DNA of 64,000 nt from an uncultured virus (IMG/VR IMGVR_UViG_3300009419_000009) (lineage: Duplodnaviria; Heunggongvirae; Uroviricota; Caudoviricetes), in the IMG/VR virus record IMGVR_UViG_3300009419_000009, positions 1-64,000 of that record. The stretch is one strand, 5' to 3'. Position numbers and translations under genes: made by a program. How positions within the stretch are numbered: position 1 is the first letter of the stretch; every line of letters begins with the position of its first letter. Of the stretch, positions 1 through 64,000 are shown in pieces. Under the pieces are notes generated by a model. That model was not told the origin of the DNA and did not search any database. It saw only the letters and a list, made by a program, of their open reading frames with translations.

Positions 1-2929
1 ATGCACCCATGTTGATTGTGGTTGCCGCACCACCCAAGTTGATAGTGGTTGCAGTGGTGTTAAACAATGCGCCAACAGACTGTGATGTTATCAAACCACC
101 AGCACCAGCAATGGTCATTGTACCTGCACTGGCAATACTAATACTGTTTTGTGTTGCAAAAGTACTGCCGTTCAAGCTCGCCCATAATCCAAATCCTTGG
201 ACTGAGCCTGCTGTTACAGCACCAGTTGTACCAGCCCAGCTAAAACTACCGCCGCTTATAGAGAACTGTGCGGCTCCGGTTTGTGTGTTTCTAGCATACA
301 TTGCACCATTGGCACCAAAGTAAGCATTGTTTAAGATATAGGTGCCGCCAAGTTGATTGCTACCTGCTCCAATTGTGGTTGTGTTACCAATAAACGTTTG
401 TGTAACGTTGGCCTGTAGCGCAGGTCTTGTGACAGGGTTACCAAGGTATATGGCTGTGTTGGCTGCTAGATACGCTGCTACATCTGCATTGGCATAACTA
501 CCTCCACCGCCTGCTACAGTTGATAATATGTTTACGCCATTAGCAAATACCACTGCTTTGTCGTTGGGTATAATCAAGTTGCCGGTTTTGATTTCAAGGC
601 CCGCGCTGGTTATCACTGTTCTCTGACCATTGTTGGTAAAGATTTCAACACTTCCAGCTTTGACACCGTATCCATCTTGGCCGTTGCGATACACAGTGAT
701 GTCGTTGTCAGCCCAGAGTCTAAACTCCCCGTTGTTGCTGATGGTAGCAGTATTTCCAAATGTGGTTACACCATTGGCTTGTAGCGCAACTTCGCTGCCA
801 CCGTTGGTTAGTCTGGTGGTTGCATTTGCCGCTGTCTGGAACGCACTGAGTGGAACTGATTTCCAAATTGCAGGCTGAGTTGGATTGGTCAGTGTGGCGT
901 TACCGCCTGTGGGCGAGCCGTACGGGGTACCAACCCAGGTAATCTGCCAACTGCCGTATCCATCATCGGATATGGTATCAATGGTAAAATCGTACCCGCC
1001 TTGACTAACGATCCATCCCACTTGTGGAGTTGGGTATGCACCTTGTGTTATAAACAGCGTGTTACTAACTGCACCGCCCCAACCCACTATGTAGACATTT
1101 GAAGCAAAGGTGCTGGTGCAATAGTAAATGTAGTTGCTGTCCACGCGAACCATGCCAGCTCGGTCGCCTGCGGATCCTGACAGTGTGCTGGGTGCAGGTC
1201 CTGACACTATCAAGTTGGCCACATTTGCTGTGCCAGTTGCTGTTACATTGCCAACATTGATGTCCACATTGCCAAACGCCAAGGGAGCAGAGTATCGTAT
1301 TTCAAACGAATTGGTTACACCGTTGACTGCATAGCTGTATCCTAACAATCCGTAACTAAAATCACCAGTGGCATCACTATAGGTTTCAGTGGTAACTGAT
1401 GTGCTGATACTGGTCACACCTGTGATTGTGTCAAATATGTTTACGCCATTGGCAAAGTTGTACTGTGTGGCAGTAACATTGCCGTTGGCAGTGATGCTGG
1501 TCACACCATCAATCACACTGGTGGCACTAGAATCAAATATTAAATTACCACCAGTTGGGAATGTTAATGTACCGTCTGCGTCAAAGATCCATTCAATGAA
1601 TGCTTCAGGACCGGTGGTGGCTCCAGTTTGAATAGCAACAGCACCAGTTGTGTCATTGAACGCAACCAAGGCTATGTTGCCTGGTTCAAATTCAAACTCA
1701 CTCCAGCCAATATAGGTAGCGGCATTGCCGGTTGTGGCCACTGTGATCTCAGCATTGGCCTGTGATATTATGGTGCCAGAACCAAGTGGGTTTGACCCTA
1801 TTATTAAGTTGCTTGGGAATGTTAGGCTACCAGCATAATCAAAGTTCCATTGATTAGAGTAGTCATCGCCTGTGCGTAGAGTTACATTACCACCGTTGTG
1901 TGCTATACCATTATATCCTAATCCACCAGATATTATGGTGTCACCACCCGGTATACTACAGCCCTGGGTGTGACCTGCGGTGATGTATAAATCGGTTCCT
2001 GGACCATTGCCAAATCCGCGATTGGGCTGATCAAGGTTACCTGTGATTGTTAGGTTACCGGCAGTGATATTACCAGTGGCTGGGAATGTTGTTGTACCGT
2101 TGGAATAGAATACATAGTCTGTGGTGTCGGCTGTGATGGTTACATTGGTACCTAGGCCTGTGATATCACTGCCAGAAAATGTGATGTCGCCGGTGCTGGC
2201 TGCAAGATTGCTCAGTATGCTTACACCATTGCTGAATTGGTAAGCAGGACTTCGTATGGAGTCCGTCACTGTGATCACATCCACATTGCCAATTCGTGCT
2301 GTGCTTGAAGTAAATTCAATGTCCCCATCAAATTCTAACAGGTAACTGGCCACAGTGGCATTTGAGTATGTGCCAGCACCCACTGTGCTGAGTATGTTTA
2401 CACCGTTGGCAAAGTTGATGTTGCCATCGGTAGGTAATGTCAAGGTGCCATCTGTGCCAAAGGTCCAAGAATATTGAGTGCTGTTACCTTGTGAGGCGAT
2501 TTCAACTCCGCCTCCCCAAGGAAGTTTTACATAATTACTGTCATCACCTAAGAATAAATCAAGGGCCTGCTGTCCACCTTTCATTATATGGAAATGATCA
2601 GCTAGGCCAATTTCAGGACTGTTGCCCAGCAATATTGTACCACGGTCCGTGGTTATTGGTACACCAGAGAAAGTATCAGCATCTCCTATGGTAGAACCGT
2701 TTGGTAATGTTAATGCACCAGTTGATTCAAGACTAACTGTGTTTGCACCGTTGACCAATGTGCTGCCGCTGGTAGTGGCATAGGCCAGTGCAGTCCAGAC
2801 TGTGTTGCCATCACCATACTTGACCCGGTTGGTGTCTATTTCTAAACCTGGTTCTCCATCCTCTAGAACAGGATTGACTCTGGTCCAGTTAGCGGCTGTG
2901 TCTCTTCGTAGTTGTATTCTATTTGCCAT
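1..2929 (-). CDS. Tail fibre / receptor-binding protein with Mtd-like N-terminal domain (3' end runs off window)
   Basis: ATG at 2929; MANRIQLRRDTAANWTRVNPVLEDGEPGLEIDTNRVKYGDG is a typical phage fibre N-terminus; same frame still reads Gly/Thr/Asn-rich at position 2; absent from ORF track, presumably because no stop in window. Confidence 0.8.
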   Translation of the reverse strand, partial: MANRIQLRRDTAANWTRVNPVLEDGEPGLEIDTNRVKYGDGNTVWTALAYATTSGSTLVNGANTVSLESTGALTLPNGSTIGDADTFSGVPITTDRGTILLGNSPEIGLADHFHIMKGGQQALDLFLGDDSNYVKLPWGGGVEIASQGNSTQYSWTFGTDGTLTLPTDGNINFANGVNILSTVGAGTYSNATVASYLLEFDGDIEFTSSTARIGNVDVITVTDSIRSPAYQFSNGVSILSNLAASTGDITFSGSDITGLGTNVTITADTTDYVFYSNGTTTFPATGNITAGNLTITGNLDQPNRGFGNGPGTDLYITAGHTQGCSIPGGDTIISGGLGYNGIAHNGGNVTLRTGDDYSNQWNFDYAGSLTFPSNLIIGSNPLGSGTIISQANAEITVATTGNAATYIGWSEFEFEPGNIALVAFNDTTGAVAIQTGATTGPEAFIEWIFDADGTLTFPTGGNLIFDSSATSVIDGVTSITANGNVTATQYNFANGVNIFDTITGVTSISTSVTTETYSDATGDFSYGLLGYSYAVNGVTNSFEIRYSAPLAFGNVDINVGNVTATGTANVANLIVSGPAPSTLSGSAGDRAGMVRVDSNYIYYCTSTFASNVYIVGWGGAVSNTLFITQGAYPTPQVGWIVSQGGYDFTIDTISDDGYGSWQITWVGTPYGSPTGGNATLTNPTQPAIWKSVPLSAFQTAANATTRLTNGGSEVALQANGVTTFGNTATISNNGEFRLWADNDITVYRNGQDGYGVKAGSVEIFTNNGQRTVITSAGLEIKTGNLIIPNDKAVVFANGVNILSTVAGGGGSYANADVAAYLAANTAIYLGNPVTRPALQANVTQTFIGNTTTIGAGSNQLGGTYILNNAYFGANGAMYARNTQTGAAQFSISGGSFSWAGTTGAVTAGSVQGFGLWASLNGSTFATQNSISIASAGTMTIAGAGGLITSQSVGALFNTTATTINLGGAATTINMGA

Positions 2930-2930
2930 G

Positions 2931-5900
2931 TTATGCTCCGCCCCCGTTTAATGTGTAATAGGTTGGTTCAGTTATTTCCGCGCCACCTCCATTGAACGAT
3001 GGTGTGTTTACTCCGTATCTTGTTGATGAGAATCCGCCTTCTGCGTAGTCCACTGTGACTTCATATATGGCAGCGGCTGCGCCACCATCCAGCATCAGGT
3101 TGTCCAGTCTTGTATAAGCTGTTTTCTGGAATGTGCCATCACTGAATGTAATGCCAACATTTGATGTTTGTGGCAGGGTCAAATTGCCTGTGTTTTCAAA
3201 TGCCCAGGTGTTGGTGCCAACCACTAACTCTATTGGAAGGCGCTCAACTGTGCCATCGCCAATTTCAAAATCAGTTGTGAGTATCTTTACACCGTCACTG
3301 TCGGCTCCAGTTTCACCAAGATAACTAACACGATCAATGTCAGCATTCACTGCCACCATGGTGAACATGCCCACTTCAGTGTTGACCATGCTCACATAGT
3401 CGCCACCAAATGCCGGGCTGTTGTACTGCGGATCATTTATGCCATAGTATATGCCATTGGATGTGTAAACAGTGGCATTTGCTTGGTCATTGATGTCATC
3501 ATAACCACCTAGAGCGTAAACGCCCGCTCCGCCTGGCGTGCCTGACACCTGATGCAGTATCATGTAATTGTGGTTGTCTTCGTTTTGTGACCAAAATGCC
3601 TGGAATGGAGCCAGTTCACCTGAGGTCACTGCGGACACAGTAATTCTCTCAGTTGCGGCATTGGCAGTGGCTGTGAACACACACTCACTGAGGTCAGTGC
3701 CAATAAAGTTGCCTTGATCGTAGGCGTCGTTGTTGCCTTCAACGATAAAATGTTTTGCAAACAAGTTGTCAAATCTGACACTGGCCATGCTGCCTGATCG
3801 TGTGAGATTGGTAATTCCGCCAGATCCATTGACCCCAGTCACAGTGATTGTCATGTTGTCATCAGGAGCAATACCACCTAGCACTGTGCCAGGAACTGTG
3901 ATAGTGTCGTTGACTTGATATCCAGTGCCTGCAACCAAGATTTGTGTTTCTTCAGACCCACTGTAAGTACGGCCATCATTGTTGTAGTAGTACACAAAAC
4001 CTGAGCCAGTGCCCGATGTGGTCATGCCTGCGGTGTTGATCACTGCTTGTATTTCATTGAAATCAAACGGAGTATGCAGAGTGTCGGCCGGCAAGCTGTC
4101 TATCAAATCTGCTTGTGCTGTGTCAAATGCTGTTTGTATGTCAGCAACATCTGTTCGTAAAGTATCGCCATCATACAGAACCAAATCAATGTAGGTTCGA
4201 ACAAAAGTTTTGATGTGTTCCAAAGGTATTGGATCGCTGGTGTCGGCGCCGTAGAGGTTAATCACAGCCACATGACTGCTGCCAGTTATACCATTGGCAA
4301 AGAATGTATCTTCATTGGTGTCATCAGACAGGTTATAGCCACGCATGGCGGCGCTACGACTCAATATGATTTGATTCAGTGATGGATCGTCATCTGCGCC
4401 GCCATCTTGTTCTGATATTTGATTTACAGTGGCATAGAATCCGCGATAGGCCTTTGAGTTTGAAACGCCAGCAACGATTGCGCCGGGCACTACCACAGTA
4501 CCGTTAGCACCAAATGTCCATGTGTGTTCTATGGATGTTGGATCACTTGGATCAAAAGAGCCAGTTATGAGTTGAACAGCACCGTTGGCAGCAAACGGAC
4601 TGTTGATTATCATCCCTGCAACAGATGTTGGGTTGCTATAATCATTTACCCATTGTACACCAACACCACCAGCTGATCCTTGTGCCAAAATGCCTATGAA
4701 ACTATTGGCAGTTGTTTCTATGACATCGCCGGCGCCTGTGTTTCCCATGGTCATGCCCGACGGGAATGTTAGCATGCCGCTGGTGTCAAATGTCCAATGC
4801 TTGGTATTTGTGTCAGTGCCAATAACAACATCACCGCCGTCTTTTTCAATCTTCACATACTGGTCATCGTCGCCTAGGTATATGTCAGTTGTTGCGGGAT
4901 CACCTGCTACCAAGTGGATGTGACTGGTTTCAATAACACCATTGTCGGTGACTGTTATAAAGGCAGTGTTCCAAGGGTTGTCGCCGCCCACTGTCAATGT
5001 AAATGTGGTAGCACTGGTATATTCAGGAATTGGTAGTACTACCGTAGTTGTTTGAGGAAGTTCACCAGCTGGAGAAAAAGCAGGGAATGTTCCTGTCAAA
5101 CTGCCTATGCCCAACTGTTGCGCTGTTGCTCCAGTGATTTCATAAGTTACGCCTGTAATATCAAGACTGGCATCTATATTGTTTAGAGTAATTGTTAAAT
5201 TTTGTCCAGGAACAATCGCACCGCTGGCAGTTAAAGTACCACCCGCAGTTGGACGAATAACCAGACTCTGTCCGGCAGCGGCCCCAGGTGGTGAAATAAC
5301 TGTGGTGGTTTCTGTTTCACCTATTGTACTACCCAGTGGTAATGTTATGTTTCCATCTGCTTCAAGTACAACTTCATTGGCACCATTTGTTAATCTATCA
5401 CTACTTCCGACTCCGTTGCCACCTAGCACACTCTCACCGTCGCTGTTGACAATGTCAGCACCTGCGGGTAGTTTTAGTTTTGGGGAATCACCAACGTTAT
5501 TAAATTCAAATGTTCCACTGCCCACTTGAATGTAAGCCGCACCCGTATCGCCATCACTACTCTCTGCCCATATATAAACGTTGCCGCTTTGTAGCTGTGC
5601 GTATGAACTGGCATTGATATTAACTACATTGCTTGTGGATCCAATCTCATCATCAGTAAATGTGATGTTGCCAGTGTTGGCACCGCCACCTGCATCAAAA
5701 TCGTATTCGCTTTCGCCTGCACGAGTTTCTGCACGGAATGGAATCTGTGTCCAGTCTCCAGCAACAAAGTTGTTGATGGGATCCGCTGTCTCAGTGGCCC
5801 ACATGTTCTGTTCTGCCAAGTCTGCCACTTGGCCACTATATCCCGATCCTGCTGTGTCAACAGTGATGTTTCTAATGTATCCTTCGTCGTCAATGCCGCT

Positions 5901-8162
5901 GGATGAATAAGTTGCTGGAGTGAATGATAAATTGTCAGCGTTGCCATTCAAGAAGGCAAAGTGAGCATTGTCAATTATGGTTGGATTGGTTGCAAAGCTG
6001 TAGGACTGATCCCCAGTTTCTTCCACTTGTTCCACAAAGGCCGAACTGGCCACTGCACGAGTCACGCCTGGCAGAATCAAGTTGCCAGATACGGTGGACT
6101 TGATTGCGGCATTGCCAATATACACCGTGCCTGGGCCCACATACAAGTGACGGAAACGATAGAGTGAACTGCCTAGATCAAACACATTGTCTGAGTTGGG
6201 CAGTATGCTACCAGGTACTGTGAGATTACCGGCGGTGTCTAGTACGGCATTGTACCCACTGTTGAACAGAACACTGATAGGTGCCTGTGTGTATGCTGTG
6301 CGTTGGAATGAGCCGTCACCAAACACAATACCTGTAGTGGATATTGCAGGACTGCTCATGAAATTCATGTTGTTTGGCAAGAACAGGTTACCGTCTTCTC
6401 TAAAGGTCCAAGGTTCTGCATTGGCTGTTATATAAACATTACCATTAGTTGACTTTAATTCAATATCGTTGATACTGCCTGTACCTGCATTGGATGCGTT
6501 GCCAAATACCAATTTGCCATCACCAGCGCCATTGAATAGATAAAACTCTTGAGTATCGCTGTCCAGTATCCAGGCGTTTGTGCCATTGCCAGTCTCTAAT
6601 ACCCACGAACCAAGTGTAGTTGTTAGTCCATTGTAATATAAAGTAGTTGTAGCACCACCAATCATTGGATCGTAAAAATGCCAATTGAATCCTTGACCGT
6701 TTGGTAGTGTGATGTTGTTGTTAAAGAATCTGGTGTTGTTAGCAAAAATCACGTTGCCAACTGTGATTGGTTTGTTGAATTCAAACGAGTCACTAACAGA
6801 TGAATAAGAGATGTTGGCCAGCGCACCAGCCACACGCAGACCAGCACCGTTTGCTGCCGCGCTGTTGATTGCACCATTGGCCACTGTTATGTACAAATCA
6901 GCTACATTCAAAGTGGCTGTATTAACTGTGGTTTGAGTACCATTGACCTGAAGGTTACCAAGTACCACTGCATTGTATGACACAGTTAGATTGCCAGTGG
7001 TTACATTGCCTGCCAGGTACGCGGCTGTGTTAACATTACTATAGACCTGTGTTTGTAGTGTGGTAATAGCAGAGTTAGCCGCGGTGATGTTTGCACGAAG
7101 CGCATTTATATCTGTAGCCTGTGTACCAGCATTAGCAGTCCATGCAGTGGTAACTGCATCAACATAGCTCTTCATGCCTGTGTTGGCAGTGACAATAGCT
7201 GAGTTGGCTGCTGACACGTTTGCGGTCAGTTGCTGTATTGTTGCAAATCCGGATCCAGTTTGCAAGGTAGCAATGGCTGCATTGGCCGCGGTAATATTAG
7301 CACGTAGGTCGTCAATCTCTGCGTGTGCGGCTGCGGCATTTGCTGTCCATGCAGTGGTAACTGCATCAACATAGCTCTGCATTCCTGTGTTGGCTGTGAT
7401 AATAGCACCGTTGGCTGCGGCAACGTTTGCATTGATTGTGTTGATCTGTGTCGCCTGCGTGGCTGCATTGGCCACTGTGCTGTATGTTGCATTAGCATAG
7501 GTATAAAACGGAGCCATGTATGCCGCAACATTGGTGTTCGAGTATGTTCCGCTTTGTGGATTGGCCACTAGATAAGACGCAACATTGGCATTGCTATAGG
7601 TGCTGGCACCACTTACAGGTGCACCGTTTACCAACAATGATCCATCAGCAGTGATACTCAATGGAATGCTATTGATGTAAATGGTGTTGTTGCTGACCCA
7701 GAGATCTTTCCACTGACGTGTGGCACTGCCTAGGCTGTATACTACATTGGCAGAGGGAATAATGTTGCCAGCAACTGTGGTTAGGTATGCAACCACATTG
7801 GCATTGCTGTAAGTACCTGCGCCGCCACCTGTAAATGTAGCATTGGCATAGGTTTGGAACGCACCAATATTGGCGTTAATGGAGTTGATTGCTACTGCTT
7901 GAACGGCTGCGTTTGCATTTGCCGCTGTGATTTGTGCTGTGGTTGCATAACCACTTAGGTTAATGTTGCCCACTGCAACGTTGGCAAGTTCAGCATAGGT
8001 GGCCAATCGTGTACCACCCACAACAACTCCGTCATGCACACGTAGAGTTTTCAACGTTGTGTCCATGGTGATTTCACCACGCACGCCTGTGTAGGTACTG
8101 CTTACTGTGGTGTTGCCGCGACCTACTAGGATCTTTTTAATTTGTACGTTTGCTGTAGCCAT
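2931..8162 (-). CDS. Large tail fibre-like virion protein
   Basis: ORF 2931..8186, likely start MATANVQIKK at 8162; GEITMDTTLKTLRVHDG fibre motif, YSNANV repeats, Ala-rich coiled coil, WTF..G.L..P repeats. Confidence 0.75.
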   Translation of the reverse strand: MATANVQIKKILVGRGNTTVSSTYTGVRGEITMDTTLKTLRVHDGVVVGGTRLATYAELANVAVGNINLSGYATTAQITAANANAAVQAVAINSINANIGAFQTYANATFTGGGAGTYSNANVVAYLTTVAGNIIPSANVVYSLGSATRQWKDLWVSNNTIYINSIPLSITADGSLLVNGAPVSGASTYSNANVASYLVANPQSGTYSNTNVAAYMAPFYTYANATYSTVANAATQATQINTINANVAAANGAIITANTGMQSYVDAVTTAWTANAAAAHAEIDDLRANITAANAAIATLQTGSGFATIQQLTANVSAANSAIVTANTGMKSYVDAVTTAWTANAGTQATDINALRANITAANSAITTLQTQVYSNVNTAAYLAGNVTTGNLTVSYNAVVLGNLQVNGTQTTVNTATLNVADLYITVANGAINSAAANGAGLRVAGALANISYSSVSDSFEFNKPITVGNVIFANNTRFFNNNITLPNGQGFNWHFYDPMIGGATTTLYYNGLTTTLGSWVLETGNGTNAWILDSDTQEFYLFNGAGDGKLVFGNASNAGTGSINDIELKSTNGNVYITANAEPWTFREDGNLFLPNNMNFMSSPAISTTGIVFGDGSFQRTAYTQAPISVLFNSGYNAVLDTAGNLTVPGSILPNSDNVFDLGSSLYRFRHLYVGPGTVYIGNAAIKSTVSGNLILPGVTRAVASSAFVEQVEETGDQSYSFATNPTIIDNAHFAFLNGNADNLSFTPATYSSSGIDDEGYIRNITVDTAGSGYSGQVADLAEQNMWATETADPINNFVAGDWTQIPFRAETRAGESEYDFDAGGGANTGNITFTDDEIGSTSNVVNINASSYAQLQSGNVYIWAESSDGDTGAAYIQVGSGTFEFNNVGDSPKLKLPAGADIVNSDGESVLGGNGVGSSDRLTNGANEVVLEADGNITLPLGSTIGETETTTVISPPGAAAGQSLVIRPTAGGTLTASGAIVPGQNLTITLNNIDASLDITGVTYEITGATAQQLGIGSLTGTFPAFSPAGELPQTTTVVLPIPEYTSATTFTLTVGGDNPWNTAFITVTDNGVIETSHIHLVAGDPATTDIYLGDDDQYVKIEKDGGDVVIGTDTNTKHWTFDTSGMLTFPSGMTMGNTGAGDVIETTANSFIGILAQGSAGGVGVQWVNDYSNPTSVAGMIINSPFAANGAVQLITGSFDPSDPTSIEHTWTFGANGTVVVPGAIVAGVSNSKAYRGFYATVNQISEQDGGADDDPSLNQIILSRSAAMRGYNLSDDTNEDTFFANGITGSSHVAVINLYGADTSDPIPLEHIKTFVRTYIDLVLYDGDTLRTDVADIQTAFDTAQADLIDSLPADTLHTPFDFNEIQAVINTAGMTTSGTGSGFVYYYNNDGRTYSGSEETQILVAGTGYQVNDTITVPGTVLGGIAPDDNMTITVTGVNGSGGITNLTRSGSMASVRFDNLFAKHFIVEGNNDAYDQGNFIGTDLSECVFTATANAATERITVSAVTSGELAPFQAFWSQNEDNHNYMILHQVSGTPGGAGVYALGGYDDINDQANATVYTSNGIYYGINDPQYNSPAFGGDYVSMVNTEVGMFTMVAVNADIDRVSYLGETGADSDGVKILTTDFEIGDGTVERLPIELVVGTNTWAFENTGNLTLPQTSNVGITFSDGTFQKTAYTRLDNLMLDGGAAAAIYEVTVDYAEGGFSSTRYGVNTPSFNGGGAEITEPTYYTLNGGGA

Positions 8163-8166
8163 TTTA

Positions 8167-8664
8167 TTATAGTTCTCCGGCGTCAACTACACCGTCATAT
8201 ATTGCGACTGGAAGTACAGGAGTATTTGAATAGTAGCCACTTAGTACCTGTACAGGTAATCTCACGCTGTAGTTGTCGTCAATGTACAATGGCGTTTCGT
8301 CGTTGGAAGTCAAGTCAATCAACTTGACTGTGAATTCATAGTGTCTTTGATCTAGTGCATTAACCACTGAAGCTGGTATTGTGAACACGCCTAGACCCTT
8401 GTTCTGAGTAACAAAATCCACAGTGAAAGTTTCTACTGTGAGTTTGTTTTCTGGATCTTGTATGTCAACTTGCACATCGTAACCAGTTAGATCAACAGCT
8501 TTTTGATCCTGATTTTTGGTCACAATGTGAATAGGGTTATCAATACCCTGGTAGATTTTTATTGTTCTGCTGTACACGATCCTGTTCCTCGTAGAGAAGA
8601 TGGCTGGATCTATGACCTGAATTTCTAGGATATTTTTATAAAAAAACGCTTCAATTGTTTGCAT
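8167..8664 (-). CDS. Hypothetical virion/baseplate-associated protein
   Basis: 165 aa beta-rich ORF upstream of fibre genes; TAAATA motif at 8691-8696. Confidence 0.55.
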   Translation of the reverse strand: MQTIEAFFYKNILEIQVIDPAIFSTRNRIVYSRTIKIYQGIDNPIHIVTKNQDQKAVDLTGYDVQVDIQDPENKLTVETFTVDFVTQNKGLGVFTIPASVVNALDQRHYEFTVKLIDLTSNDETPLYIDDNYSVRLPVQVLSGYYSNTPVLPVAIYDGVVDAGEL

Positions 8665-8699
8665 AGGATACTTTTGCCATCTGTATCCAGTATTTATGG

Positions 8700-9257
8700 T
8701 TAAACGGTGTAACGGTAGTTGACCATAATTCCCCAGCTTTCGTCCTGGCGGATGTCGCTGGCGTCTGCGTCAAAGTTAACTGCATGTAGGCTAGCACCAT
8801 TGCCCAAATGGAACTTGGCCACAGGATCTTTGCGTAGAGCAATAAACTCACGCACTTGTTCTTCAGTGGGCTGAGTATCAAAGTGCTTGCGCAAGCTGGG
8901 AATAGGGCTTAGTGTGTAGAAATTCTTCACACCTTGTGCGCTAAAATGATTCACAGCTTCTCTTAATGCTCTAGCACCCACGCCCATTAGTGCGTCAGGC
9001 AAACGGAAGATGGTGTAGAACATGGCAGTCAAACCTTCTTCTTTGCTGTCTACAAAGATGTCTTTCATGCTTCGTACCAAATCGTCACTTACCTTGGTGC
9101 AAATCATGCATTGGTGTTGCTCGTCTTCGTCGTACATGAGCACAGTACGTGTGCCCACTGCGCGAGATTCTTTGGCAATGGTTGGATGAACAGGGTCATG
9201 GCTGATGAGTTCTAGCCATTGCTTGTCAAATTTTTCTGAGTTGGATGGGATGATCAT
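8700..9257 (-). CDS. Malonyl-CoA decarboxylase C-terminal-domain-like protein (miniature)
   Basis: Motifs DPVHP, MFYTI, TLSPIPSL, DPVAKFHLGNGA, SWGIMVNYRY match the recalled MCD catalytic-domain pattern (TLSPIPGF, DPVARFHLGNGA, G.MVNY.Y). Confidence 0.75.
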   Translation of the reverse strand: MIIPSNSEKFDKQWLELISHDPVHPTIAKESRAVGTRTVLMYDEDEQHQCMICTKVSDDLVRSMKDIFVDSKEEGLTAMFYTIFRLPDALMGVGARALREAVNHFSAQGVKNFYTLSPIPSLRKHFDTQPTEEQVREFIALRKDPVAKFHLGNGASLHAVNFDADASDIRQDESWGIMVNYRYTV

Positions 9258-9301
9258 GGAAATTTCCTAGTTGAGTTATATGCGTATTTATTACAGTCGT
9301 G

Positions 9302-9324
9302 AAAAAAGGGGCCGTAGCCCCTTT
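9302..9324 (-). terminator. Intrinsic terminator after tRNA-Ser
   Basis: AAAGGGGC-TACG-GCCCCTTTTTT on minus strand. Confidence 0.8.
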
Positions 9325-9334
9325 ATTCTATGTT

Positions 9335-9424
9335 TGGCGGAAGCGGTGAGATTCGAACTCACGGTGCCTTTCGACACGACAGTTTTCAAGACTGTTGCAA
9401 TAAACCGGACTCTGCCACACTTCC
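9335..9424 (-). tRNA. tRNA-Ser(UGA)
   Basis: Cloverleaf, ACAGT-CTTGAAA-ACTGT, long variable arm, encoded CCA. Confidence 0.95.
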
Positions 9425-9425
9425 A

Positions 9426-10595
9426 TTAGTTGTATAAATCTTGCAGGCGATATATGCCTGTGCGATCTAGATTTTTGTTCACGGCCAAATAGGCCAAGAG
9501 CCCGGCGTCATTGCGACGGACAAGCTCTTTTTGTATACTAGCATCAACGATGGCGTCAATTATATTTTTTTCGTCCAGCTCTAGTGTTAGTTTTAACAGT
9601 TGTATGTCCTTGAACGGCGTGAATGTAATAGTGCGTCCAAGATGCCAGTGCTGGTGATCGTTAATGCACATCCGCAGAATATGCTCCGCAGTTGTTTGTT
9701 TGCTTTGTATTACCTTTTGTATTTGTTCGTCCTGCTGTTGTCTTGCATAGATAGCAGATTTCTCTACACCTTGAAAGTACAGGTAATGATAATGCTCAGG
9801 TTCTAACACCTGTTCCATATTTTTGCCTAGATGCATCAGCATGATATTTGCTGTTGCAGGCCCACGCAAAAAATACTCATCGCCACAGGCCCCAGTGACT
9901 AGAATAGTGGGCTTGCGGTAATGATGTATTTGGTTATAACCCCAGTGTTCACGCAACTGAGATTCAAAATTAATTGTGAACTGATCGTAGTCAGTGTGTT
10001 CAGCCATGATCAATTCATGTGGTATGTGCAGTGCTCGTAGATAACTGATACACAGCAAGGTATCGATGCCACCAGAGTAAAATACCTTGATGTTGTCTGC
10101 GTTTAGACCCAACCACGAAAACTTAGCAGTCAACAAGTTGTGCATTTCATCTACCACTTCAGTAAAACTGCGTGTGGACCCTGGCACAGGAATCACTGTA
10201 CAACGATGTTCATGTATGGTTTGATCAATAGTTACCCAGGCATCTGCCCATACGTTCACAGGATGTTGTACTTCAATGTTGCCAACTGCATGCTCGGCAT
10301 CGTCACGAAACAGTGGTGTTGCTCTACTGGTATCATTGGTAACTGTCACTGTACCGTTTTTATGAGCTAGTACTGCTACAAAGTTACCTTCAAATCTAGG
10401 CTGTGCATTTTCAAACAGTTCTTCTGCCAGCACATGATTGATGCCACGCTGAAAGCAATAGCCCTTGATGTATGCATAACCATACTGGGTGTGTATCTCT
10501 TGCCAACCTAGATCACAATTGAGCCAAAGTTCTTTGGTCAGCGGATACTGCGCAGGGAACTTGGTGTCTTGTGTGGGCTTGATACAAAAGAACAT
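9426..10595 (-). CDS. Asparagine synthase-like N-type ATP pyrophosphatase
   Basis: YSGGIDT PP-loop and TGACGDEYF motif. Confidence 0.7.
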   Translation of the reverse strand: MFFCIKPTQDTKFPAQYPLTKELWLNCDLGWQEIHTQYGYAYIKGYCFQRGINHVLAEELFENAQPRFEGNFVAVLAHKNGTVTVTNDTSRATPLFRDDAEHAVGNIEVQHPVNVWADAWVTIDQTIHEHRCTVIPVPGSTRSFTEVVDEMHNLLTAKFSWLGLNADNIKVFYSGGIDTLLCISYLRALHIPHELIMAEHTDYDQFTINFESQLREHWGYNQIHHYRKPTILVTGACGDEYFLRGPATANIMLMHLGKNMEQVLEPEHYHYLYFQGVEKSAIYARQQQDEQIQKVIQSKQTTAEHILRMCINDHQHWHLGRTITFTPFKDIQLLKLTLELDEKNIIDAIVDASIQKELVRRNDAGLLAYLAVNKNLDRTGIYRLQDLYN

Positions 10596-10954
10596 TACTT
10601 TTGACTGTCGCCTTTTGCTACTCTGTAATTGTCTTCCACAGAGTCCGGTGTGCTGACTTCAATCACTGTGCCTGCTTCGACGCATTCCAGCTGATGAGGT
10701 TTGCAAGGTTCATTGTGCCATACACTACCATCACGCAGTTCTTTTTCGTGCAGTTCAGCAGTGGCAGTGTCAATCCAACGCACAATAAATCGTCCTGATT
10801 GCACATACCATGTTTCTTCTTTGAATTGATGAAAGTGCATACTGAACTTGGCGCCAGTATTAAAGTTCATCATCTTGCCGCAGTACTTGTCATTGGTAGC
10901 CCAGATAAATTCTGAACCCCACCCCTTGGGTACTAATCCTTTTAACTGTGTCAT
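10595..10954 (-). CDS. Cupin (sugar isomerase-like)
   Basis: KGWGSE, SMHFH..KEETWYV..G, H.LE, EVSTPD..EDNYR. Confidence 0.8.
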   Translation of the reverse strand: MTQLKGLVPKGWGSEFIWATNDKYCGKMMNFNTGAKFSMHFHQFKEETWYVQSGRFIVRWIDTATAELHEKELRDGSVWHNEPCKPHQLECVEAGTVIEVSTPDSVEDNYRVAKGDSQK

Positions 10955-11699
10955 CGTATTTCATCCAATCTTGGTGCATACACACCAGTGTGTTGTACAG
11001 TAACGGCGCTGGCACGAATAGCAAATAAAATTGCTTGACTCATGTCACCATCTGTATTTAGATATTCATATGCCAATGCTGCCAAGAATGTATCACCGGC
11101 TCCACACACGTCAGTAACGTCTATTTCAGGCGCCGGATACATGACAAAATTGTGCAAAGCGCCTTCTTTACCCAGCGTTACAATCATGTTTGTGCAATCG
11201 CTGTGTCTTGCCTTGTATTCAACTTCGTTGATCTTTACAATGCAACCTTCAATCTTTTTAGATCCTGCTTTTTGGTGTCAATGAAAATAGGACCCGGAAA
11301 TTCTCTGCGTAGTTCTTCCACCAGCTCATATGTGATCAGGCCTTTGTTGTAGTCGCTGATCACAATGGCATGATACACTTGTGGTATTGCTGTTTCAAAC
11401 ACTAGCGGATCGTTTTTGACATCAGCATCTATTCTAACAATCTGTTGCTTGCTACGACTGTCAATCAATCGTGTCTTGACACTTTGTTGCCCTGTGATAA
11501 AATTTGCATCTAGGCCAAGTGCTTTGAGATTTTCATATACATTGGCCGCCATGCCTGGGCGTTTTTCTTCTGTGGTGGGTGTGAACACAGGAACAGGTGC
11601 TTCTGGACTCATACGATCCACAACACCATATTGATAAACATCTAAACAACTGTCACCTAGTAACAATATGTTGAATTGCTTTTGTACTGGAATACTCAT
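10951..11699 (-). pseudogene. PfkB-family heptose-7-phosphate kinase (HldE domain I-like), split by a 1-nt frameshift near 11251
   Basis: N-part LLGDSCLDVY..G.V.RMSPEAPVP and ISDYNKG; C-part DVCGAGDTF; adding one T restores DLKRFEGCIVKINEVE; may be a sequencing error. Confidence 0.75.
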
Positions 11700-12048
11700 C
11701 GAGTCTTTCAAAAAATTCAATGCGTGGCACATGTTCTTCACCAATGATTGGCCGACCACGATAGTCGCTGCCTTTGACCATGATGTCTGGCTCGCTTGTT
11801 TGGATCAGGTGTTCTAGTTCTTGATCTGTGTCAAAAGTACAAACCTTGTCCACGTACCTTAGAGCTTGCAACATTAGCCTGCGTTCATCTTGATTGAAGA
11901 ACGGACGGCCTGTGCCTTTTAGCTGTCGTACACGACGATCTGTATCTATAGCAACTGTTACCCTGCCAAGACTAGCCGCATACTGCAACAGCATCACATG
12001 CCCCGGATGCAGGATATCAAACGTACCATTGACGAACACTTTAATCAT
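11653..12048 (-). CDS. Cytidylyltransferase-family nucleotidyltransferase (HldE domain II-like)
   Basis: GTFDILHPGH, KG..RP, VKGSDY, YSST motifs; start trimmed to MIKVFVNG because the longer ORF overlaps tRNAs. Confidence 0.88.
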   Translation of the reverse strand: MIKVFVNGTFDILHPGHVMLLQYAASLGRVTVAIDTDRRVRQLKGTGRPFFNQDERRLMLQALRYVDKVCTFDTDQELEHLIQTSEPDIMVKGSDYRGRPIIGEEHVPRIEFFERLDEYSSTKAIQHIVTR

Positions 12049-12054
12049 TGTTAC

Positions 12055-12083
12055 ATTATATATTGTTGCACAAGCTTCGTCAA
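12055..12083 (-). promoter_or_regulatory. Sigma70-type promoter, probably leaderless
   Basis: TTGACG-17-TATAAT, ATG follows after 6 nt. Confidence 0.75.
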
Positions 12084-12091
12084 TAGATATT

Positions 12092-12165
12092 TGGTGCTCA
12101 AGTACAGAATCGAACTGTCGATTGCTCCTTACCATGGAGCCGTTATGCCACTTAACTACAAGAGC
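12092..12165 (-). tRNA. tRNA-Thr(GGU)
   Basis: GCTCC-ATGGTAA-GGAGC, T-loop, CCA. Confidence 0.92.
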
Positions 12166-12166
12166 G

Positions 12167-12243
12167 TGGTACCCCTCCCCCGACTCGAACGGGGAACACA
12201 CTCCTTTTGAGAGAGCCGCGTCTACCAATTGCGCCAGAGGGGT
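12167..12243 (-). tRNA. tRNA-Leu(CAA), short variable loop
   Basis: Loop CTCAAAA, 77 nt, CCA. Confidence 0.85.
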
Positions 12244-12249
12244 ATTGAG

Positions 12250-12325
12250 TGGTGGAAGTGGTGAGACTCGAACTCACGATAAACACCGTATGAAGGTGGC
12301 GCATTAGCCACTATGCTACACTTCC
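12250..12325 (-). tRNA. tRNA-Met(CAU) (elongator; Ile2 not excluded)
   Basis: CACC-TTCATAC-GGTG, CCA. Confidence 0.85.
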
Positions 12326-12330
12326 TGAAA

Positions 12331-12407
12331 TGGCGACCCCGAAAGGATTTGAACCTCTGACATTTGGTTTTGGAGACCAACGTTCTGCCGGACTGAACTA
12401 CGGAGCC
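12331..12407 (-). tRNA. tRNA-Trp(CCA)
   Basis: TTGGT-CTCCAAA-ACCAA, CCA. Confidence 0.95.
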
Positions 12408-12412
12408 ATGTA

Positions 12413-12490
12413 TGGAGCAACGGGTGAGATTTGAACTCACGGTTTTCGGGATTTGCAATCCCGTGCATTGGGCCGCTCTGCCACCGTTGC
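12413..12490 (-). tRNA. tRNA-Cys(GCA)
   Basis: CGGGA-TTGCAAA-TCCCG, U73, CCA. Confidence 0.95.
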
Positions 12491-12494
12491 ATAT

Positions 12495-12568
12495 TGGTTG
12501 CGGGCCCAGGATTTGAACCTGGGATGCTCCTGGCTTATGAGACCGGAGTGGTGGCCGCCCTGCCCGCG
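12495..12568 (-). tRNA. Initiator-like tRNA-Met(CAU) with aberrant D-arm
   Basis: CGCGGGC/GCCCGCA acceptor with C1xA72, loop CTCATAA, canonical T-arm, CCA. Confidence 0.75.
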
Positions 12569-12575
12569 ATAATCT

Positions 12576-12667
12576 TGGCGGAAACGGAGAGATTCGAACT
12601 CTCGGTGCCAATTACTTGACACGACAGGTTAGCAACCTGCTGCCTTAGACCACTCGGCCACGTTTCC
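12576..12667 (-). tRNA. tRNA-Ser(GCU)
   Basis: CAGG-TTGCTAA-CCTG, long variable arm, CCA. Confidence 0.95.
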
Positions 12668-12677
12668 AGTTGTTTGT

Positions 12678-12706
12678 ATTATATAGTGATAGCACATTGC
12701 TGTCAA
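12678..12706 (-). promoter_or_regulatory. Consensus sigma70 promoter internal to tRNA array
   Basis: Perfect TTGACA-17-TATAAT 10 nt upstream of tRNA-Ser(GCU). Confidence 0.88.
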
Positions 12707-12715
12707 TGTTTATTT

Positions 12716-12791
12716 TGGTAGTTCCTAGCGGGCTTGAACCACTGACCTTTACGATGTCAACGTAACGCTCTACCAACTGAGCTAAGGAACT
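12716..12791 (-). tRNA. tRNA-Val(GAC)
   Basis: TTACG-TTGACAT-CGTAA, CCA. Confidence 0.95.
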
Positions 12792-12793
12792 GT

Positions 12794-12868
12794 TGGTACC
12801 GCTAGGAGGAATCGAACCTCCGTCTTAACCTTAGGAGTGTTTTGTTCTATCCACTGAACTATAGCGGT
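12794..12868 (-). tRNA. tRNA-Arg(CCU), weak anticodon stem
   Basis: Loop CTCCTAA, only 3 WC pairs in anticodon stem; good acceptor, D and T arms, CCA. Confidence 0.8.
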
Positions 12869-13074
12869 TTGTTTAGTTTTTTGATATGCTCAATGTGGCG
12901 TTTGAATTCGCGCACATAGTAAGGATCTTTTTCCAGCATCTTGGCTAGATATCCTGCTAGAAAACCTGCATGATACAGCCTGTGCATTCTTTCGTTGCCC
13001 TTGTATTCCACAGGACACACTGACTCTACACTTTGTTGTATAAACTTAACATAGTCTTCGTGTGAGTAGTCCAT
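12859..13074 (-). CDS. Hypothetical 71-aa protein
   Basis: ORF filling a gap between tRNAs; TAAATA 5 nt before ATG; stop lies inside tRNA-Arg(CCU). Confidence 0.65.
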   Translation of the reverse strand: MDYSHEDYVKFIQQSVESVCPVEYKGNERMHRLYHAGFLAGYLAKMLEKDPYYVREFKRHIEHIKKLNKPL

Positions 13075-13085
13075 ACAAATATTTA

Positions 13086-13161
13086 TGGAGCCCCCTGAGG
13101 GATTCGAACCCCCGACTAACTGGTTCGAAGCCAGCTACTCTGTCCACTGAGTTAAAGGGGC
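13086..13161 (-). tRNA. tRNA-Arg(UCG)
   Basis: CTGG-CTTCGAA-CCAG, CCA. Confidence 0.93.
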
Positions 13162-13167
13162 AATGTG

Positions 13168-13243
13168 TGGTGCCAAGGACTGGACTCGAACCAGTAACAC
13201 ACGGATTTTCAATCTGCTGCTCTACCATTGGAGCTACCGAGGC
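13168..13243 (-). tRNA. tRNA-Phe(GAA)
   Basis: Loop TTGAAAA, CCA. Confidence 0.92.
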
Positions 13244-13248
13244 ATGTT

Positions 13249-13323
13249 TGGGGAGAAGTACGGGAATCGAACCCGTGATAGCGGAATCACAACCCGCGGT
13301 TTTGCCACTAAACTAACGACTCC
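13249..13323 (-). tRNA. tRNA-His(GUG)
   Basis: Loop TTGTGAT, G-1:C73, CCA. Confidence 0.92.
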
Positions 13324-13329
13324 ATTGAT

Positions 13330-13403
13330 TGGCACGGGAACTAGGGATCGAACCTAGGACGACAGAGTCAAAGTCTGTTGTGTTACCTCTACACCATTCC
13401 CGA
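13330..13403 (-). tRNA. tRNA-Gln(UUG)
   Basis: ACAGA-CTTTGAC-TCTGT, CCA. Confidence 0.93.
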
Positions 13404-13410
13404 ACAAAAC

Positions 13411-13487
13411 TGGCGCGACCAGCAGGATTCGAACCTACCACCCCAACGTTCGTAGCGTTGTACTCTATCCAAATGAGCTATGGTCGC
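13411..13487 (-). tRNA. tRNA-Arg(ACG)
   Basis: CAACG-CTACGAA-CGTTG, CCA. Confidence 0.95.
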
Positions 13488-13590
13488 ATAATTAGTGCTA
13501 GATTGTTTACTGCACAACCTAGCAAAGCAGGGGTCTGTAGACTGCATACAACTTGTCTCATTGTACTCCGTATGCAAGGGAGAGATTGAA

Positions 13591-13808
13591 TTTGAGAGCC
13601 TACGCCGCGTTTATCGTAGATTTATTCAGGACTTACCGGCCGCCTAGCCTGACCTCGCTCGCGATGGATATCACTTGGGCGCCTGTCCAGTTAGCAACCA
13701 ATCTGCACCGCTCTTCCGAGCAGCCGGGAGTTGAACCCGTCCCCTTTTACTATTTTGGTAGTTCGAACTTACCTAGATAGCGTGACTGCGCTTGCTGACA
13801 CTCTCAAA
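13591..13808 (-). ncRNA. Putative structured ncRNA (~220 nt), family unknown
   Basis: Closed by TTTGAGAG/CTCTCAAA stem; internal T-arm-like CGGG-TTCAACT-CCCG; GC-rich; no convincing ORF. Confidence 0.6.
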
Positions 13809-13811
13809 ACT

Positions 13812-13888
13812 TGGTCGGAGTACAAGGATTCGAACCTTGGACCCCCTGGTCCCAAACCAGGTGCGCTACCAGACTGCGCCACACTCCG
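13812..13888 (-). tRNA. tRNA-Pro(UGG)
   Basis: CCTGG-TTTGGGA-CCAGG, CCA. Confidence 0.95.
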
Positions 13889-13895
13889 AAATTGA

Positions 13896-13969
13896 TGGTG
13901 CCCCGTGACAGAATCGAACTGCCAACTACTGATTACAAAACAGTTGTTATACCACTTAACTAACAGGGC
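13896..13969 (-). tRNA. tRNA-Thr(UGU)
   Basis: Loop TTTGTAA, CCA. Confidence 0.92.
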
Positions 13970-13976
13970 TTGAAAC

Positions 13977-14050
13977 TGGAGCGGGGTAGGAGAATCGAAC
14001 TCCTCGCTTTAGCTTGGAAGGCTAAGGTATTACCACTATACGAACCCCGC
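13977..14050 (-). tRNA. tRNA-Gly(UCC)
   Basis: TTAGC-CTTCCAA-GCTAA, CCA. Confidence 0.95.
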
Positions 14051-14059
14051 AATAAAATC

Positions 14060-14134
14060 TGGTGCATCGTGAGAGGGTCGAACTCCCGACATTCGCCGTG
14101 TAAAGGCGCTACTCTACCACTGAGTTAACGATGC
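14060..14134 (-). tRNA. tRNA-Val(UAC)
   Basis: CGCC-TTTACAC-GGCG, CCA. Confidence 0.95.
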
Positions 14135-14139
14135 AATGT

Positions 14140-14214
14140 TGGTGGAGGATAGCGGGGTCGAACCGCTGACTGAAGCTTGCAAAGCTACTGTGTTCCCAAC
14201 TATACCAATCCCCC
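14140..14214 (-). tRNA. tRNA-Ala(UGC)
   Basis: Loop TTTGCAA, G3:U70, CCA. Confidence 0.92.
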
Positions 14215-14221
14215 ATAACAC

Positions 14222-14297
14222 TGGCTCCACAGGGTGGGCTCGAACCACCGACCAAATGATTAACAGTCATCTACTCTACCAACTGAGCTACTGCGGA
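14222..14297 (-). tRNA. tRNA-Asn(GUU)
   Basis: ATGA-CTGTTAA-TCAT, CCA. Confidence 0.95.
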
Positions 14298-14305
14298 ATA
14301 AAATC

Positions 14306-14381
14306 TGGAGCGGGCGAAGAGGTTCGAACTCTCGACATTTACCTTGGCAAGGTAATGCTCTACCAACTGAGCTACGCCCGC
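14306..14381 (-). tRNA. tRNA-Gly(GCC)
   Basis: TTACC-TTGCCAA-GGTAA, CCA. Confidence 0.95.
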
Positions 14382-14392
14382 ATGTGTTTTAC

Positions 14393-14614
14393 TTATTTGT
14401 CGCGAACTTTCTTCAAATATTCGCGACCTACTTTACCTTGTTCAATTTCTTCAAGCACTTGAATAATAGGACCATTTGTTGATACAACTTTTGATCTATG
14501 TCCAGCTTTGATTTCTCTTAGTCTAGCTGATGCAATCAACACTAGGTCAAATTGATTACCTATCATTTGTGCTGCCTCTTGTGATGTTCTACCAGTGATG
14601 TATTCGTCGGACAT
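14393..14614 (-). CDS. rpoZ: RNA polymerase omega subunit-like protein
   Basis: IGNQFDLVLIASAR.REI..GH and LEEIEQGKVG.EYLKKV match the recalled omega pattern NRF.LVL.A..RAR.L / ALREI..G.(I/V). Confidence 0.8.
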   Translation of the reverse strand: MSDEYITGRTSQEAAQMIGNQFDLVLIASARLREIKAGHRSKVVSTNGPIIQVLEEIEQGKVGREYLKKVRDK

Positions 14615-14667
14615 TAAGTTCCTTTGTTTTATTTACTTAGTATAACACACGATCATGCTAATTGCAA

Positions 14668-14742
14668 TGGTTGCCTATCTTGGGAACGATCCAAGGACCC
14701 CCGCCTTATCAAGACGGTGCTCTACCACTGAGCTAATAGGCA
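14668..14742 (-). tRNA. tRNA-Ile(GAU)
   Basis: Loop TTGATAA, T-loop variant ATCGTTC, CCA. Confidence 0.92.
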
Positions 14743-14747
14743 ATAAT

Positions 14748-14909
14748 ACCATATGGAAACACACTAGTGAGCCAGTCTAACGCAGCCATCGCAACTTTGC
14801 AAGTCGTTTCCAACTTGTGTATCGTCTTTCTGGGCGAGCTGTATGTGTAGAGCTCCGCAAGTTCTCAATGCAATCGCTTGCAAGGACAACTAGTATGTTT
14901 TCATATGGT
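14748..14909 (-). ncRNA. Conserved-stalk hairpin RNA, copy 4
   Basis: ACCATATGAAAACATACTAGT...ACTAGTGTGTTTCCATATGGT terminal stem; begins in the ACCA of tRNA-Lys(UUU). Confidence 0.6.
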
Positions 14910-14981
14910 AGAAGCAGTGGGACTCGAACCCACAACTATCCGGTTAAAAGCCGGGTACTCTAGCCATTGAGTTATGCTTCC
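14906..14981 (-). tRNA. tRNA-Lys(UUU)
   Basis: CCGG-CTTTTAA-CCGG, CCA. Confidence 0.95.
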
Positions 14982-14984
14982 ATA

Positions 14985-15060
14985 TGGTCCCTGCGGTCAG
15001 GCTCGAACTGACGACCAGCGGATTAAGAGTCCGTTGCGCTACCAACTGCGCCACACAGGG
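14985..15060 (-). tRNA. tRNA-Lys(CUU)
   Basis: CGGA-CTCTTAA-TCCG, CCA. Confidence 0.95.
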
Positions 15061-15120
15061 TTGTACGTATTGTTTGATTTTACGTGCCAACCCTAGACCA
15101 TACGGATGCCTAGAGCGACA

Positions 15121-15141
15121 CTAGAGTTTACCTCGTTTCAT
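15121..15141 (-). CDS. Minigene/leader peptide MKRGKL
   Basis: AAGGAG SD (15148-15153) 6 nt before ATG AAA CGA GGT AAA CTC TAG. Confidence 0.6.
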   Translation of the reverse strand: MKRGKL

Positions 15142-15164
15142 GTCAATCTCCTTGATTAAATAAA

Positions 15165-15357
15165 ATGCTCTGCGAACCCCGGTGGTAATTATACCGTATC
15201 AGACCTTTGGAGTCATCACGCACGGCCTCCACCCACTTCCCGACGGGTTCCGTTGTCGCATTGCCAGCGGCCTTTCGGTAGGAAGACTACCACCCTTGGC
15301 TATCACACCACTTCTCATCGTGCGGGTCACACTATCTGCTGATTAGGCAGAACGTTC
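15165..15357 (-). ncRNA. Putative structured ncRNA (~190 nt), family unknown
   Basis: GC-rich non-coding block; long-range CGCACG/CGTGCG and GGTGGTAGT/ATTACCACC complementarity. Confidence 0.55.
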
Positions 15358-15417
15358 TAGCTACAGGACACTTGTGTTGTTTAAGCCTGAGCACGGATGC
15401 AAGGCTCCTCTAAAAAT

Positions 15418-15492
15418 TGGCGGTGCCAAGGGGTAACGATCCCCTTCTTCGAGCGTGACAGGCTCGTGTGCGTCCATGAACACTTTGGCACC
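15418..15492 (-). tRNA. tRNA-Asp(GUC)
   Basis: CGAGC-CTGTCAC-GCTCG, T-loop variant ATCGTTA, CCA. Confidence 0.92.
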
Positions 15493-15498
15493 TAAAAA

Positions 15499-15574
15499 TG
15501 GTACACGGTACGGGAATCGAACCCGTCTTACTAACGTGAAAGGCTAGTGTCCTAAACCGATAGACGAACCGTGC
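15499..15574 (-). tRNA. tRNA-Glu(UUC)
   Basis: CTAGC-CTTTCAC-GTTAG, CCA. Confidence 0.93.
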
Positions 15575-15579
15575 ATAAA

Positions 15580-15664
15580 TGGTGGAGGTGGCTGGACTTG
15601 AACCAACAATGCACAAGGGCGGCGGATTTACAGTCCACTGGGGATACCATTTTCCTACACCTCC
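15580..15664 (-). tRNA. tRNA-Tyr(GUA)
   Basis: GTGGA-CTGTAAA-TCCGC, long variable arm, CCA. Confidence 0.93.
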
Positions 15665-15672
15665 AAATTTTT

Positions 15673-15803
15673 ACCATATAGAAACACACTCGGCTCCCCT
15701 TACAACCTTGTTCCTGTCAATTCAGGATGCACCTGGAATGAACCCAGCGGATCTCCTTGGTTGTTTGTATCTGTCAATTCAGATTGAAAATGTGTTCTTA
15801 TAT
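15673..15803 (-). ncRNA. Conserved-stalk hairpin RNA, copy 3
   Basis: ATATAAGAACACATT...AGTGTGTTTCTATAT; two internal CTG-AATTGA-CAG hairpins. Confidence 0.6.
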
Positions 15804-15806
15804 AAT

Positions 15807-15890
15807 ACCATATAGAAACACACTGGCTGTTGCTTGTCATTGTCTTTAACTACCTCTCGGTGGCGGTAGACCAGTGTGTTTTTATATGGT
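15807..15890 (-). ncRNA. Conserved-stalk hairpin RNA, copy 2
   Basis: ACCATATAAAAACACACTGG...CCAGTGTGTTTCTATATGGT. Confidence 0.6.
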
Positions 15891-16773
15891 GGAGGACTGA
15901 GAATACATCTCTCCCATAAGCACCTCAAGCATTATTGTACACCTTGCGAGCGTACTTTCTCTTGACTTCCACTCGGGTCCTTGCGGATCTCCTAGTCTGC
16001 TTACAGTATCGCCGTTTTTAACGTCAAGCAGTAGACGTGTCATCATATGCTATTCTGCGGATTCCATTCCGTTAGCCTTGCGAGCTATTCAGGTGCGCTA
16101 ACACCTTACGAACCCCCCTCCACAAACTAATGTCACCTTGCGAGCTTCATTAGACTTGATTCACTTGCGTGTCAAGTATTAGATACTTTTCACATATGAC
16201 CGAGGCAGTCTTTGCGTTTTTGTAATGATAGTTGGGATTTGAACCCGACTGCATCCAGCTTAAAAGGCTAGCGTTCAACCATTGAACTTTATCAACCTAC
16301 CGTGATGAGCTACCTCTGTTGCTATATAATCTTTTGGACTACATAATACAACTCACCACATACCTTTCCTCTTGCGGAGTAATCAGTGATGTTTCACGAC
16401 CAGTGTCCTGCTTCAAAACAGTCCACCACCCATTAACATTGCACACGAGCCCTTGGGTGCAACCCCTCGAACCAATATACTACCCTTTCTCATACCTGTT
16501 GACAAGTTGGTTTTGTATGGAAGTCAGCACCACCTGTTACTTTTCATGCACCCTGGTTCCCTTACGGGCCAGTCGATACACATTCTTCCCCATACACTTG
16601 CTTCACAGTTACAACCACCGGTCTTATCAGTGATCGCTACCTTGCGATAGTGAGCAGGCTTGTTTACATGAACCATCTCTGGCGCAGGAGTGTAGGACTC
16701 ATCTGCTTTGGGTAGGTCACCCTACTTATTCTTCGTAGACGGCAAGCCGCCTACAGGACAATAAACTGCCCCG
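15887..16773 (-). ncRNA. GOLLD-like giant structured RNA (~890 nt)
   Basis: No credible ORF; at least 7 CGCAAG tetraloop-type motifs; long-range helices 16763-16773/16201-16211 and GTGGAGG(~16116-16122)/CCTCCAC(3' end); size and phage tRNA-cluster context fit GOLLD; not confirmed by CM search. Confidence 0.7.
16225..16296 (-). other. tRNA-Lys(UUU)-like element embedded in GOLLD-like RNA
   Basis: D-arm GTTC/GAAC, CTAGC-CTTTTAA-GCTGG, T-loop TTCAAAT, short TGATA/TATCA acceptor, no CCA. Confidence 0.7.
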
Positions 16774-16776
16774 AAA

Positions 16777-16903
16777 CTTTATTTGTTCTGCCATCTGCAC
16801 TATATGCCTCGCTCAACAGCTTTACTCGAGTTTACTGTTTATTGCTTTGGTTACATAACGCTTGATCTTGCCTCTGTGCTTACAGAAGGCAGAACAAATA
16901 AAG
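16777..16903 (-). ncRNA. Putative 127-nt RNA closed by a perfect 16-bp stem
   Basis: CTTTATTTGTTCTGCC...GGCAGAACAAATAAAG. Confidence 0.55.
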
Positions 16904-16904
16904 C

Positions 16905-17116
16905 CCATATCAAAACATACTACAGGAACTCCACTTACCTCACAGGACCGTCTCCTGCTACTTCCGTTTCGTCATTACAGTCTAACATACTCCACCGTGT
17001 CATACTTGGGTTTCCCCTCAACTTTCATGTGACTTGCACAGAGCCAGTCCGTCAACTGGTTATCCTCAGTGCAAGCACCTAGTGGTGTTAGCAACCTCTA
17101 ATACATTTAGATATGG
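16905..17116 (-). ncRNA. Conserved-stalk hairpin RNA, copy 1 (divergent)
   Basis: CCATATCTAAATGTATTA...TAGTATGTTTTGATATGG; begins in the CCA of tRNA-Leu(UAG). Confidence 0.5.
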
Positions 17117-17190
17117 TGCCCAAGGAGAGACTCGAACTCTCAAAATTTGGCTTCTAAGACCAACACGTATACCAATTCCGTCACCTGGGC
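17114..17190 (-). tRNA. tRNA-Leu(UAG), short variable loop
   Basis: TTGGT-CTTAGAA-GCCAA, 77 nt, CCA. Confidence 0.88.
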
Positions 17191-17251
17191 ATTGCTTTTT
17201 AACGATGTTAAAGAACATTTGTTCGTCTGCAAACGATGTTGCAGTTGGGTT

Positions 17252-17280
17252 AGTGTAACTGCAATTTGCATTGCTGTCAA
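17252..17280 (-). promoter_or_regulatory. Sigma70-type promoter (tandem, proximal)
   Basis: TTGACA-17-TACACT. Confidence 0.75.
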
Positions 17281-17353
17281 CTAATTTTTCTACTGTGTTG
17301 CAAAACAACAACAGCACCCTTGTTAGCAACACGATGTTTGCTACAGTTTCACA

Positions 17354-17382
17354 AGTATATGTGATCCTGGCATTGCTGTCAA
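17354..17382 (-). promoter_or_regulatory. Sigma70-type promoter (tandem, distal)
   Basis: TTGACA-17-TATACT. Confidence 0.8.
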
Positions 17383-17477
17383 CTGCTTTTTTAACATGTT
17401 GCAAAAATACTACACTGGTTGTTGACTTTGCAACACTTACAGATTCACAGTCGGTAAGTCATGTTCGTCCAATGTAG

Positions 17478-17541
17478 GTATCAAAGCACTCTTCATGGAT
17501 GAACCCACTTGTCCCCTCGCGGGTAGAGAATGCTTTGATAC
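17478..17541 (-). ncRNA. Small conserved-stalk-like hairpin, copy 0
   Basis: GTATCAAAGCATTCT...AGAGTGCTTTGATAC. Confidence 0.45.
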
Positions 17542-17663
17542 GTTACCATTTTACCATCTGCGTTTCCACCACAGACTTCTCATCCGGTAAGCCGCCCACA
17601 TTAATAGCCGATGTTTTGAGTGCCAGCAGGGTCGCGTTCCCTATACACACTTTTCATGATCCT

Positions 17664-17698
17664 AAAAACAAAAAACCCCAGGGTTTTAAGCCTAGGGT
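17664..17698 (-). terminator. Intrinsic terminator of the putative attenuator
   Basis: ACCCTAGG-loop-CCTGGGGT followed by TTTTTGTTTTT. Confidence 0.85.
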
Positions 17699-17754
17699 CC
17701 TTGGAGTTTGCTGAGTTAATTTGTGTTAACTGTGCGAGTCTCCTGGACCCTTGG
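17691..17754 (-). promoter_or_regulatory. Antiterminator hairpin overlapping the terminator 5' arm
   Basis: AGGGTCC/GGACCCT, GGAG/CTCC and AGTTAA/TTAACT pairings; mutually exclusive with the terminator. Confidence 0.75.
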
Positions 17755-17866
17755 TGCCTGGTAGTGTGCGATCATTACTAATCTCAGTCGCAGACCACAA
17801 GGCCACTGGCATAAATGAATATGCTTGGCTATGCTGTTTGCAGTTGAGAACGAATGTCGGTTTCAT
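17726..17866 (-). CDS. 46-aa leader peptide containing all 20 amino acids
   Basis: MKPTFVLNCKQHSQAYSFMPVALWSATEISNDRTLPGTKGPGDSHS; A-rich leader with AAGGA; promoter upstream. Confidence 0.72.
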   Translation of the reverse strand: MKPTFVLNCKQHSQAYSFMPVALWSATEISNDRTLPGTKGPGDSHS

Positions 17867-17920
17867 TTTGTTTCTTTTTCCTTTGATACTCAGTACATTA
17901 TTGCACTGTGTAAGTCTTGT

Positions 17921-17949
17921 ATTGTAGAGATATTTAGCAATGCTGTCAA
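17921..17949 (-). promoter_or_regulatory. Sigma70-type promoter with TAAATA late motif in spacer
   Basis: TTGACA-gcattgcTAAATAtctc-TACAAT. Confidence 0.82.
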
Positions 17950-17995
17950 CCTCTTATGGTTTATTTAGTCTTTTGTTGTTTTTTCACAATGTATC

Positions 17996-18085
17996 TGGTC
18001 CCCCGTTGCAGAATCGAACTGCATCCTGGACCTTATCTAGATTAATCGTGTATAAAACGACCTGCTCTCCATGAGCTAACGGGGG
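17996..18085 (-). tRNA. tRNA-Ile(UAU) with long extra region
   Basis: GTCGT-TTTATAC-ACGAT, ~21-nt variable region, CCCCCGT/ACGGGGG acceptor, CCA. Confidence 0.78.
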
Positions 18086-18095
18086 ATTAAAAACT

Positions 18096-18180
18096 TGGTA
18101 CCCCCGACCGGACTCGAACCGGTACGCCTCAACGGCGGCAGATTTTAAGTCTGCTATGTCTACCATTCCATCACAGGGGC
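18096..18180 (-). tRNA. tRNA-Leu(UAA)
   Basis: GCAGA-CTTAAAA-TCTGC, long variable arm, CCA. Confidence 0.95.
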
Positions 18181-18187
18181 ACGATCA

Positions 18188-18235
18188 TCATAAAGATGAT
18201 ATTCGTAATCGGCCTATGTAGAATGGAGTGTTCAT
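18188..18235 (-). CDS. Leaderless minigene MNTPFYIGRLRISSL
   Basis: ATG 6 nt after the -10 box; ATA x2, TTA x2, CGA x2; tandem TGA TGA stop. Confidence 0.55.
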   Translation of the reverse strand: MNTPFYIGRLRISSL

Positions 18236-18241
18236 GTGTGT

Positions 18242-18270
18242 ACTATAACTTGAATATTTATTTATGTCAA
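18242..18270 (-). promoter_or_regulatory. Sigma70-type promoter with TAAATA in spacer
   Basis: TTGACA-17-TATAGT. Confidence 0.75.
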
Positions 18271-18744
18271 CCGCGATTCTTCAATTTCTAACCAGGTGTG
18301 GTCACCCATGTATTTCACTTGCGTTTGGTATTCGTAGTCTTCGGGTGCAGAGCTTGACCAATCGTTAGGCCCATGGTGTGTCAGTAGAACATGTTGTTTG
18401 CGCTTGTCCCAGACCAACCAGTAAGTCTGGCCCATCACAGGACTGAACTGATATACAGCGGCATGCACTGCATCTGTGACATCTAGTCGTCGTTTGATTG
18501 ACTGTGCTTGTTTTTCCAGTACTGAGACCAGTTCCATGATCCTGTCGTACTCTTGCTGGGCATACATCCTAGCATGGTTGATCATGAGATCTTTTTGCTG
18601 TGTAACGGGCACAAGATCAAACTTGGGTCCACCTGCTTCAGTTGGGTAAGGTGTTACATTACGATTAAAAAACGGAATAATCCCGCCTGTGGTGGTAGAG
18701 TCATAACTGTCTCTGCCCTTGGCTAGGTTTGATTTTTTTTCCAT
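18262..18744 (-). CDS. DUF2452-like protein
   Basis: Coiled coil followed by VH.A.YQF.P..GQTYWL and GP.DW, recalled as DUF2452-like. Confidence 0.55.
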   Translation of the reverse strand: MEKKSNLAKGRDSYDSTTTGGIIPFFNRNVTPYPTEAGGPKFDLVPVTQQKDLMINHARMYAQQEYDRIMELVSVLEKQAQSIKRRLDVTDAVHAAVYQFSPVMGQTYWLVWDKRKQHVLLTHHGPNDWSSSAPEDYEYQTQVKYMGDHTWLEIEESRLT

Positions 18745-18760
18745 GTAATTACTTATGTCT

Positions 18761-18835
18761 TGGTCCGGCGTGAAGGAATCGAACCCTCATTCTGGGAGTA
18801 GAAATCCCATGCATTATCCATTATACTAACGCCAG
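18761..18835 (-). tRNA. tRNA-Arg(UCU)
   Basis: TGGGA-TTTCTAC-TCCCA, CCA. Confidence 0.92.
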
Positions 18836-18840
18836 ATGTT

Positions 18841-18915
18841 TGGTGGGCTCACTGTGAATTGAACACAGACTCAATCGATTATGAGTCGACTGCTTTACCA
18901 TTAAGCTATGAGCCC
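18841..18915 (-). tRNA. tRNA(CAU), probably Ile2 (lysidine type)
   Basis: TCGA-CTCATAA-TCGA; GGGCTC acceptor resembles Ile2; CCA. Confidence 0.8.
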
Positions 18916-18923
18916 AAATTGCT

Positions 18924-18952
18924 ATTGTATGATTTATTTAGATTGCTGTCAA
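18924..18952 (-). promoter_or_regulatory. Sigma70-type promoter with TAAATA in spacer
   Basis: TTGACA-17-TACAAT just upstream of the first tRNA. Confidence 0.82.
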
Positions 18953-18955
18953 CCG

Positions 18956-20290
18956 TCATCTAGCACGTGGAAACACGGGTCTCTGTGCAGATGGTGCTGG
19001 TGTTGCCGCTGTTTGCGCTGATGGCGCCATGGTTCGTGCTGGTATTGCAACCGGAGCTGGTGCTGTTGCATCAGGTTCTGATTTTTTGGTTTTAGGAAAC
19101 ATTTTGTAAACCATTTTACCAATTTTGGCTGGATCGGTCCCTTTGGTGTATTCTTGTGCAATCATATTAGTTATGTTGGCAATAGATTGCGGATCCGACA
19201 CACCTCGCTCATAGGCCATTTCTTTGGCTGCTGCCTGAGCAATGGTCATAATTTTTTGTTTAGATAACTTTTGCCCAGTTTGTGGCAAAGATTTGGCCAC
19301 GTCAAAACGTCCAGCACGTATAGACGCACCCGGTGCTAGTTCCACTTGCGGCATCATTTCTGCTTCTGGTGCCAGAATGTAAGCAGTTTTCACGCTGATC
19401 TGGCCTTCCATGTCGTCAAAGTCTTTGAAGTATTGTACTTGTTCTGTGGGCAGGTCCATGATCAACATGCCTTCAAATTGACTGTACTTTTTGTAGTTAT
19501 TATAACCAACCCTGGCAATGGCACGTAGGATGGAGTTTTCATCACCGTCCATGAGTGCTTTTTGATATTCACCATTGGGCACATGATTGAATGTGCCGTC
19601 TGCAATGGCTTTACAAACTGTTTTTAAGTTCTTGGGATTGATTCTTGGACGAATAGTGTTTACCCAGTTGTCCAAACCCACACGATCACCAATTTTTACA
19701 AGGCGGCCTGCTGAGTTTGCAATAGCACTACGAATACCTGTTAGATCTAAGTTGGCTTTGCGGGCATTGATCCAGCGGCCACCTTTGGCTGCACGTGCTT
19801 TGACTTCAACTGGCATCTTGTTAACGATAATATCGCCGCCGCCTTTGATACGGCCACTCCAGGCAATGTTGGGATGTAGTACTGCCAGTGCCACCTCGCA
19901 CGGACCCACACCTTGCGCAGTTAATTCTGTTGATAAATCTTTGAATAACTCTTTACCAAATCCTGTGCCAATTACGTCGTCAAATGAATGCAACGATCCG
20001 TCTAACAGTTTACCTACATCGATTCCGTTGCCGTTTTTTACAAGCTCTAGGAAAGCATCTTTTTCTTCAATTGGAGCATCAATGTCAATGATTGAACGTG
20101 CGATCTTTGATAGAAACACACTGGCGTCAGCATCTTTGCCCAGCACTGATTTGATGCGTTCTTCAATGTTTCCTGCTTTGAGCGTTCGCAAGACTTTTTG
20201 CAGAACAGATGGATCATCGGTGGATTTTACCACTGCGATAATCTCTTTCTTAAGTGCAGGATCTTCTAGTACCAGGTCTGTATAGCGCAT
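18956..20290 (-). CDS. Hypothetical protein with PD-(D/E)XK-like motif
   Basis: 444 aa; E...GGDIIV...VEVKA; Pro/Ala-rich tail; TAAATA at 20311. Confidence 0.5.
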   Translation of the reverse strand: MRYTDLVLEDPALKKEIIAVVKSTDDPSVLQKVLRTLKAGNIEERIKSVLGKDADASVFLSKIARSIIDIDAPIEEKDAFLELVKNGNGIDVGKLLDGSLHSFDDVIGTGFGKELFKDLSTELTAQGVGPCEVALAVLHPNIAWSGRIKGGGDIIVNKMPVEVKARAAKGGRWINARKANLDLTGIRSAIANSAGRLVKIGDRVGLDNWVNTIRPRINPKNLKTVCKAIADGTFNHVPNGEYQKALMDGDENSILRAIARVGYNNYKKYSQFEGMLIMDLPTEQVQYFKDFDDMEGQISVKTAYILAPEAEMMPQVELAPGASIRAGRFDVAKSLPQTGQKLSKQKIMTIAQAAAKEMAYERGVSDPQSIANITNMIAQEYTKGTDPAKIGKMVYKMFPKTKKSEPDATAPAPVAIPARTMAPSAQTAATPAPSAQRPVFPRAR

Positions 20291-20320
20291 TGTTTAACTC
20301 GTAATAAGAGTATTTATGCG

Positions 20321-21070
20321 CTAGTGATCAATACGGTAAAGAGCTTTGTCCAGCCACGGAAACAGCGCATCCTGCTGGCGCACATGCCCGTAAGTGCGAA
20401 CACTGTTGGCAATGCTGTCGTTTACCAAGCCTTTTTCTATTAGCTCAAACCATGTGGTTTTTGCCGGATCCATAGGAGCAACATCTGATTTGAACACAGC
20501 CACATGCAACCAAGGATCATCTATGGCCTTGCGAAAATACGCATCTTTACAATCAAATCCATTCACAGCCAGCATGTACAGCATGGTCACAAATGTATGA
20601 TTAAAAAACTGAAAATTTTCGCCACGACTTTGCCAGCGTCCGTATTCATGATAGGTCAGCATGGGCATGCCCAGATACAGCATGCCGTTTACATTCATTT
20701 GTTCGCTGAACAGTCGCATGGTTTTTATTGGATTCACTGCATACTGAAATGCATCGTGACACCAGATTACATCAACAGTCTGTGGTAAACATGCTGTTTC
20801 AAAATCTTTTTGGATGTACAACATGTTGGTTGGTTGCTCAAAGTCAATCAACTTTGGCCTGCGATCCACTGCATAGCATTGCAGATTCAACGGATCTCGT
20901 ACATCATCTCTGGTGGATGCTTGTGCCCACCAAAGTGTATCCAGACATGCACCAGCACCCATGTCTGCTACGCTACTGATACTTTCCATGAACGTATCAT
21001 GTTCTCGTAAGAGATTCAACACCATTTGACTATGGTTGTGACTTTGTATTGCATTATCAAACTGAGCCAT
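20321..21070 (-). CDS. Class I SAM-dependent methyltransferase
   Basis: VADMGAG motif I; VDVIWCHDAFQY; M...GMLYL. Confidence 0.8.
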   Translation of the reverse strand: MAQFDNAIQSHNHSQMVLNLLREHDTFMESISSVADMGAGACLDTLWWAQASTRDDVRDPLNLQCYAVDRRPKLIDFEQPTNMLYIQKDFETACLPQTVDVIWCHDAFQYAVNPIKTMRLFSEQMNVNGMLYLGMPMLTYHEYGRWQSRGENFQFFNHTFVTMLYMLAVNGFDCKDAYFRKAIDDPWLHVAVFKSDVAPMDPAKTTWFELIEKGLVNDSIANSVRTYGHVRQQDALFPWLDKALYRIDH

Positions 21071-21314
21071 GTGTCAATATCTCAACTATTATTTTTTCTC
21101 TGTAGCTTTTTAATCTTGACTCAAATTGGTAGATAGACTCTGCGGTGTCCGTGTGCGTTGGATTCCATGAAAGATTCCTGGACATATAATTTGCCCAGTG
21201 TTCAAGTGCATCTCTTTCAATTTGCAAATTGATAGCATCGCTTTTGGGCTTGGCATTTTTGCACAAGGTCCATTCTTCCAACAGTTGTTCGCCACGTTGC
21301 TGTATGGTCATCAA
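21057..21314 (-). CDS. Hypothetical protein
   Basis: 85 aa, overlaps both neighbours in an operon. Confidence 0.6.
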   Translation of the reverse strand: MMTIQQRGEQLLEEWTLCKNAKPKSDAINLQIERDALEHWANYMSRNLSWNPTHTDTAESIYQFESRLKSYREKIIVEILTHGSV

Positions 21315-21763
21315 ACACTCACGTCTTCCATGCCAGCTGTGCGTAATCTAACAATGTGCCCAAGCATGAAGTTTTTACTTTCAATGCCTTTCATGATACC
21401 CAACCAACGGTTACGCAACAAAGCCACTTCATTGATGATTGTTTCAAAATCAATCACTTCGTCTTCACCATCCACATACTTTTCAGCATCACGTGATGTA
21501 AGTGCTCGATTGTAAGATTCAAGATACTTCTGAAAGTGTTTTCTACGTATTTTCCGCAATTGAATATTCAGGTGTTCAAGCACCGCTTCAATCTCTTGTA
21601 GCTGATTAAATCGATGCTCGGTCAGCCCTGGCAAATCGCTTATGCGTTGTTCAACACGGCCAGCAATGGCCACGTCTCGCTTGGCAGCAATCATTTCTGC
21701 TTCATAGAAAGCAATGAAGTCAGGAATATTACCAAGGTCCTGAACTACCTTGTTATACCACAT
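21311..21763 (-). CDS. uvsY: UvsY-like recombination mediator
   Basis: Helical 150 aa, Y..AL...DAEKYVDGEDEV; downstream of uvsX. Confidence 0.75.
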   Translation of the reverse strand: MWYNKVVQDLGNIPDFIAFYEAEMIAAKRDVAIAGRVEQRISDLPGLTEHRFNQLQEIEAVLEHLNIQLRKIRRKHFQKYLESYNRALTSRDAEKYVDGEDEVIDFETIINEVALLRNRWLGIMKGIESKNFMLGHIVRLRTAGMEDVSV

Positions 21764-22006
21764 TTAGTCTTCTTCGCCGTCGTCAAAGTTATCTTCGTCA
21801 ACTTCCTCATCGTCATGGAAGTATTCTTCGCATGAACGTTGAAGATATGAGTCGCATCCAGAAAATGCCTTAAGGTCTTTTTCGGATATACCATCCATAT
21901 CGGTTAGTATACTAAACAAATGGTCTGCCACCGCCTGGCGATCTTTTGAGCTAATGTATTCTTTCATTACTCCATAAGTTTCGCACAAAACTTCTACATC
22001 AATCAT
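21764..22006 (-). CDS. Hypothetical acidic protein
   Basis: 80 aa, coupled to uvsX by ATGA overlap. Confidence 0.65.
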   Translation of the reverse strand: MIDVEVLCETYGVMKEYISSKDRQAVADHLFSILTDMDGISEKDLKAFSGCDSYLQRSCEEYFHDDEEVDEDNFDDGEED

Positions 22007-23070
22007 TCTACTGGTTCCTCTTCTGATAATTGGGCAGTAACCACGTGATGTGGATTCTTTACAAAGTCCTCCATGACCTTGTCTAGTGAACTGTTTTCAT
22101 TGCGTTCCCAAGCCTTGCGAAACTGCTTGATAACTGTGCCATCGCCCAGGGTGTATTTAAGACTGTTGCCTTCTTTGGTCAATAAACCTTTTGCTTCCAA
22201 CATGTCTGTCATGCCCGAGTATGGACTCATGCCTGACTCATATGGAATCTTGACCTGTACTGATTCAAACGGTTTAGCATAACGAGTTTTCATGACCTTG
22301 CAAGCGGCACGAATACCTTTTACTTCTGAAATCTTGTTGCCGTCTTCGTCTTCCTTCAGTTTCAATTTACGCATGGCAACCACAATTGAGCTGGCATAGA
22401 TAAAGCCTTGTCCACCACTGATTTTATCATCTGGATCAAACATGTCCTGACTTGCATAAGTGTGATTTGTACAAACCAAACCTAAATTCAAATCGCCAAA
22501 CATGTTAACACAGTTTCTTACTAGAGCAGTAAGTGCTTTGGGTTTACGACCAAGATCGCCTTTCATTTCACCTGCTTCAAACTGATTCACGTCAGTTGGA
22601 GTAAGCAACATGCCCAAGCTGTCAATAACAAACAGCACCTTAGGACGTTCTGTTTCAGGAATAGTTTTGTATTCCTTTACAAAGTCTGAGATAACTTTGG
22701 CCAGGTCATCGATCATGGCCATGTTCAACTTGAGCAGTTTGTCGTCTGTGGTTTGTACACCAAGAGCATGCAACCACTTTTCATCCAGTGCGTTTTCACT
22801 ATCTACCAAGATAACATAGATACCTTGATCTTGTGCGTTCTTAATCAAATTGCCCGAACAGATAAAAGATTTGCCTGCACCTGATTCGCCAGCAAACACA
22901 GTAACTTTGCCCATTGGAATACCTCGATCAAAGGCTCCAGAGATCAGATAGTTTAGTGTGTAGTTGCCTGTGCTGATCCATGTGTCGGGATCTTTGAAGC
23001 CAACACTGATACCGTCAATGCTTTTTGTAATTGATTTTCTAAATTTACTTACGTCAAAAGGTTTTGCCAT
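22003..23070 (-). CDS. uvsX: UvsX/RecA-like recombinase
   Basis: GESGAGKS Walker A, VDSENAL, IDSLG, NHTY, SGG.G..YASS. Confidence 0.93.
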   Translation of the reverse strand: MAKPFDVSKFRKSITKSIDGISVGFKDPDTWISTGNYTLNYLISGAFDRGIPMGKVTVFAGESGAGKSFICSGNLIKNAQDQGIYVILVDSENALDEKWLHALGVQTTDDKLLKLNMAMIDDLAKVISDFVKEYKTIPETERPKVLFVIDSLGMLLTPTDVNQFEAGEMKGDLGRKPKALTALVRNCVNMFGDLNLGLVCTNHTYASQDMFDPDDKISGGQGFIYASSIVVAMRKLKLKEDEDGNKISEVKGIRAACKVMKTRYAKPFESVQVKIPYESGMSPYSGMTDMLEAKGLLTKEGNSLKYTLGDGTVIKQFRKAWERNENSSLDKVMEDFVKNPHHVVTAQLSEEEPVE

Positions 23071-23138
23071 ATTTTTCTCCGTGTTGATATATTAGCAGAA
23101 AGAGAGCTAGAGGTCAACCCTAGCTCTCTCATGATAGA

Positions 23139-24134
23139 TTACTGCTTTTGACGATTGCGGATCATGGCCAGGATATCTTCTGCGCGAGCATTAGATTTTG
23201 CTGGTTGAACCGGTGCTGTTGCTTCAGGAGCATCCTCGTCGGGTGTTGCTACTGGTGCTGGACGAGCCGCAGTTGTTGCAACTGGTACGTCATCCTCAGC
23301 GTCATCATGAGCCACTCGTGTTGCCGCTGCCGGCTTGTCGCCACCTGCAAAGCCTGCTGGCTTGTAGTACTGGCTCCAACGATCTGGATCATATGCTTGG
23401 CCGTCAACTGAAGCTTCAAACATTTCTTTGATCACTTTGAGTTCAACATCGCTAGGCTTCTTGGGCAAGAAGTCTGACAAATTAAACAAACCGAATTGGT
23501 CAATTGATGCTTGTTCTGCACTTGTGATTGCAGATTCTTTACGTGCCCAGCTAGAAGTGCTGTAGTCAGCGTAACCACCTTTGGATGTTTTCTTGATAGT
23601 AAAATCAAGTCCGCCAGTGTAGTCAGTTGGCAAGTTCTCCATTTCAGGATCCATCAACGCATTTTTAATGATGTTGAAGATCTGTGGACTAATGATGAAA
23701 CGACGGATTGGATTCTCCGGTGTCTTGTCATCGCCCATTGGGTTTTCGTGTACAAAGCCCTGGAACAAATAACTTTTCTTCTTCCAGTACTTGCGACCCA
23801 TTTCTTCCAAACTCTTGTCTTTGAACCATGTGCGCACTTCTGCAAGCACAGGGCATGCTTCACCATACATCTCCACGCATGGAACTTGTACGATAACAGG
23901 CTTTGAGTCTGCTTGACCTTTGATGCCAGCAAATGGCAAACGGATCATTAGACGTTCGACCCAGAAGAAAGAATTTTTGGAATTGCCGTCTGGTAGAAAA
24001 CGGACTTTTGCTGTGGAACCTTCTGCAATGTTCCAGTGAGCGTAGATGGCATTGTCGCCACCTGTTGAGTTACCGCCTGTGCGGCTTTCTTGCGCTTGTA
24101 GTTTTGCGCGGATTTCTGCGAGAGATGTAGCCAT
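23139..24134 (-). CDS. gp32-like single-stranded DNA-binding protein
   Basis: VRFLP, C......CP, G.DF.I....KGGYADYS.S.W; next to uvsX. Confidence 0.88.
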   Translation of the reverse strand: MATSLAEIRAKLQAQESRTGGNSTGGDNAIYAHWNIAEGSTAKVRFLPDGNSKNSFFWVERLMIRLPFAGIKGQADSKPVIVQVPCVEMYGEACPVLAEVRTWFKDKSLEEMGRKYWKKKSYLFQGFVHENPMGDDKTPENPIRRFIISPQIFNIIKNALMDPEMENLPTDYTGGLDFTIKKTSKGGYADYSTSSWARKESAITSAEQASIDQFGLFNLSDFLPKKPSDVELKVIKEMFEASVDGQAYDPDRWSQYYKPAGFAGGDKPAAATRVAHDDAEDDVPVATTAARPAPVATPDEDAPEATAPVQPAKSNARAEDILAMIRNRQKQ

Positions 24135-24228
24135 GATAATTTTCCTTTATAGTTTAAGATGGTCTTTATGTGCCTAGATACACACTAGCACCGTGCTAGT
24201 ATATAACATTAGTATTTAGCAAGTCAAT

Positions 24229-24254
24229 AAAAAAGGCGCAAATTTTGCGCCTTT
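24229..24254 (-). terminator. Intrinsic terminator
   Basis: AAAGGCGCAA/TTGCGCCTTTTTT. Confidence 0.75.
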
Positions 24255-24270
24255 GGTAGAATAGTTCGAA

Positions 24271-24666
24271 TCACATGTTTGGTTGTGTTTGTGTTATGGC
24301 AATAGTAAACTCGCCGCCCACGGGTTGATCGAATCGCCAACCTTTTTGTCTAAACATGTTGTAGTAAGGATCAATCACTTTGCTAACATTCTGAGGACTT
24401 ACTACGCCTTCTTGGTTGGCGTGTTGTGGATCCATGGTGCCTGGGTGACCCTGAATCACAGTTGCTGATCCGTCTTGATTGAATTTATGACTAAATCCAT
24501 ATTGTCCTGGCGTTGTGCCAAAATAACCATTCAATTTGTTAACAATTTCTTCAGCGTATTTGGCTGTGGCCTGTGGATCAATTGGTGCATTTGCCGCAGG
24601 CATTGCTTCTTCAACAGAAGCTTCAGTAATTAGATCTGCGTATTTTCTAAAAAACTTTGGGTCCAT
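24271..24666 (-). CDS. Hypothetical protein
   Basis: 131 aa, GAGGA SD. Confidence 0.7.
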   Translation of the reverse strand: MDPKFFRKYADLITEASVEEAMPAANAPIDPQATAKYAEEIVNKLNGYFGTTPGQYGFSHKFNQDGSATVIQGHPGTMDPQHANQEGVVSPQNVSKVIDPYYNMFRQKGWRFDQPVGGEFTIAITQTQPNM

Positions 24667-24681
24667 GTTATTTCCTCAATT

Positions 24682-26463
24682 TTATTTTACAAGGAGACCA
24701 GCAATTCGAAGCATCTGAACTAGATCTGCATCCTCGCTGACCACGCCACCTGAGTTTTGGCCAGCTGGTGTATTGGCCGCAGTTGGTTGTGGTGGTGGTG
24801 GAGTTTCTGGTGCAGGCTGTGCAGGCGGTGTATCAAACTCAGATGTTTCCAATCCTAGTTTTTGGTATATGTTTGGCCAGTTGTCTTTGAGCCATTCTTT
24901 GATTGCTGGCACAGCATCTGCATCCTCGCCAAGGTCATCCACTAGATCATGCAAGGTGTCAAACAAAGTGTCGTCGCCAATGATGTCATACAACACTGAC
25001 GTTACATTGGTTGCGTCCATGCCAAACGGCAGTGGCTTGGCCAATAGTTGTTGTAGTTGTTGCAGGTCTTCAGGCGTTTCAGGAATAGCCCAGGTGCCTT
25101 CGTCTAGTAGATCCACACCTGGGTCAAGGTCTTCTGCCACTTGATATTCTGCTTCGTAACGTAGATTTTGATTTTCTTTGAGATTGCGTAGGTCGCGTAG
25201 ATAGTGTGTGGCCAATTGTACTGCTAGTGTACGTGAGGGTGATTGACTGTCGTCTTCGGTTATTGTATCGTATTGTGTTGCCCAGTGTTTTGCAAATTCT
25301 GCTACCTCAGGCATGGTGGTAGCACGATTGGCAATATCTTCTAAAACAGATTTTACCAAGGTGCTGGGGTCTGAGAATCTGAGCATCTTCATGTATTCAT
25401 CCATGCCTTCATTGGTTGCTAGTGCAAGTACAGATTGGCCTTCAATGATATCCGTGATGGACTGAATTTGATTTTGTTTTCTTTGCTCGTGTAGCTGATA
25501 TGCTTTGTATACATGTGGTAATGCCGCTGTCATGCGGTCATCAAAAATTTTCTTGACAAAACGTTCTTTGAGATCGTTCACGTCCATTTCGTCCAATTGA
25601 GTTGTTTGTGGCTCAAACGATTCAATAAATTGATTGTATGATCTTGTGCCGCGCAAAGAATTCAATTGATGGTGCAGGTGATTATAGTGTGCAACTGCGG
25701 CTTCAACCATGGTCTTGGTCACGTTGTCTTCAAACACACGACGGCGCATGCCTCGTACAAATGTACCAAGCTCATTCATCTCTTTGACAGTTTCATTGAT
25801 GAACGATCCAACATCATCATAAGGATTGCCGCCTTCGCTGATGTGTCGTGCCATTGCACGTGCGGCGCTTAGTTTGTTGTGTTCTAGTTTGAAACGTTCA
25901 CCTTGTGAATTTTCAACATAGATAGCGTTGATGTGTCTTGCACGACTACCGCGCACTTCTGGATTGACACTTTCGGTGTGTACAATACGAATACGGGCAG
26001 AGCCAATATTTTCAAAACTGTGCTTGGGTGTGCCGTACAGCCTGCTCTCAGTCACTTTTACATCACCTGAGTCAAATGTAGAATCTGCGTGTGTCACTTG
26101 CTGTATGTCCTTGATGTTAAGGTTGCTCCTGGTTATATCTCGAGTGTCAAATGTCATTAGGTTGCGCCGAGCAAATTTGCGCATTTCATATAAAAAGGCA
26201 TACCACTCTTTGAGTTGGTCAGGGTCAAGTTTATCGCTGATATTTTTGCTAAAGTAGATTTTTAAGCTGTCATTGTCAATGATGCTGAGTGTTATATTTC
26301 CAAACTCTTCGCCATCTTTGCTGGTGTAATTAAAGTTGAAAAATCTAGCTTTTTCGGGTGCGGCAGTAGCTTGTGCTTTATCGTCGCCCAAGCTCACATC
26401 TTCAAATCTGCTACGGACTTTTTCAAACAATGCTTCTGCAATTTTATCAATATCTTGTGCCAT
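24682..26463 (-). CDS. Hypothetical (probable virion) protein
   Basis: 593 aa acidic ORF; TAAATA 5 nt before ATG. Confidence 0.65.
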   Translation of the reverse strand: MAQDIDKIAEALFEKVRSRFEDVSLGDDKAQATAAPEKARFFNFNYTSKDGEEFGNITLSIIDNDSLKIYFSKNISDKLDPDQLKEWYAFLYEMRKFARRNLMTFDTRDITRSNLNIKDIQQVTHADSTFDSGDVKVTESRLYGTPKHSFENIGSARIRIVHTESVNPEVRGSRARHINAIYVENSQGERFKLEHNKLSAARAMARHISEGGNPYDDVGSFINETVKEMNELGTFVRGMRRRVFEDNVTKTMVEAAVAHYNHLHHQLNSLRGTRSYNQFIESFEPQTTQLDEMDVNDLKERFVKKIFDDRMTAALPHVYKAYQLHEQRKQNQIQSITDIIEGQSVLALATNEGMDEYMKMLRFSDPSTLVKSVLEDIANRATTMPEVAEFAKHWATQYDTITEDDSQSPSRTLAVQLATHYLRDLRNLKENQNLRYEAEYQVAEDLDPGVDLLDEGTWAIPETPEDLQQLQQLLAKPLPFGMDATNVTSVLYDIIGDDTLFDTLHDLVDDLGEDADAVPAIKEWLKDNWPNIYQKLGLETSEFDTPPAQPAPETPPPPQPTAANTPAGQNSGGVVSEDADLVQMLRIAGLLVK

Positions 26464-26491
26464 GTGTGTATTTAGCTTTTTGACTCTAACG

Positions 26492-28054
26492 TTAGATCAT
26501 GATAAAAGGCATGGGTTCTACAAAATCTTCCACGCTGTCACGTACATAGCTATCTAAACTGGCGTCAAATTCCTTGACAAACTGTAGCATACGCACAACC
26601 AACAGCATGCTCATGACCAAATCATCAGTTTCGCCTTCTTTGGCTTCGTAGCCAGCACCTTTGGCAATGAACGTTTTTAATTCTGATATTAAGTTTTTGC
26701 TGGCAATTTTTAATTTGCTGTTTTCAACCAGTTGCTTGAATTTGGCACAAGCCGCCAGCTTGGATTTGTTGCTGGTATTAAAGCCCTTGCGCCAGATGTT
26801 GTTTGATCCAGGTCTGCGTGGCTCGCTGATAAAAATACCTGGAATGTTTTCTTCGCCAATTTCTGCAATCGCAACCAGTGCGGCTTCGCCCAGCGTGTTG
26901 TTTTCTACAGAGTAGTAAACATCAATATTGCTGCCTATTGCGTCAACAATGTACTTGTTGATTTCTTTGAGAATGACCACTTGCTTTTGTATGGGTGTTT
27001 TGTTATGTTGCCATTCAGCCACTTGCATGAGGCTAGGCAATTCCACAACTTGTATGGCGCTGGGATCTCCACCTGTGCCCAAGCTGGGATCTAGTCCTAC
27101 CAAATAGGTACAACCTTTTTGTGGTTTTTTATACCAGCGCACTTGTCCTTGACGTTCCAGTGGCTCAATGCCTGCCATTTCAATCAGGTGAATTGGATTA
27201 ATCAGTGTTTCATCAAAGATCAAGAATTCACATTCCATTTCACGACGGAAACGTTCTTCGCCTAGTTGGGCTTTCATTTCATGTGCCCATGCATCGTCAC
27301 GGTCTGGATGTTCTTGCCATTTTGAACGATAGGCTTTGAAGCCATTGGTGCCCACTTCTGTTTCGTTGCCAAACTCATCCATGCATTTGTTTGCCTGGCG
27401 CCAGATTTGTGAGAATTGATCTTCGTCAGAGTTGGGTGTGCTTGTGATAATACACTTACCACCTGTTGACAGTGTGGGCGCAATAGAAGTCCAAAACTCA
27501 GTGGCAATGCTGGGGCGTACGAATGCAAACTCGTCCATGTACAGCAATGAAATACTCATACCACGACCAGTATTTTCTGTTGTGGTTTGTGCCACTATAC
27601 GTGACCCGTTGTCAAAATCAATTGAACCTTTGTTGTAGCTGGTAACACCTGCTCGAATAAAGTCAGGACAGTTTTCATATGCATAACGAATACGTTGCAT
27701 GATTTCCTGCGCACCCAAATACTTGTGAGCCGCTACTAGAATAGTACTATCAGCTACAAACATTGCATACCATAATAAATACCCTGCGGCAGACGTTGAT
27801 TTCCCCGTTTGTCTTGGCATTAAGCTGATAGAGTATCTATAATTGTGATACGTGTCAATGAGACGTTTTTGATAGTCCCATGGATGATACTGCATGCTAC
27901 CCTTCATAGGATGCTGTATGTAAAAGTAGTTGTCCATGAAGTATTGTGGACCCGTGATAGGGTCTGCACAACGGGCAATTTCAAGGATCTGCTGTTCGGT
28001 AAAGCTCTCCTGTTGGTGAGCTTTTTTTACAATAACGCTTTCAAGTGTAGACAT
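26492..28054 (-). CDS. Terminase large subunit (T4 gp17-like)
   Basis: PRQTGKS Walker A, YMDEFAF Walker B, ITSTPN, GLDPS.G.G.D nuclease, DDLVM. Confidence 0.95.
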   Translation of the reverse strand: MSTLESVIVKKAHQQESFTEQQILEIARCADPITGPQYFMDNYFYIQHPMKGSMQYHPWDYQKRLIDTYHNYRYSISLMPRQTGKSTSAAGYLLWYAMFVADSTILVAAHKYLGAQEIMQRIRYAYENCPDFIRAGVTSYNKGSIDFDNGSRIVAQTTTENTGRGMSISLLYMDEFAFVRPSIATEFWTSIAPTLSTGGKCIITSTPNSDEDQFSQIWRQANKCMDEFGNETEVGTNGFKAYRSKWQEHPDRDDAWAHEMKAQLGEERFRREMECEFLIFDETLINPIHLIEMAGIEPLERQGQVRWYKKPQKGCTYLVGLDPSLGTGGDPSAIQVVELPSLMQVAEWQHNKTPIQKQVVILKEINKYIVDAIGSNIDVYYSVENNTLGEAALVAIAEIGEENIPGIFISEPRRPGSNNIWRKGFNTSNKSKLAACAKFKQLVENSKLKIASKNLISELKTFIAKGAGYEAKEGETDDLVMSMLLVVRMLQFVKEFDASLDSYVRDSVEDFVEPMPFIMI

Positions 28055-28068
28055 AATAAGTATTTAAC

Positions 28069-28599
28069 ATGAACTGCCTTCTTCTAAACTCTAATTACGA
28101 GCCTATTTCTATCCTGCCATTGAGCATTATCAATTGGCAACATGCTATCAAATTGATGTTTCTGGATAGAATCACTGTGCTCGAAGAATACGAGAATCAC
28201 GTTGCTCGTAGCGCCAGCTTGACTATTCATTACCCTGCGGTTGCTGTGACCAAAAACTATTTCAACAACAAGAAGGGTGTGCGCTTTAGCCGTGCTAACT
28301 TGTACTTACGTGACTTGTATCAGTGCCAATACTGCGGCGATACATTTGACAACAACGAGCTGACCATTGATCACATGGTTCCAAAAGCATCAGGTGGTAA
28401 AGTAAACTGGGAAAATGCGGTAACTGCTTGCAAGACTTGCAATCACAAAAAAGGCACCAAGCTGTGGAAGCCAATGAACATGCCTTACAAGCCAGACTAC
28501 TACCAATTGGTCAACAAGTGGAAAGGCCGTCCTGTGCATATCCAGCACTCAAGTTGGTACCAGTATCTGGGTATTGAAGATCAACGGGCCACTGGCTAG
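28069..28599 (+). CDS. HNH endonuclease
   Basis: RD.YQCQYCG, TIDH.VP...GG...WEN.V.AC..CN..KG. Confidence 0.92.
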   Translation: MNCLLLNSNYEPISILPLSIINWQHAIKLMFLDRITVLEEYENHVARSASLTIHYPAVAVTKNYFNNKKGVRFSRANLYLRDLYQCQYCGDTFDNNELTIDHMVPKASGGKVNWENAVTACKTCNHKKGTKLWKPMNMPYKPDYYQLVNKWKGRPVHIQHSSWYQYLGIEDQRATG

Positions 28600-28796
28600 A
28601 CTGGTTTTTCGCCTGTCCAGTAAGGCAGACTGAACCACAGGCGAAACCATTCAGGTGTGCCTGGTTGTATGTTGTGCTGTTTTTCTAGCTCTCGCTTTTC
28701 CGTACCAGTAACACTGATGTTCATGCCAGTATACTGCGACCAGTCTGGTTGCTGGCATGTGCCACTCAGCTTGCGGAGTTCTTCAATTGGATCCAT
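28596..28796 (-). CDS. Small hypothetical protein (HNIxPGTPxWF family, copy 2)
   Basis: Likely start MDPIEEL coupled to upstream stop; QHNIQPGTPEWFRLWF. Confidence 0.65.
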   Translation of the reverse strand: MDPIEELRKLSGTCQQPDWSQYTGMNISVTGTEKRELEKQHNIQPGTPEWFRLWFSLPYWTGEKPV

Positions 28797-29047
28797 TATT
28801 TGCCAAACCATAAAGCAAACCACGCAGGGGTGCCTGGTTTGATATTGTGCTCTTTCATGTAACGAGCTTTGTTGTTTTGTGGATTGTCTTTTTGCCAGGC
28901 TTGCAATTGAGAGTAGTCACGCTTGGGTGCTTCTTCTCCGCGGGCAATTTGAAAGATAGGATCGTTTACATCTAGTACAGCATCTTCATGCCCAGCATCA
29001 TGTTCAGCTAAGCCAAAATCTGACCTAGTGAATACTCGCTGTTTCAT
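28796..29047 (-). CDS. Small hypothetical protein (HNIxPGTPxWF family, copy 1)
   Basis: EHNIKPGTPAWFALWF. Confidence 0.65.
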   Translation of the reverse strand: MKQRVFTRSDFGLAEHDAGHEDAVLDVNDPIFQIARGEEAPKRDYSQLQAWQKDNPQNNKARYMKEHNIKPGTPAWFALWFGK

Positions 29048-29124
29048 TAGTGTTGTCCGTAAGGATTAACAGGGCGGTCGTATCCGTCTGGCTCAGGATA
29101 CACAGGATATTGATTTGGGTTCAT
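29047..29124 (-). CDS. 25-aa microprotein MNPNQYPVYPEPDGYDRPVNPYGQH
   Basis: ATGA overlap with upstream nuclease and TAATG overlap with downstream gene. Confidence 0.65.
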   Translation of the reverse strand: MNPNQYPVYPEPDGYDRPVNPYGQH

Positions 29125-29942
29125 TCAGCGGTGCCCTTGCACTTGGCACGTTTGGCATTGGTCAATGCACCGTAGTCCACTGGCCAAATTTGTCCGCCCG
29201 GCACTTCTTTGGCATTGGCAGGGAAAGCAAATGCCACACCCGATGCTTTTTCAACAGCATCAATACTTGCACGAACTGCAACCAAGTCGTTGCCTTGTCC
29301 TGGACGATGGTCAAATGCAAATGCCATTACTTCGCCTGTTACTGTGTCAGTTACAATCTTGTAAAAGCCACGTGGTACTACAACTTGATTGGCGCCAATG
29401 GTTTTGTCACCAGCGCCATATATAGCTCCAACGTATACCACAAGGGTATGGCCACGTTGAACTGCCCACCCGCGGGTCGCAGTTTCTAATAATTTCCAAA
29501 TTCCACGATTGAACCCCGGGAGTTGTGGATACATGTTTGTTAGTAAAAAACTTTCTTTTTCCGCACGGTCATTAAAACTCATGTCACCATTGGGTGCCAC
29601 GTGTCCAATATCATATCCTGACTTGGCATAGTCTGCTAGTTCAGCACGAGATCCTTTGGGAATACTTTGATCTGGTGCAAAGCCATTTGAACGTGGTACA
29701 CAGCCCAGTGCGTTCTGTGGGGTTAGTGTGTAACTGACCCACACAGGAATACGTGCGGCTGTGTCGTTTAGTGTAACATAACTTTGACGACAAATAGCCA
29801 CTCCGGGTTTTTTGGTTTGTGGAAAACCGTACGGTGCTTGTGCCTGGCATTGTGCTACAGGTAATGGTGGCCATTGTTCCCAGGCATGTGCTGTGGTAGC
29901 AAATAGTGCTATCGCTATAATTGAAATCCAGTGTTTCATCAA
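29121..29942 (-). CDS. DNA/RNA non-specific endonuclease (NucA/EndoG family) with signal peptide
   Basis: DY..SGYDIGH.AP, F...NM.PQ...FNRG.W..LE; N-terminal hydrophobic stretch ending AHA. Confidence 0.9.
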   Translation of the reverse strand: MMKHWISIIAIALFATTAHAWEQWPPLPVAQCQAQAPYGFPQTKKPGVAICRQSYVTLNDTAARIPVWVSYTLTPQNALGCVPRSNGFAPDQSIPKGSRAELADYAKSGYDIGHVAPNGDMSFNDRAEKESFLLTNMYPQLPGFNRGIWKLLETATRGWAVQRGHTLVVYVGAIYGAGDKTIGANQVVVPRGFYKIVTDTVTGEVMAFAFDHRPGQGNDLVAVRASIDAVEKASGVAFAFPANAKEVPGGQIWPVDYGALTNAKRAKCKGTAE

Positions 29943-29953
29943 TGATCCTTGAG

Positions 29954-32782
29954 TTACTCAGCGTTTCTAATTTTGTCCAGCATGCGAGCCAGTCGTGCTT
30001 CCAAATAGTTGTTGCCTTCTGGAATTGCCATTGGGTTGTCACTTTGCTTGTAGCTGTGTTTGTACATGACTTTGCTCTTGTGCATGTCATTGCCACTGGC
30101 AGTCACAGCAGATACAGGTGCAGTGCGCTCATCAGGCTCATTGGCGTATTCGTCCAAGTCACCAACTCTTACCACTTGTGGTTCTGGCTTTTTGCCTATC
30201 ATGCCTGCCATCTTGAGCATACTGGCTAACTCTTCTGCGGCTTCACCGTCAGCAGTTACAGTAACAGTCTTGCGACCTGTCTTGGTGTCCATGCTGGTAT
30301 TGATGCTGACACCATCTTCTTGGCTCATTCCGCCCATGCCCATGTCGCCGCATTCCTCTAGCTCTTCTTTGTCCTTGGCAGCGTCTTTCATGGACTCTTT
30401 TTCATCATTGTCACCGTCAATATCAGCATAGTCTGGCTTTTCTTCACTTTCCATCATGCCGCATTCGTTCATGCCATGCATTTCGCAGTACTGCCCTTCA
30501 GCAGTCATGTTGCATCCGCCTTCATTCATTTGTTCGTCTTCGGCGCCTGTGACACTGAAAGACTTGCCGCCTACTTCAAAAGAGTCTTTGCCTGCACGAA
30601 TGGCATTGGCACGAGCACCTGAAAATTCATTGCCTTCGTCAGTGGCCACTTCATCCATTGCGCTAGGCAATCCCGCAAGTCTTGCCAGTTCGTTTAGGCT
30701 GTCATGAACTTTGGTTTCACTAATTTCTACATCGCCGCCTTCAATCGCATTATGGAATTCATCAGCAACCCATTCATACGGATCACCATCACGACCTTTT
30801 TTAACACCGTATGGCATGTCGTCAAAGTAATAGTCATACAATGCTTCAAACAAGTCTTGATCAAAATGTCCGCCTTGTGCAAATTCGCGAACTTCTTTAC
30901 CAAAGCGGCGAACGATTGCTTGTAACGTACTTTCTGTCAGAACGCTTTCGTCAACTTTTTTCTTTTTAACTTTGTCTGGCAAACCTTTGTGCTTGGTAGA
31001 TGCAAAATCTTCAGCATCTTTTTTGCCTATGTCTTTGGCAACCTTGCCGACTTCTTTGCTGGCTGGCTTTTCGCCTTTTTGTGCGGCGTGTACCATACCA
31101 AAGAATTTTTGTTGTGACTTGCTCTTGGCTTTTTCCATTACGAAAATTGCTTCAAGTTCAGCCATGGTGTCTTCAACATAAGTTTCAAGATTGATAGACT
31201 CAGCAACACGTGAACCTTTGTGTTTGTATGCCTTGGCTGTGGTACGCTCTGGGCCAAAGTTTTTCTTTGGACGACCTTTGGTCTTGGGTGCATCACCGGG
31301 TGCAGTTTTTTTCACACCTTTCTTTTCGTTGCCGTACTCGTCGTAGTCATCATCGTTGCCTGTGTCGTCACGATCACTGCGAGCACCATATTTCTTGTTG
31401 CGATTGCGTTCGCTTTCAGGATCAGTGTTAACACCTCTCATGCCGCCTTGTGCGCCTTTGAGTAGATTCATGTCTAGGCCAGCTTCATCAATGGTCTCAT
31501 GATGCTTTGCGCATTTCTTGCAAGCGTTTTTGACTTCGTCAGTCAACGTGTCATCATGCTTGCTGTCCAAGTTGTCCATGATGTATTTCATTGCTGGTTT
31601 GAATTCACTCTTGGGATCCCACCCACGCTTACGCATCCACTTGCGAACAGTATGTGCTGCCGCATCGTATTCACTGTGTTCTTCTTCTGTGGTTTTACGT
31701 GTGCCTGGCAATGAACTGTTGGCATTGTTCTCGTCGTACTGTTCTTCTTTGACTTCGTCATTCAATGCATCATCATCGTAAACACCGTGGCCACTGGTCT
31801 TTGATTCATCGTCGTAGCGGAATACCATTACATTTACATCGTCAATGTAGCCACGCACTTCCATGCCGTCGTCACTTTCTTCTTCACGATCCAACCAGTC
31901 ACCTTCAATGGTACTAAAGAAATCATCTGCATTGTCATAGTGGCGGCCATCGTCAGCTTGTAATTCTTCATTCATGCCTAGTCGTGCTTTGGCTTTGGCC
32001 AAACCTGCAGAACCAGTTGGGCTCTTGCTGGCTTCGTCGTCTAGGTCTTTTGTAGTTGTCTTCCAGCTGTCGTCACCAGGAGCGGCTTTGGCTTTGCGTT
32101 GGAAAGCAGGAATGTCACTCTTGTTAGGGCCGTCTTGATATTCGCCTTCATAAACTGTATCAACATCGGGTCTGGAACCCAAGTAAGTGAAACGATTTGT
32201 GCTGTCCCATTCTTGAAACGCTGCCTTTGCTTCAACTGCACTAGTAGCCTTGACTTGAGTGCTGTGTGATTTGCCTGGCTTCTTAGAATCTTTGTAGGCT
32301 ACTGTGTATGTGCTGGCGCCTTTAGTTTCGCCTTCGTTGACATCGTCTTTATATTTGTTATATTTGTCTCTTACTTTGTCTAGGTCTTTGCCTTCACGTC
32401 CGGCCTTGGCTAGTGCTTCCATGCCTTTTTTGCCGTACTTTTCATAACCTTTGGCAGCACGACTCATTGTGCGCTCTTCAGCTTCATCTACTATGTTCTT
32501 TTTACCCATGGCTTTTTTAATAGCTTTGTCTTTGCTACCCATGTACTCATCTTTACCAGATTCTTTTTTGCCGTCGCCGTCATAGTCTTTCTTGGCAAGC
32601 ATGTCTTCATCAACTTCTTTTGCTTCAGCCAGTTTCTTGGCCAAACGGTCTTTCAACGAAAGAGGATTAGATGCAACAGCACCTTCATTCAATTGCTTGA
32701 GCAGGCTCTCTTGCCTAGGAGGTTGTGGTTCCAGCGAGGCTAGTTTGTTCAATATATTGTAAATGTTATTACTTGTGGTCAT
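29954..32782 (-). CDS. Large charged mosaic protein, probable head-associated
   Basis: 942 aa of Lys/Glu/Asp-rich modules punctuated by (V/L/M)xE motifs. Confidence 0.6.
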   Translation of the reverse strand: MTTSNNIYNILNKLASLEPQPPRQESLLKQLNEGAVASNPLSLKDRLAKKLAEAKEVDEDMLAKKDYDGDGKKESGKDEYMGSKDKAIKKAMGKKNIVDEAEERTMSRAAKGYEKYGKKGMEALAKAGREGKDLDKVRDKYNKYKDDVNEGETKGASTYTVAYKDSKKPGKSHSTQVKATSAVEAKAAFQEWDSTNRFTYLGSRPDVDTVYEGEYQDGPNKSDIPAFQRKAKAAPGDDSWKTTTKDLDDEASKSPTGSAGLAKAKARLGMNEELQADDGRHYDNADDFFSTIEGDWLDREEESDDGMEVRGYIDDVNVMVFRYDDESKTSGHGVYDDDALNDEVKEEQYDENNANSSLPGTRKTTEEEHSEYDAAAHTVRKWMRKRGWDPKSEFKPAMKYIMDNLDSKHDDTLTDEVKNACKKCAKHHETIDEAGLDMNLLKGAQGGMRGVNTDPESERNRNKKYGARSDRDDTGNDDDYDEYGNEKKGVKKTAPGDAPKTKGRPKKNFGPERTTAKAYKHKGSRVAESINLETYVEDTMAELEAIFVMEKAKSKSQQKFFGMVHAAQKGEKPASKEVGKVAKDIGKKDAEDFASTKHKGLPDKVKKKKVDESVLTESTLQAIVRRFGKEVREFAQGGHFDQDLFEALYDYYFDDMPYGVKKGRDGDPYEWVADEFHNAIEGGDVEISETKVHDSLNELARLAGLPSAMDEVATDEGNEFSGARANAIRAGKDSFEVGGKSFSVTGAEDEQMNEGGCNMTAEGQYCEMHGMNECGMMESEEKPDYADIDGDNDEKESMKDAAKDKEELEECGDMGMGGMSQEDGVSINTSMDTKTGRKTVTVTADGEAAEELASMLKMAGMIGKKPEPQVVRVGDLDEYANEPDERTAPVSAVTASGNDMHKSKVMYKHSYKQSDNPMAIPEGNNYLEARLARMLDKIRNAE

Positions 32783-33396
32783 TTTTGCTTTCCTCGCGGA
32801 TTAGGGTTTTTTGTGTTCACAGGACTTGTGTTGTTCTGTGCAATGTCTGCTGTGGTCTTTGCAGTTTTTTCTTTGTGCAAAGATGCGGCCAAGATGTTGT
32901 CGTTGACATTTTTAACTTGTTGCGGCTCACTGCGATTTTTTTGTAATTCTTTGAGAAGACTGTCCACACGTTTTAATCCCACGTGCTCTTGTGCTTGATC
33001 ATCTTCTTTGAAGTTATCCTTGCCAGGCTCGAGACTCTCTTCTGGATGCACATGCAAGTCGGCACCGTTTATTTCATCTTCGAGAGTGAAACGTGCCACA
33101 ATCTGTACAGCAGGTATTCCTGTGCTGGCATGAATGGCAGCACGTACAGCTTCAGCTGTGGTTGGATAGTTTAGCTTTACTTCGAACTGTTGTCGTGCAA
33201 CAGGACCAAGACTATTAAATTCTCTGGTCACTGTGATTGGCTGTGCTTTGGGCTTGCTGATGTCCACTAGATCAAATGCGCTGAGTCCACGCTCAATTTT
33301 GTCCAGCAGTTCATTATCAAGCTCGCAATCAGCAATACGCACACGAAAATCAAATGTTCGGTGGCTTTCTGCTAGGTATTTCTTAAACGCTTTCAT
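32779..33396 (-). CDS. Hypothetical protein with T4 internal-protein-like N-terminus
   Basis: MKAFKKYLAE; TAAATA at 33416. Confidence 0.65.
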   Translation of the reverse strand: MKAFKKYLAESHRTFDFRVRIADCELDNELLDKIERGLSAFDLVDISKPKAQPITVTREFNSLGPVARQQFEVKLNYPTTAEAVRAAIHASTGIPAVQIVARFTLEDEINGADLHVHPEESLEPGKDNFKEDDQAQEHVGLKRVDSLLKELQKNRSEPQQVKNVNDNILAASLHKEKTAKTTADIAQNNTSPVNTKNPNPRGKQK

Positions 33397-33427
33397 TACA
33401 GGATCCTATATCACATATTTAGCATTA

Positions 33428-33907
33428 TCATGCCTTTTTATTCTGGCCAAGTATCTCTTTGAGCAGGGTATTACGGTCCAACACTACACCTTGACCATCA
33501 ATCGGCGGTTCTTTAGTACCTTCTTTTTGTGCAACTTGATCTATGCGTAGCTTTTTGAGCTGTAGATCTACCATGCGCAGTTTCTTATCCAACTTGGCTT
33601 GCTTGGCAGTAATTGCATGTCCCAACAACACACCTGCTGTTTGAAAGATTGTACCAGCATAACGTGCTTCTACATTCATGCCCAGATCCATTAGATCTTG
33701 AAACTTGTCTTGAGCAAGTGCCGCTAGGTCATCCATCTCTTGATCAGCAACTTCTAAATCACGCACACCAGGCAGTGCGGCATCAATTTTGTCAATGGCC
33801 GCATCAATGTCACGTATGTGTTCCTTATGATCACTGATAGTGGATTTTGGGTCCTCTATAAATGTTTCTGCAGGAAGGTCAAAAAGTTGTTCTAATTTTT
33901 TGGTCAT
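33428..33907 (-). CDS. Hypothetical coiled-coil protein, possible terminase small subunit
   Basis: 159 aa helical hairpin; gp16-like size only; function tentative. Confidence 0.4.
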   Translation of the reverse strand: MTKKLEQLFDLPAETFIEDPKSTISDHKEHIRDIDAAIDKIDAALPGVRDLEVADQEMDDLAALAQDKFQDLMDLGMNVEARYAGTIFQTAGVLLGHAITAKQAKLDKKLRMVDLQLKKLRIDQVAQKEGTKEPPIDGQGVVLDRNTLLKEILGQNKKA

Positions 33908-33915
33908 GCAGGTAT

Positions 33916-34350
33916 TTACCGCTTGGCACCTTGGTGGAAAATCTCATTTTCAGTTACTACCCTAAAACGCATACCGTTTTGTTTGCACCAGGCATTGGCT
34001 GCGGCCCATTTTGCATGATTAAGCGCCACATAGGCTTTGTCTCTCATGCTACGTGCGCTTTCCATTGTGGTTTCAGTTGACGGTTTGATTTCAATTACCT
34101 CAGCATGTTTTTGCTGATTCTTGTCTGCGTAGATTATTAAAAAATCTGGAATGTACACTGTGTTTTTGTTTGTGAAAGGATTGCGATAAGGTATACTAAT
34201 TGCTTCACTTGCCCATTGCAGTATCGCAGGGTTGTTGTCGCAGAATTGCATAAACGCAAATTCCCATCCTGATCGATAGGTGGGAGTTCCTTTACCAATG
34301 TACTTGGCAGGATTGCGTACTTGAAATTTGCCTTGTGCGTATTTTGCCAT
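33916..34350 (-). CDS. Head completion nuclease (T4 gp4-like)
   Basis: NP.KY.G, YRSGWE, W.SE...IPY, Y.PDF, IEIKP, KW.AA. Confidence 0.9.
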   Translation of the reverse strand: MAKYAQGKFQVRNPAKYIGKGTPTYRSGWEFAFMQFCDNNPAILQWASEAISIPYRNPFTNKNTVYIPDFLIIYADKNQQKHAEVIEIKPSTETTMESARSMRDKAYVALNHAKWAAANAWCKQNGMRFRVVTENEIFHQGAKR

Positions 34351-34730
34351 TATGCCAAGATGCTACGTTTGACAAACACGCTGGCTCTTGGTTGATTGGT
34401 TAGGCCAAGCAAGCTGGTGTTTATTCTATTGAGATTAAGAAAAGTTGCTAGATACAAATTAAGTTCACCAGGTGGCACTTTCTTGAAGTCTGCTAAAATT
34501 TTCATAGGAGTACTTCCACTGGCTAGACTAGTGAACACCACTGCATTGGTTAAATTTTTTGCACTTTCTTTATCGCCAGTTACACTTTCAAAGTAACTTA
34601 GTATAGCACCTTCAGCATCCACTGGCACATTCAATGTTGGTTGGAACAAGTTATTAAAATATTGTTCTACGTCTTTGCGAGCGCCTGGTGTCAGGTCCAC
34701 ACTGTTTGGTAGATTGCTAGATGTTGACAT
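34350..34730 (-). CDS. Hypothetical protein
   Basis: 126 aa, TAATG-coupled on both sides. Confidence 0.65.
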   Translation of the reverse strand: MSTSSNLPNSVDLTPGARKDVEQYFNNLFQPTLNVPVDAEGAILSYFESVTGDKESAKNLTNAVVFTSLASGSTPMKILADFKKVPPGELNLYLATFLNLNRINTSLLGLTNQPRASVFVKRSILA

Positions 34731-36142
34731 TATACTGTTTTACCTTGTGATAAATTTCTTAATAGGGTATCAGCATCATTGATGTTGATTTCATATCTGG
34801 CTGCAATCTCAGCTGTGAGTTCTTCAACACTAAATTGAGGAAGAGTGCGAGCACTGGTTGCCAATGTGTTTGTTGTAGCTTGCGGCAACTGAGGAAACGG
34901 TGCTGGCGTAAATGGTCCAGTGCTCGAAGGCACAGTTGATACCAATGCACCATCACTACTGGCTCTGTAATCTATTGAAGGCAGTGTTTCGTCGCGCAGT
35001 TGTTCTCTATTGAGAACATCAACAATAGTAGTTCCGTTAGGTAGTCGTGGATTATTACCACTGGCATTTAATGCATTGATACCAGTGCCTGGCTGTACGC
35101 CTGATGATTCTGCAATGATTGGCGAGCCACTACCACGTATGGTATTTGTTGAGTCAGCAACACTAGGCACGGTGACTCGAGACAAAGGATTTGCACCACT
35201 GCCAAGTGCCACTTGAATAGTGTTCAACCCTTCATTGATTGCCATGTCTCCAATGTTTTTACCTTTGAATGTTTGCTGTGCTTTGTTTAGTTTTAAGAAT
35301 GCTGCACCAAAGTTGCCTGTGGCCAGGTCTGCCATAACGTTGTCTAGAGTATCTACCAGACCGCCAGTACCAAACACACTAGAAGTAACACCAGTTTTAA
35401 GAGGACTTGGCACATTATCGTACAACAATAAAAAACTGTCGCTGAAATTGTCCTGCGTGACTGCACCTCTAAAATACTTTACTGTTTCGTAGGCAACAAC
35501 CATGTCATGTTCTAGTAGATTAGATCCGTCATTGGTATGTTCGCCATGGCGGAATGCTGTAATAATTGGATTGATTAAAACATACTCGCTGAATCGACCA
35601 AGACTAAAACTAAAGATGCGAATGGCTCGCAGTGGGTTATAACTTTGAGTTCCTGCCAGCTCGTCAAAACCTGGACGAGGATTATAACCCCATCCATCTT
35701 TATTTCTAGGAAAACTTTTATTAGTAGTTAGATACTGTCCCAGTACATAGTCACTATCTCTATAGTAAAATGACATATAGTCATACCAAAATTCTCTAAT
35801 GATATCACTGCTGTCGTCATGAAACTTCAGTGTCACCGGATCATACTTTAATTTCTTCTGAATAATATTGGCACGATTGTAGGCATTTACAGTTTGAGTA
35901 TCAATGGTAAACTTTGGAAGCTGTGCAGACTTGGCCAAGGCGCCCATTTGGATTGCTGATTTTGCATTTGTCAATAGACCTTGCGGGCCATCGTCAAAAT
36001 CAAATTGCACATAGAACATGAACGCATATTTGGGACTGCGAATAAATTTGCCGTCCACAAATATTTTTGAAGCGTGTTGATACGACTTCAAAGTGTCTTG
36101 TGAGTTTAATCCTTGGGTAAGGGTTTCTAGTAAATTGGCCAT
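34730..36142 (-). CDS. Tail-tube-like baseplate junction protein (gp48/gp54-like)
   Basis: LPKF......N.YNR......Y.PV...FHDD resembles the adjacent tail tube; start MANLLE after TAAATA. Confidence 0.6.
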   Translation of the reverse strand: MANLLETLTQGLNSQDTLKSYQHASKIFVDGKFIRSPKYAFMFYVQFDFDDGPQGLLTNAKSAIQMGALAKSAQLPKFTIDTQTVNAYNRANIIQKKLKYDPVTLKFHDDSSDIIREFWYDYMSFYYRDSDYVLGQYLTTNKSFPRNKDGWGYNPRPGFDELAGTQSYNPLRAIRIFSFSLGRFSEYVLINPIITAFRHGEHTNDGSNLLEHDMVVAYETVKYFRGAVTQDNFSDSFLLLYDNVPSPLKTGVTSSVFGTGGLVDTLDNVMADLATGNFGAAFLKLNKAQQTFKGKNIGDMAINEGLNTIQVALGSGANPLSRVTVPSVADSTNTIRGSGSPIIAESSGVQPGTGINALNASGNNPRLPNGTTIVDVLNREQLRDETLPSIDYRASSDGALVSTVPSSTGPFTPAPFPQLPQATTNTLATSARTLPQFSVEELTAEIAARYEININDADTLLRNLSQGKTV

Positions 36143-36170
36143 TGGTGTTTTCCTAGTAGTATTTATGACC

Positions 36171-36200
36171 AAAAAAAAGCCCAGCAAATGCCGGGCTTTT
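36171..36200 (-). terminator. Intrinsic terminator after tail tube
   Basis: AAAAGCCCGGC/GCTGGGCTTTTTTTT. Confidence 0.8.
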
Positions 36201-36220
36201 GTAGTGTGTTGCCGTCTGGA

Positions 36221-36847
36221 TCAACCAGTCATTGTTGTACCCAATGTTCTTCCAATAGCGGCTCCTACTCCTGAGACGCCTTGTGTTTGAATTGCATTGT
36301 CATATTTCATTGTTAACTGAATTTTGACAGGATCGTTTGATGTGTAGTTTAGTTCACCATAGTTGACTGCGCTCAGCAAGCAACCATAGATTTCCCAAGT
36401 TTCAAGCACGTTTGGTCCACCACCACTAGCAGTACCGTTACCGCCATCTAGCATTTCACAAACTGTGATAAACTTATAATCAATACCCGAAGCGGCAGAA
36501 GCCTGCTCCATAAAGTCAAACTGTTTCTGTAATTGCTCGCCCACTAAACGGCTTACGTTACCTTGCGCATCGTCGCGTAGGTTAATTGTAATGTCTTGCC
36601 AAGCTGGTTTTCCAAGTAGTTTCACACGACTGTTGTAAGCATCGACTGTGACTTCGTCGAATGTTACTTGAGGGCGAGTAAAATCCATAACCTGTTTGGT
36701 AAGTTCTGTTTTAGGGTTGCTTACCCCAAAGCCGTTAAATGTAATGCGGAATCGGTAGGACAGTTTGGGCATCAACAGACCTTGCGTTGACGCACTTTGG
36801 CTGGTAGCCAACGGTACTGTAAATTTTGTTAATGATGCAACAGCCAT
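36221..36847 (-). CDS. Tail tube protein (gp19-like)
   Basis: RFR..F, GK..W..I....RDD, V.YGEL.Y, YD; follows the sheath gene. Confidence 0.85.
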   Translation of the reverse strand: MAVASLTKFTVPLATSQSASTQGLLMPKLSYRFRITFNGFGVSNPKTELTKQVMDFTRPQVTFDEVTVDAYNSRVKLLGKPAWQDITINLRDDAQGNVSRLVGEQLQKQFDFMEQASAASGIDYKFITVCEMLDGGNGTASGGGPNVLETWEIYGCLLSAVNYGELNYTSNDPVKIQLTMKYDNAIQTQGVSGVGAAIGRTLGTTMTG

Positions 36848-36927
36848 TTTTGTAATCTCCTATTACTTTTATTTATCCTTTTTGGAGAGTTATAAATCAG
36901 CCCCAGCTGACCTATAACTCATTCCAA

Positions 36928-39900
36928 TTACCTTCCGCCTGCCGCAATATCACCTGGATTCTTCAAGCGAATTGGGATGTAGATAAACTCAACATCTTTC
37001 ATTGGCTCGATAGCAATATCCACATACAGCTCATTACGTGCAATACGATCTGACGTATTGTTGGTGGTGTCACAAACTACTAGGTAGTCGTAAATACCAC
37101 GTTTTGCTACTAGATCGTTCATTGCGCCATCAATTGCATTCTTGATCTGGTCACGTGTGCCTTTGTCGTTTGGCTCAAACAAATAAGCATTACTGATACC
37201 TGTTAAAGTGGTACGAATAAAGTTTACCAAACGACTTACGTTCACGCGATCTGTGCTCTGAGCAACTGCGCTACGTGTTTTGTTACCATACACAGTGATA
37301 CCTGCACCTGGCAACAAACTGATTGGGTTGATACGATTGATGTACAACATATCGCGTTGGCTTTGTGTGATACCAGTGCGTACAAACTGCCCAGTAGTGT
37401 AGTTTACATAACCAATTGCATTGGCATTGTCAATCTGTCCACGGCGTGTTCCAGCTGGTGCGAACCAAGGAAAGCTGATGTTATCGCTGTAGATGAATGT
37501 ACGCAATGCCATATGACTTGCTGGGACTACAATTTCGTTGCCGTTGATATCATTGGTCAATCCATGTGGATAATATGTACCTAGGTACACATGTCCAGAC
37601 ACTTCTGATGTTTCGCTCCACTGAGTTACTGCTGTGCTAACAGGAGTAAGATCAAGTGGTGTGTCGCCAATGATAAATGCAGTTTCGTTACGGTCCTTGT
37701 TCAAGGTTACCATGTTAGGAATCAGCTCTGGATAACCTGGGCAAACGATCAAGTTGTAGTTGTATTGCTCTTCACGGATGTCAGTATTGCTATCAATGGC
37801 GCTTCGCAGAGCCTTGATAACCATTTGGCGTTGAGCTTTGTGTCCATGATATGGAGTTCCGTCGCTTTGTACACCGCTGGCATTTACCCATGTGCTGGTA
37901 TAAGTTGGAATAGTACCAATTTCGTTGCTGCCATCATCTGTTGCTTCTGGATAAGCTGTGGCTGTGAATTTGGCGCTGACAAATTGTTTTACATTCATGC
38001 CGTTGCGGCGTGTGTTCCACAACAATGTACCACGTGGATACAAGCGATAGTCTGGGCAGTCAAGGTCAATGTAGTTGCTGAGCAACATGGTTGCAACCTC
38101 TGGTAGATCGCCTGCTACTGGGTCAACAATGCCACCAACACTGGTTGCACCATCAAGACTTGCGTCCCAACGTGCATCAGCAAATATCACACCGTTTTGG
38201 CTGATCTTGTCGGTGTTGTCAAGCAATGTCCAGTTTGCACCTGTGTAACGATACAATACTGGGAAGTTTTCCAAGTCAGCTGTGTCAATCCACAAGTCAC
38301 CTGCCACAAGAGCAGTGCCGTCACTTTGCAGTGTTGGTTGTGTTGTTGCAAACAATGGACCAGCTGGGTCGGTGTTGGTCAGATTGTAACCACGAGCATC
38401 GTTGGTTACTGTGCGATACCCTTTCCAACCGTCTGTGCCACAGATCATTACATCTGCTTCAGTAGCATTTCCATAGTACCACAGTGCGCCATCTTCTGGA
38501 GCAATGTATGGTGTTTCGGTGCTGTAAGTCAAGTCTGTCAGTGTTGTCCACTTGCTGGCAACCAAACTACCAAAATATGAACCACTTTCGATACGTTCAA
38601 TACCAGATATAGTAGTGCTAAAGCCTGCTTCACTGATTTGATTGTTACCCACACCCTGGTTACCAGTTGTGTCAGTTAAAATAATGTCACCACCTGAACG
38701 ATGAATTAAACTTACTGCGCCAGTGGTTTCCTTTTGTGCAAACACATTTGGAATATTCTTGGCCAGGACCAATGCTACAAAAGCATCAGCTGTGGTACCA
38801 TTGGTAGTAAATGTATAGTCAGAAACTGTAGGACTACCTGCTTGTGTTACACTGAGAGTAAATGTACGTCCAATAGTAAATGTTGGACTTGTGGTACCTG
38901 TTACTTTTGTTTGGCCTGTACCGTTGCGTTTGAACACACGGAATGTTGCAGGATATGATGTTTTGGCATTTGGACTGTAAGGATTGGCTCCGCCATCTGT
39001 TGTGATATCCAATGATCCGTATTGAATAAACACACTGGAATCAACAATGCTTGCTCCGCCGTTCAGTGCATCAATACCCGCAAGTGCGGCTGCACGTGAA
39101 GCATACAAAGGAGCACTTTGTGTGGTAAAGGTTGATGTTGAACTATTGTATTTTTTAACTGCCCAGCTTGCGCCGCCGCCTGTGGCACCAGTCTTGATCC
39201 AGATACTACCGCTTGGTGCAGGTGTTGCTTCGCCTGTGGCAAATGTTGGCACTTGAGTATAAGTACCAAATTTTAGCATTGGTGCATAGTATGTTTTGCT
39301 GGCCACGCCTGCTGCCAACAATCCCAAAGTCACAGCGGTGTTGTTGCTGCCTTCTTGAATAGTGACTGTTCCAGCGCCGCTGGCTGCTGTTGCATCTGCA
39401 CGAATAATCAAACGCAATCCAGTTGCTGTATCAGTGTCAGCAGTGATACCAGTCAATCCTGCGGTGTTGTTAATACTGCTAACAACTTCCGCTACAGTTT
39501 CTGCTGTAATACTGTTTGTAGCGTTGATAGTAACTTGTACACCATTGATGCTAAAATAGTCACCATCGTTAACTTTGTCTGTGGTGTAATCAACCACAGT
39601 GCTTTCCACTGTTGGCCATGTTTCTTGCCAAGCACTGGTACCTAGTGGTACCCAGGTATTGGTATGATCTTTATAGAACATTGGGTTGTTTGCATTACGC
39701 ACCACAACAGCATATGATCCAATGCTACCCACGCTGGTTTTTGGTGTGTTCAAATCATCATTTTGAACATCGTTTACGCTGGTAATTATTGTAGGAGTAA
39801 TTTTGCTGTAGGCCTGGGTTGCCGCGCTCCACTGGAACAAACCAAAATCTGTTGCAGTAAGATCAAGGTACAGGAAGTTGTTGGCAACTTCGCCTTTGGG

Positions 39901-40275
39901 ACGAATGCTAGTGGCTGTGAGAGCATTGAGATCAATGTCAGCACGGATGGCATATACCTGACTGCCAATTCCCAAAGCACTGTATGCGGCTTGTAGACCA
40001 TATTCGTTGCGCTCATCGCCGTGTAGTGGACTGCCACCCGAAGTACGGAATGTTGGATATCCTAATGCGTTGATTAGTTCGCGTTGACTACCAAACGACT
40101 GAAGTCTGCCTGCGTTAGCTTTGGTAGTACCAGTAGCAGTGCCACCGGTAGCAGGACTAGTTTTGTCTTGTTGTGTAGCAAGTAGGAGCAGAGGAATGGT
40201 TCCTGTTCCGGCAGTAACATATTGACTTTCGTCTGTTACTGTAATGCTTACACCTGGTGAAGTTAAAGTTGCCAT
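36928..40275 (-). CDS. Tail sheath protein (gp18-like) with large insertions
   Basis: L.SPGV, WFAPAG..RG, Y..RINPI, R.NV.RL, FEPND, VCD.TNNT, EFIYI. Confidence 0.93.
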   Translation of the reverse strand: MATLTSPGVSITVTDESQYVTAGTGTIPLLLLATQQDKTSPATGGTATGTTKANAGRLQSFGSQRELINALGYPTFRTSGGSPLHGDERNEYGLQAAYSALGIGSQVYAIRADIDLNALTATSIRPKGEVANNFLYLDLTATDFGLFQWSAATQAYSKITPTIITSVNDVQNDDLNTPKTSVGSIGSYAVVVRNANNPMFYKDHTNTWVPLGTSAWQETWPTVESTVVDYTTDKVNDGDYFSINGVQVTINATNSITAETVAEVVSSINNTAGLTGITADTDTATGLRLIIRADATAASGAGTVTIQEGSNNTAVTLGLLAAGVASKTYYAPMLKFGTYTQVPTFATGEATPAPSGSIWIKTGATGGGASWAVKKYNSSTSTFTTQSAPLYASRAAALAGIDALNGGASIVDSSVFIQYGSLDITTDGGANPYSPNAKTSYPATFRVFKRNGTGQTKVTGTTSPTFTIGRTFTLSVTQAGSPTVSDYTFTTNGTTADAFVALVLAKNIPNVFAQKETTGAVSLIHRSGGDIILTDTTGNQGVGNNQISEAGFSTTISGIERIESGSYFGSLVASKWTTLTDLTYSTETPYIAPEDGALWYYGNATEADVMICGTDGWKGYRTVTNDARGYNLTNTDPAGPLFATTQPTLQSDGTALVAGDLWIDTADLENFPVLYRYTGANWTLLDNTDKISQNGVIFADARWDASLDGATSVGGIVDPVAGDLPEVATMLLSNYIDLDCPDYRLYPRGTLLWNTRRNGMNVKQFVSAKFTATAYPEATDDGSNEIGTIPTYTSTWVNASGVQSDGTPYHGHKAQRQMVIKALRSAIDSNTDIREEQYNYNLIVCPGYPELIPNMVTLNKDRNETAFIIGDTPLDLTPVSTAVTQWSETSEVSGHVYLGTYYPHGLTNDINGNEIVVPASHMALRTFIYSDNISFPWFAPAGTRRGQIDNANAIGYVNYTTGQFVRTGITQSQRDMLYINRINPISLLPGAGITVYGNKTRSAVAQSTDRVNVSRLVNFIRTTLTGISNAYLFEPNDKGTRDQIKNAIDGAMNDLVAKRGIYDYLVVCDTTNNTSDRIARNELYVDIAIEPMKDVEFIYIPIRLKNPGDIAAGGR

Positions 40276-40377
40276 GTTCGTCTTTCCTTTATATGATGAC
40301 GTTTTAGATATTTATTTGGTTTCGGCAAAAGACACCCATTACAGGTACCTTTATAAAGGTCACCGCATAAATACCAT

Positions 40378-40731
40378 ATGACAACACGTAAATTGTGCCC
40401 AAAATGCAATCAACATCCGGTTGCAATCAACTACATACGCAACGAAAAAACCTATTATCGAGGTTTATGTGGGTATTGTAGTAAAAAGGGCAAGAAAGTC
40501 AAACACCAACCACCGCAATGGTATCGGTCTGGATATAGAAAAAAACCACAGTGCGAACGCTGTAGCTTCAAGGCTGAAATGCCCGGTGACCAGTTGTTAG
40601 TATATCACGTTGACGGTAACCTGCACAACAACGACCGTAGTAATCTAAAAACTATCTGCTTAAACTGTCGGCCAGCGGTTTATAAATCGCGGCTTCCGTG
40701 GCGACCTGCTGAGGTTGTACAAGACTTCTAA
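40378..40731 (+). CDS. Zn-finger/HNH-like protein
   Basis: Several CxxC pairs, H.DG...NN...NL...C.NC. Confidence 0.7.
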   Translation: MTTRKLCPKCNQHPVAINYIRNEKTYYRGLCGYCSKKGKKVKHQPPQWYRSGYRKKPQCERCSFKAEMPGDQLLVYHVDGNLHNNDRSNLKTICLNCRPAVYKSRLPWRPAEVVQDF

Positions 40732-41326
40732 TCTGAGTGTACAAGGATTCGATAGTGCCATTGTTATCAATTATGGCATCAAAGTCTGTGCCTACCCAGG
40801 CTGTTTCACTTGCATGGATAGCATTGTCAGTTAGCCACTGTTGTGCTTTTGTATCACCTCGATTGGCCATACAAGCAATGTCATGCCAATGCGGCATGAC
40901 GCCACGTTGTACCCATACTATACGGCCACCTTGTTCTTTGATTGCTTTGATTTCATTAGGAAAACGCACATCACTAATAACTGTATGATCACTGCGCCGG
41001 GCAAGTCTTGATTGCAGTGCGGCAATCCAGATATCATCGTGGAAGTGGTTACGGCATACCTCTGTACCCCACCACTGCAAAATCCACCGTGGCGTCAAGA
41101 GTGGCATTTGCAATCTTTCTGCCCACCAGGTGTCCACTTGCTCGCGCCAGGCACGAGCTTCAGGAGTACGTCCTTCAATTAGTTCTCGATCCCAACCAAA
41201 CACCGCGCTTACTGCATCCTTGAGTGTGCCAGCAAAGCTGTCGCGTCTGAAGCCATGAAAGCCCACAAGATAGTCTGCCGCTGTGTCTTTGCCACTACCA
41301 ATGAAACCGCAAATTCCTATGATCAT
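40652..41326 (-). CDS. Deoxynucleoside monophosphate kinase (T4 gp1-like)
   Basis: G..GSGKDT, FA..LK, TPR..LQ..GTE, DVRF.NE, H.SE. Confidence 0.92.
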   Translation of the reverse strand: MIIGICGFIGSGKDTAADYLVGFHGFRRDSFAGTLKDAVSAVFGWDRELIEGRTPEARAWREQVDTWWAERLQMPLLTPRWILQWWGTEVCRNHFHDDIWIAALQSRLARRSDHTVISDVRFPNEIKAIKEQGGRIVWVQRGVMPHWHDIACMANRGDTKAQQWLTDNAIHASETAWVGTDFDAIIDNNGTIESLYTQIRSLVQPQQVATEAAIYKPLADSLSR

Positions 41327-41377
41327 AAAAAAGCCCCTAGTATATAGAGGCTAGTTTACACAAATAAATGGCAAAAG

Positions 41378-41758
41378 TCAAACGCCGTATTTGTTCTTTT
41401 TCTTGGGTGCAACAGGACTTTGTTTATGAGTGTCTTGCATTTCTAAACTTTTCATGTTGCCTTTGTTCATGTCTTTGTAGTTGGCCCCTACCAGTTTGTA
41501 GCTTTGTTTCAGCATGTCTGCTTCTTCTTGTGTGTAAGGATGTGCTGTGTGTTTCTTGCCGTAGAAAGTTTTAGGATCCATGTCAGCAAGATTGCCTTTG
41601 CCATCTGCACAAGCCAAGGCCAATCCTAATCTAAAATGTGTGTAATCTGTGTTTGCTCGTTCTGCATCGCTAAAGGTATGCAGTCCCGGGTTCGACTCCT
41701 TGTAATTTTTAGGAATGTCTCCGGCTTTCACTTCCGTGATAATTTCATTAATTTTCAT
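41378..41758 (-). CDS. Hypothetical protein
   Basis: 126 aa, MKINEIITE N-terminus. Confidence 0.65.
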   Translation of the reverse strand: MKINEIITEVKAGDIPKNYKESNPGLHTFSDAERANTDYTHFRLGLALACADGKGNLADMDPKTFYGKKHTAHPYTQEEADMLKQSYKLVGANYKDMNKGNMKSLEMQDTHKQSPVAPKKKNKYGV

Positions 41759-42775
41759 TTAGCAATTCCATTTACGTAATGCCAATGCTTTGCGAGTTGG
41801 CTTGCCATTGGGCTTTTTCATAGGCCCTTTGACTCCGCCCATTCTAGCACAAAATGATTTGCGGCGCTTGGCTGCTTTAGAGCCTGGCTTCAACTTGCTG
41901 GGTTTAGTAGTCACTGCCATTTGTAGTTTGCTACCTGGATTTTCTCTACGATAGCTAGCAACACCTTTTGCGTTGAGTCCACCTTTTTTGCTTTTGCCAG
42001 CACTGCGTCTCCAGGCTGCTGTTTCAAACAAAGCACGATCGTCCATGGCTTCAAATGTTTCCCATACTGCATCAGCACTGGTCTGTGTGTTGGTTGCAAT
42101 TTCTTCAGCAAACAATTCCATTGCTTCGTACATTTCTGCAATCTCTGGATCTTCATTACCTTCTTCAGACTTCATGTAGTCCCATACTGTAACCAGCATT
42201 GACTTTGCCACAGCAATCTTTTCTTGACACCATTCAGGCAAGTTATCGCCAGCTTGAATTAAATCATCAATGCCGTCGACTGCACGTTCTAGTGTTTCAA
42301 GGTTATTGTCTGCCATGCCTGCTTCGTCGTCATACTCAGGATTGAACTGATCGTGTTCACCTAAGGCTCCTTTAATGTTACCCTTGGCTAGTTTGGCAAT
42401 AGGACCACCGATGTCTTTTTTGATTTTTTGAACTATGTTTGTTGGTTGGCCAGCACGTGCGGCCAAACGCTGTTCAGCATCATCAGCACGATTTTGTATT
42501 TGCATTGATCGAACTTTGGCATCCATTTCTAGTTCTTGTGGGTGCGGAGCGGCCTCGTCAACGTTCTTTGGCTTCTTGCCTGCCTTCTTCATGCTGATAG
42601 CAATAGCCGCTTGCTGTGCAGGGTTGGCAGCTTCTTCCACTGACTCAGCAGGTACGCAGTTGTTTACACGTACTCCACCCTTCATTTTGGTTTTAGGGTT
42701 GCCAATTTTTTTACCTGTCCAACACTTGGGATCCAAACGGACTTTTTCTTCTACAACAATTTCAGTTACTTTCAT
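41759..42775 (-). CDS. Hypothetical mosaic protein with basic C-terminal domain
   Basis: CW.G...V.NCV, LPEW.Q.KI and GGLN.KG..SYRRENPGSKL...RRKSFCARM modules recalled from T4-like phage hypotheticals. Confidence 0.65.
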   Translation of the reverse strand: MKVTEIVVEEKVRLDPKCWTGKKIGNPKTKMKGGVRVNNCVPAESVEEAANPAQQAAIAISMKKAGKKPKNVDEAAPHPQELEMDAKVRSMQIQNRADDAEQRLAARAGQPTNIVQKIKKDIGGPIAKLAKGNIKGALGEHDQFNPEYDDEAGMADNNLETLERAVDGIDDLIQAGDNLPEWCQEKIAVAKSMLVTVWDYMKSEEGNEDPEIAEMYEAMELFAEEIATNTQTSADAVWETFEAMDDRALFETAAWRRSAGKSKKGGLNAKGVASYRRENPGSKLQMAVTTKPSKLKPGSKAAKRRKSFCARMGGVKGPMKKPNGKPTRKALALRKWNC

Positions 42776-42785
42776 TTTTGTTCCT

Positions 42786-43919
42786 TTATCCTGTTACCCA
42801 GGTATATGGTTCACTGCCGTCGATAAAACGCTTGAGCTCTTCTTCCAGCGCATCCATTTCGGCTTTGGCTTCTGATTTGAGTGCCGCACCATTCAATTGC
42901 GTTCCGCCCTGTGGACCAGCAATGGTAGCAAACTTTTCACGTGCTTGACCCAACATGTCTTTGGCCGCAGCCAAGGCATAGTCTTGTATCCAAGGCAACA
43001 CTCGGTAGTCGTTGAATATCATGCTGTCAGGTTTTTTGTTATATATCCAAAGCAGTACTGTTTCTGATGGATCTTCATTGGCTGGTGCATAGATGTTGGT
43101 CACATTGAGATCAAATCCAGTCACTGCTGTAGTATTCAATATTTCTTTGCTTTCAACTGTGAACAAGGTATTGTTGTTGCTGGCTGTTAGTACTTCATAG
43201 GTATTGTTATAGCCGTTCTTGGGGCAATTGATAATGGCAATGGTACTGCCCACAGTTGCAATATCCCAAGGGTCGTACAGTTCAAATGTGATAGTGCTAC
43301 CAACTGCGGTGCCACTGGCGCTGAGTGTCTTCATGCGCTTGTAGGTATGACCAGTGTTTGGCATCTTGCGGACAATGGTCAGTTTTCTAGTGACTGGGTT
43401 GAATGTAAAATTCATATAGCCACCAAACATACGCATGGCCAGCTCTTGATACTGCGAGAACAATTCGTAGTTGACCAAGCCGCCCACGCGACCTGCTACC
43501 AACATATAGGTATTTAGATAGCCTGATGCAAACGGTTCAAATTGACTGGCAGTTGTGCCAGTGACACTGCCAATGCCACGACGAAACACTTGCCGTACCA
43601 TTTGTATTTCTGCTGGCAGTATGTATTCTTGTGTTTCTGGCAGTAGCTCAAGAAACGCATAGCTTTCTTCTTGGCTGTTTTGTGCTCGTTGACGATACCG
43701 GCTTAGTGCCTTGTCAATGGCCACTTTGTAGTGTGCAGGATCTAGTTCAACATCAACCATGCCGTCACCCAGACGGAAACGGATATAGTCTTCAATTTCT
43801 TTGCGCTTTAGCGCATTTGAATCAACGGTGGTTTCATCGTAGGCAATTGGACCCGGCCCGCCTAGGCTGTCCGTTAATAGTGCTTGTCTACCATTTAACC
43901 CTGTTTTGAGTGTGGCCAT
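42786..43919 (-). CDS. Neck protein (gp13-like)
   Basis: YI...LG...VDVEL, W...YA.A..K..LG..R.KF....GP.GG..LNG. Confidence 0.85.
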   Translation of the reverse strand: MATLKTGLNGRQALLTDSLGGPGPIAYDETTVDSNALKRKEIEDYIRFRLGDGMVDVELDPAHYKVAIDKALSRYRQRAQNSQEESYAFLELLPETQEYILPAEIQMVRQVFRRGIGSVTGTTASQFEPFASGYLNTYMLVAGRVGGLVNYELFSQYQELAMRMFGGYMNFTFNPVTRKLTIVRKMPNTGHTYKRMKTLSASGTAVGSTITFELYDPWDIATVGSTIAIINCPKNGYNNTYEVLTASNNNTLFTVESKEILNTTAVTGFDLNVTNIYAPANEDPSETVLLWIYNKKPDSMIFNDYRVLPWIQDYALAAAKDMLGQAREKFATIAGPQGGTQLNGAALKSEAKAEMDALEEELKRFIDGSEPYTWVTG

Positions 43920-43958
43920 AAAAAATCCCTGTATGCTGTATTTAGCACACAGGGATTT
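43920..43958 (-). terminator. Terminator hairpin with a TAAATA late motif in its loop region
   Basis: AAATCCCTGT...ACAGGGATTTTTT; tattta at 43939-43944. Confidence 0.65.
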
Positions 43959-43971
43959 GGAACAGTCCTTG

Positions 43972-45195
43972 TTACTGTACTCGAAGCAACATCACGTCTG
44001 CATTTATGCGTCCGTTTAGTTTGGTTTCTGTGGCTTTGATACTGTTAAGGAAAGTGCGCAATGCCACTTTGCCGGCTTTCATAAAATCAGCCAATTGCTG
44101 ATCTGGTTTGCGCAGGGTCTTGCTTGCGCTTTTGGCAGTGTAGTTGTCAATACTGGTACCTTTGATAGCCAGCCCAGAACTTGACATTGCCATGTACTGT
44201 CCTAGCTTGCGAGTTTTTGTATTGTAAACCCACAGCTCTTGAGCACCAATGATATCCACAGGATTAACACTGACCAATTTCAATGTGTTATCTTGCTTGA
44301 GATACTTGAGCTTGGCCACCAGTTTTTCTTTGCTAGGGCTCTTTTTAACTCTAGCTTTCTTTGTGGCTTTTTTCACACCACGATACTGCTCAACTGCTTT
44401 TTGCAGTTCATCCAACCAGGCGTAGATACGCTTGTAGTCAGCGGCTTTGAAATGTTTGTAACCTTCAACCAATTGCTCATCTTCTCGGGCCTGTGCGGCT
44501 TCTAACTCTGCACGGGTAGAGTCAAACGCTGATTCAAGTTTGCCCAACTGGGCTTGCGCAACATTTTGTGCAACAAGGAAGTCATAGGGCTTGAACGTGC
44601 TCTTGGTGTTGGTCACAACATCATCAAAGTGACCTTCAAGTTCACCAATGGTAGCGGACAACTTTTCATTCAAACGGTCTTGAATGGTTGGTACGTATAC
44701 TTTGGGCGTGTCTTCTTTTACTGCCAGGTCATCTTCTTCTTCGTTGTATTCGGTGTATTTTTCAACGACGTCACGAACTGCTGTTTCAAGATATTGCAAT
44801 GCACGAGGCTTGAGTGGCATGCCTTTGCCATGTGCGGCAATGATACTACATGCAGTGATTGGTACCCAACGGCTTTTGATCACCTTGCTGAGATCAGATT
44901 TAGTGACCACAAAGTGTTTTTGCTCTTGGAGCCATGTGATAAAATCAGGCTTCAAGTCTTTAACACTGAAGTGATAATTGTAGTAGTAAAAACTACGGCG
45001 CAGGTGGTGATCAAAATCTGCATCACTCATTGCAAGTGCTCGTTCAGTGTCCCACTGAGGTTCACCACCTGTGTACTTTTCGTCTGCTAAGTGAGCTCTG
45101 CGTACACTTACTTTTTTCTTTGCAATTTTAACGCCCGCCACTGTTTTGCCAGTGTTGGCTTTTTTAACGGGTGCTTTTTTAGTGGCCGTTGCCAT
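43972..45195 (-). CDS. Conserved hypothetical phage protein
   Basis: 407 aa; IIGA..LW.YNTK.RKL, KTLRKP, GRIN; SD AAGGAG; TTGACC-17-TATAAT at 45227-45255. Confidence 0.7.
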   Translation of the reverse strand: MATATKKAPVKKANTGKTVAGVKIAKKKVSVRRAHLADEKYTGGEPQWDTERALAMSDADFDHHLRRSFYYYNYHFSVKDLKPDFITWLQEQKHFVVTKSDLSKVIKSRWVPITACSIIAAHGKGMPLKPRALQYLETAVRDVVEKYTEYNEEEDDLAVKEDTPKVYVPTIQDRLNEKLSATIGELEGHFDDVVTNTKSTFKPYDFLVAQNVAQAQLGKLESAFDSTRAELEAAQAREDEQLVEGYKHFKAADYKRIYAWLDELQKAVEQYRGVKKATKKARVKKSPSKEKLVAKLKYLKQDNTLKLVSVNPVDIIGAQELWVYNTKTRKLGQYMAMSSSGLAIKGTSIDNYTAKSASKTLRKPDQQLADFMKAGKVALRTFLNSIKATETKLNGRINADVMLLRVQ

Positions 45196-45251
45196 TTTTG
45201 CTCCTTGGAAAATTGATTACCTAGTAATTATACAATAAAACGGAAAAAAGG

Positions 45252-45521
45252 TCAACCATGTTGCAAATGAGCTAACATTAGCCATTTTTCGTACTCTATA
45301 ATACTTTCGTTTATACGGGCCAGCAACTCTTGTTGTCGTGGACTTGATTCTTTTCGGTTGCGCCGGAGCTCAACTTCTTCACTGCCCAATTTGTGTACCA
45401 GGCTTTCAATGCCACCTATCATACGGGCTAGATCTTTGCGGCAATTGGTTGGTGCGGAGTGCATCTGGGCACGAAGTTCCGTACTAATTGGGTTCCAATC
45501 CAGGGCTGTTTTTACACGCAT
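45252..45521 (-). CDS. Hypothetical protein, leaderless
   Basis: TTGACA-17-TACAAT (45528-45556) with ATG 6 nt downstream (MRVK). Confidence 0.65.
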   Translation of the reverse strand: MRVKTALDWNPISTELRAQMHSAPTNCRKDLARMIGGIESLVHKLGSEEVELRRNRKESSPRQQELLARINESIIEYEKWLMLAHLQHG

Positions 45522-45586
45522 AGCAGTATTGTAGCACCGTTTGGACATAGTGTCAATCCTGATAAATATCACAATAAGGATCCAAA

Positions 45587-46783
45587 ATGCCTCGTTTGAG
45601 CTTATGGCGTGAAAATCACGGCGCCGATTACAAGTTTATAGATCGCCGCATAAGCGAAATGTTTACCATTGGCGGAACTGGTGTGTTGATCCACAAATAT
45701 CTGGGCACCACAAACGACAGCACCGAAGCAGATGCAACTCGTCCTGCCTATGCCAATCAAAGCGAACTAAACATTCAAGATTTATTGTTTTTGGAAAACC
45801 GCGATAGAAAGTACGAACCAGATGTGTACAGCATGCGCGGTATATATCAATTGACTGACAGCGATTTTGATCTAAAACAATTTGGTATTTTTCTTGCTAC
45901 TGGCACAACTTTCATGACGTTTCACATCAACGACATGATACAACTGCTAGGTCGTAGACTCATGGCAGGTGATGTACTTGAACTCATGCACCTCAAAGAC
46001 TATGATAGTCTGGACACGTCAGTTCCTTACGCACTCAAAAGATTCTACGTTATTGCTGAAGCCACTAGAGCCGCAGAAGGATTCTCACCAACTTGGTGGC
46101 CGCACCTGTGGCGTTGCAAACTACAACCGCTAGTGGACTCGCAAGAATACAAAGACATCTTGGACAAACTTTCTGCCAGCTCTGATCCATTTGCTGGTAA
46201 CATAAATGCAAACACCAATCCAAGCATTGGTTCAGTACTCAGTACCTACAGCAAGTACATGAGCATCAATGAAGCTATCATTGAACAAGCTGAAATAGAA
46301 TTACCCAAGAGTGGATACGATACCAGCAAATATTACACAGTTCCAGCCGAAGGCAAAGAGCTTGGAGACCCCGATGGTGTTAATGTTGCTGATCCAAATG
46401 TAAATGTTGCTACAGATTCGTTGACCGCAGACAGTGGAATAACATCACCGGCTGGCAAGATCCAAGGCTATTTGGCCGGAGATGGTTTGGCACCAAATGG
46501 ACTGGATGTAAGCATGGGTGTGGCATTTCCTAGCTCATCACTCAAAGGCGATTATTTCTTGCGTTTGGATTTTGTGCCCAATAGGCTGTTCCGATATGAT
46601 GGCAAACGCTGGGTCAAGATTGAAGATGCAGTTCGCACCAATCTTACCCCTGGCGCAGTAGACAACAAAACGGCACGAAATCTTTATGTTAATAACACCA
46701 ACACCTACACTGATTTGCAAGGCAACGTGCATCCACAAAGACAAAGCCTTAGCAAGGCACTTACCCCTGAGGCAGATAATTAA
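45587..46783 (+). CDS. Neck/head-closure protein (gp14-like)
   Basis: DLLF.E.R...Y, L.QFGIF, GD..EL; lies between gp13- and gp15-like genes. Confidence 0.65.
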   Translation: MPRLSLWRENHGADYKFIDRRISEMFTIGGTGVLIHKYLGTTNDSTEADATRPAYANQSELNIQDLLFLENRDRKYEPDVYSMRGIYQLTDSDFDLKQFGIFLATGTTFMTFHINDMIQLLGRRLMAGDVLELMHLKDYDSLDTSVPYALKRFYVIAEATRAAEGFSPTWWPHLWRCKLQPLVDSQEYKDILDKLSASSDPFAGNINANTNPSIGSVLSTYSKYMSINEAIIEQAEIELPKSGYDTSKYYTVPAEGKELGDPDGVNVADPNVNVATDSLTADSGITSPAGKIQGYLAGDGLAPNGLDVSMGVAFPSSSLKGDYFLRLDFVPNRLFRYDGKRWVKIEDAVRTNLTPGAVDNKTARNLYVNNTNTYTDLQGNVHPQRQSLSKALTPEADN

Positions 46784-48192
46784 TGGCTGTGCAATTTTTC
46801 TACGATAATCAAATCAGACGTTTTCTACTACAGTTCACACGTTTGGTCAGTAACTTCCAGGTGCAGTTTTCAACCACTGATGCCGCTACAGGCAAACTGG
46901 CGTTACAAACTGTACCAGTGTTCTATGGTGACGGTAGTCGTCAAGCATCTGCAATACTTCGCAACAACAGTGAGAATGCACTCAGCGCAGTTCCTGCCAT
47001 GGCATTTTATATTGCCAATCTACAGTATGATCGTCAACGCATACAGGATCCAAGTTTTATTGGAACAATGAACATACGAGAAAGACGCTACGATCCCAAT
47101 ACTGGCATGCAAACACACGAGCAAGGCGATACCTATACTGTTGAGCGTCCAATGCCAGTGCCGTATCTGATGACCTTGAAGTTGGATATCTGGACCAGCA
47201 ACACTGATCAAAAACTGCAACTTATTGAACAAATTGCCACACTGTTTAATCCCAGCTTGGAAATACAAAGCACTGACAACTACATTGACTGGACCAGTTT
47301 GAGCTATGTTATGTTAAGCGACATGACTTGGAGTAGCCGTAGTGTTCCAGTGGGCACCGATGATCCAATTGACATTGCCACAATGACTTTTGAGATGCCA
47401 ATTTGGATTGCACCTCCTGCCAAAGTTACACACATGAATGTTATACAACGTATTATTGCCAGTGTGTACGACAATGCAGGCAATTTGGACAAAGATATAT
47501 TTGATCCAGATAAAATTTTAATTCGTCGTGTTATGACTTTGCTTGGTTACGGTGTGGTGTTGGTTGGTAACAAACTCAAACTAGTAAAACAACAACAGGG
47601 CCTATCATCTGAAGAATTTGATATTACCACAGAAGTCTACGGCACTGACAAAGTTGTATGGCGCAATGTTCTAAACCAATACGGCACTATCACCAATGGT
47701 GTTAGTCAGATTCGATTAGAAACAGAAACTGGTGCAGAAGTAATTGGCACAGTGGCATTTGATCCAACTGATGAAGCACAGCTATTGTTTAATGTAATCA
47801 GCGACACTGTTCCTACCAATACCTTGAATTCAATCAATGCAATTATTGACCCATTCAAAAGCAACATTATCGAACTGCTGTTCAACAACGATGGTACATA
47901 TAAAGTAACTGCTGGAACCAGGTTCTTGATACTGAATGATATAGGATCAGAGTCTAGTACAGAATTTGCAAAAGCATGGGCACCGAACAATATTCCGGTT
48001 GTGGCACATGCCAATGATATTGTACAATATGATGGTTCGCGTTGGTCAGTGTCTTTCAACAGCAGAGATGCAACCACAGCGCACTATGTAACTAACACCA
48101 CTACCAATGTGCAGTATCGTTGGGATGGGGAAAATTGGGTAAAAAGCTATGAAGGCCTGTACAGAGAATCATCATGGAGACTAGTGTTGTAG
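46783..48192 (+). CDS. Tail sheath stabiliser / tail terminator (gp15-like)
   Basis: FFY..QIRR...QF, VP..YG, PVPY, Q..EQI...FNP. Confidence 0.82.
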   Translation: MAVQFFYDNQIRRFLLQFTRLVSNFQVQFSTTDAATGKLALQTVPVFYGDGSRQASAILRNNSENALSAVPAMAFYIANLQYDRQRIQDPSFIGTMNIRERRYDPNTGMQTHEQGDTYTVERPMPVPYLMTLKLDIWTSNTDQKLQLIEQIATLFNPSLEIQSTDNYIDWTSLSYVMLSDMTWSSRSVPVGTDDPIDIATMTFEMPIWIAPPAKVTHMNVIQRIIASVYDNAGNLDKDIFDPDKILIRRVMTLLGYGVVLVGNKLKLVKQQQGLSSEEFDITTEVYGTDKVVWRNVLNQYGTITNGVSQIRLETETGAEVIGTVAFDPTDEAQLLFNVISDTVPTNTLNSINAIIDPFKSNIIELLFNNDGTYKVTAGTRFLILNDIGSESSTEFAKAWAPNNIPVVAHANDIVQYDGSRWSVSFNSRDATTAHYVTNTTTNVQYRWDGENWVKSYEGLYRESSWRLVL

Positions 48193-48605
48193 AAAGCTCC
48201 GGAGCATTGATCTATGCCAAGAACACGCATAGGTACTTGTTCCTGCTGAGAACCAGCAGTAAGTATCGAAACAGTTGGGGACTTGTGGGCGGCAAAATTG
48301 AAGCAGGAGAAACCATAGTACAAGGCCTGCGACGAGAAATACTTGAAGAACTTGGCGGTGAAATCAAAGATGCAAAAATTCGCCCAATTGAAAAATTCAC
48401 CAGCGACAACAACCAATTTTGTTATCACACTTTTTTAATTGTAGTTGATGAGGAATTTATTCCCCAACTCAACAACGAGCACGACGGCTATTGTTGGGTT
48501 CCGTTAGAAAAATATCCAAAGCCATTACACCCAGGAGTTTGGCGTACATTCAAATTTGATGTAATCATCAATAAAATAAAAACAATTGAAAAAATTGTCA
48601 AGTGA
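48174..48605 (+). CDS. Nudix hydrolase
   Basis: GGKIEAGETIVQGLRREILEELG Nudix box. Confidence 0.92.
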   Translation: METSVVESSGALIYAKNTHRYLFLLRTSSKYRNSWGLVGGKIEAGETIVQGLRREILEELGGEIKDAKIRPIEKFTSDNNQFCYHTFLIVVDEEFIPQLNNEHDGYCWVPLEKYPKPLHPGVWRTFKFDVIINKIKTIEKIVK

Positions 48606-49344
48606 CGCCAAGGTCGGCTTCAATGATATATTGGTTAAAACTAATCTGTCTAAAATTAGATAACTTGCGCCACGCTGGCGGGCATACATAATTTGGTGTG
48701 CTGGTGACTCTAACAAATTCTACTTCGTTATAAACTGACATCACATGCTCCATGGACAGTATCCAGTAGTCGTCACTGTAGTTGTGTGATGGATCTGCAT
48801 AGCCTGGAGTGCCAGCATAGACATTGTTGTTGTAGTTGGCGCCAGCTGAATTGTCAAAACCCAGTAGATATATTTTTTCATGTCCATCAAAGCAAGCCAA
48901 GTACACAGCAACCGTACCTGCATTGCTCACGTAGTCTTGCGGAACTAGATAAAATTTATTTGGATATTTAAGAATTTTGTCGCTGTTGGCATACACAATG
49001 TTTCTGTCACAGTAGCCATTGTCTGCAATTTCATCGCATATGTCGTTGCCAACTGCAACTAAGAATGTTGGGTTGATATCTCTATATGCGGCATTACATG
49101 CATAGGTCTGCATGCTCTTAGCACCTAGCCTTCCGGCTAAGTGCGTCATGAGTAACTTGGTAGGGAATGTTTTTCTAGAACTACCATTGCCAATGATTGT
49201 GGCAATTTTGGAGAGTTGGTTGTTGGCTACTGCTGTAGGAACCCACTCGGTTTTGTAAAGCCATTCAGATCCTCGAAACGCGGCCTCGGTGGTAATACGC
49301 TCACCACCGTAATTGGCCCTATAGATCTTGTTTAGCTTTTGCAA
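48598..49344 (-). CDS. Hypothetical Maf/glycosyltransferase-like Rossmann protein
   Basis: IIGNG.SR, Y.CNA.YR, IYLLGFD motifs; TTG start. Confidence 0.55.
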   Translation of the reverse strand: MQKLNKIYRANYGGERITTEAAFRGSEWLYKTEWVPTAVANNQLSKIATIIGNGSSRKTFPTKLLMTHLAGRLGAKSMQTYACNAAYRDINPTFLVAVGNDICDEIADNGYCDRNIVYANSDKILKYPNKFYLVPQDYVSNAGTVAVYLACFDGHEKIYLLGFDNSAGANYNNNVYAGTPGYADPSHNYSDDYWILSMEHVMSVYNEVEFVRVTSTPNYVCPPAWRKLSNFRQISFNQYIIEADLGVT

Positions 49345-49346
49345 CT

Positions 49347-49685
49347 TTAGACACCGAAGATAATCCCAACGGAGTCAACGTAGCTCTTTGGAACAATGCT
49401 GTATGCTGTGAACGCACTAGTTGGTGCGGATGCGTAACTCAATGTACCACTAACTGTAAAGTTCTGTACAGTCATGTTGCCAGTAAAAGTAGGACTAGTC
49501 AATGTTTTATTGGCCAGTGTCTGTGTGGCTGTTAGGCTAACCAACTCAGAGATACCACCAGCGGTTGAACCGTCGTGAACAATCAGAGTTTGTTTATTTG
49601 TATCGAGAGTAACTTCACCAACCGCACCAGTGAATGTGCTGTGTTGTACTGATGTACCTCTGCGAAATTGTACTTGTGCAGTCAT
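49347..49685 (-). CDS. Small fibre-type protein (Mtd N-terminal-like)
   Basis: QFRRGT...H..FTGA.GE.T.DT......VHDG.T.GG. Confidence 0.75.
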   Translation of the reverse strand: MTAQVQFRRGTSVQHSTFTGAVGEVTLDTNKQTLIVHDGSTAGGISELVSLTATQTLANKTLTSPTFTGNMTVQNFTVSGTLSYASAPTSAFTAYSIVPKSYVDSVGIIFGV

Positions 49686-49686
49686 T

Positions 49687-50244
49687 TTATGCTATACTCC
49701 CGTAATCTTGTTGGAAATTTGGTGCGTTGGTAATTAAGCCGTAATCAGCTGTGAAATTGTTTGTGGTAACTGGCGCACCGTTAATTGTAACGATACCTTT
49801 GAAATCCCAATTTTCTGGACTTACCCATTGTCCATCATAAACGCTGATGTTACCGTATATGCCGCCTGGACCAATGCTGATTCCGCCGCCTCGTGCTTGT
49901 GTTGCACTGGCTGCGTTATTTGCCAGGGTAATATTCTTGTCATTGGTTGTGATTTCTGTGGTACCTACAGTAGTAGTGTTACCTGCAATAAACAAGTTAC
50001 CAATAACATAAACATCGCTTAACGCACTTACTAATCCGCCCACGTTTAGTCGTCCAACAACACCAGCGCCGCCTGTAACTACTAAAGCACCTGTTGTTGG
50101 GCTTAGGCTGGTTGCACCAGCAATAGTTACGTTGGAAATCTGGGTAGCTTGACGTGTCCACGTACCGTAGGTGGAGTTATAGGTATACAGAATGTTATTA
50201 ACTGTAGCCTGTTGTCCATTAACTGGTGATGATGGAAATGCCAT
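49687..50244 (-). CDS. Fibre-associated structural protein
   Basis: FP.SP.NGQ....N...Y.Y.....W and TGALVV.GG.G motifs. Confidence 0.65.
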   Translation of the reverse strand: MAFPSSPVNGQQATVNNILYTYNSTYGTWTRQATQISNVTIAGATSLSPTTGALVVTGGAGVVGRLNVGGLVSALSDVYVIGNLFIAGNTTTVGTTEITTNDKNITLANNAASATQARGGGISIGPGGIYGNISVYDGQWVSPENWDFKGIVTINGAPVTTNNFTADYGLITNAPNFQQDYGSIA

Positions 50245-50291
50245 TTTTACCGTACCTTTTTCTTGTCAAAGTATTTATGCCGAACTCAAAA

Positions 50292-53200
50292 TTACCATGT
50301 GTACAAGCCTGCACGTACCCAGCTATTTGGTGCTACGCACACGTACAACCAGCCGCCATCCCAGGTAATTTCCCCAGTAAGTCCTGGGCTACCCGGAGTG
50401 GCAGGGCTTTGAGTTTTGGTTACACGGAAACGCTCTACTTTGAGAGTGCCCGTAGTTTTATCAAAAGCAAAGTTTGCATTTGCTCCAAAAGTGCCATTGT
50501 CGTTGAACTGTACTTCGCCGTCTCCGCCAGCAATATCCTGACTTGGAAGTACAGCACGTAGCGGAGTAGAGAACAGATCTATCCAGTATTCATTTGTGCC
50601 ATCAAATATGTAACGGTATAAAATGTCTGTGCCACTTTGATACCACATGTCGCCGTTGACTGGGCCAGGCGGTGGGGTCGGGCTTGTGGTAGTTTTGATA
50701 CCACCGCCTTGGTATATTAAGTTGCCGTTTACTGTGAAATCAGTGAAGCTAATATTTGGTGTAAAACCAATGCTGATTGTATTGCCAGCAACTGTGGTAC
50801 TGATTTGATTTGGTACGCCAACAACAACCAGTGTGTTGCCACCATTGATTGAGCTGGTTCCTACATTACCAACCAAGCCAAATGTTGTGCTAACTGAATT
50901 ACTTGTGATGCTGGTGATACGACCTTTGTCGTCTACAACCACAGTTGGTATACTTGTTGCACTTCCGTAGTTGCCTGCCGCAACACCTGTAGGTGTTAGG
51001 TCAAGTCCTAGGTTAAAACCGTTTGTAATATTAGCAACAATATTCTGTGTGTTAGCAACAGTTGTAGTTACAAAACTCACACCGTTCGCATAGTAGTAGT
51101 TGTCGCTGACAATACCATTACCAATCACGTTTCCAATAGTTTGAAAGTCGCCAAGCCCATCAAAATCGTTTGTGATATTTGCCACAGTGGCAGACGCAAA
51201 GTCAACCCAGTATGTGTTTGTACCATCATCAATGTATTGATACAAGATATCAGTATCAGTCTTGTACCACTGGTCACCCACAGTTGGACTTGCTGGAGCA
51301 CTGATACTGGTTGTCTTACGAATACCACCACCTACTACGTTGCCGGTAATTGTTACATTGCCGCCAATTGTGGCACTACCAATCACATCCAAACTAGCAA
51401 TAGATCCAAAGCCACCGTTGGCAATAGTCAACCCACCAATGACGGCAGTTGTACCTGTTGCCGTGATATTACCGTTTAGCGCAGTAAAACCATTGACAGC
51501 CAAGTATGAGCCTGTTGCACTCAGGTTACCAGGTACAACAGATAGTCCACCAACTGTCAGTTGCCCAGTTGCTGTTACATTACCATTATTTGTGCTGAAT
51601 CCATATGCTGTAATATTACCAGCAGTTAGATTACCAACCACTGCATTGCCTGCAATACTTAAAGTTGCACCAGCAACACTTGTGTTAGAAACAATGCTTT
51701 GCCCAGTAATGGTGTCTAACGCAGTTACCTTACCAGTCAAGTTAATGTTGCCTGTTATGCCAACACCGCCAATCACAACCACAGCGCCGGTTGTTTGATC
51801 TGTACTCAATGTGCCAGAAACAAATCCTACGTCACTGCCATACTGTGAGTTTGCCACCGTGATGTTGGCAATTGCCGCACTAGTATAGTCAATCCAGTAT
51901 GTGCTTGTGCCATCATTGACAAATTGATAGTACACATCTGTGTCTGTTTTGTACCAAACATCGCCCACAATTGGATTTGCTGGGGTAAAAGTTTGAGCAT
52001 ACTTGCGAAGTCCGCCACCAGATATATTGCCAGTAACAATGACATCACCACCTGCTGTGATGTTGCCAATTACTCCTAGACTTGTAATGTCTGCAAACGA
52101 TCCATTTTCAATTGTGAGTCCACCAACAACAGCGCGAGCACCTGTTGACAATATGTTGCCATTGCTGGTACTAAACCCTTGAGCTGTGATATTGCCAGCT
52201 GTGACACTTAGCCCGGCTGCTGAGAAATACTGTCCTGTAGCAACAAGATTTCCGCCTGTTGTGGTAATTCCTTGTGCTGTTAAATATCCGCCAACATTGG
52301 CATTTGAGTATGTGCCAAAATAATATCCGTCTAGGATACTTGCGCCATTTGGATATGTGAACGCAGTTGCACGTATTGCTGGAGTGTACACAGTGCCGGC
52401 AATAACATTGCCAACTGTGATATTGGCACTGATGTTTACATCGCCTACAACACCAACACCACCTGCAACACGCAATGCACCAGAGGTTGAATCTATACTA
52501 GGCGTGCCGCTAACAATTTCTAAATCACTAACTGTTTCTGCGCTTTGTGTTACATTTGCAACAGTTGGACTGACCATGTCAACCCAATAAGTGCCAGTTC
52601 CATCATTGATGTACTCATAGTAGACATCAGTATCTGTTTTGTACCAGATGTCTCCTACTATTGGATTCACAGGAGCATTAGTGCTTGTGGTTTTACGAAT
52701 ACCACCGCCCGTGACATTGCCTGTGATTGTAACATCACCACCAATTGTAGCTGAGCCAACTACACCTAAACTTGCCAGTGAGCCAAAGCCACCATTGATA
52801 ATTTCAAGTCCACCAATCTGAGCATAGGTACCAGTTGCAATTACATTACCGTTGCTGGTTGAGAATCCATAAGCTGTGATATTGCCTGCTGTGACACTCA
52901 ATCCACCAGCTGAAAAATAAGAACCAGTTGCGCTTAGATTACCCGGAATTTGTGCTAGGCCGCCAACTGTCAGTTGCCCAGTTGCTGTTACATTGCCATT
53001 GTTAGTGGAGAATCCATAGCCTGTGATATTACCAGCAGTTAGATTACCAACTACGGCAGCACCTGCAATACTCAGTGTTGCACCTGTGATGCTGGTATTA
53101 GATACAATGCGTTGACCAGTAACGGTATCTAGTGCTGTCACTTGTCCGGTTAAATTAATATTTCCTGTGACGCCAACACCACCAATCACAACCACAGCAC

Positions 53201-56200
53201 CTGTTGTTTGGTCTGTACTCAATGTGCCGGAAACAAATCCTACATCAGTTCCGTATTGAGCATTGGCTGTGCTGATATTTGCTACTGTGGCGCTAGTGTA
53301 GTCAATCCAGTAGGTATTGGTACCGTCATTGACATATTGATAAAATACGTCAGTGTCTGTTTTGTACCAAACATCTCCTTGTACTGGATTTACTGGAGCA
53401 GTAGTGCTTTGTGTTTTGCGGATGCCGCCGCCTGTGATGTTACCAGTTACTGCAAGGTCGTTGCCAATTGTGACTGAGCCAATTACTCCCAAACTTGCAA
53501 CATTTCCAAACGCACCATTTTCAATGGTGAGTCCACCAACAACTGCTCGAGAACCTGTGGTAATCAAATTGCCGTTGTTGGTTGAGAATCCATACCCAAC
53601 AATGTTGCCTAGAGTTACATTTCCTGCTAGAGCAGTTAGACCGCCTGCTGAAAAATACTGTCCTGTAGCAGTGACATTGCCGTATTCTGCTTGGAATCCG
53701 CCGCCGGTAATTTTGTTACCGCGACCAATAATGTTTCCATTGACGCCAACAAACTCGCCAAACTCGGCATAGCTTTGTGACACAAAATATCTGTCAATTT
53801 CAATAGCCCCTTGGATAAACAAGTTGCCACCAATACTGGCACCACCATTGCCTGCAATTACCAGTGCACCAGTGTTGTGCTGTGTTGCTCTAGCGTCGCC
53901 ATCAATAACAACATTACCGCTAATGGTTGCATTAGCGCCAAGATTTAGATTTCCAGTTGCACCAATGCCGCCAACCACAGTGAGTGCGCCTGTGCTGGTG
54001 CTGGTACTTTCTGTGCCGCTGGCAATTGAAAAATTACTATTGGTACTGTTGTCAACTGCGGCGTTACTTACTGTTGCGCCTGCATAATCAATCCAGTAAC
54101 TGGCAGTGCCATCATTGATGTATTGATAGTACACATCTGTGTCTGTCTTGTACCAAACATCGCCTTGCACTGGGTTCACAGGAGGTGTTGTGCTTTGTGT
54201 TTTGCGTAGGCCACCACCAGTGATGTTGCCAGTTACTGCAAGATCAGCGCCCACAGTTGCTGAACCAATCACGCCCAAACTTGCAAGACTGCTCAACCCA
54301 CCGTTGCTGATAACTAGTCCGCCAATATTAGCACTTGGTGCAAAAATATTACCAGCTGTTGCTGTAAATCCACCTGCGCTCAAATAACTGCCTGTGGCAA
54401 CAATATTTCCGTCAGCAATAGTAACGTTACGAGCTGTTAGGTAAGCAGTGACATTGGCATTGGAGTAGGTACCTTCATTGCCAACCAAAATGCTCACACC
54501 ATTGGCATAAGTGAATGCAGTACCTGTAACAGTGCCGTCTGCTTTTAAGTTTCCACCTAGATTTACATTACCAACAACACCAACACCTCCTACAACTTGT
54601 AGTGCGCCGGTTGAATTACTAGTGCTGAGTGTGCCGCTAGCAATTAAAAAATCACTGTTGGTGCTGTTGTTAACAGTGGCATTGGAAATAGTAGCGCCAA
54701 TGTAGTCTACCCAATAGTTGTTTGTACCGTCATTGATGTACTGATAGTACACATCAGTATCAGTTTTGTACCAAACATCACCCACCACTGGATTTGCAGG
54801 AGCACCTAATTGTGCATACTTGCGTAGTCCACCGCCAGTGATATTGCCAGACAATGTGACATCTCTAGCAACAATATCCAATGCTGAAACATTGGCAGCA
54901 ATTATATTACCAGCCGCAATGTTACCAGTTGTGATTGCTCCAGTCAAGTAAGCGGCTACATTGGTATTGCTGAATGTACCTGTGATACGCGATGCTAAAG
55001 ATTGACCGTTTGCAAATATAAAATTGTCTGAACGGAAACTGGTTGCTGTTGCATTGCCAGCAAATACATTTCCAGTTATGCCAACACCGCCAACAACAGT
55101 CAACGCACCTGTATCAACATCAGTGCTTTCTGTACCGCTGGCAACACGATAATCATTATTGGTGCTTGCAGAAACTGCGGCATTAGAAACAGTTGCACCT
55201 ACATAGTCAATCCAGTATTTGTTGGTACCATCTGATGTGTACTGATAGTACACATCCGTATCAGTTTTGTACCACAGGTCACCAACTGTTGGATTAACAG
55301 GAGCAGTTGTGCTTTGTGTTTTACGCACACCGCCAGCAACAATGTTTCCTGTAACAGTTACATCACCACCAACTGCAAGTGCGCCAGCTATGTCAGCACG
55401 AGCAATGGATGCAATACCTGTGGACAAATTGGCACTGGTTAAATTACCGCCAATTGTGCCTGCACCTGTTACTGCAAGAGTAGCAGACTGTAGGTTGAGA
55501 TTTGCTGTGATGTTGTTTGCAACCAGGTTGGCACCAATTATTGACAAACCACCCACATACAAGTTTTCAGTGATGCCCACACCGCCAGTGATTCTTGCCG
55601 CACCTGTTATGGTGCTGGTGCTAGAGGTGCCAGTCACAACCTCCAAATCAGACAACAAGCCAGTGCTTGGACTTGCGTTACTTACACTAGGACCAACATA
55701 GTCAATCCAGAAATTGTTTGTGCCATCGTGTGTGTATTGGTACAAAACGTCTGTGTCAGTCTTGTACCAAATATCACCCACTGTTGGGTTGGCTGGTGCG
55801 TTGATACTTGTGGTCTTGCGAATACCACCACCAACCACTCGTCCTGTGACATCCAAGTTGCCGCCAATGGTTGCAGCGCCACTGATAGCCATTGCTCCAG
55901 CAATGTCAGCACGGCCAGCTAGGCTCATGTTGGTACCAGATAGGTTACCAGATAAGTTTGTTGGGCCAGCTACTGTTAAACTGTCTGCGGCAAGAGCACC
56001 ACCAATATTGGTGTTGGCACTTACACCAAGTCCACCAGTGACTACCAATGCACCTGTTGTGGTACTAGTACTTTGAACACCGCTAATGGCACGTAGTTGT
56101 CCTTGTGCGCTTACAATACCGCCTGCAAAGATATTACCAACAACACCTACACCACCAACAACTGTAATTGCACCAGTATCGGTATTGATGCTTTCTGTAC

Positions 56201-59200
56201 CACTTGCCACACGCAAGTCAACTGATTGGCTTGCAGTAGTTGCGGCATTGCTTACTGTGGCACTTACATAGTCAATCCAATAATTGGTTGTTCCGTCATT
56301 GACATAGGTGTAGTAAACATCTGTGTCTGTTTTGTACCATACATCGCCCACTGCTGGGGAAACTGGAGCAGTTGTCTGTGCATACTTACGGATACCAGGA
56401 GCATCAATGCTTGTGGTTACATTTAGAGTTGGTACTGTCAGTGTACTACTCAGATTCAATGTTGTCAAGTTTGCAGAAGAAGCAAACAACGATGTGAATG
56501 TACCCACGCCTGCATTTACATTGCCTGTTACGTTTACATGCTGACCAACACTCAAAGTTTTGGCTACGCTGGCATTGCCTGCTGTGTTAATTTTGAACGC
56601 ATCAGCTTGTACTGTGGATCCAATTGCATTCTTAATGCCAATACTGAATGTGTTGGCGTTGATACCAAATGGAGTTGCACCAGTTAGTTCATTGTTCAGT
56701 GCATCAATTTCAAAGCCGCCACCTGCCACGCTGGTCTTGATTCCAAGTACGTCATCTGCGGCATCGCTAGAACGAACTTGTACTGTGTAATTTGGTGTGC
56801 CTGGGCCGTGAATAACAACGTTACCGTAGCTGTCAATACCATCTGCAACGTTTAGATAACCTGCGGTCACTGCGGTACATGCTGTGAATGTACCATCAAT
56901 TGAGAAGTCGCCGGTGACATTGATATCACCTGTTACTCCAACTCCACCAACCACTACCAACGCACCAGTGTCAGCATCTGTGCTTGCTGTTCCACTTGCA
57001 ATGGTAAAATCATTATTTGTACTGTTGTCAACTGCGGCGTTGGAAACAGTAGCACCTACATAGTCAATCCAATAACTGCTGGTACCGTCATTGACATAGG
57101 TGTAGTAAACATCAGTATCAGTTTTGTACCAAACATCTCCTGGTACTGCATTGGCGGGTTTGGTAGTTTGAGCATACTTGCGCACACCGCCTGCAACGAT
57201 ATTGCCAGATGCAATAATGTCGCGAGTTATGTTTACGTTACCAGTTACATCTACGTTGGCACCAAATGTTGCGGCACCAATCACACCCAAAGTTGGTAGG
57301 CTTGGCAAGCCACCATTGTTGATAACTAGTCCGCCAATTGTGGCTGTTGTACCAGTGGCAACTACATTACCATTTGTTACGCTGATACCACCTGCAGAAA
57401 AATATGTGCCAGAGCTGGTGATATTACCAACTGCTGTTAGTTTGTTTACATTGGTGTCACCAATTACCTGCAAGGTTGTTGTCTGCAGGTTGTTGTTTGC
57501 TAGAATATTGCCAGCAGTTAAATTGCCACCAAAGTCAGCAATACCAGTGGTATAGATATTGCCAATTAAACCAATACCACCTTGGACTCGAACAGCACCT
57601 GTTGTTGTGCTTGTGCTTTGAGTATCAGTTGTGATAACAATATCGTAGGCAATTTGATCGCTTGTGATAGACGCATTAGAAACTGTAGCACCAGCAACGT
57701 CAACCCAATATTTGGTTGTGCCATCGTTGATGTATTGGTACAGTGTATCAGTATCTGACTTGTACCACTGATCACCCACAACAGGGTTGACTGGTGCAGA
57801 TGCACTGGTGGTCTTGCGAATACCGCCACCAGTAACATTGCCAGTGATTGTGACATCACCACCAATGGTGGCTCCACCAATCACATTCAAATTTGCAAGC
57901 GAACCAATGCCACCTGCTTCAATTATCACGCCGCCAATGTTGGCAGATGCGGTTTTCAAGTTACCTGCGGTAACTGTCATACCAGCTGTGCTCAAGAAGC
58001 CATCGCTGATGGTTGTGGTACGAGCTGTTAGGTAAGCAGTGACATTGGCGTTGGAGTACGTGCCTTCATTGCCAACCAGGATACTTACACCATTTGCATA
58101 AGTGAATCCTGTACCAACAACAACTCCAGATGAATTCACTGTTGTGGCTGTTATTGTACCTGTTGTTACATTTCCTGCATTGACATTGCCAGAAATGCCT
58201 GCGCCGCCAGTTACTTGTAATGCACCGCTTGTGGTGTTTGTGCTTGGTGTACCAGAAACAATTTGTAAATCCTGCAAGCTCTGTGGACTTGTGGGATTTG
58301 CATTAGAAACTGTGGCACTGGTGTAATCAATCCAGTACTTGCTAGTACCGTCATCAACGTATTGATAAAATACATCGGTGTCTGTTTTGTACCAAACGTC
58401 ACCAACTATTGGGTTGGCAGGGGCTCCTGGTTGAGCATACTTGCGAAGGCCACCTGCGCTAATATTGCCAGTAATAGCAACATCACCAGTAATAGCAACA
58501 TTGCCACCAATTGTTGCTGCACCCAACACGCCCAAACTTGCCAGCTGACCAATACCACCTGACTCAATAACAACACCACCAATGTTGGCAGATGTAGTTT
58601 TTAGATTGCCTGCTGTGACAGTCATGCCTGCTGAAGACAGGAAGCCATCACTTATAGTTGTTGTACGTGCTGTTAGATATGCTGTTACATTTGCGTTGGA
58701 GTATGTGCCTTCGTTACCAACCAGGATACTTACACCATTGGCATAGGTAAAGTTACCAGCAGATACTGTGGCAGTGGATAGGTTGCCAACAAATACATTT
58801 CCGCTTGCGCCAATTCCGCCTTGTACAACCAATGCACCAGTTGATGTACTTGTGCTTGGTGTGCCGCTTACGATCTGTAGGTCTTGCAGGCTTTGTGATG
58901 TGGTTGGACTTGCATTAGAAACTGTGGCACTTGAGTAGTCAACCCAGTACTTGTTTGTGCCATCATTGATGTATTGATAGTACACATCTGTGTCTGTCTT
59001 GTACCACACATCGCCCACAACAGGGTTAGTAGGTGCGCCTGCCTGGGCATACTTGCGCAGTCCGCCACCTGTTATGTTGCCTGTAACAGCTAGGTCAGCA
59101 CCAATAGTGGCAGCACCCAACACACCCAAACTTCCAGCTGACCAATGCCGCCTGACTCAATGATAACACCGCCAATGTTGGCAGATGTTGTGCGAATGTT

Positions 59201-62113
59201 ACCTGCTGTGGCTATGAAACCACCTGCGGCCAGATAGCCGCCGGTTGCTGTGATGTTGCCGTCAGCAATGGTGACACTGCGAGCAGTTAGGTAAGCAGTG
59301 ACATTGGCGTTGGAGTACGTGCCTTCGTTGCCGGTCAAAATGCTCACACCATTGGCATAAGTGAATTGATCTGCGGCAATGGTTGCTGTTGTTAGGTTAC
59401 CTGTGAATACGTTGCCTGTTACTGCGGCACCGCCTGTTACTTGTAATGCGCCTGTGCCAGAACCTGTTGAGGGTGTGCCCGAAACAATTTGTAAATCTTG
59501 TAAACTTTGTGGGCTGGTTGGGCTGGCGTTAGAAACTGTGGCACTGGTATAATCAATCCAATACTTGTTGGTTCCATCGTTGACATATTGATAGAATACG
59601 TCAGTATCCGTTTTGTACCAAACGTCACCCACTATTGGGTTGGCAGGTGCTCCTACTTGTGCGTATTTTCTTAAGCCGCCAGCGGTAATGTTACCAGTGA
59701 TTGCAAAGTCGCCACCTAAGGTGCCTGAACCAATGACATTTAGACTTGCAAGGCTGCTAATACCGCCGTTCTCGATGGTCAAACCACCAATAACTGCCCT
59801 GGCTCCTGTTGCTAGTATATTGCCCGCTGTAACGCTTAATCCACCTGCAGAAAAGAATGATCCGCTGGCAGTTAGGTTACCAGTTGCCAAAATGCTTCCG
59901 CCAACACTGATGTTGCTTGCGGCCAAATATGCCGTAACGTTGGCGTTTGAATAAGTGCCTTGATTGCCTTCTAAAATACTTACGCCGTTTGCATAAGTGA
60001 AGTTGGTTGCAGAAACGGTTGCTGTGTTTAGATTTCCAGTAAACACGTTACCAGTAATACCTGCTCCGCCTTGTACTTGTAAGGCACCACTTGTTGTATC
60101 TGTTGCAGGAGTACCACTTACAATTACAATATCGCTAAGTGTCTGATTTGTTTGTGGACTGATGTTGGCCACAGTGGCGCCTGCATAGTCAACCCAGTAT
60201 TTGTTTGTGCCATCATTGATGTATTGATAAAATACGTCTGTGTCTGTTTTGTACCAAACATCGCCCACAACTGGATTGGTAGGAGTATTAATTTGTGCGT
60301 ACTTGCGAAGTCCACCACCTGCAATGTTGCCACTTGTACTGATATCACCAGTTGCAATCAGTGCGCCGCCAAGTGTAATGTTGCCGGTTACACCAAGATT
60401 GGTAAGTCCGCTGATTGCACCTGCGGTAATTGTTAGCCCACCAATTTGTGCTGTTGTTCCACTGGCAACTACGTTGCCGTTGGTTACACTGAGTCCACCA
60501 CCAGTAAAGTATGTGCCACTTGAAATCAAGTTAGCAGAAATGATTACGTTTTGTAGGAAACTGGCAGTTTGTGCAACACTTAGGTTACCGCCAACGTTGA
60601 TATTGCCACCAACGCCAACACCACCTTGCCCAGTAACAACCATTGATCCTGTGGTAGTGTCAATGCTGGTAACATTTTGATTGGCAACAATATTACCGCT
60701 GGTAATATTAAATCCACCTTGTAGATTCAAGTTGCCTTGAATCCCAACACCACCGCTGACTGTTAGTGCGCCTGTGCTGGCGCTGGTACTTGGAGTACCA
60801 CTCACAATTTGTATGTCAGTTAAACTTTGTTGGCTTTGTGCAGAAATGTTTGCAACTGTTGCACCAGCAATGTCAACCCAATAGCTACCAGTACCATCAC
60901 TCACATACTGATATAAAATATCTGTGCCCAGCTGGTACCATTGGTCACCAACCACAGGATTTGCAGGAGCACCAGAACTGATAGTTTGACGTACACTGCC
61001 ACCAGTGATATTTCCAGCTACATTTAAGTTTTGGCCAACAAACACATTGCCGCCAACGCCCAATCCACCTATGCCAGGAACAACAATTGCACCAGTTGTG
61101 ATACTGGTACTTGGAATTCTACTATTGGCAACAATGGCGCCGCCAGCCCAGATGTTACCACCCACACCCAGCCCGCCTGGACTGGCAATACGAATGGCAC
61201 CTGTTGTTTCGCTAGTGCTGGTTGTGTTTGATGATATTACTAGATCGCTGCCTAGCTGACCGCCACCAAAAGATACTGACCCACCCACATTTAGATTGCC
61301 AGTAATACCAACACCACCAACAACTTGTAGAGCACCTGTGGTTGTGCTTGTGCTTTCGTCACCACTGTTGACTACCAGTGTGCCAACGTTTTGCCCAGTG
61401 ATTGGATTGATGTTGGCAATGGTTGCACCGCTGATGTCAATCCAGTATGCTGTTGCGCCGTCTTGCAACCATTCGTATAAAATGTCTGTGCCAACCTGAT
61501 ACCATTGGTCGCCCACTGCCGGAGTAGACGGAGGTGTTGCACTGGTAAACACCTGCGGCACACGTTTGCCGTTTTGATACAGTAGCGTGGTGTTTACATT
61601 GCCTGTTAGAACCAAGTTGCCTGTTACATAATCGTAGCTGGTGGTTGTTGCACCACCAATCACGTTGTTGACGTTGGCAAACTGTAGCTGTCCTGTTGCG
61701 CCCGCTGGTTCTGCGGCTTGTATTCCAAAACTTAAATTTGTTGTGCCAAGATCAATATTACCTGTTGTGGTTAACTTGAAGGTACGATTTTTATTAACAG
61801 TACCTTCTTCAACTTGAGTAACAATAGAAGGAGTAACTGCACCCAGTGCGCCACCAGAACTGGCATCTTTGGTACGTTCCCAAATGCCGTTGACACCTGT
61901 GCCCACTGCTTTGACATAGTAGATACCATTCTGTGCCGCATTGGCCTGTGACGTTAGAAGAACACGATCGTAGAAATTAAGTGTAACGCCATCAACTGAG
62001 TTTGGCATTGCTGCCAACATCACGTTACCTACATCGGCAGTCGTGGCCACCCGGACACTTTGTTTCCAATCGGTGTCAGGTATCTGACTATAGCGCGGTC
62101 TTGTTAATGCCAT
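50292..62113 (-). CDS. Giant repetitive fibre/adhesin (~3940 aa if the frameshift at 59133/59134 is repaired)
   Basis: ORFs 59090..62113 and 50292..59129 share the same repeats; 18 copies of P..P..GD.WY...TD..Y.Y..DG...YW.D alternating with STTTGAL.V.GG.G. Confidence 0.8.
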
Positions 62114-62172
62114 GGGAATCTATCTCGTTTGTACTATTTATGGAAAAGCGTCCAAATGAAAAACAGCCCAAA

Positions 62173-62196
62173 GAAAAAGGCCCTTGCGGGCCTTTC
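62173..62196 (-). terminator. Intrinsic terminator
   Basis: AAAGGCCC-GCAA-GGGCCTTTTT. Confidence 0.8.
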
Positions 62197-62213
62197 TCTC
62201 GAGTGGCTTTGGA

Positions 62214-64000
62214 TTAAGCCTGTGATTCAACGTATGTAACTTGAATGTCAACGTTAGCTTGTGAGCCCTGAGCAGGCACAATGTTAAACGCAACAATTTC
62301 GTTACCGTTTGGATAGAAGCCAGTTCCTGGAAGAATAGCACCACCAATTTCCTTAACGTTGGTCAAGTCAATGAAGCCAGAGTTCTGAGCTGACACTGGA
62401 ATGGAGAACAACTGCTCACCACCCTGTGCATATGGCTGACCGTTGTGCTGGCCGCTTGCACGTGTGTCAAACAACACGTTGTTAACACCATGTAGTGTTG
62501 TTGGCTTGTCACTGGCTGGATACACGTTAGCAACGAACTGTGTAAACGATGGTTGGTTGAAACCACCAGTTTGGTTGGTACCACCAATTGAACCACCTAC
62601 GTTGAAACGTTGATTCAACGGTGCCCAGTTACATGACAATACGTTGGTTGGATTCAAAATCGCTTGCAACAAGAAGCGTGGCTTCAAGCTGGCTGATGTG
62701 TCAGCAACGTTGATGTACATGTTCTGCAACAACATCTGTGCGCGGTTGATAATGTCTTTGGATCCCAAGTCGCCTGTGATAGCGTTTGTAATACTTGGTG
62801 CCAAGCGCATCATGAACAGAGTCTGCACTGCTGTTCCAAGCACGTTAACGTTGGCCAGGTTGTATGTGAACTGGTATGAACGGTCCTTGGTAAATCCACC
62901 GTCTAGAATAACAGCAGAGCCCCAGTGATTCAAGTCTGGTGAAGCTGTTACACTGAACAAGCGAACTGCAACACCTACTGCATGCTGAACACCCGAACCT
63001 TGTGGCTGCACACCTATACTCAATGAACGATTTTGACCAAGGTTGTAGTTGGAGATAACTGCACTACGTGTTAGAGTACAAATGTTACCGTTGGCTGCAA
63101 ATGGACCTGCGCTGTAGGTAATCAATTCATCTGTGTCAGTTCCAAATCCAGAAACAAGTACTGTTGCTGGGTAGGTCACGTTGGCTGTTGGGAATCCAAC
63201 AATGCTGGCTAGGTTGATGTTGCCTGTTTCGTTTGGTGCCAGGCCAAGATTCAAACGTGTGTACGCTGTGTTATTAGCTGTCTTATAACGAGCTGGCAAG
63301 TTACCAGAACGCATAAAAGCTTCATCGTTTGTGTTGTTGTTTTTGCTACGATGTGCCCAGATCATTTGACCGTCTGTGGCTCTCATGCCCCAGTCAATAA
63401 AACCAGCACCGTACCAGGTGTACTGAATGGCCACCATCTGCATCTTGGTCTTGTCCATTACATAGCCGCTTGGGCCTGTACCGTCCAGTCGATCTTTGTT
63501 GAACTGGTCTTGTGGAATCAAGAACTCGTCAACCACAACCATACGTGCATCTTCTGCGTTTACCACACCACGATATGCTGGTGAAACGTACATGGTGTTT
63601 TGACTTTCAATGCGACTCACAGTGTGACTCATACCGCGGATAACAATTTGATCACCTGCTAGCACTTGATCCTGGAAGCGAGTGAATTGGTTACCGTTCA
63701 CACGATATGTGTTGGTACCAATGTTCACACGGCCTAGAATTTCACGTGTTGAAGTACGACGACCTGCGTAGACCTTTTGACCATCATAGTGCCAGAACAC
63801 ACCGTTTTGGTCATCAAACATACCCACACGCACTTTACCACCGTGCCAGTTGAGCACTGCGAATTTAGGGAATGTGCCATATTGTGGTGTTGTTGCACCC
63901 AATGTAGCTGTGGCTAGAACTGTGAATGAGTTCTGTGACACCACAGTGGCCACACGATAGAATGTGTTGTAACCTGAAGTTGTAACGCCTGTAATCTGAA
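62214..64000 (-). CDS. Large virion structural protein (start outside window)
   Basis: Frame open to window edge; R.G.FDDQNG.FW, QM..IQY.WYGAGFI, MRSGNLP.RY, HWGSAVI.DGGF recalled from T4-like virion proteins. Confidence 0.7.
   Translation of the reverse strand, partial: QITGVTTSGYNTFYRVATVVSQNSFTVLATATLGATTPQYGTFPKFAVLNWHGGKVRVGMFDDQNGVFWHYDGQKVYAGRRTSTREILGRVNIGTNTYRVNGNQFTRFQDQVLAGDQIVIRGMSHTVSRIESQNTMYVSPAYRGVVNAEDARMVVVDEFLIPQDQFNKDRLDGTGPSGYVMDKTKMQMVAIQYTWYGAGFIDWGMRATDGQMIWAHRSKNNNTNDEAFMRSGNLPARYKTANNTAYTRLNLGLAPNETGNINLASIVGFPTANVTYPATVLVSGFGTDTDELITYSAGPFAANGNICTLTRSAVISNYNLGQNRSLSIGVQPQGSGVQHAVGVAVRLFSVTASPDLNHWGSAVILDGGFTKDRSYQFTYNLANVNVLGTAVQTLFMMRLAPSITNAITGDLGSKDIINRAQMLLQNMYINVADTSASLKPRFLLQAILNPTNVLSCNWAPLNQRFNVGGSIGGTNQTGGFNQPSFTQFVANVYPASDKPTTLHGVNNVLFDTRASGQHNGQPYAQGGEQLFSIPVSAQNSGFIDLTNVKEIGGAILPGTGFYPNGNEIVAFNIVPAQGSQANVDIQVTYVESQA

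Follow-up and report, generated by a model that had tools for sequence, protein, structure and literature searches.

What would a 15-codon reading frame be doing between a phage promoter and a pair of tRNA genes, when two of the rare codons that it carries are those that the downstream tRNAs decode? The locus that raises this question lies on the minus strand of the window, by which we mean the whole 64,000-nucleotide stretch of DNA analyzed here, corresponding to the opening 64 kb of an IMG/VR virus record of 121 kb, the completeness of which was put at about 35%. The source is a very large phage, given that the 121-kb record is only about 35% complete, and an identical copy of the locus was present on a 371-kb metagenome contig (L225). 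All 33 tRNA genes recognized by ARAGORN in the window are on the minus strand, and the RNA libraries holding parts of the locus originated from lake water. The -35 box of the promoter overlaps the TAA stop codon of the upstream gene, which encodes a DUF2452 protein, the only Pfam match among the neighboring proteins; three of these were also compared with PHROGs and had no match. The frame closes with two TGA codons, the first ending 7 nt and the second 4 bases upstream of tRNA-Leu(UAA), and 10 bases separate the latter from a 90-nt tRNA with anticodon UAU. Judged from the sequence comparisons and predicted folds described below, the best explanation of this arrangement is a self-contained control module composed of a promoter, a leaderless or near-leaderless mini-ORF, tRNA-Leu(UAA), and tRNA(UAU).

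Features of the mini-ORF and tRNA locus, with positions numbered along the window
Feature	Position	Strand	Remarks
Sigma-70-type promoter	18242..18270	-	TTGACA (18270-18265), 17-nt spacer, TATAGT (18247-18242); 11/12 consensus positions; followed by ACACAC and the ATG (18235)
Mini-ORF, MNTPFYIGRLRISSL	18188..18235	-	15 codons + TGA (18190-18188); second TGA 18187-18185; ORF kept in 14/14 records
Rare-codon block CGA TTA CGA ATA	18200..18211	-	Codons 9-12; invariant in 12 aligned sequences
Additional rare codons	ATA 18217-18215; TTA 18193-18191	-	Outside the 4-codon block
Leader 'anti-tRNA' segment	18213..18228	-	Codons 3-8; complementary to tRNA-Leu bases 4-21
Local hairpin	18181..18206	-	ACGA/UCGU + UAUCAU/AUGAUG, loop CUUU; predicted fold
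tRNA-Leu(UAA)	18096..18180	-	ARAGORN, Rfam tRNA model; bases 4-21 (18177-18160) are the leader-pairing target
tRNA, anticodon UAU (reads ATA)	17996..18085	-	ARAGORN, Rfam tRNA model; long variable arm with 7-nt loop YAGAUAA
tRNA-Arg(UCG)	13086..13161	-	ARAGORN; the phage's own CGA reader, in a separate tRNA cluster

The initial annotation of this DNA had placed an ATG six bases (ACACAC) past the -10 box, and this is where it lies (18235-18233). The A of the ATG is the seventh base past the -10 hexamer, which is the usual start position, and each of the 11 aligned relatives has the same spacing as the window. In these 12 sequences the -35 box is invariant, as is the TAAATAA that follows it, and the six bases between the -10 box and the ATG vary (ACACAC, GCACAC, ACATAC, ATACAC, ATCTAC, ACACGC). 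With this spacing the mini-ORF would be leaderless, its ATG falling at the predicted +1. The spacing differs in two further relatives, in which the ATG begins 4 nt (L220, fifth base) or 9 nt (L236, tenth base) past the -10 box. In L239 the promoter has been lost and the ORF kept, so that the ATG stands 18 nt after a tRNA-Arg(UCU) rather than at a primary 5′ end. The mini-ORF ATG has no Shine-Dalgarno sequence upstream of it, and the model therefore rests on leaderless initiation. RNA contigs joining the leader to both tRNAs were found in four lake libraries from one study (18003-18244, 17796-18219, 17959-18213, and 18047-18205). One of these ends at 18244, 9 nt upstream of the ATG, but being an assembled contig it is uninformative on the 5′ end and does not support the predicted start. 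None of the listed RNA pieces extends into the upstream gene, an observation to be read as one on assembled contigs, from libraries that possibly contained DNA, which carry no information on ends, strand, or level.

The codon list of the initial annotation is identical to the sequence, reading ATG AAC ACT CCA TTC TAC and ATA GGC ahead of the block and TCA TCT TTA TGA TGA after it. Six of the 15 codons are ATA, TTA, or CGA (two each), and all three are minor codons of this phage, accounting for 15.4% of Ile (ATA), 11.9% of Leu (TTA), and 9.6% of Arg (CGA) codons in 32 long window ORFs, where the preferred codons are ATT (54%), TTG (30%), and CGT (45%). Every Ile, Leu, and Arg codon of the window mini-ORF is a minor one, for which the chance, given the amino acids, is ~3e-6 by arithmetic from these codon shares. 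TTA and ATA are the codons decoded by the two tRNAs directly downstream, and the identity of these genes, as proposed in the initial annotation, was borne out by ARAGORN, which called tRNA-Leu(taa) at 18180-18096 and tRNA-Ile(tat) at 18085-17996. The Rfam tRNA model scored tRNA-Leu at 53.4 bits and tRNA(UAU) at 40.2 bits when the latter was searched alone, having missed it in a wider search. The other tRNA clusters of the window had no comparable mini-ORF.

The second of the two tRNAs deserved separate scrutiny. In an alignment of 12 copies, compensatory changes were present in 15 of the 19 predicted pairs and the UAU anticodon was invariant. Its variable region, 18-28 nt in length, consists of a covarying 3-5-bp stem and a nearly invariant 7-nt loop, YAGAUAA, while the anticodon loop of the phage tRNA-Ile(GAU) (14742-14668) reads UUGAUAA. 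Comparison of these two loops indicates that the extra arm of tRNA(UAU) presents an anticodon loop of the isoleucine type in which U33 is replaced by A, and this arm may be a recognition handle for isoleucine-charging or modifying enzymes. In a nematode, a class II tRNA(UAU) is reported to receive leucine (PMC3333845), so that the phage tRNA(UAU) may carry isoleucine or another amino acid. The tRNA reads AUA whatever amino acid it carries, and AUA reading is what matters for the leader.

The surrounding tRNA region contains several other features. A tRNA-Met gene (18915-18952, minus strand) starts 8 nt past the -10 box of a consensus promoter (TTGACA-17-TACAAT), such that its primary transcript would have almost no 5′ leader for RNase P. 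A GOLLD RNA (Rfam RF02032; 198 bits, gathering score 150) is located within the region at 15894-16359 (minus strand), and nested in it is a match to the tRNA model (16223-16296) not called by ARAGORN. Three small hairpins at ~17200-17345 (minus strand), between promoters at 17382/17280 and tRNA-Leu(UAG) at 17190, have different stems (AGCAA/TTGCT, TGCAA/TTGCA, and TTTAA/TTAAA) and a common loop core, CATCG, and resemble a recognition element repeated within the leader of a different tRNA. The 18-nt motif GTGTGTTTCYATATGGTA is present in three exact copies on the minus strand (14747-14764, 15672-15689, and 15806-15823), where none is expected by chance; two of these are just upstream of tRNA-Ile(GAU) and tRNA-Tyr, and the motif may be a phage-specific promoter or processing signal. 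Finally, two G+C-rich spacers between tRNA genes on the minus strand, 13488-13811 (324 nt) and 15061-15417 (357 nt), lacked a convincing ORF and matched no Rfam model at gathering score; they may be new structured RNAs.

Relatives of the locus were collected in several ways. The DUF2452 protein had 537 relatives in viral contigs, from which 80 loci were kept, and blastn searches of these with the leader region returned leader-spanning matches in 11. Among the first 40 loci, ARAGORN placed tRNA-Leu(UAA) after the DUF2452 gene in 18, ten of which had a gap of ~90 nt and a second tRNA following; in the other eight the gap was 6-42 nt and both the leader and the second tRNA were absent. No tRNA followed the DUF2452 gene in the remaining 22, one of which, L026, is cut at that place. 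A metagenome scan that fixed just the promoter and the 5′ end of tRNA-Leu, with any leader content allowed between them, recovered nine loci, all nine with the ORF and the block. Two more scans of viral contigs added L087/L088, L236, and L239. With duplicates and L026 left out, the working set comprised 14 records and 13 distinct leader-plus-tRNA sequences; it comes from lake metagenomes and represents three diverged but related leader types, and its members are thus not fully independent samples. The module was present in three genomic contexts, namely after the DUF2452 gene, after tRNA-Arg(UCU) (L236 and L239), and in another, unrelated stretch (L087/L088).

Beyond this set the leader appeared to be restricted. 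When 17900-18400 was compared by blastn with named phage genomes, only the tRNA-Leu part was matched, in 48 records, each of which covered less than 80% of the query, and tblastn of the same genomes with a 444-aa neighbor protein gave no match, leaving the locus with no annotated relative. A scan for the 12-mer of the block together with CTGTG yielded mostly chance matches, the five true relatives among the 80 listed loci all being already in the set. In an arbitrary sample of 80 other phage tRNA-Leu(UAA) loci with the same 5′ core, among the matches listed, none had the block, and in L268 and L322 the Leu(UAA)-tRNA(UAU) pair exists without this leader. These two observations indicate that the leader is clade-specific and no general companion of this tRNA pair.

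Within the set, the mini-ORF was conserved in a manner connected to its reading frame. The initial annotation had named non-conservation of the rare codons as grounds for refuting its proposal; we found CGA-WTA-CGA-WTA in frame with an ATG, and with no intervening stop, in all 14 records, across three leader types. These are the window type (MNTPFYIGRLRISSL), the commonest type (MNYK[AG][FLH]HS[IL]R[LI]RIR), and the type of L220 and L236 (MLKMTLLSIGRIRLPSSW and MQKLSLFIGQRIRLPSSW, respectively). The block is CGA TTA CGA ATA in the window and common types, CGA ATA CGA TTA in L220 and L236, and TTA CGA ATA CGA ATA CGA in L239; in the last three, TTA and ATA have swapped places or replaced each other via first-base changes, and both codons are kept in every variant. 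The distance from the ATG to the block is 24, 27, or 30 nt, and that from the upstream ATA to the block differs by inserts of 0, 3 (GGC or GGA), or 6 nt (GGA CAG), so that all length differences are divisible by three. The third positions of the block codons are invariant and the N-terminal half of the peptide varies, a combination that fits selection at the codon or nucleotide level and does not fit selection on the peptide. In the common leader type the stop is at codon 15 as TAA, TAG, or TGA, in four different hairpin sequences, and in every variant it lies 0-4 codons past the block and 6-20 nt before the tRNA. A chance origin of the layout was rejected on the basis of this conservation across relatives.

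The stop codon is held by a hairpin on which the initial annotation was silent. It forms in the stretch from the block to the tRNA in all 13 distinct variants, with predicted energies of -6.6 to -11.3 kcal/mol, and 0 to 23 of 500 shuffles per variant were as stable. Its stems covary, in that at least five unrelated ones were found, paired in each case with the complementary strand (ACGA.UAUCAU, UACGAAUAC, ACGUUAAC, ACGUUGAUC, and GAUUACCAA). In all variants the 5′ arm shares bases with the 3′ part of the block, and the stop is in the loop or an arm; in the window, the 5′ arm overlaps the final part of the rare-codon block, with the stop codon in the 3′ arm. The hairpin is AU-rich and followed by no U-run in any of the 13 variants, and is thus no intrinsic terminator. 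As there was no terminator-like site between 18235 and 18180, classical terminator-based attenuation was rejected.

The other predicted structure of the leader involves the tRNA itself. In the minimum free energy fold of 18235-18096, leader bases 18228-18213 pair with tRNA-Leu bases 18177-18160 in a 16-bp helix that encloses the hairpin, and no acceptor stem forms. The complementarity between leader and tRNA-Leu described in the initial annotation thus has a counterpart in this helix, although its CGAT/ATCG part is taken up by the local hairpin in the predicted fold. The duplex has an energy of -19.6 kcal/mol, which four of 1000 dinucleotide shuffles of the leader equaled, and the leader's own tRNA ranked first of the 33 window tRNAs for pairing with it, the next best reaching -14.6. 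With leader bases 1-28 held single-stranded, the constrained fold that the initial annotation had put forward as a check, the cloverleaf was the best structure, as expected there (-40.7, versus -46.8 unconstrained).

Across the relatives, this pairing was uneven. Besides the window it was clear in L220, where one of 1000 shuffles did as well, and of moderate strength in L222, L087, and L014 (8, 11, and 19 of 1000, respectively), but the other nine records behaved like shuffles (75 to 275 of 1000 as good), such that 9 of 14 did not beat shuffles at 0.05. The conservation of the complementarity, whose absence the initial annotation had likewise counted as refuting, thus held in part of the set only, and the proposal made there of a stalled ribosome that lets the tRNA fold is partly supported. 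Best folds had at least five leader-tRNA pairs and no acceptor stem in 11 of the 13 distinct variants, and masking the leader gave the full 7-bp acceptor stem in all 13; the cloverleaf was retained in the best fold of L013, L016, and L224. The predicted acceptor stem was also broken when the 5′ part of the leader was shuffled, 36 times in 200 trials with the window leader and 610 times in 2600 over all variants, and the energy models used for folding ignore tRNA tertiary structure. In the common type, a 9-bp helix was 88.9% paired and two of its pairs had changed on both sides (U-A to A-U), with 39 of 500 column shuffles scoring as high. When leaders and tRNAs were swapped, for only 4 of 12 leaders was the native tRNA variant the best partner or tied for best. 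The shared pairing core is small, comprising YAYAG in the leader and tRNA bases 5-9, CUGUG. On these fold predictions we treat the leader-tRNA pairing as real in the window, and elsewhere consider it plausible as a kinetic trap rather than a proven conserved helix.

The order of elements is the same in every variant: an anti-tRNA strand, the block of slow codons, a stop-holding hairpin that starts in the block, 1-11 unpaired bases, and the tRNA. From this order and its conservation, we infer a translated leader that senses codons, is operated by the ribosome in the manner of an attenuator, and has tRNA folding or processing as its output, a proposal to which we give about an even chance. A 70S ribosome would load on the 5′-terminal AUG and run into the slow codons, first AUA and then CGA-UUA-CGA-AUA, two of which would be read by the downstream tRNAs and CGA by the phage tRNA-Arg(UCG), acting on the leader in trans. 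If these tRNAs were scarce, the ribosome would linger at codons 9-12, covering codons 3-8 just upstream and keeping the hairpin melted. With the leader covered in this way, the 5′ half of tRNA-Leu would be free to pair with its own 3′ strand, form the cloverleaf, and be cut by RNase P. If they were plentiful, the ribosome would reach the stop inside the hairpin and leave, the hairpin would re-form, and by doing so would place the free leader segment beside tRNA bases 4-21. Leader and hairpin would then be free while the 5′ half of the tRNA emerges, at which point synthesis of its 3′ partner strand is still about 60 nt away, and the leader-paired precursor would be caught in a non-tRNA fold, to be poorly processed or degraded. 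The tRNAs would mature only while ribosomes remain slow on their codons, and the net outcome would be negative feedback on rare-codon tRNA supply. The more specific form of this reading, in which the leaderless mini-ORF with codons of the Leu-UAA, Ile-UAU, and Arg-UCG tRNAs acts as a ribosome-operated lock on co-transcriptional tRNA folding, is one that we advance more tentatively, as possible but somewhat short of even.

A rival reading is that the leader is never translated. The hairpin, and in some variants the helix, could form part of an untranslated, structured 5′ leader of the tRNA precursor that sets the timing or route of its processing, or its stability, with RNase P, RNase E, or RNase III as possible enzymes, and the ATG and frame would then be by-products. 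The hairpin is the best-supported structure, with covarying stems in 13 of 13 variants, and the lack of a Shine-Dalgarno sequence, the persistence of the leader in L239 with no promoter at the ATG, and the unevenness of the tRNA pairing across records are all in keeping with such an arrangement. However, it fails to explain why the ATG is fixed at the predicted +1, why length differences come in multiples of three, why TAA, TAG, or TGA appears at one codon position across different hairpins, and why the invariant 12-mer matches the adjacent tRNAs in frame. In L004, L006, and L087, moreover, bases 1-9 or 1-10 of the 12-mer are outside the main stem and yet invariant. We consider an untranslated leader unlikely.

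Frame-related features are equally unexplained if the tandem hexamers (UACGA-N, two or three copies) are a site for a phage or host RNA-binding protein that switches the hairpin, opening or closing it as repeat-binding antitermination proteins do, or are a DNA operator past the promoter. The exact block motif occurs once in the 121-kb record, and its one-mismatch copies number three, the same as for a reversed-pattern control; this lack of regulon-like spread led us to reject the block as a repeated operator, and the candidate site has no named binding protein. The six-base spacing is unusual for DNA operators, which counts against that version in particular, while strict nucleotide invariance with a 6-nt periodicity, three UACGA units in the commonest leader type, and the overlap of the block with the 5′ arm of the hairpin are what a protein site would predict. 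Overall, we regard a protein-binding site as quite improbable. A functional basic, hydrophobic peptide of 14-18 residues with the core I-(G)-R-[LI]-R-[IL], made from a transcript that the tRNAs merely share, is more doubtful still and in our estimate very improbable, since the ORF is conserved and R-[LI]-R-[IL] occurs in all variants but the core has no synonymous variation despite the preferred CGT, ATT, and TTG, the N-terminal half is not conserved, and the length ranges from 14 to 18 residues.

A ribosome-operated, codon-sensing leader would have its closest counterparts in the leader-peptide transcription attenuators of amino-acid operons, which include trpL, hisL, leuL, pheL, thrL, and ilvL. 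For pheL, an attenuator of this kind is reported in PMC3082878. Like these, the phage locus has a short 5′ ORF packed with codons whose decoding depends on the operon product (six of 15 here, with the block in frame in 14 of 14 records), the codon block is in or beside a strand with predicted alternative partners, and a hairpin overlaps the end of the ORF. Unlike them, it lacks an intrinsic terminator and a Shine-Dalgarno sequence, and has its ATG at the predicted +1; tRNAs would be the products under control, with a tRNA cloverleaf as the competing structure in the place of the antiterminator. The signal would be the amount of tRNA and not its charging by an amino acid that the operon makes.

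Other systems share parts of this logic. The minigenes of lambda bar have two or three codons, a ribosome-binding site, and the rare AUA, and lead to peptidyl-tRNA drop-off. They resemble the module as very short phage ORFs with a rare AUA codon that interact with the tRNA pool, and differ from its 14-18 codons, absence of a ribosome-binding site, and fixed place before cognate tRNA genes. The T-box riboswitch is similar in that a leader reads the state of a specific tRNA via a codon-like element, but the module has no T-box or specifier-loop architecture and would sense via the ribosome, not by direct tRNA binding; an Rfam scan of 17900-18300 at E up to 1 returned tRNA and a chance snoRNA match only, with no T-box match. 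In the translational attenuation of erm and cat genes, reported for example in PMC8274638, stalling of the ribosome on a leader ORF changes how the RNA downstream pairs, with no terminator involved, as the stalled ribosome would here. The stall in those cases comes from a drug together with the nascent peptide and frees a ribosome-binding site, whereas a codon- and tRNA-dependent stall in the phage leader would free the 5′ half of a tRNA. As for initiation, a bacterial 5′-terminal AUG is reported to be able to bind ribosomes and start a short frame influencing downstream expression (PMC4965119); those cases precede protein genes, while here the genes are for tRNAs and the start site is predicted only. 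In the open full-text literature we found no account of a leader ORF controlling tRNA genes, subscription-only papers, including older work on the T5/T4 tRNA regions, being outside the scope of that search.

How the many tRNA genes of large phages are controlled in their expression is almost unknown. If the proposed control by a translated, codon-sensing leader is true, these phages would have a way to read decoding capacity directly and to set their tRNA supply accordingly. Attenuation logic would then act on RNA folding and not only on termination, extending leader-peptide attenuation to a non-coding RNA output, with the tRNA's own cloverleaf serving as one arm of the switch. The module would, in addition, represent a compact, portable part of about 55 nt that reports the availability of chosen tRNAs.
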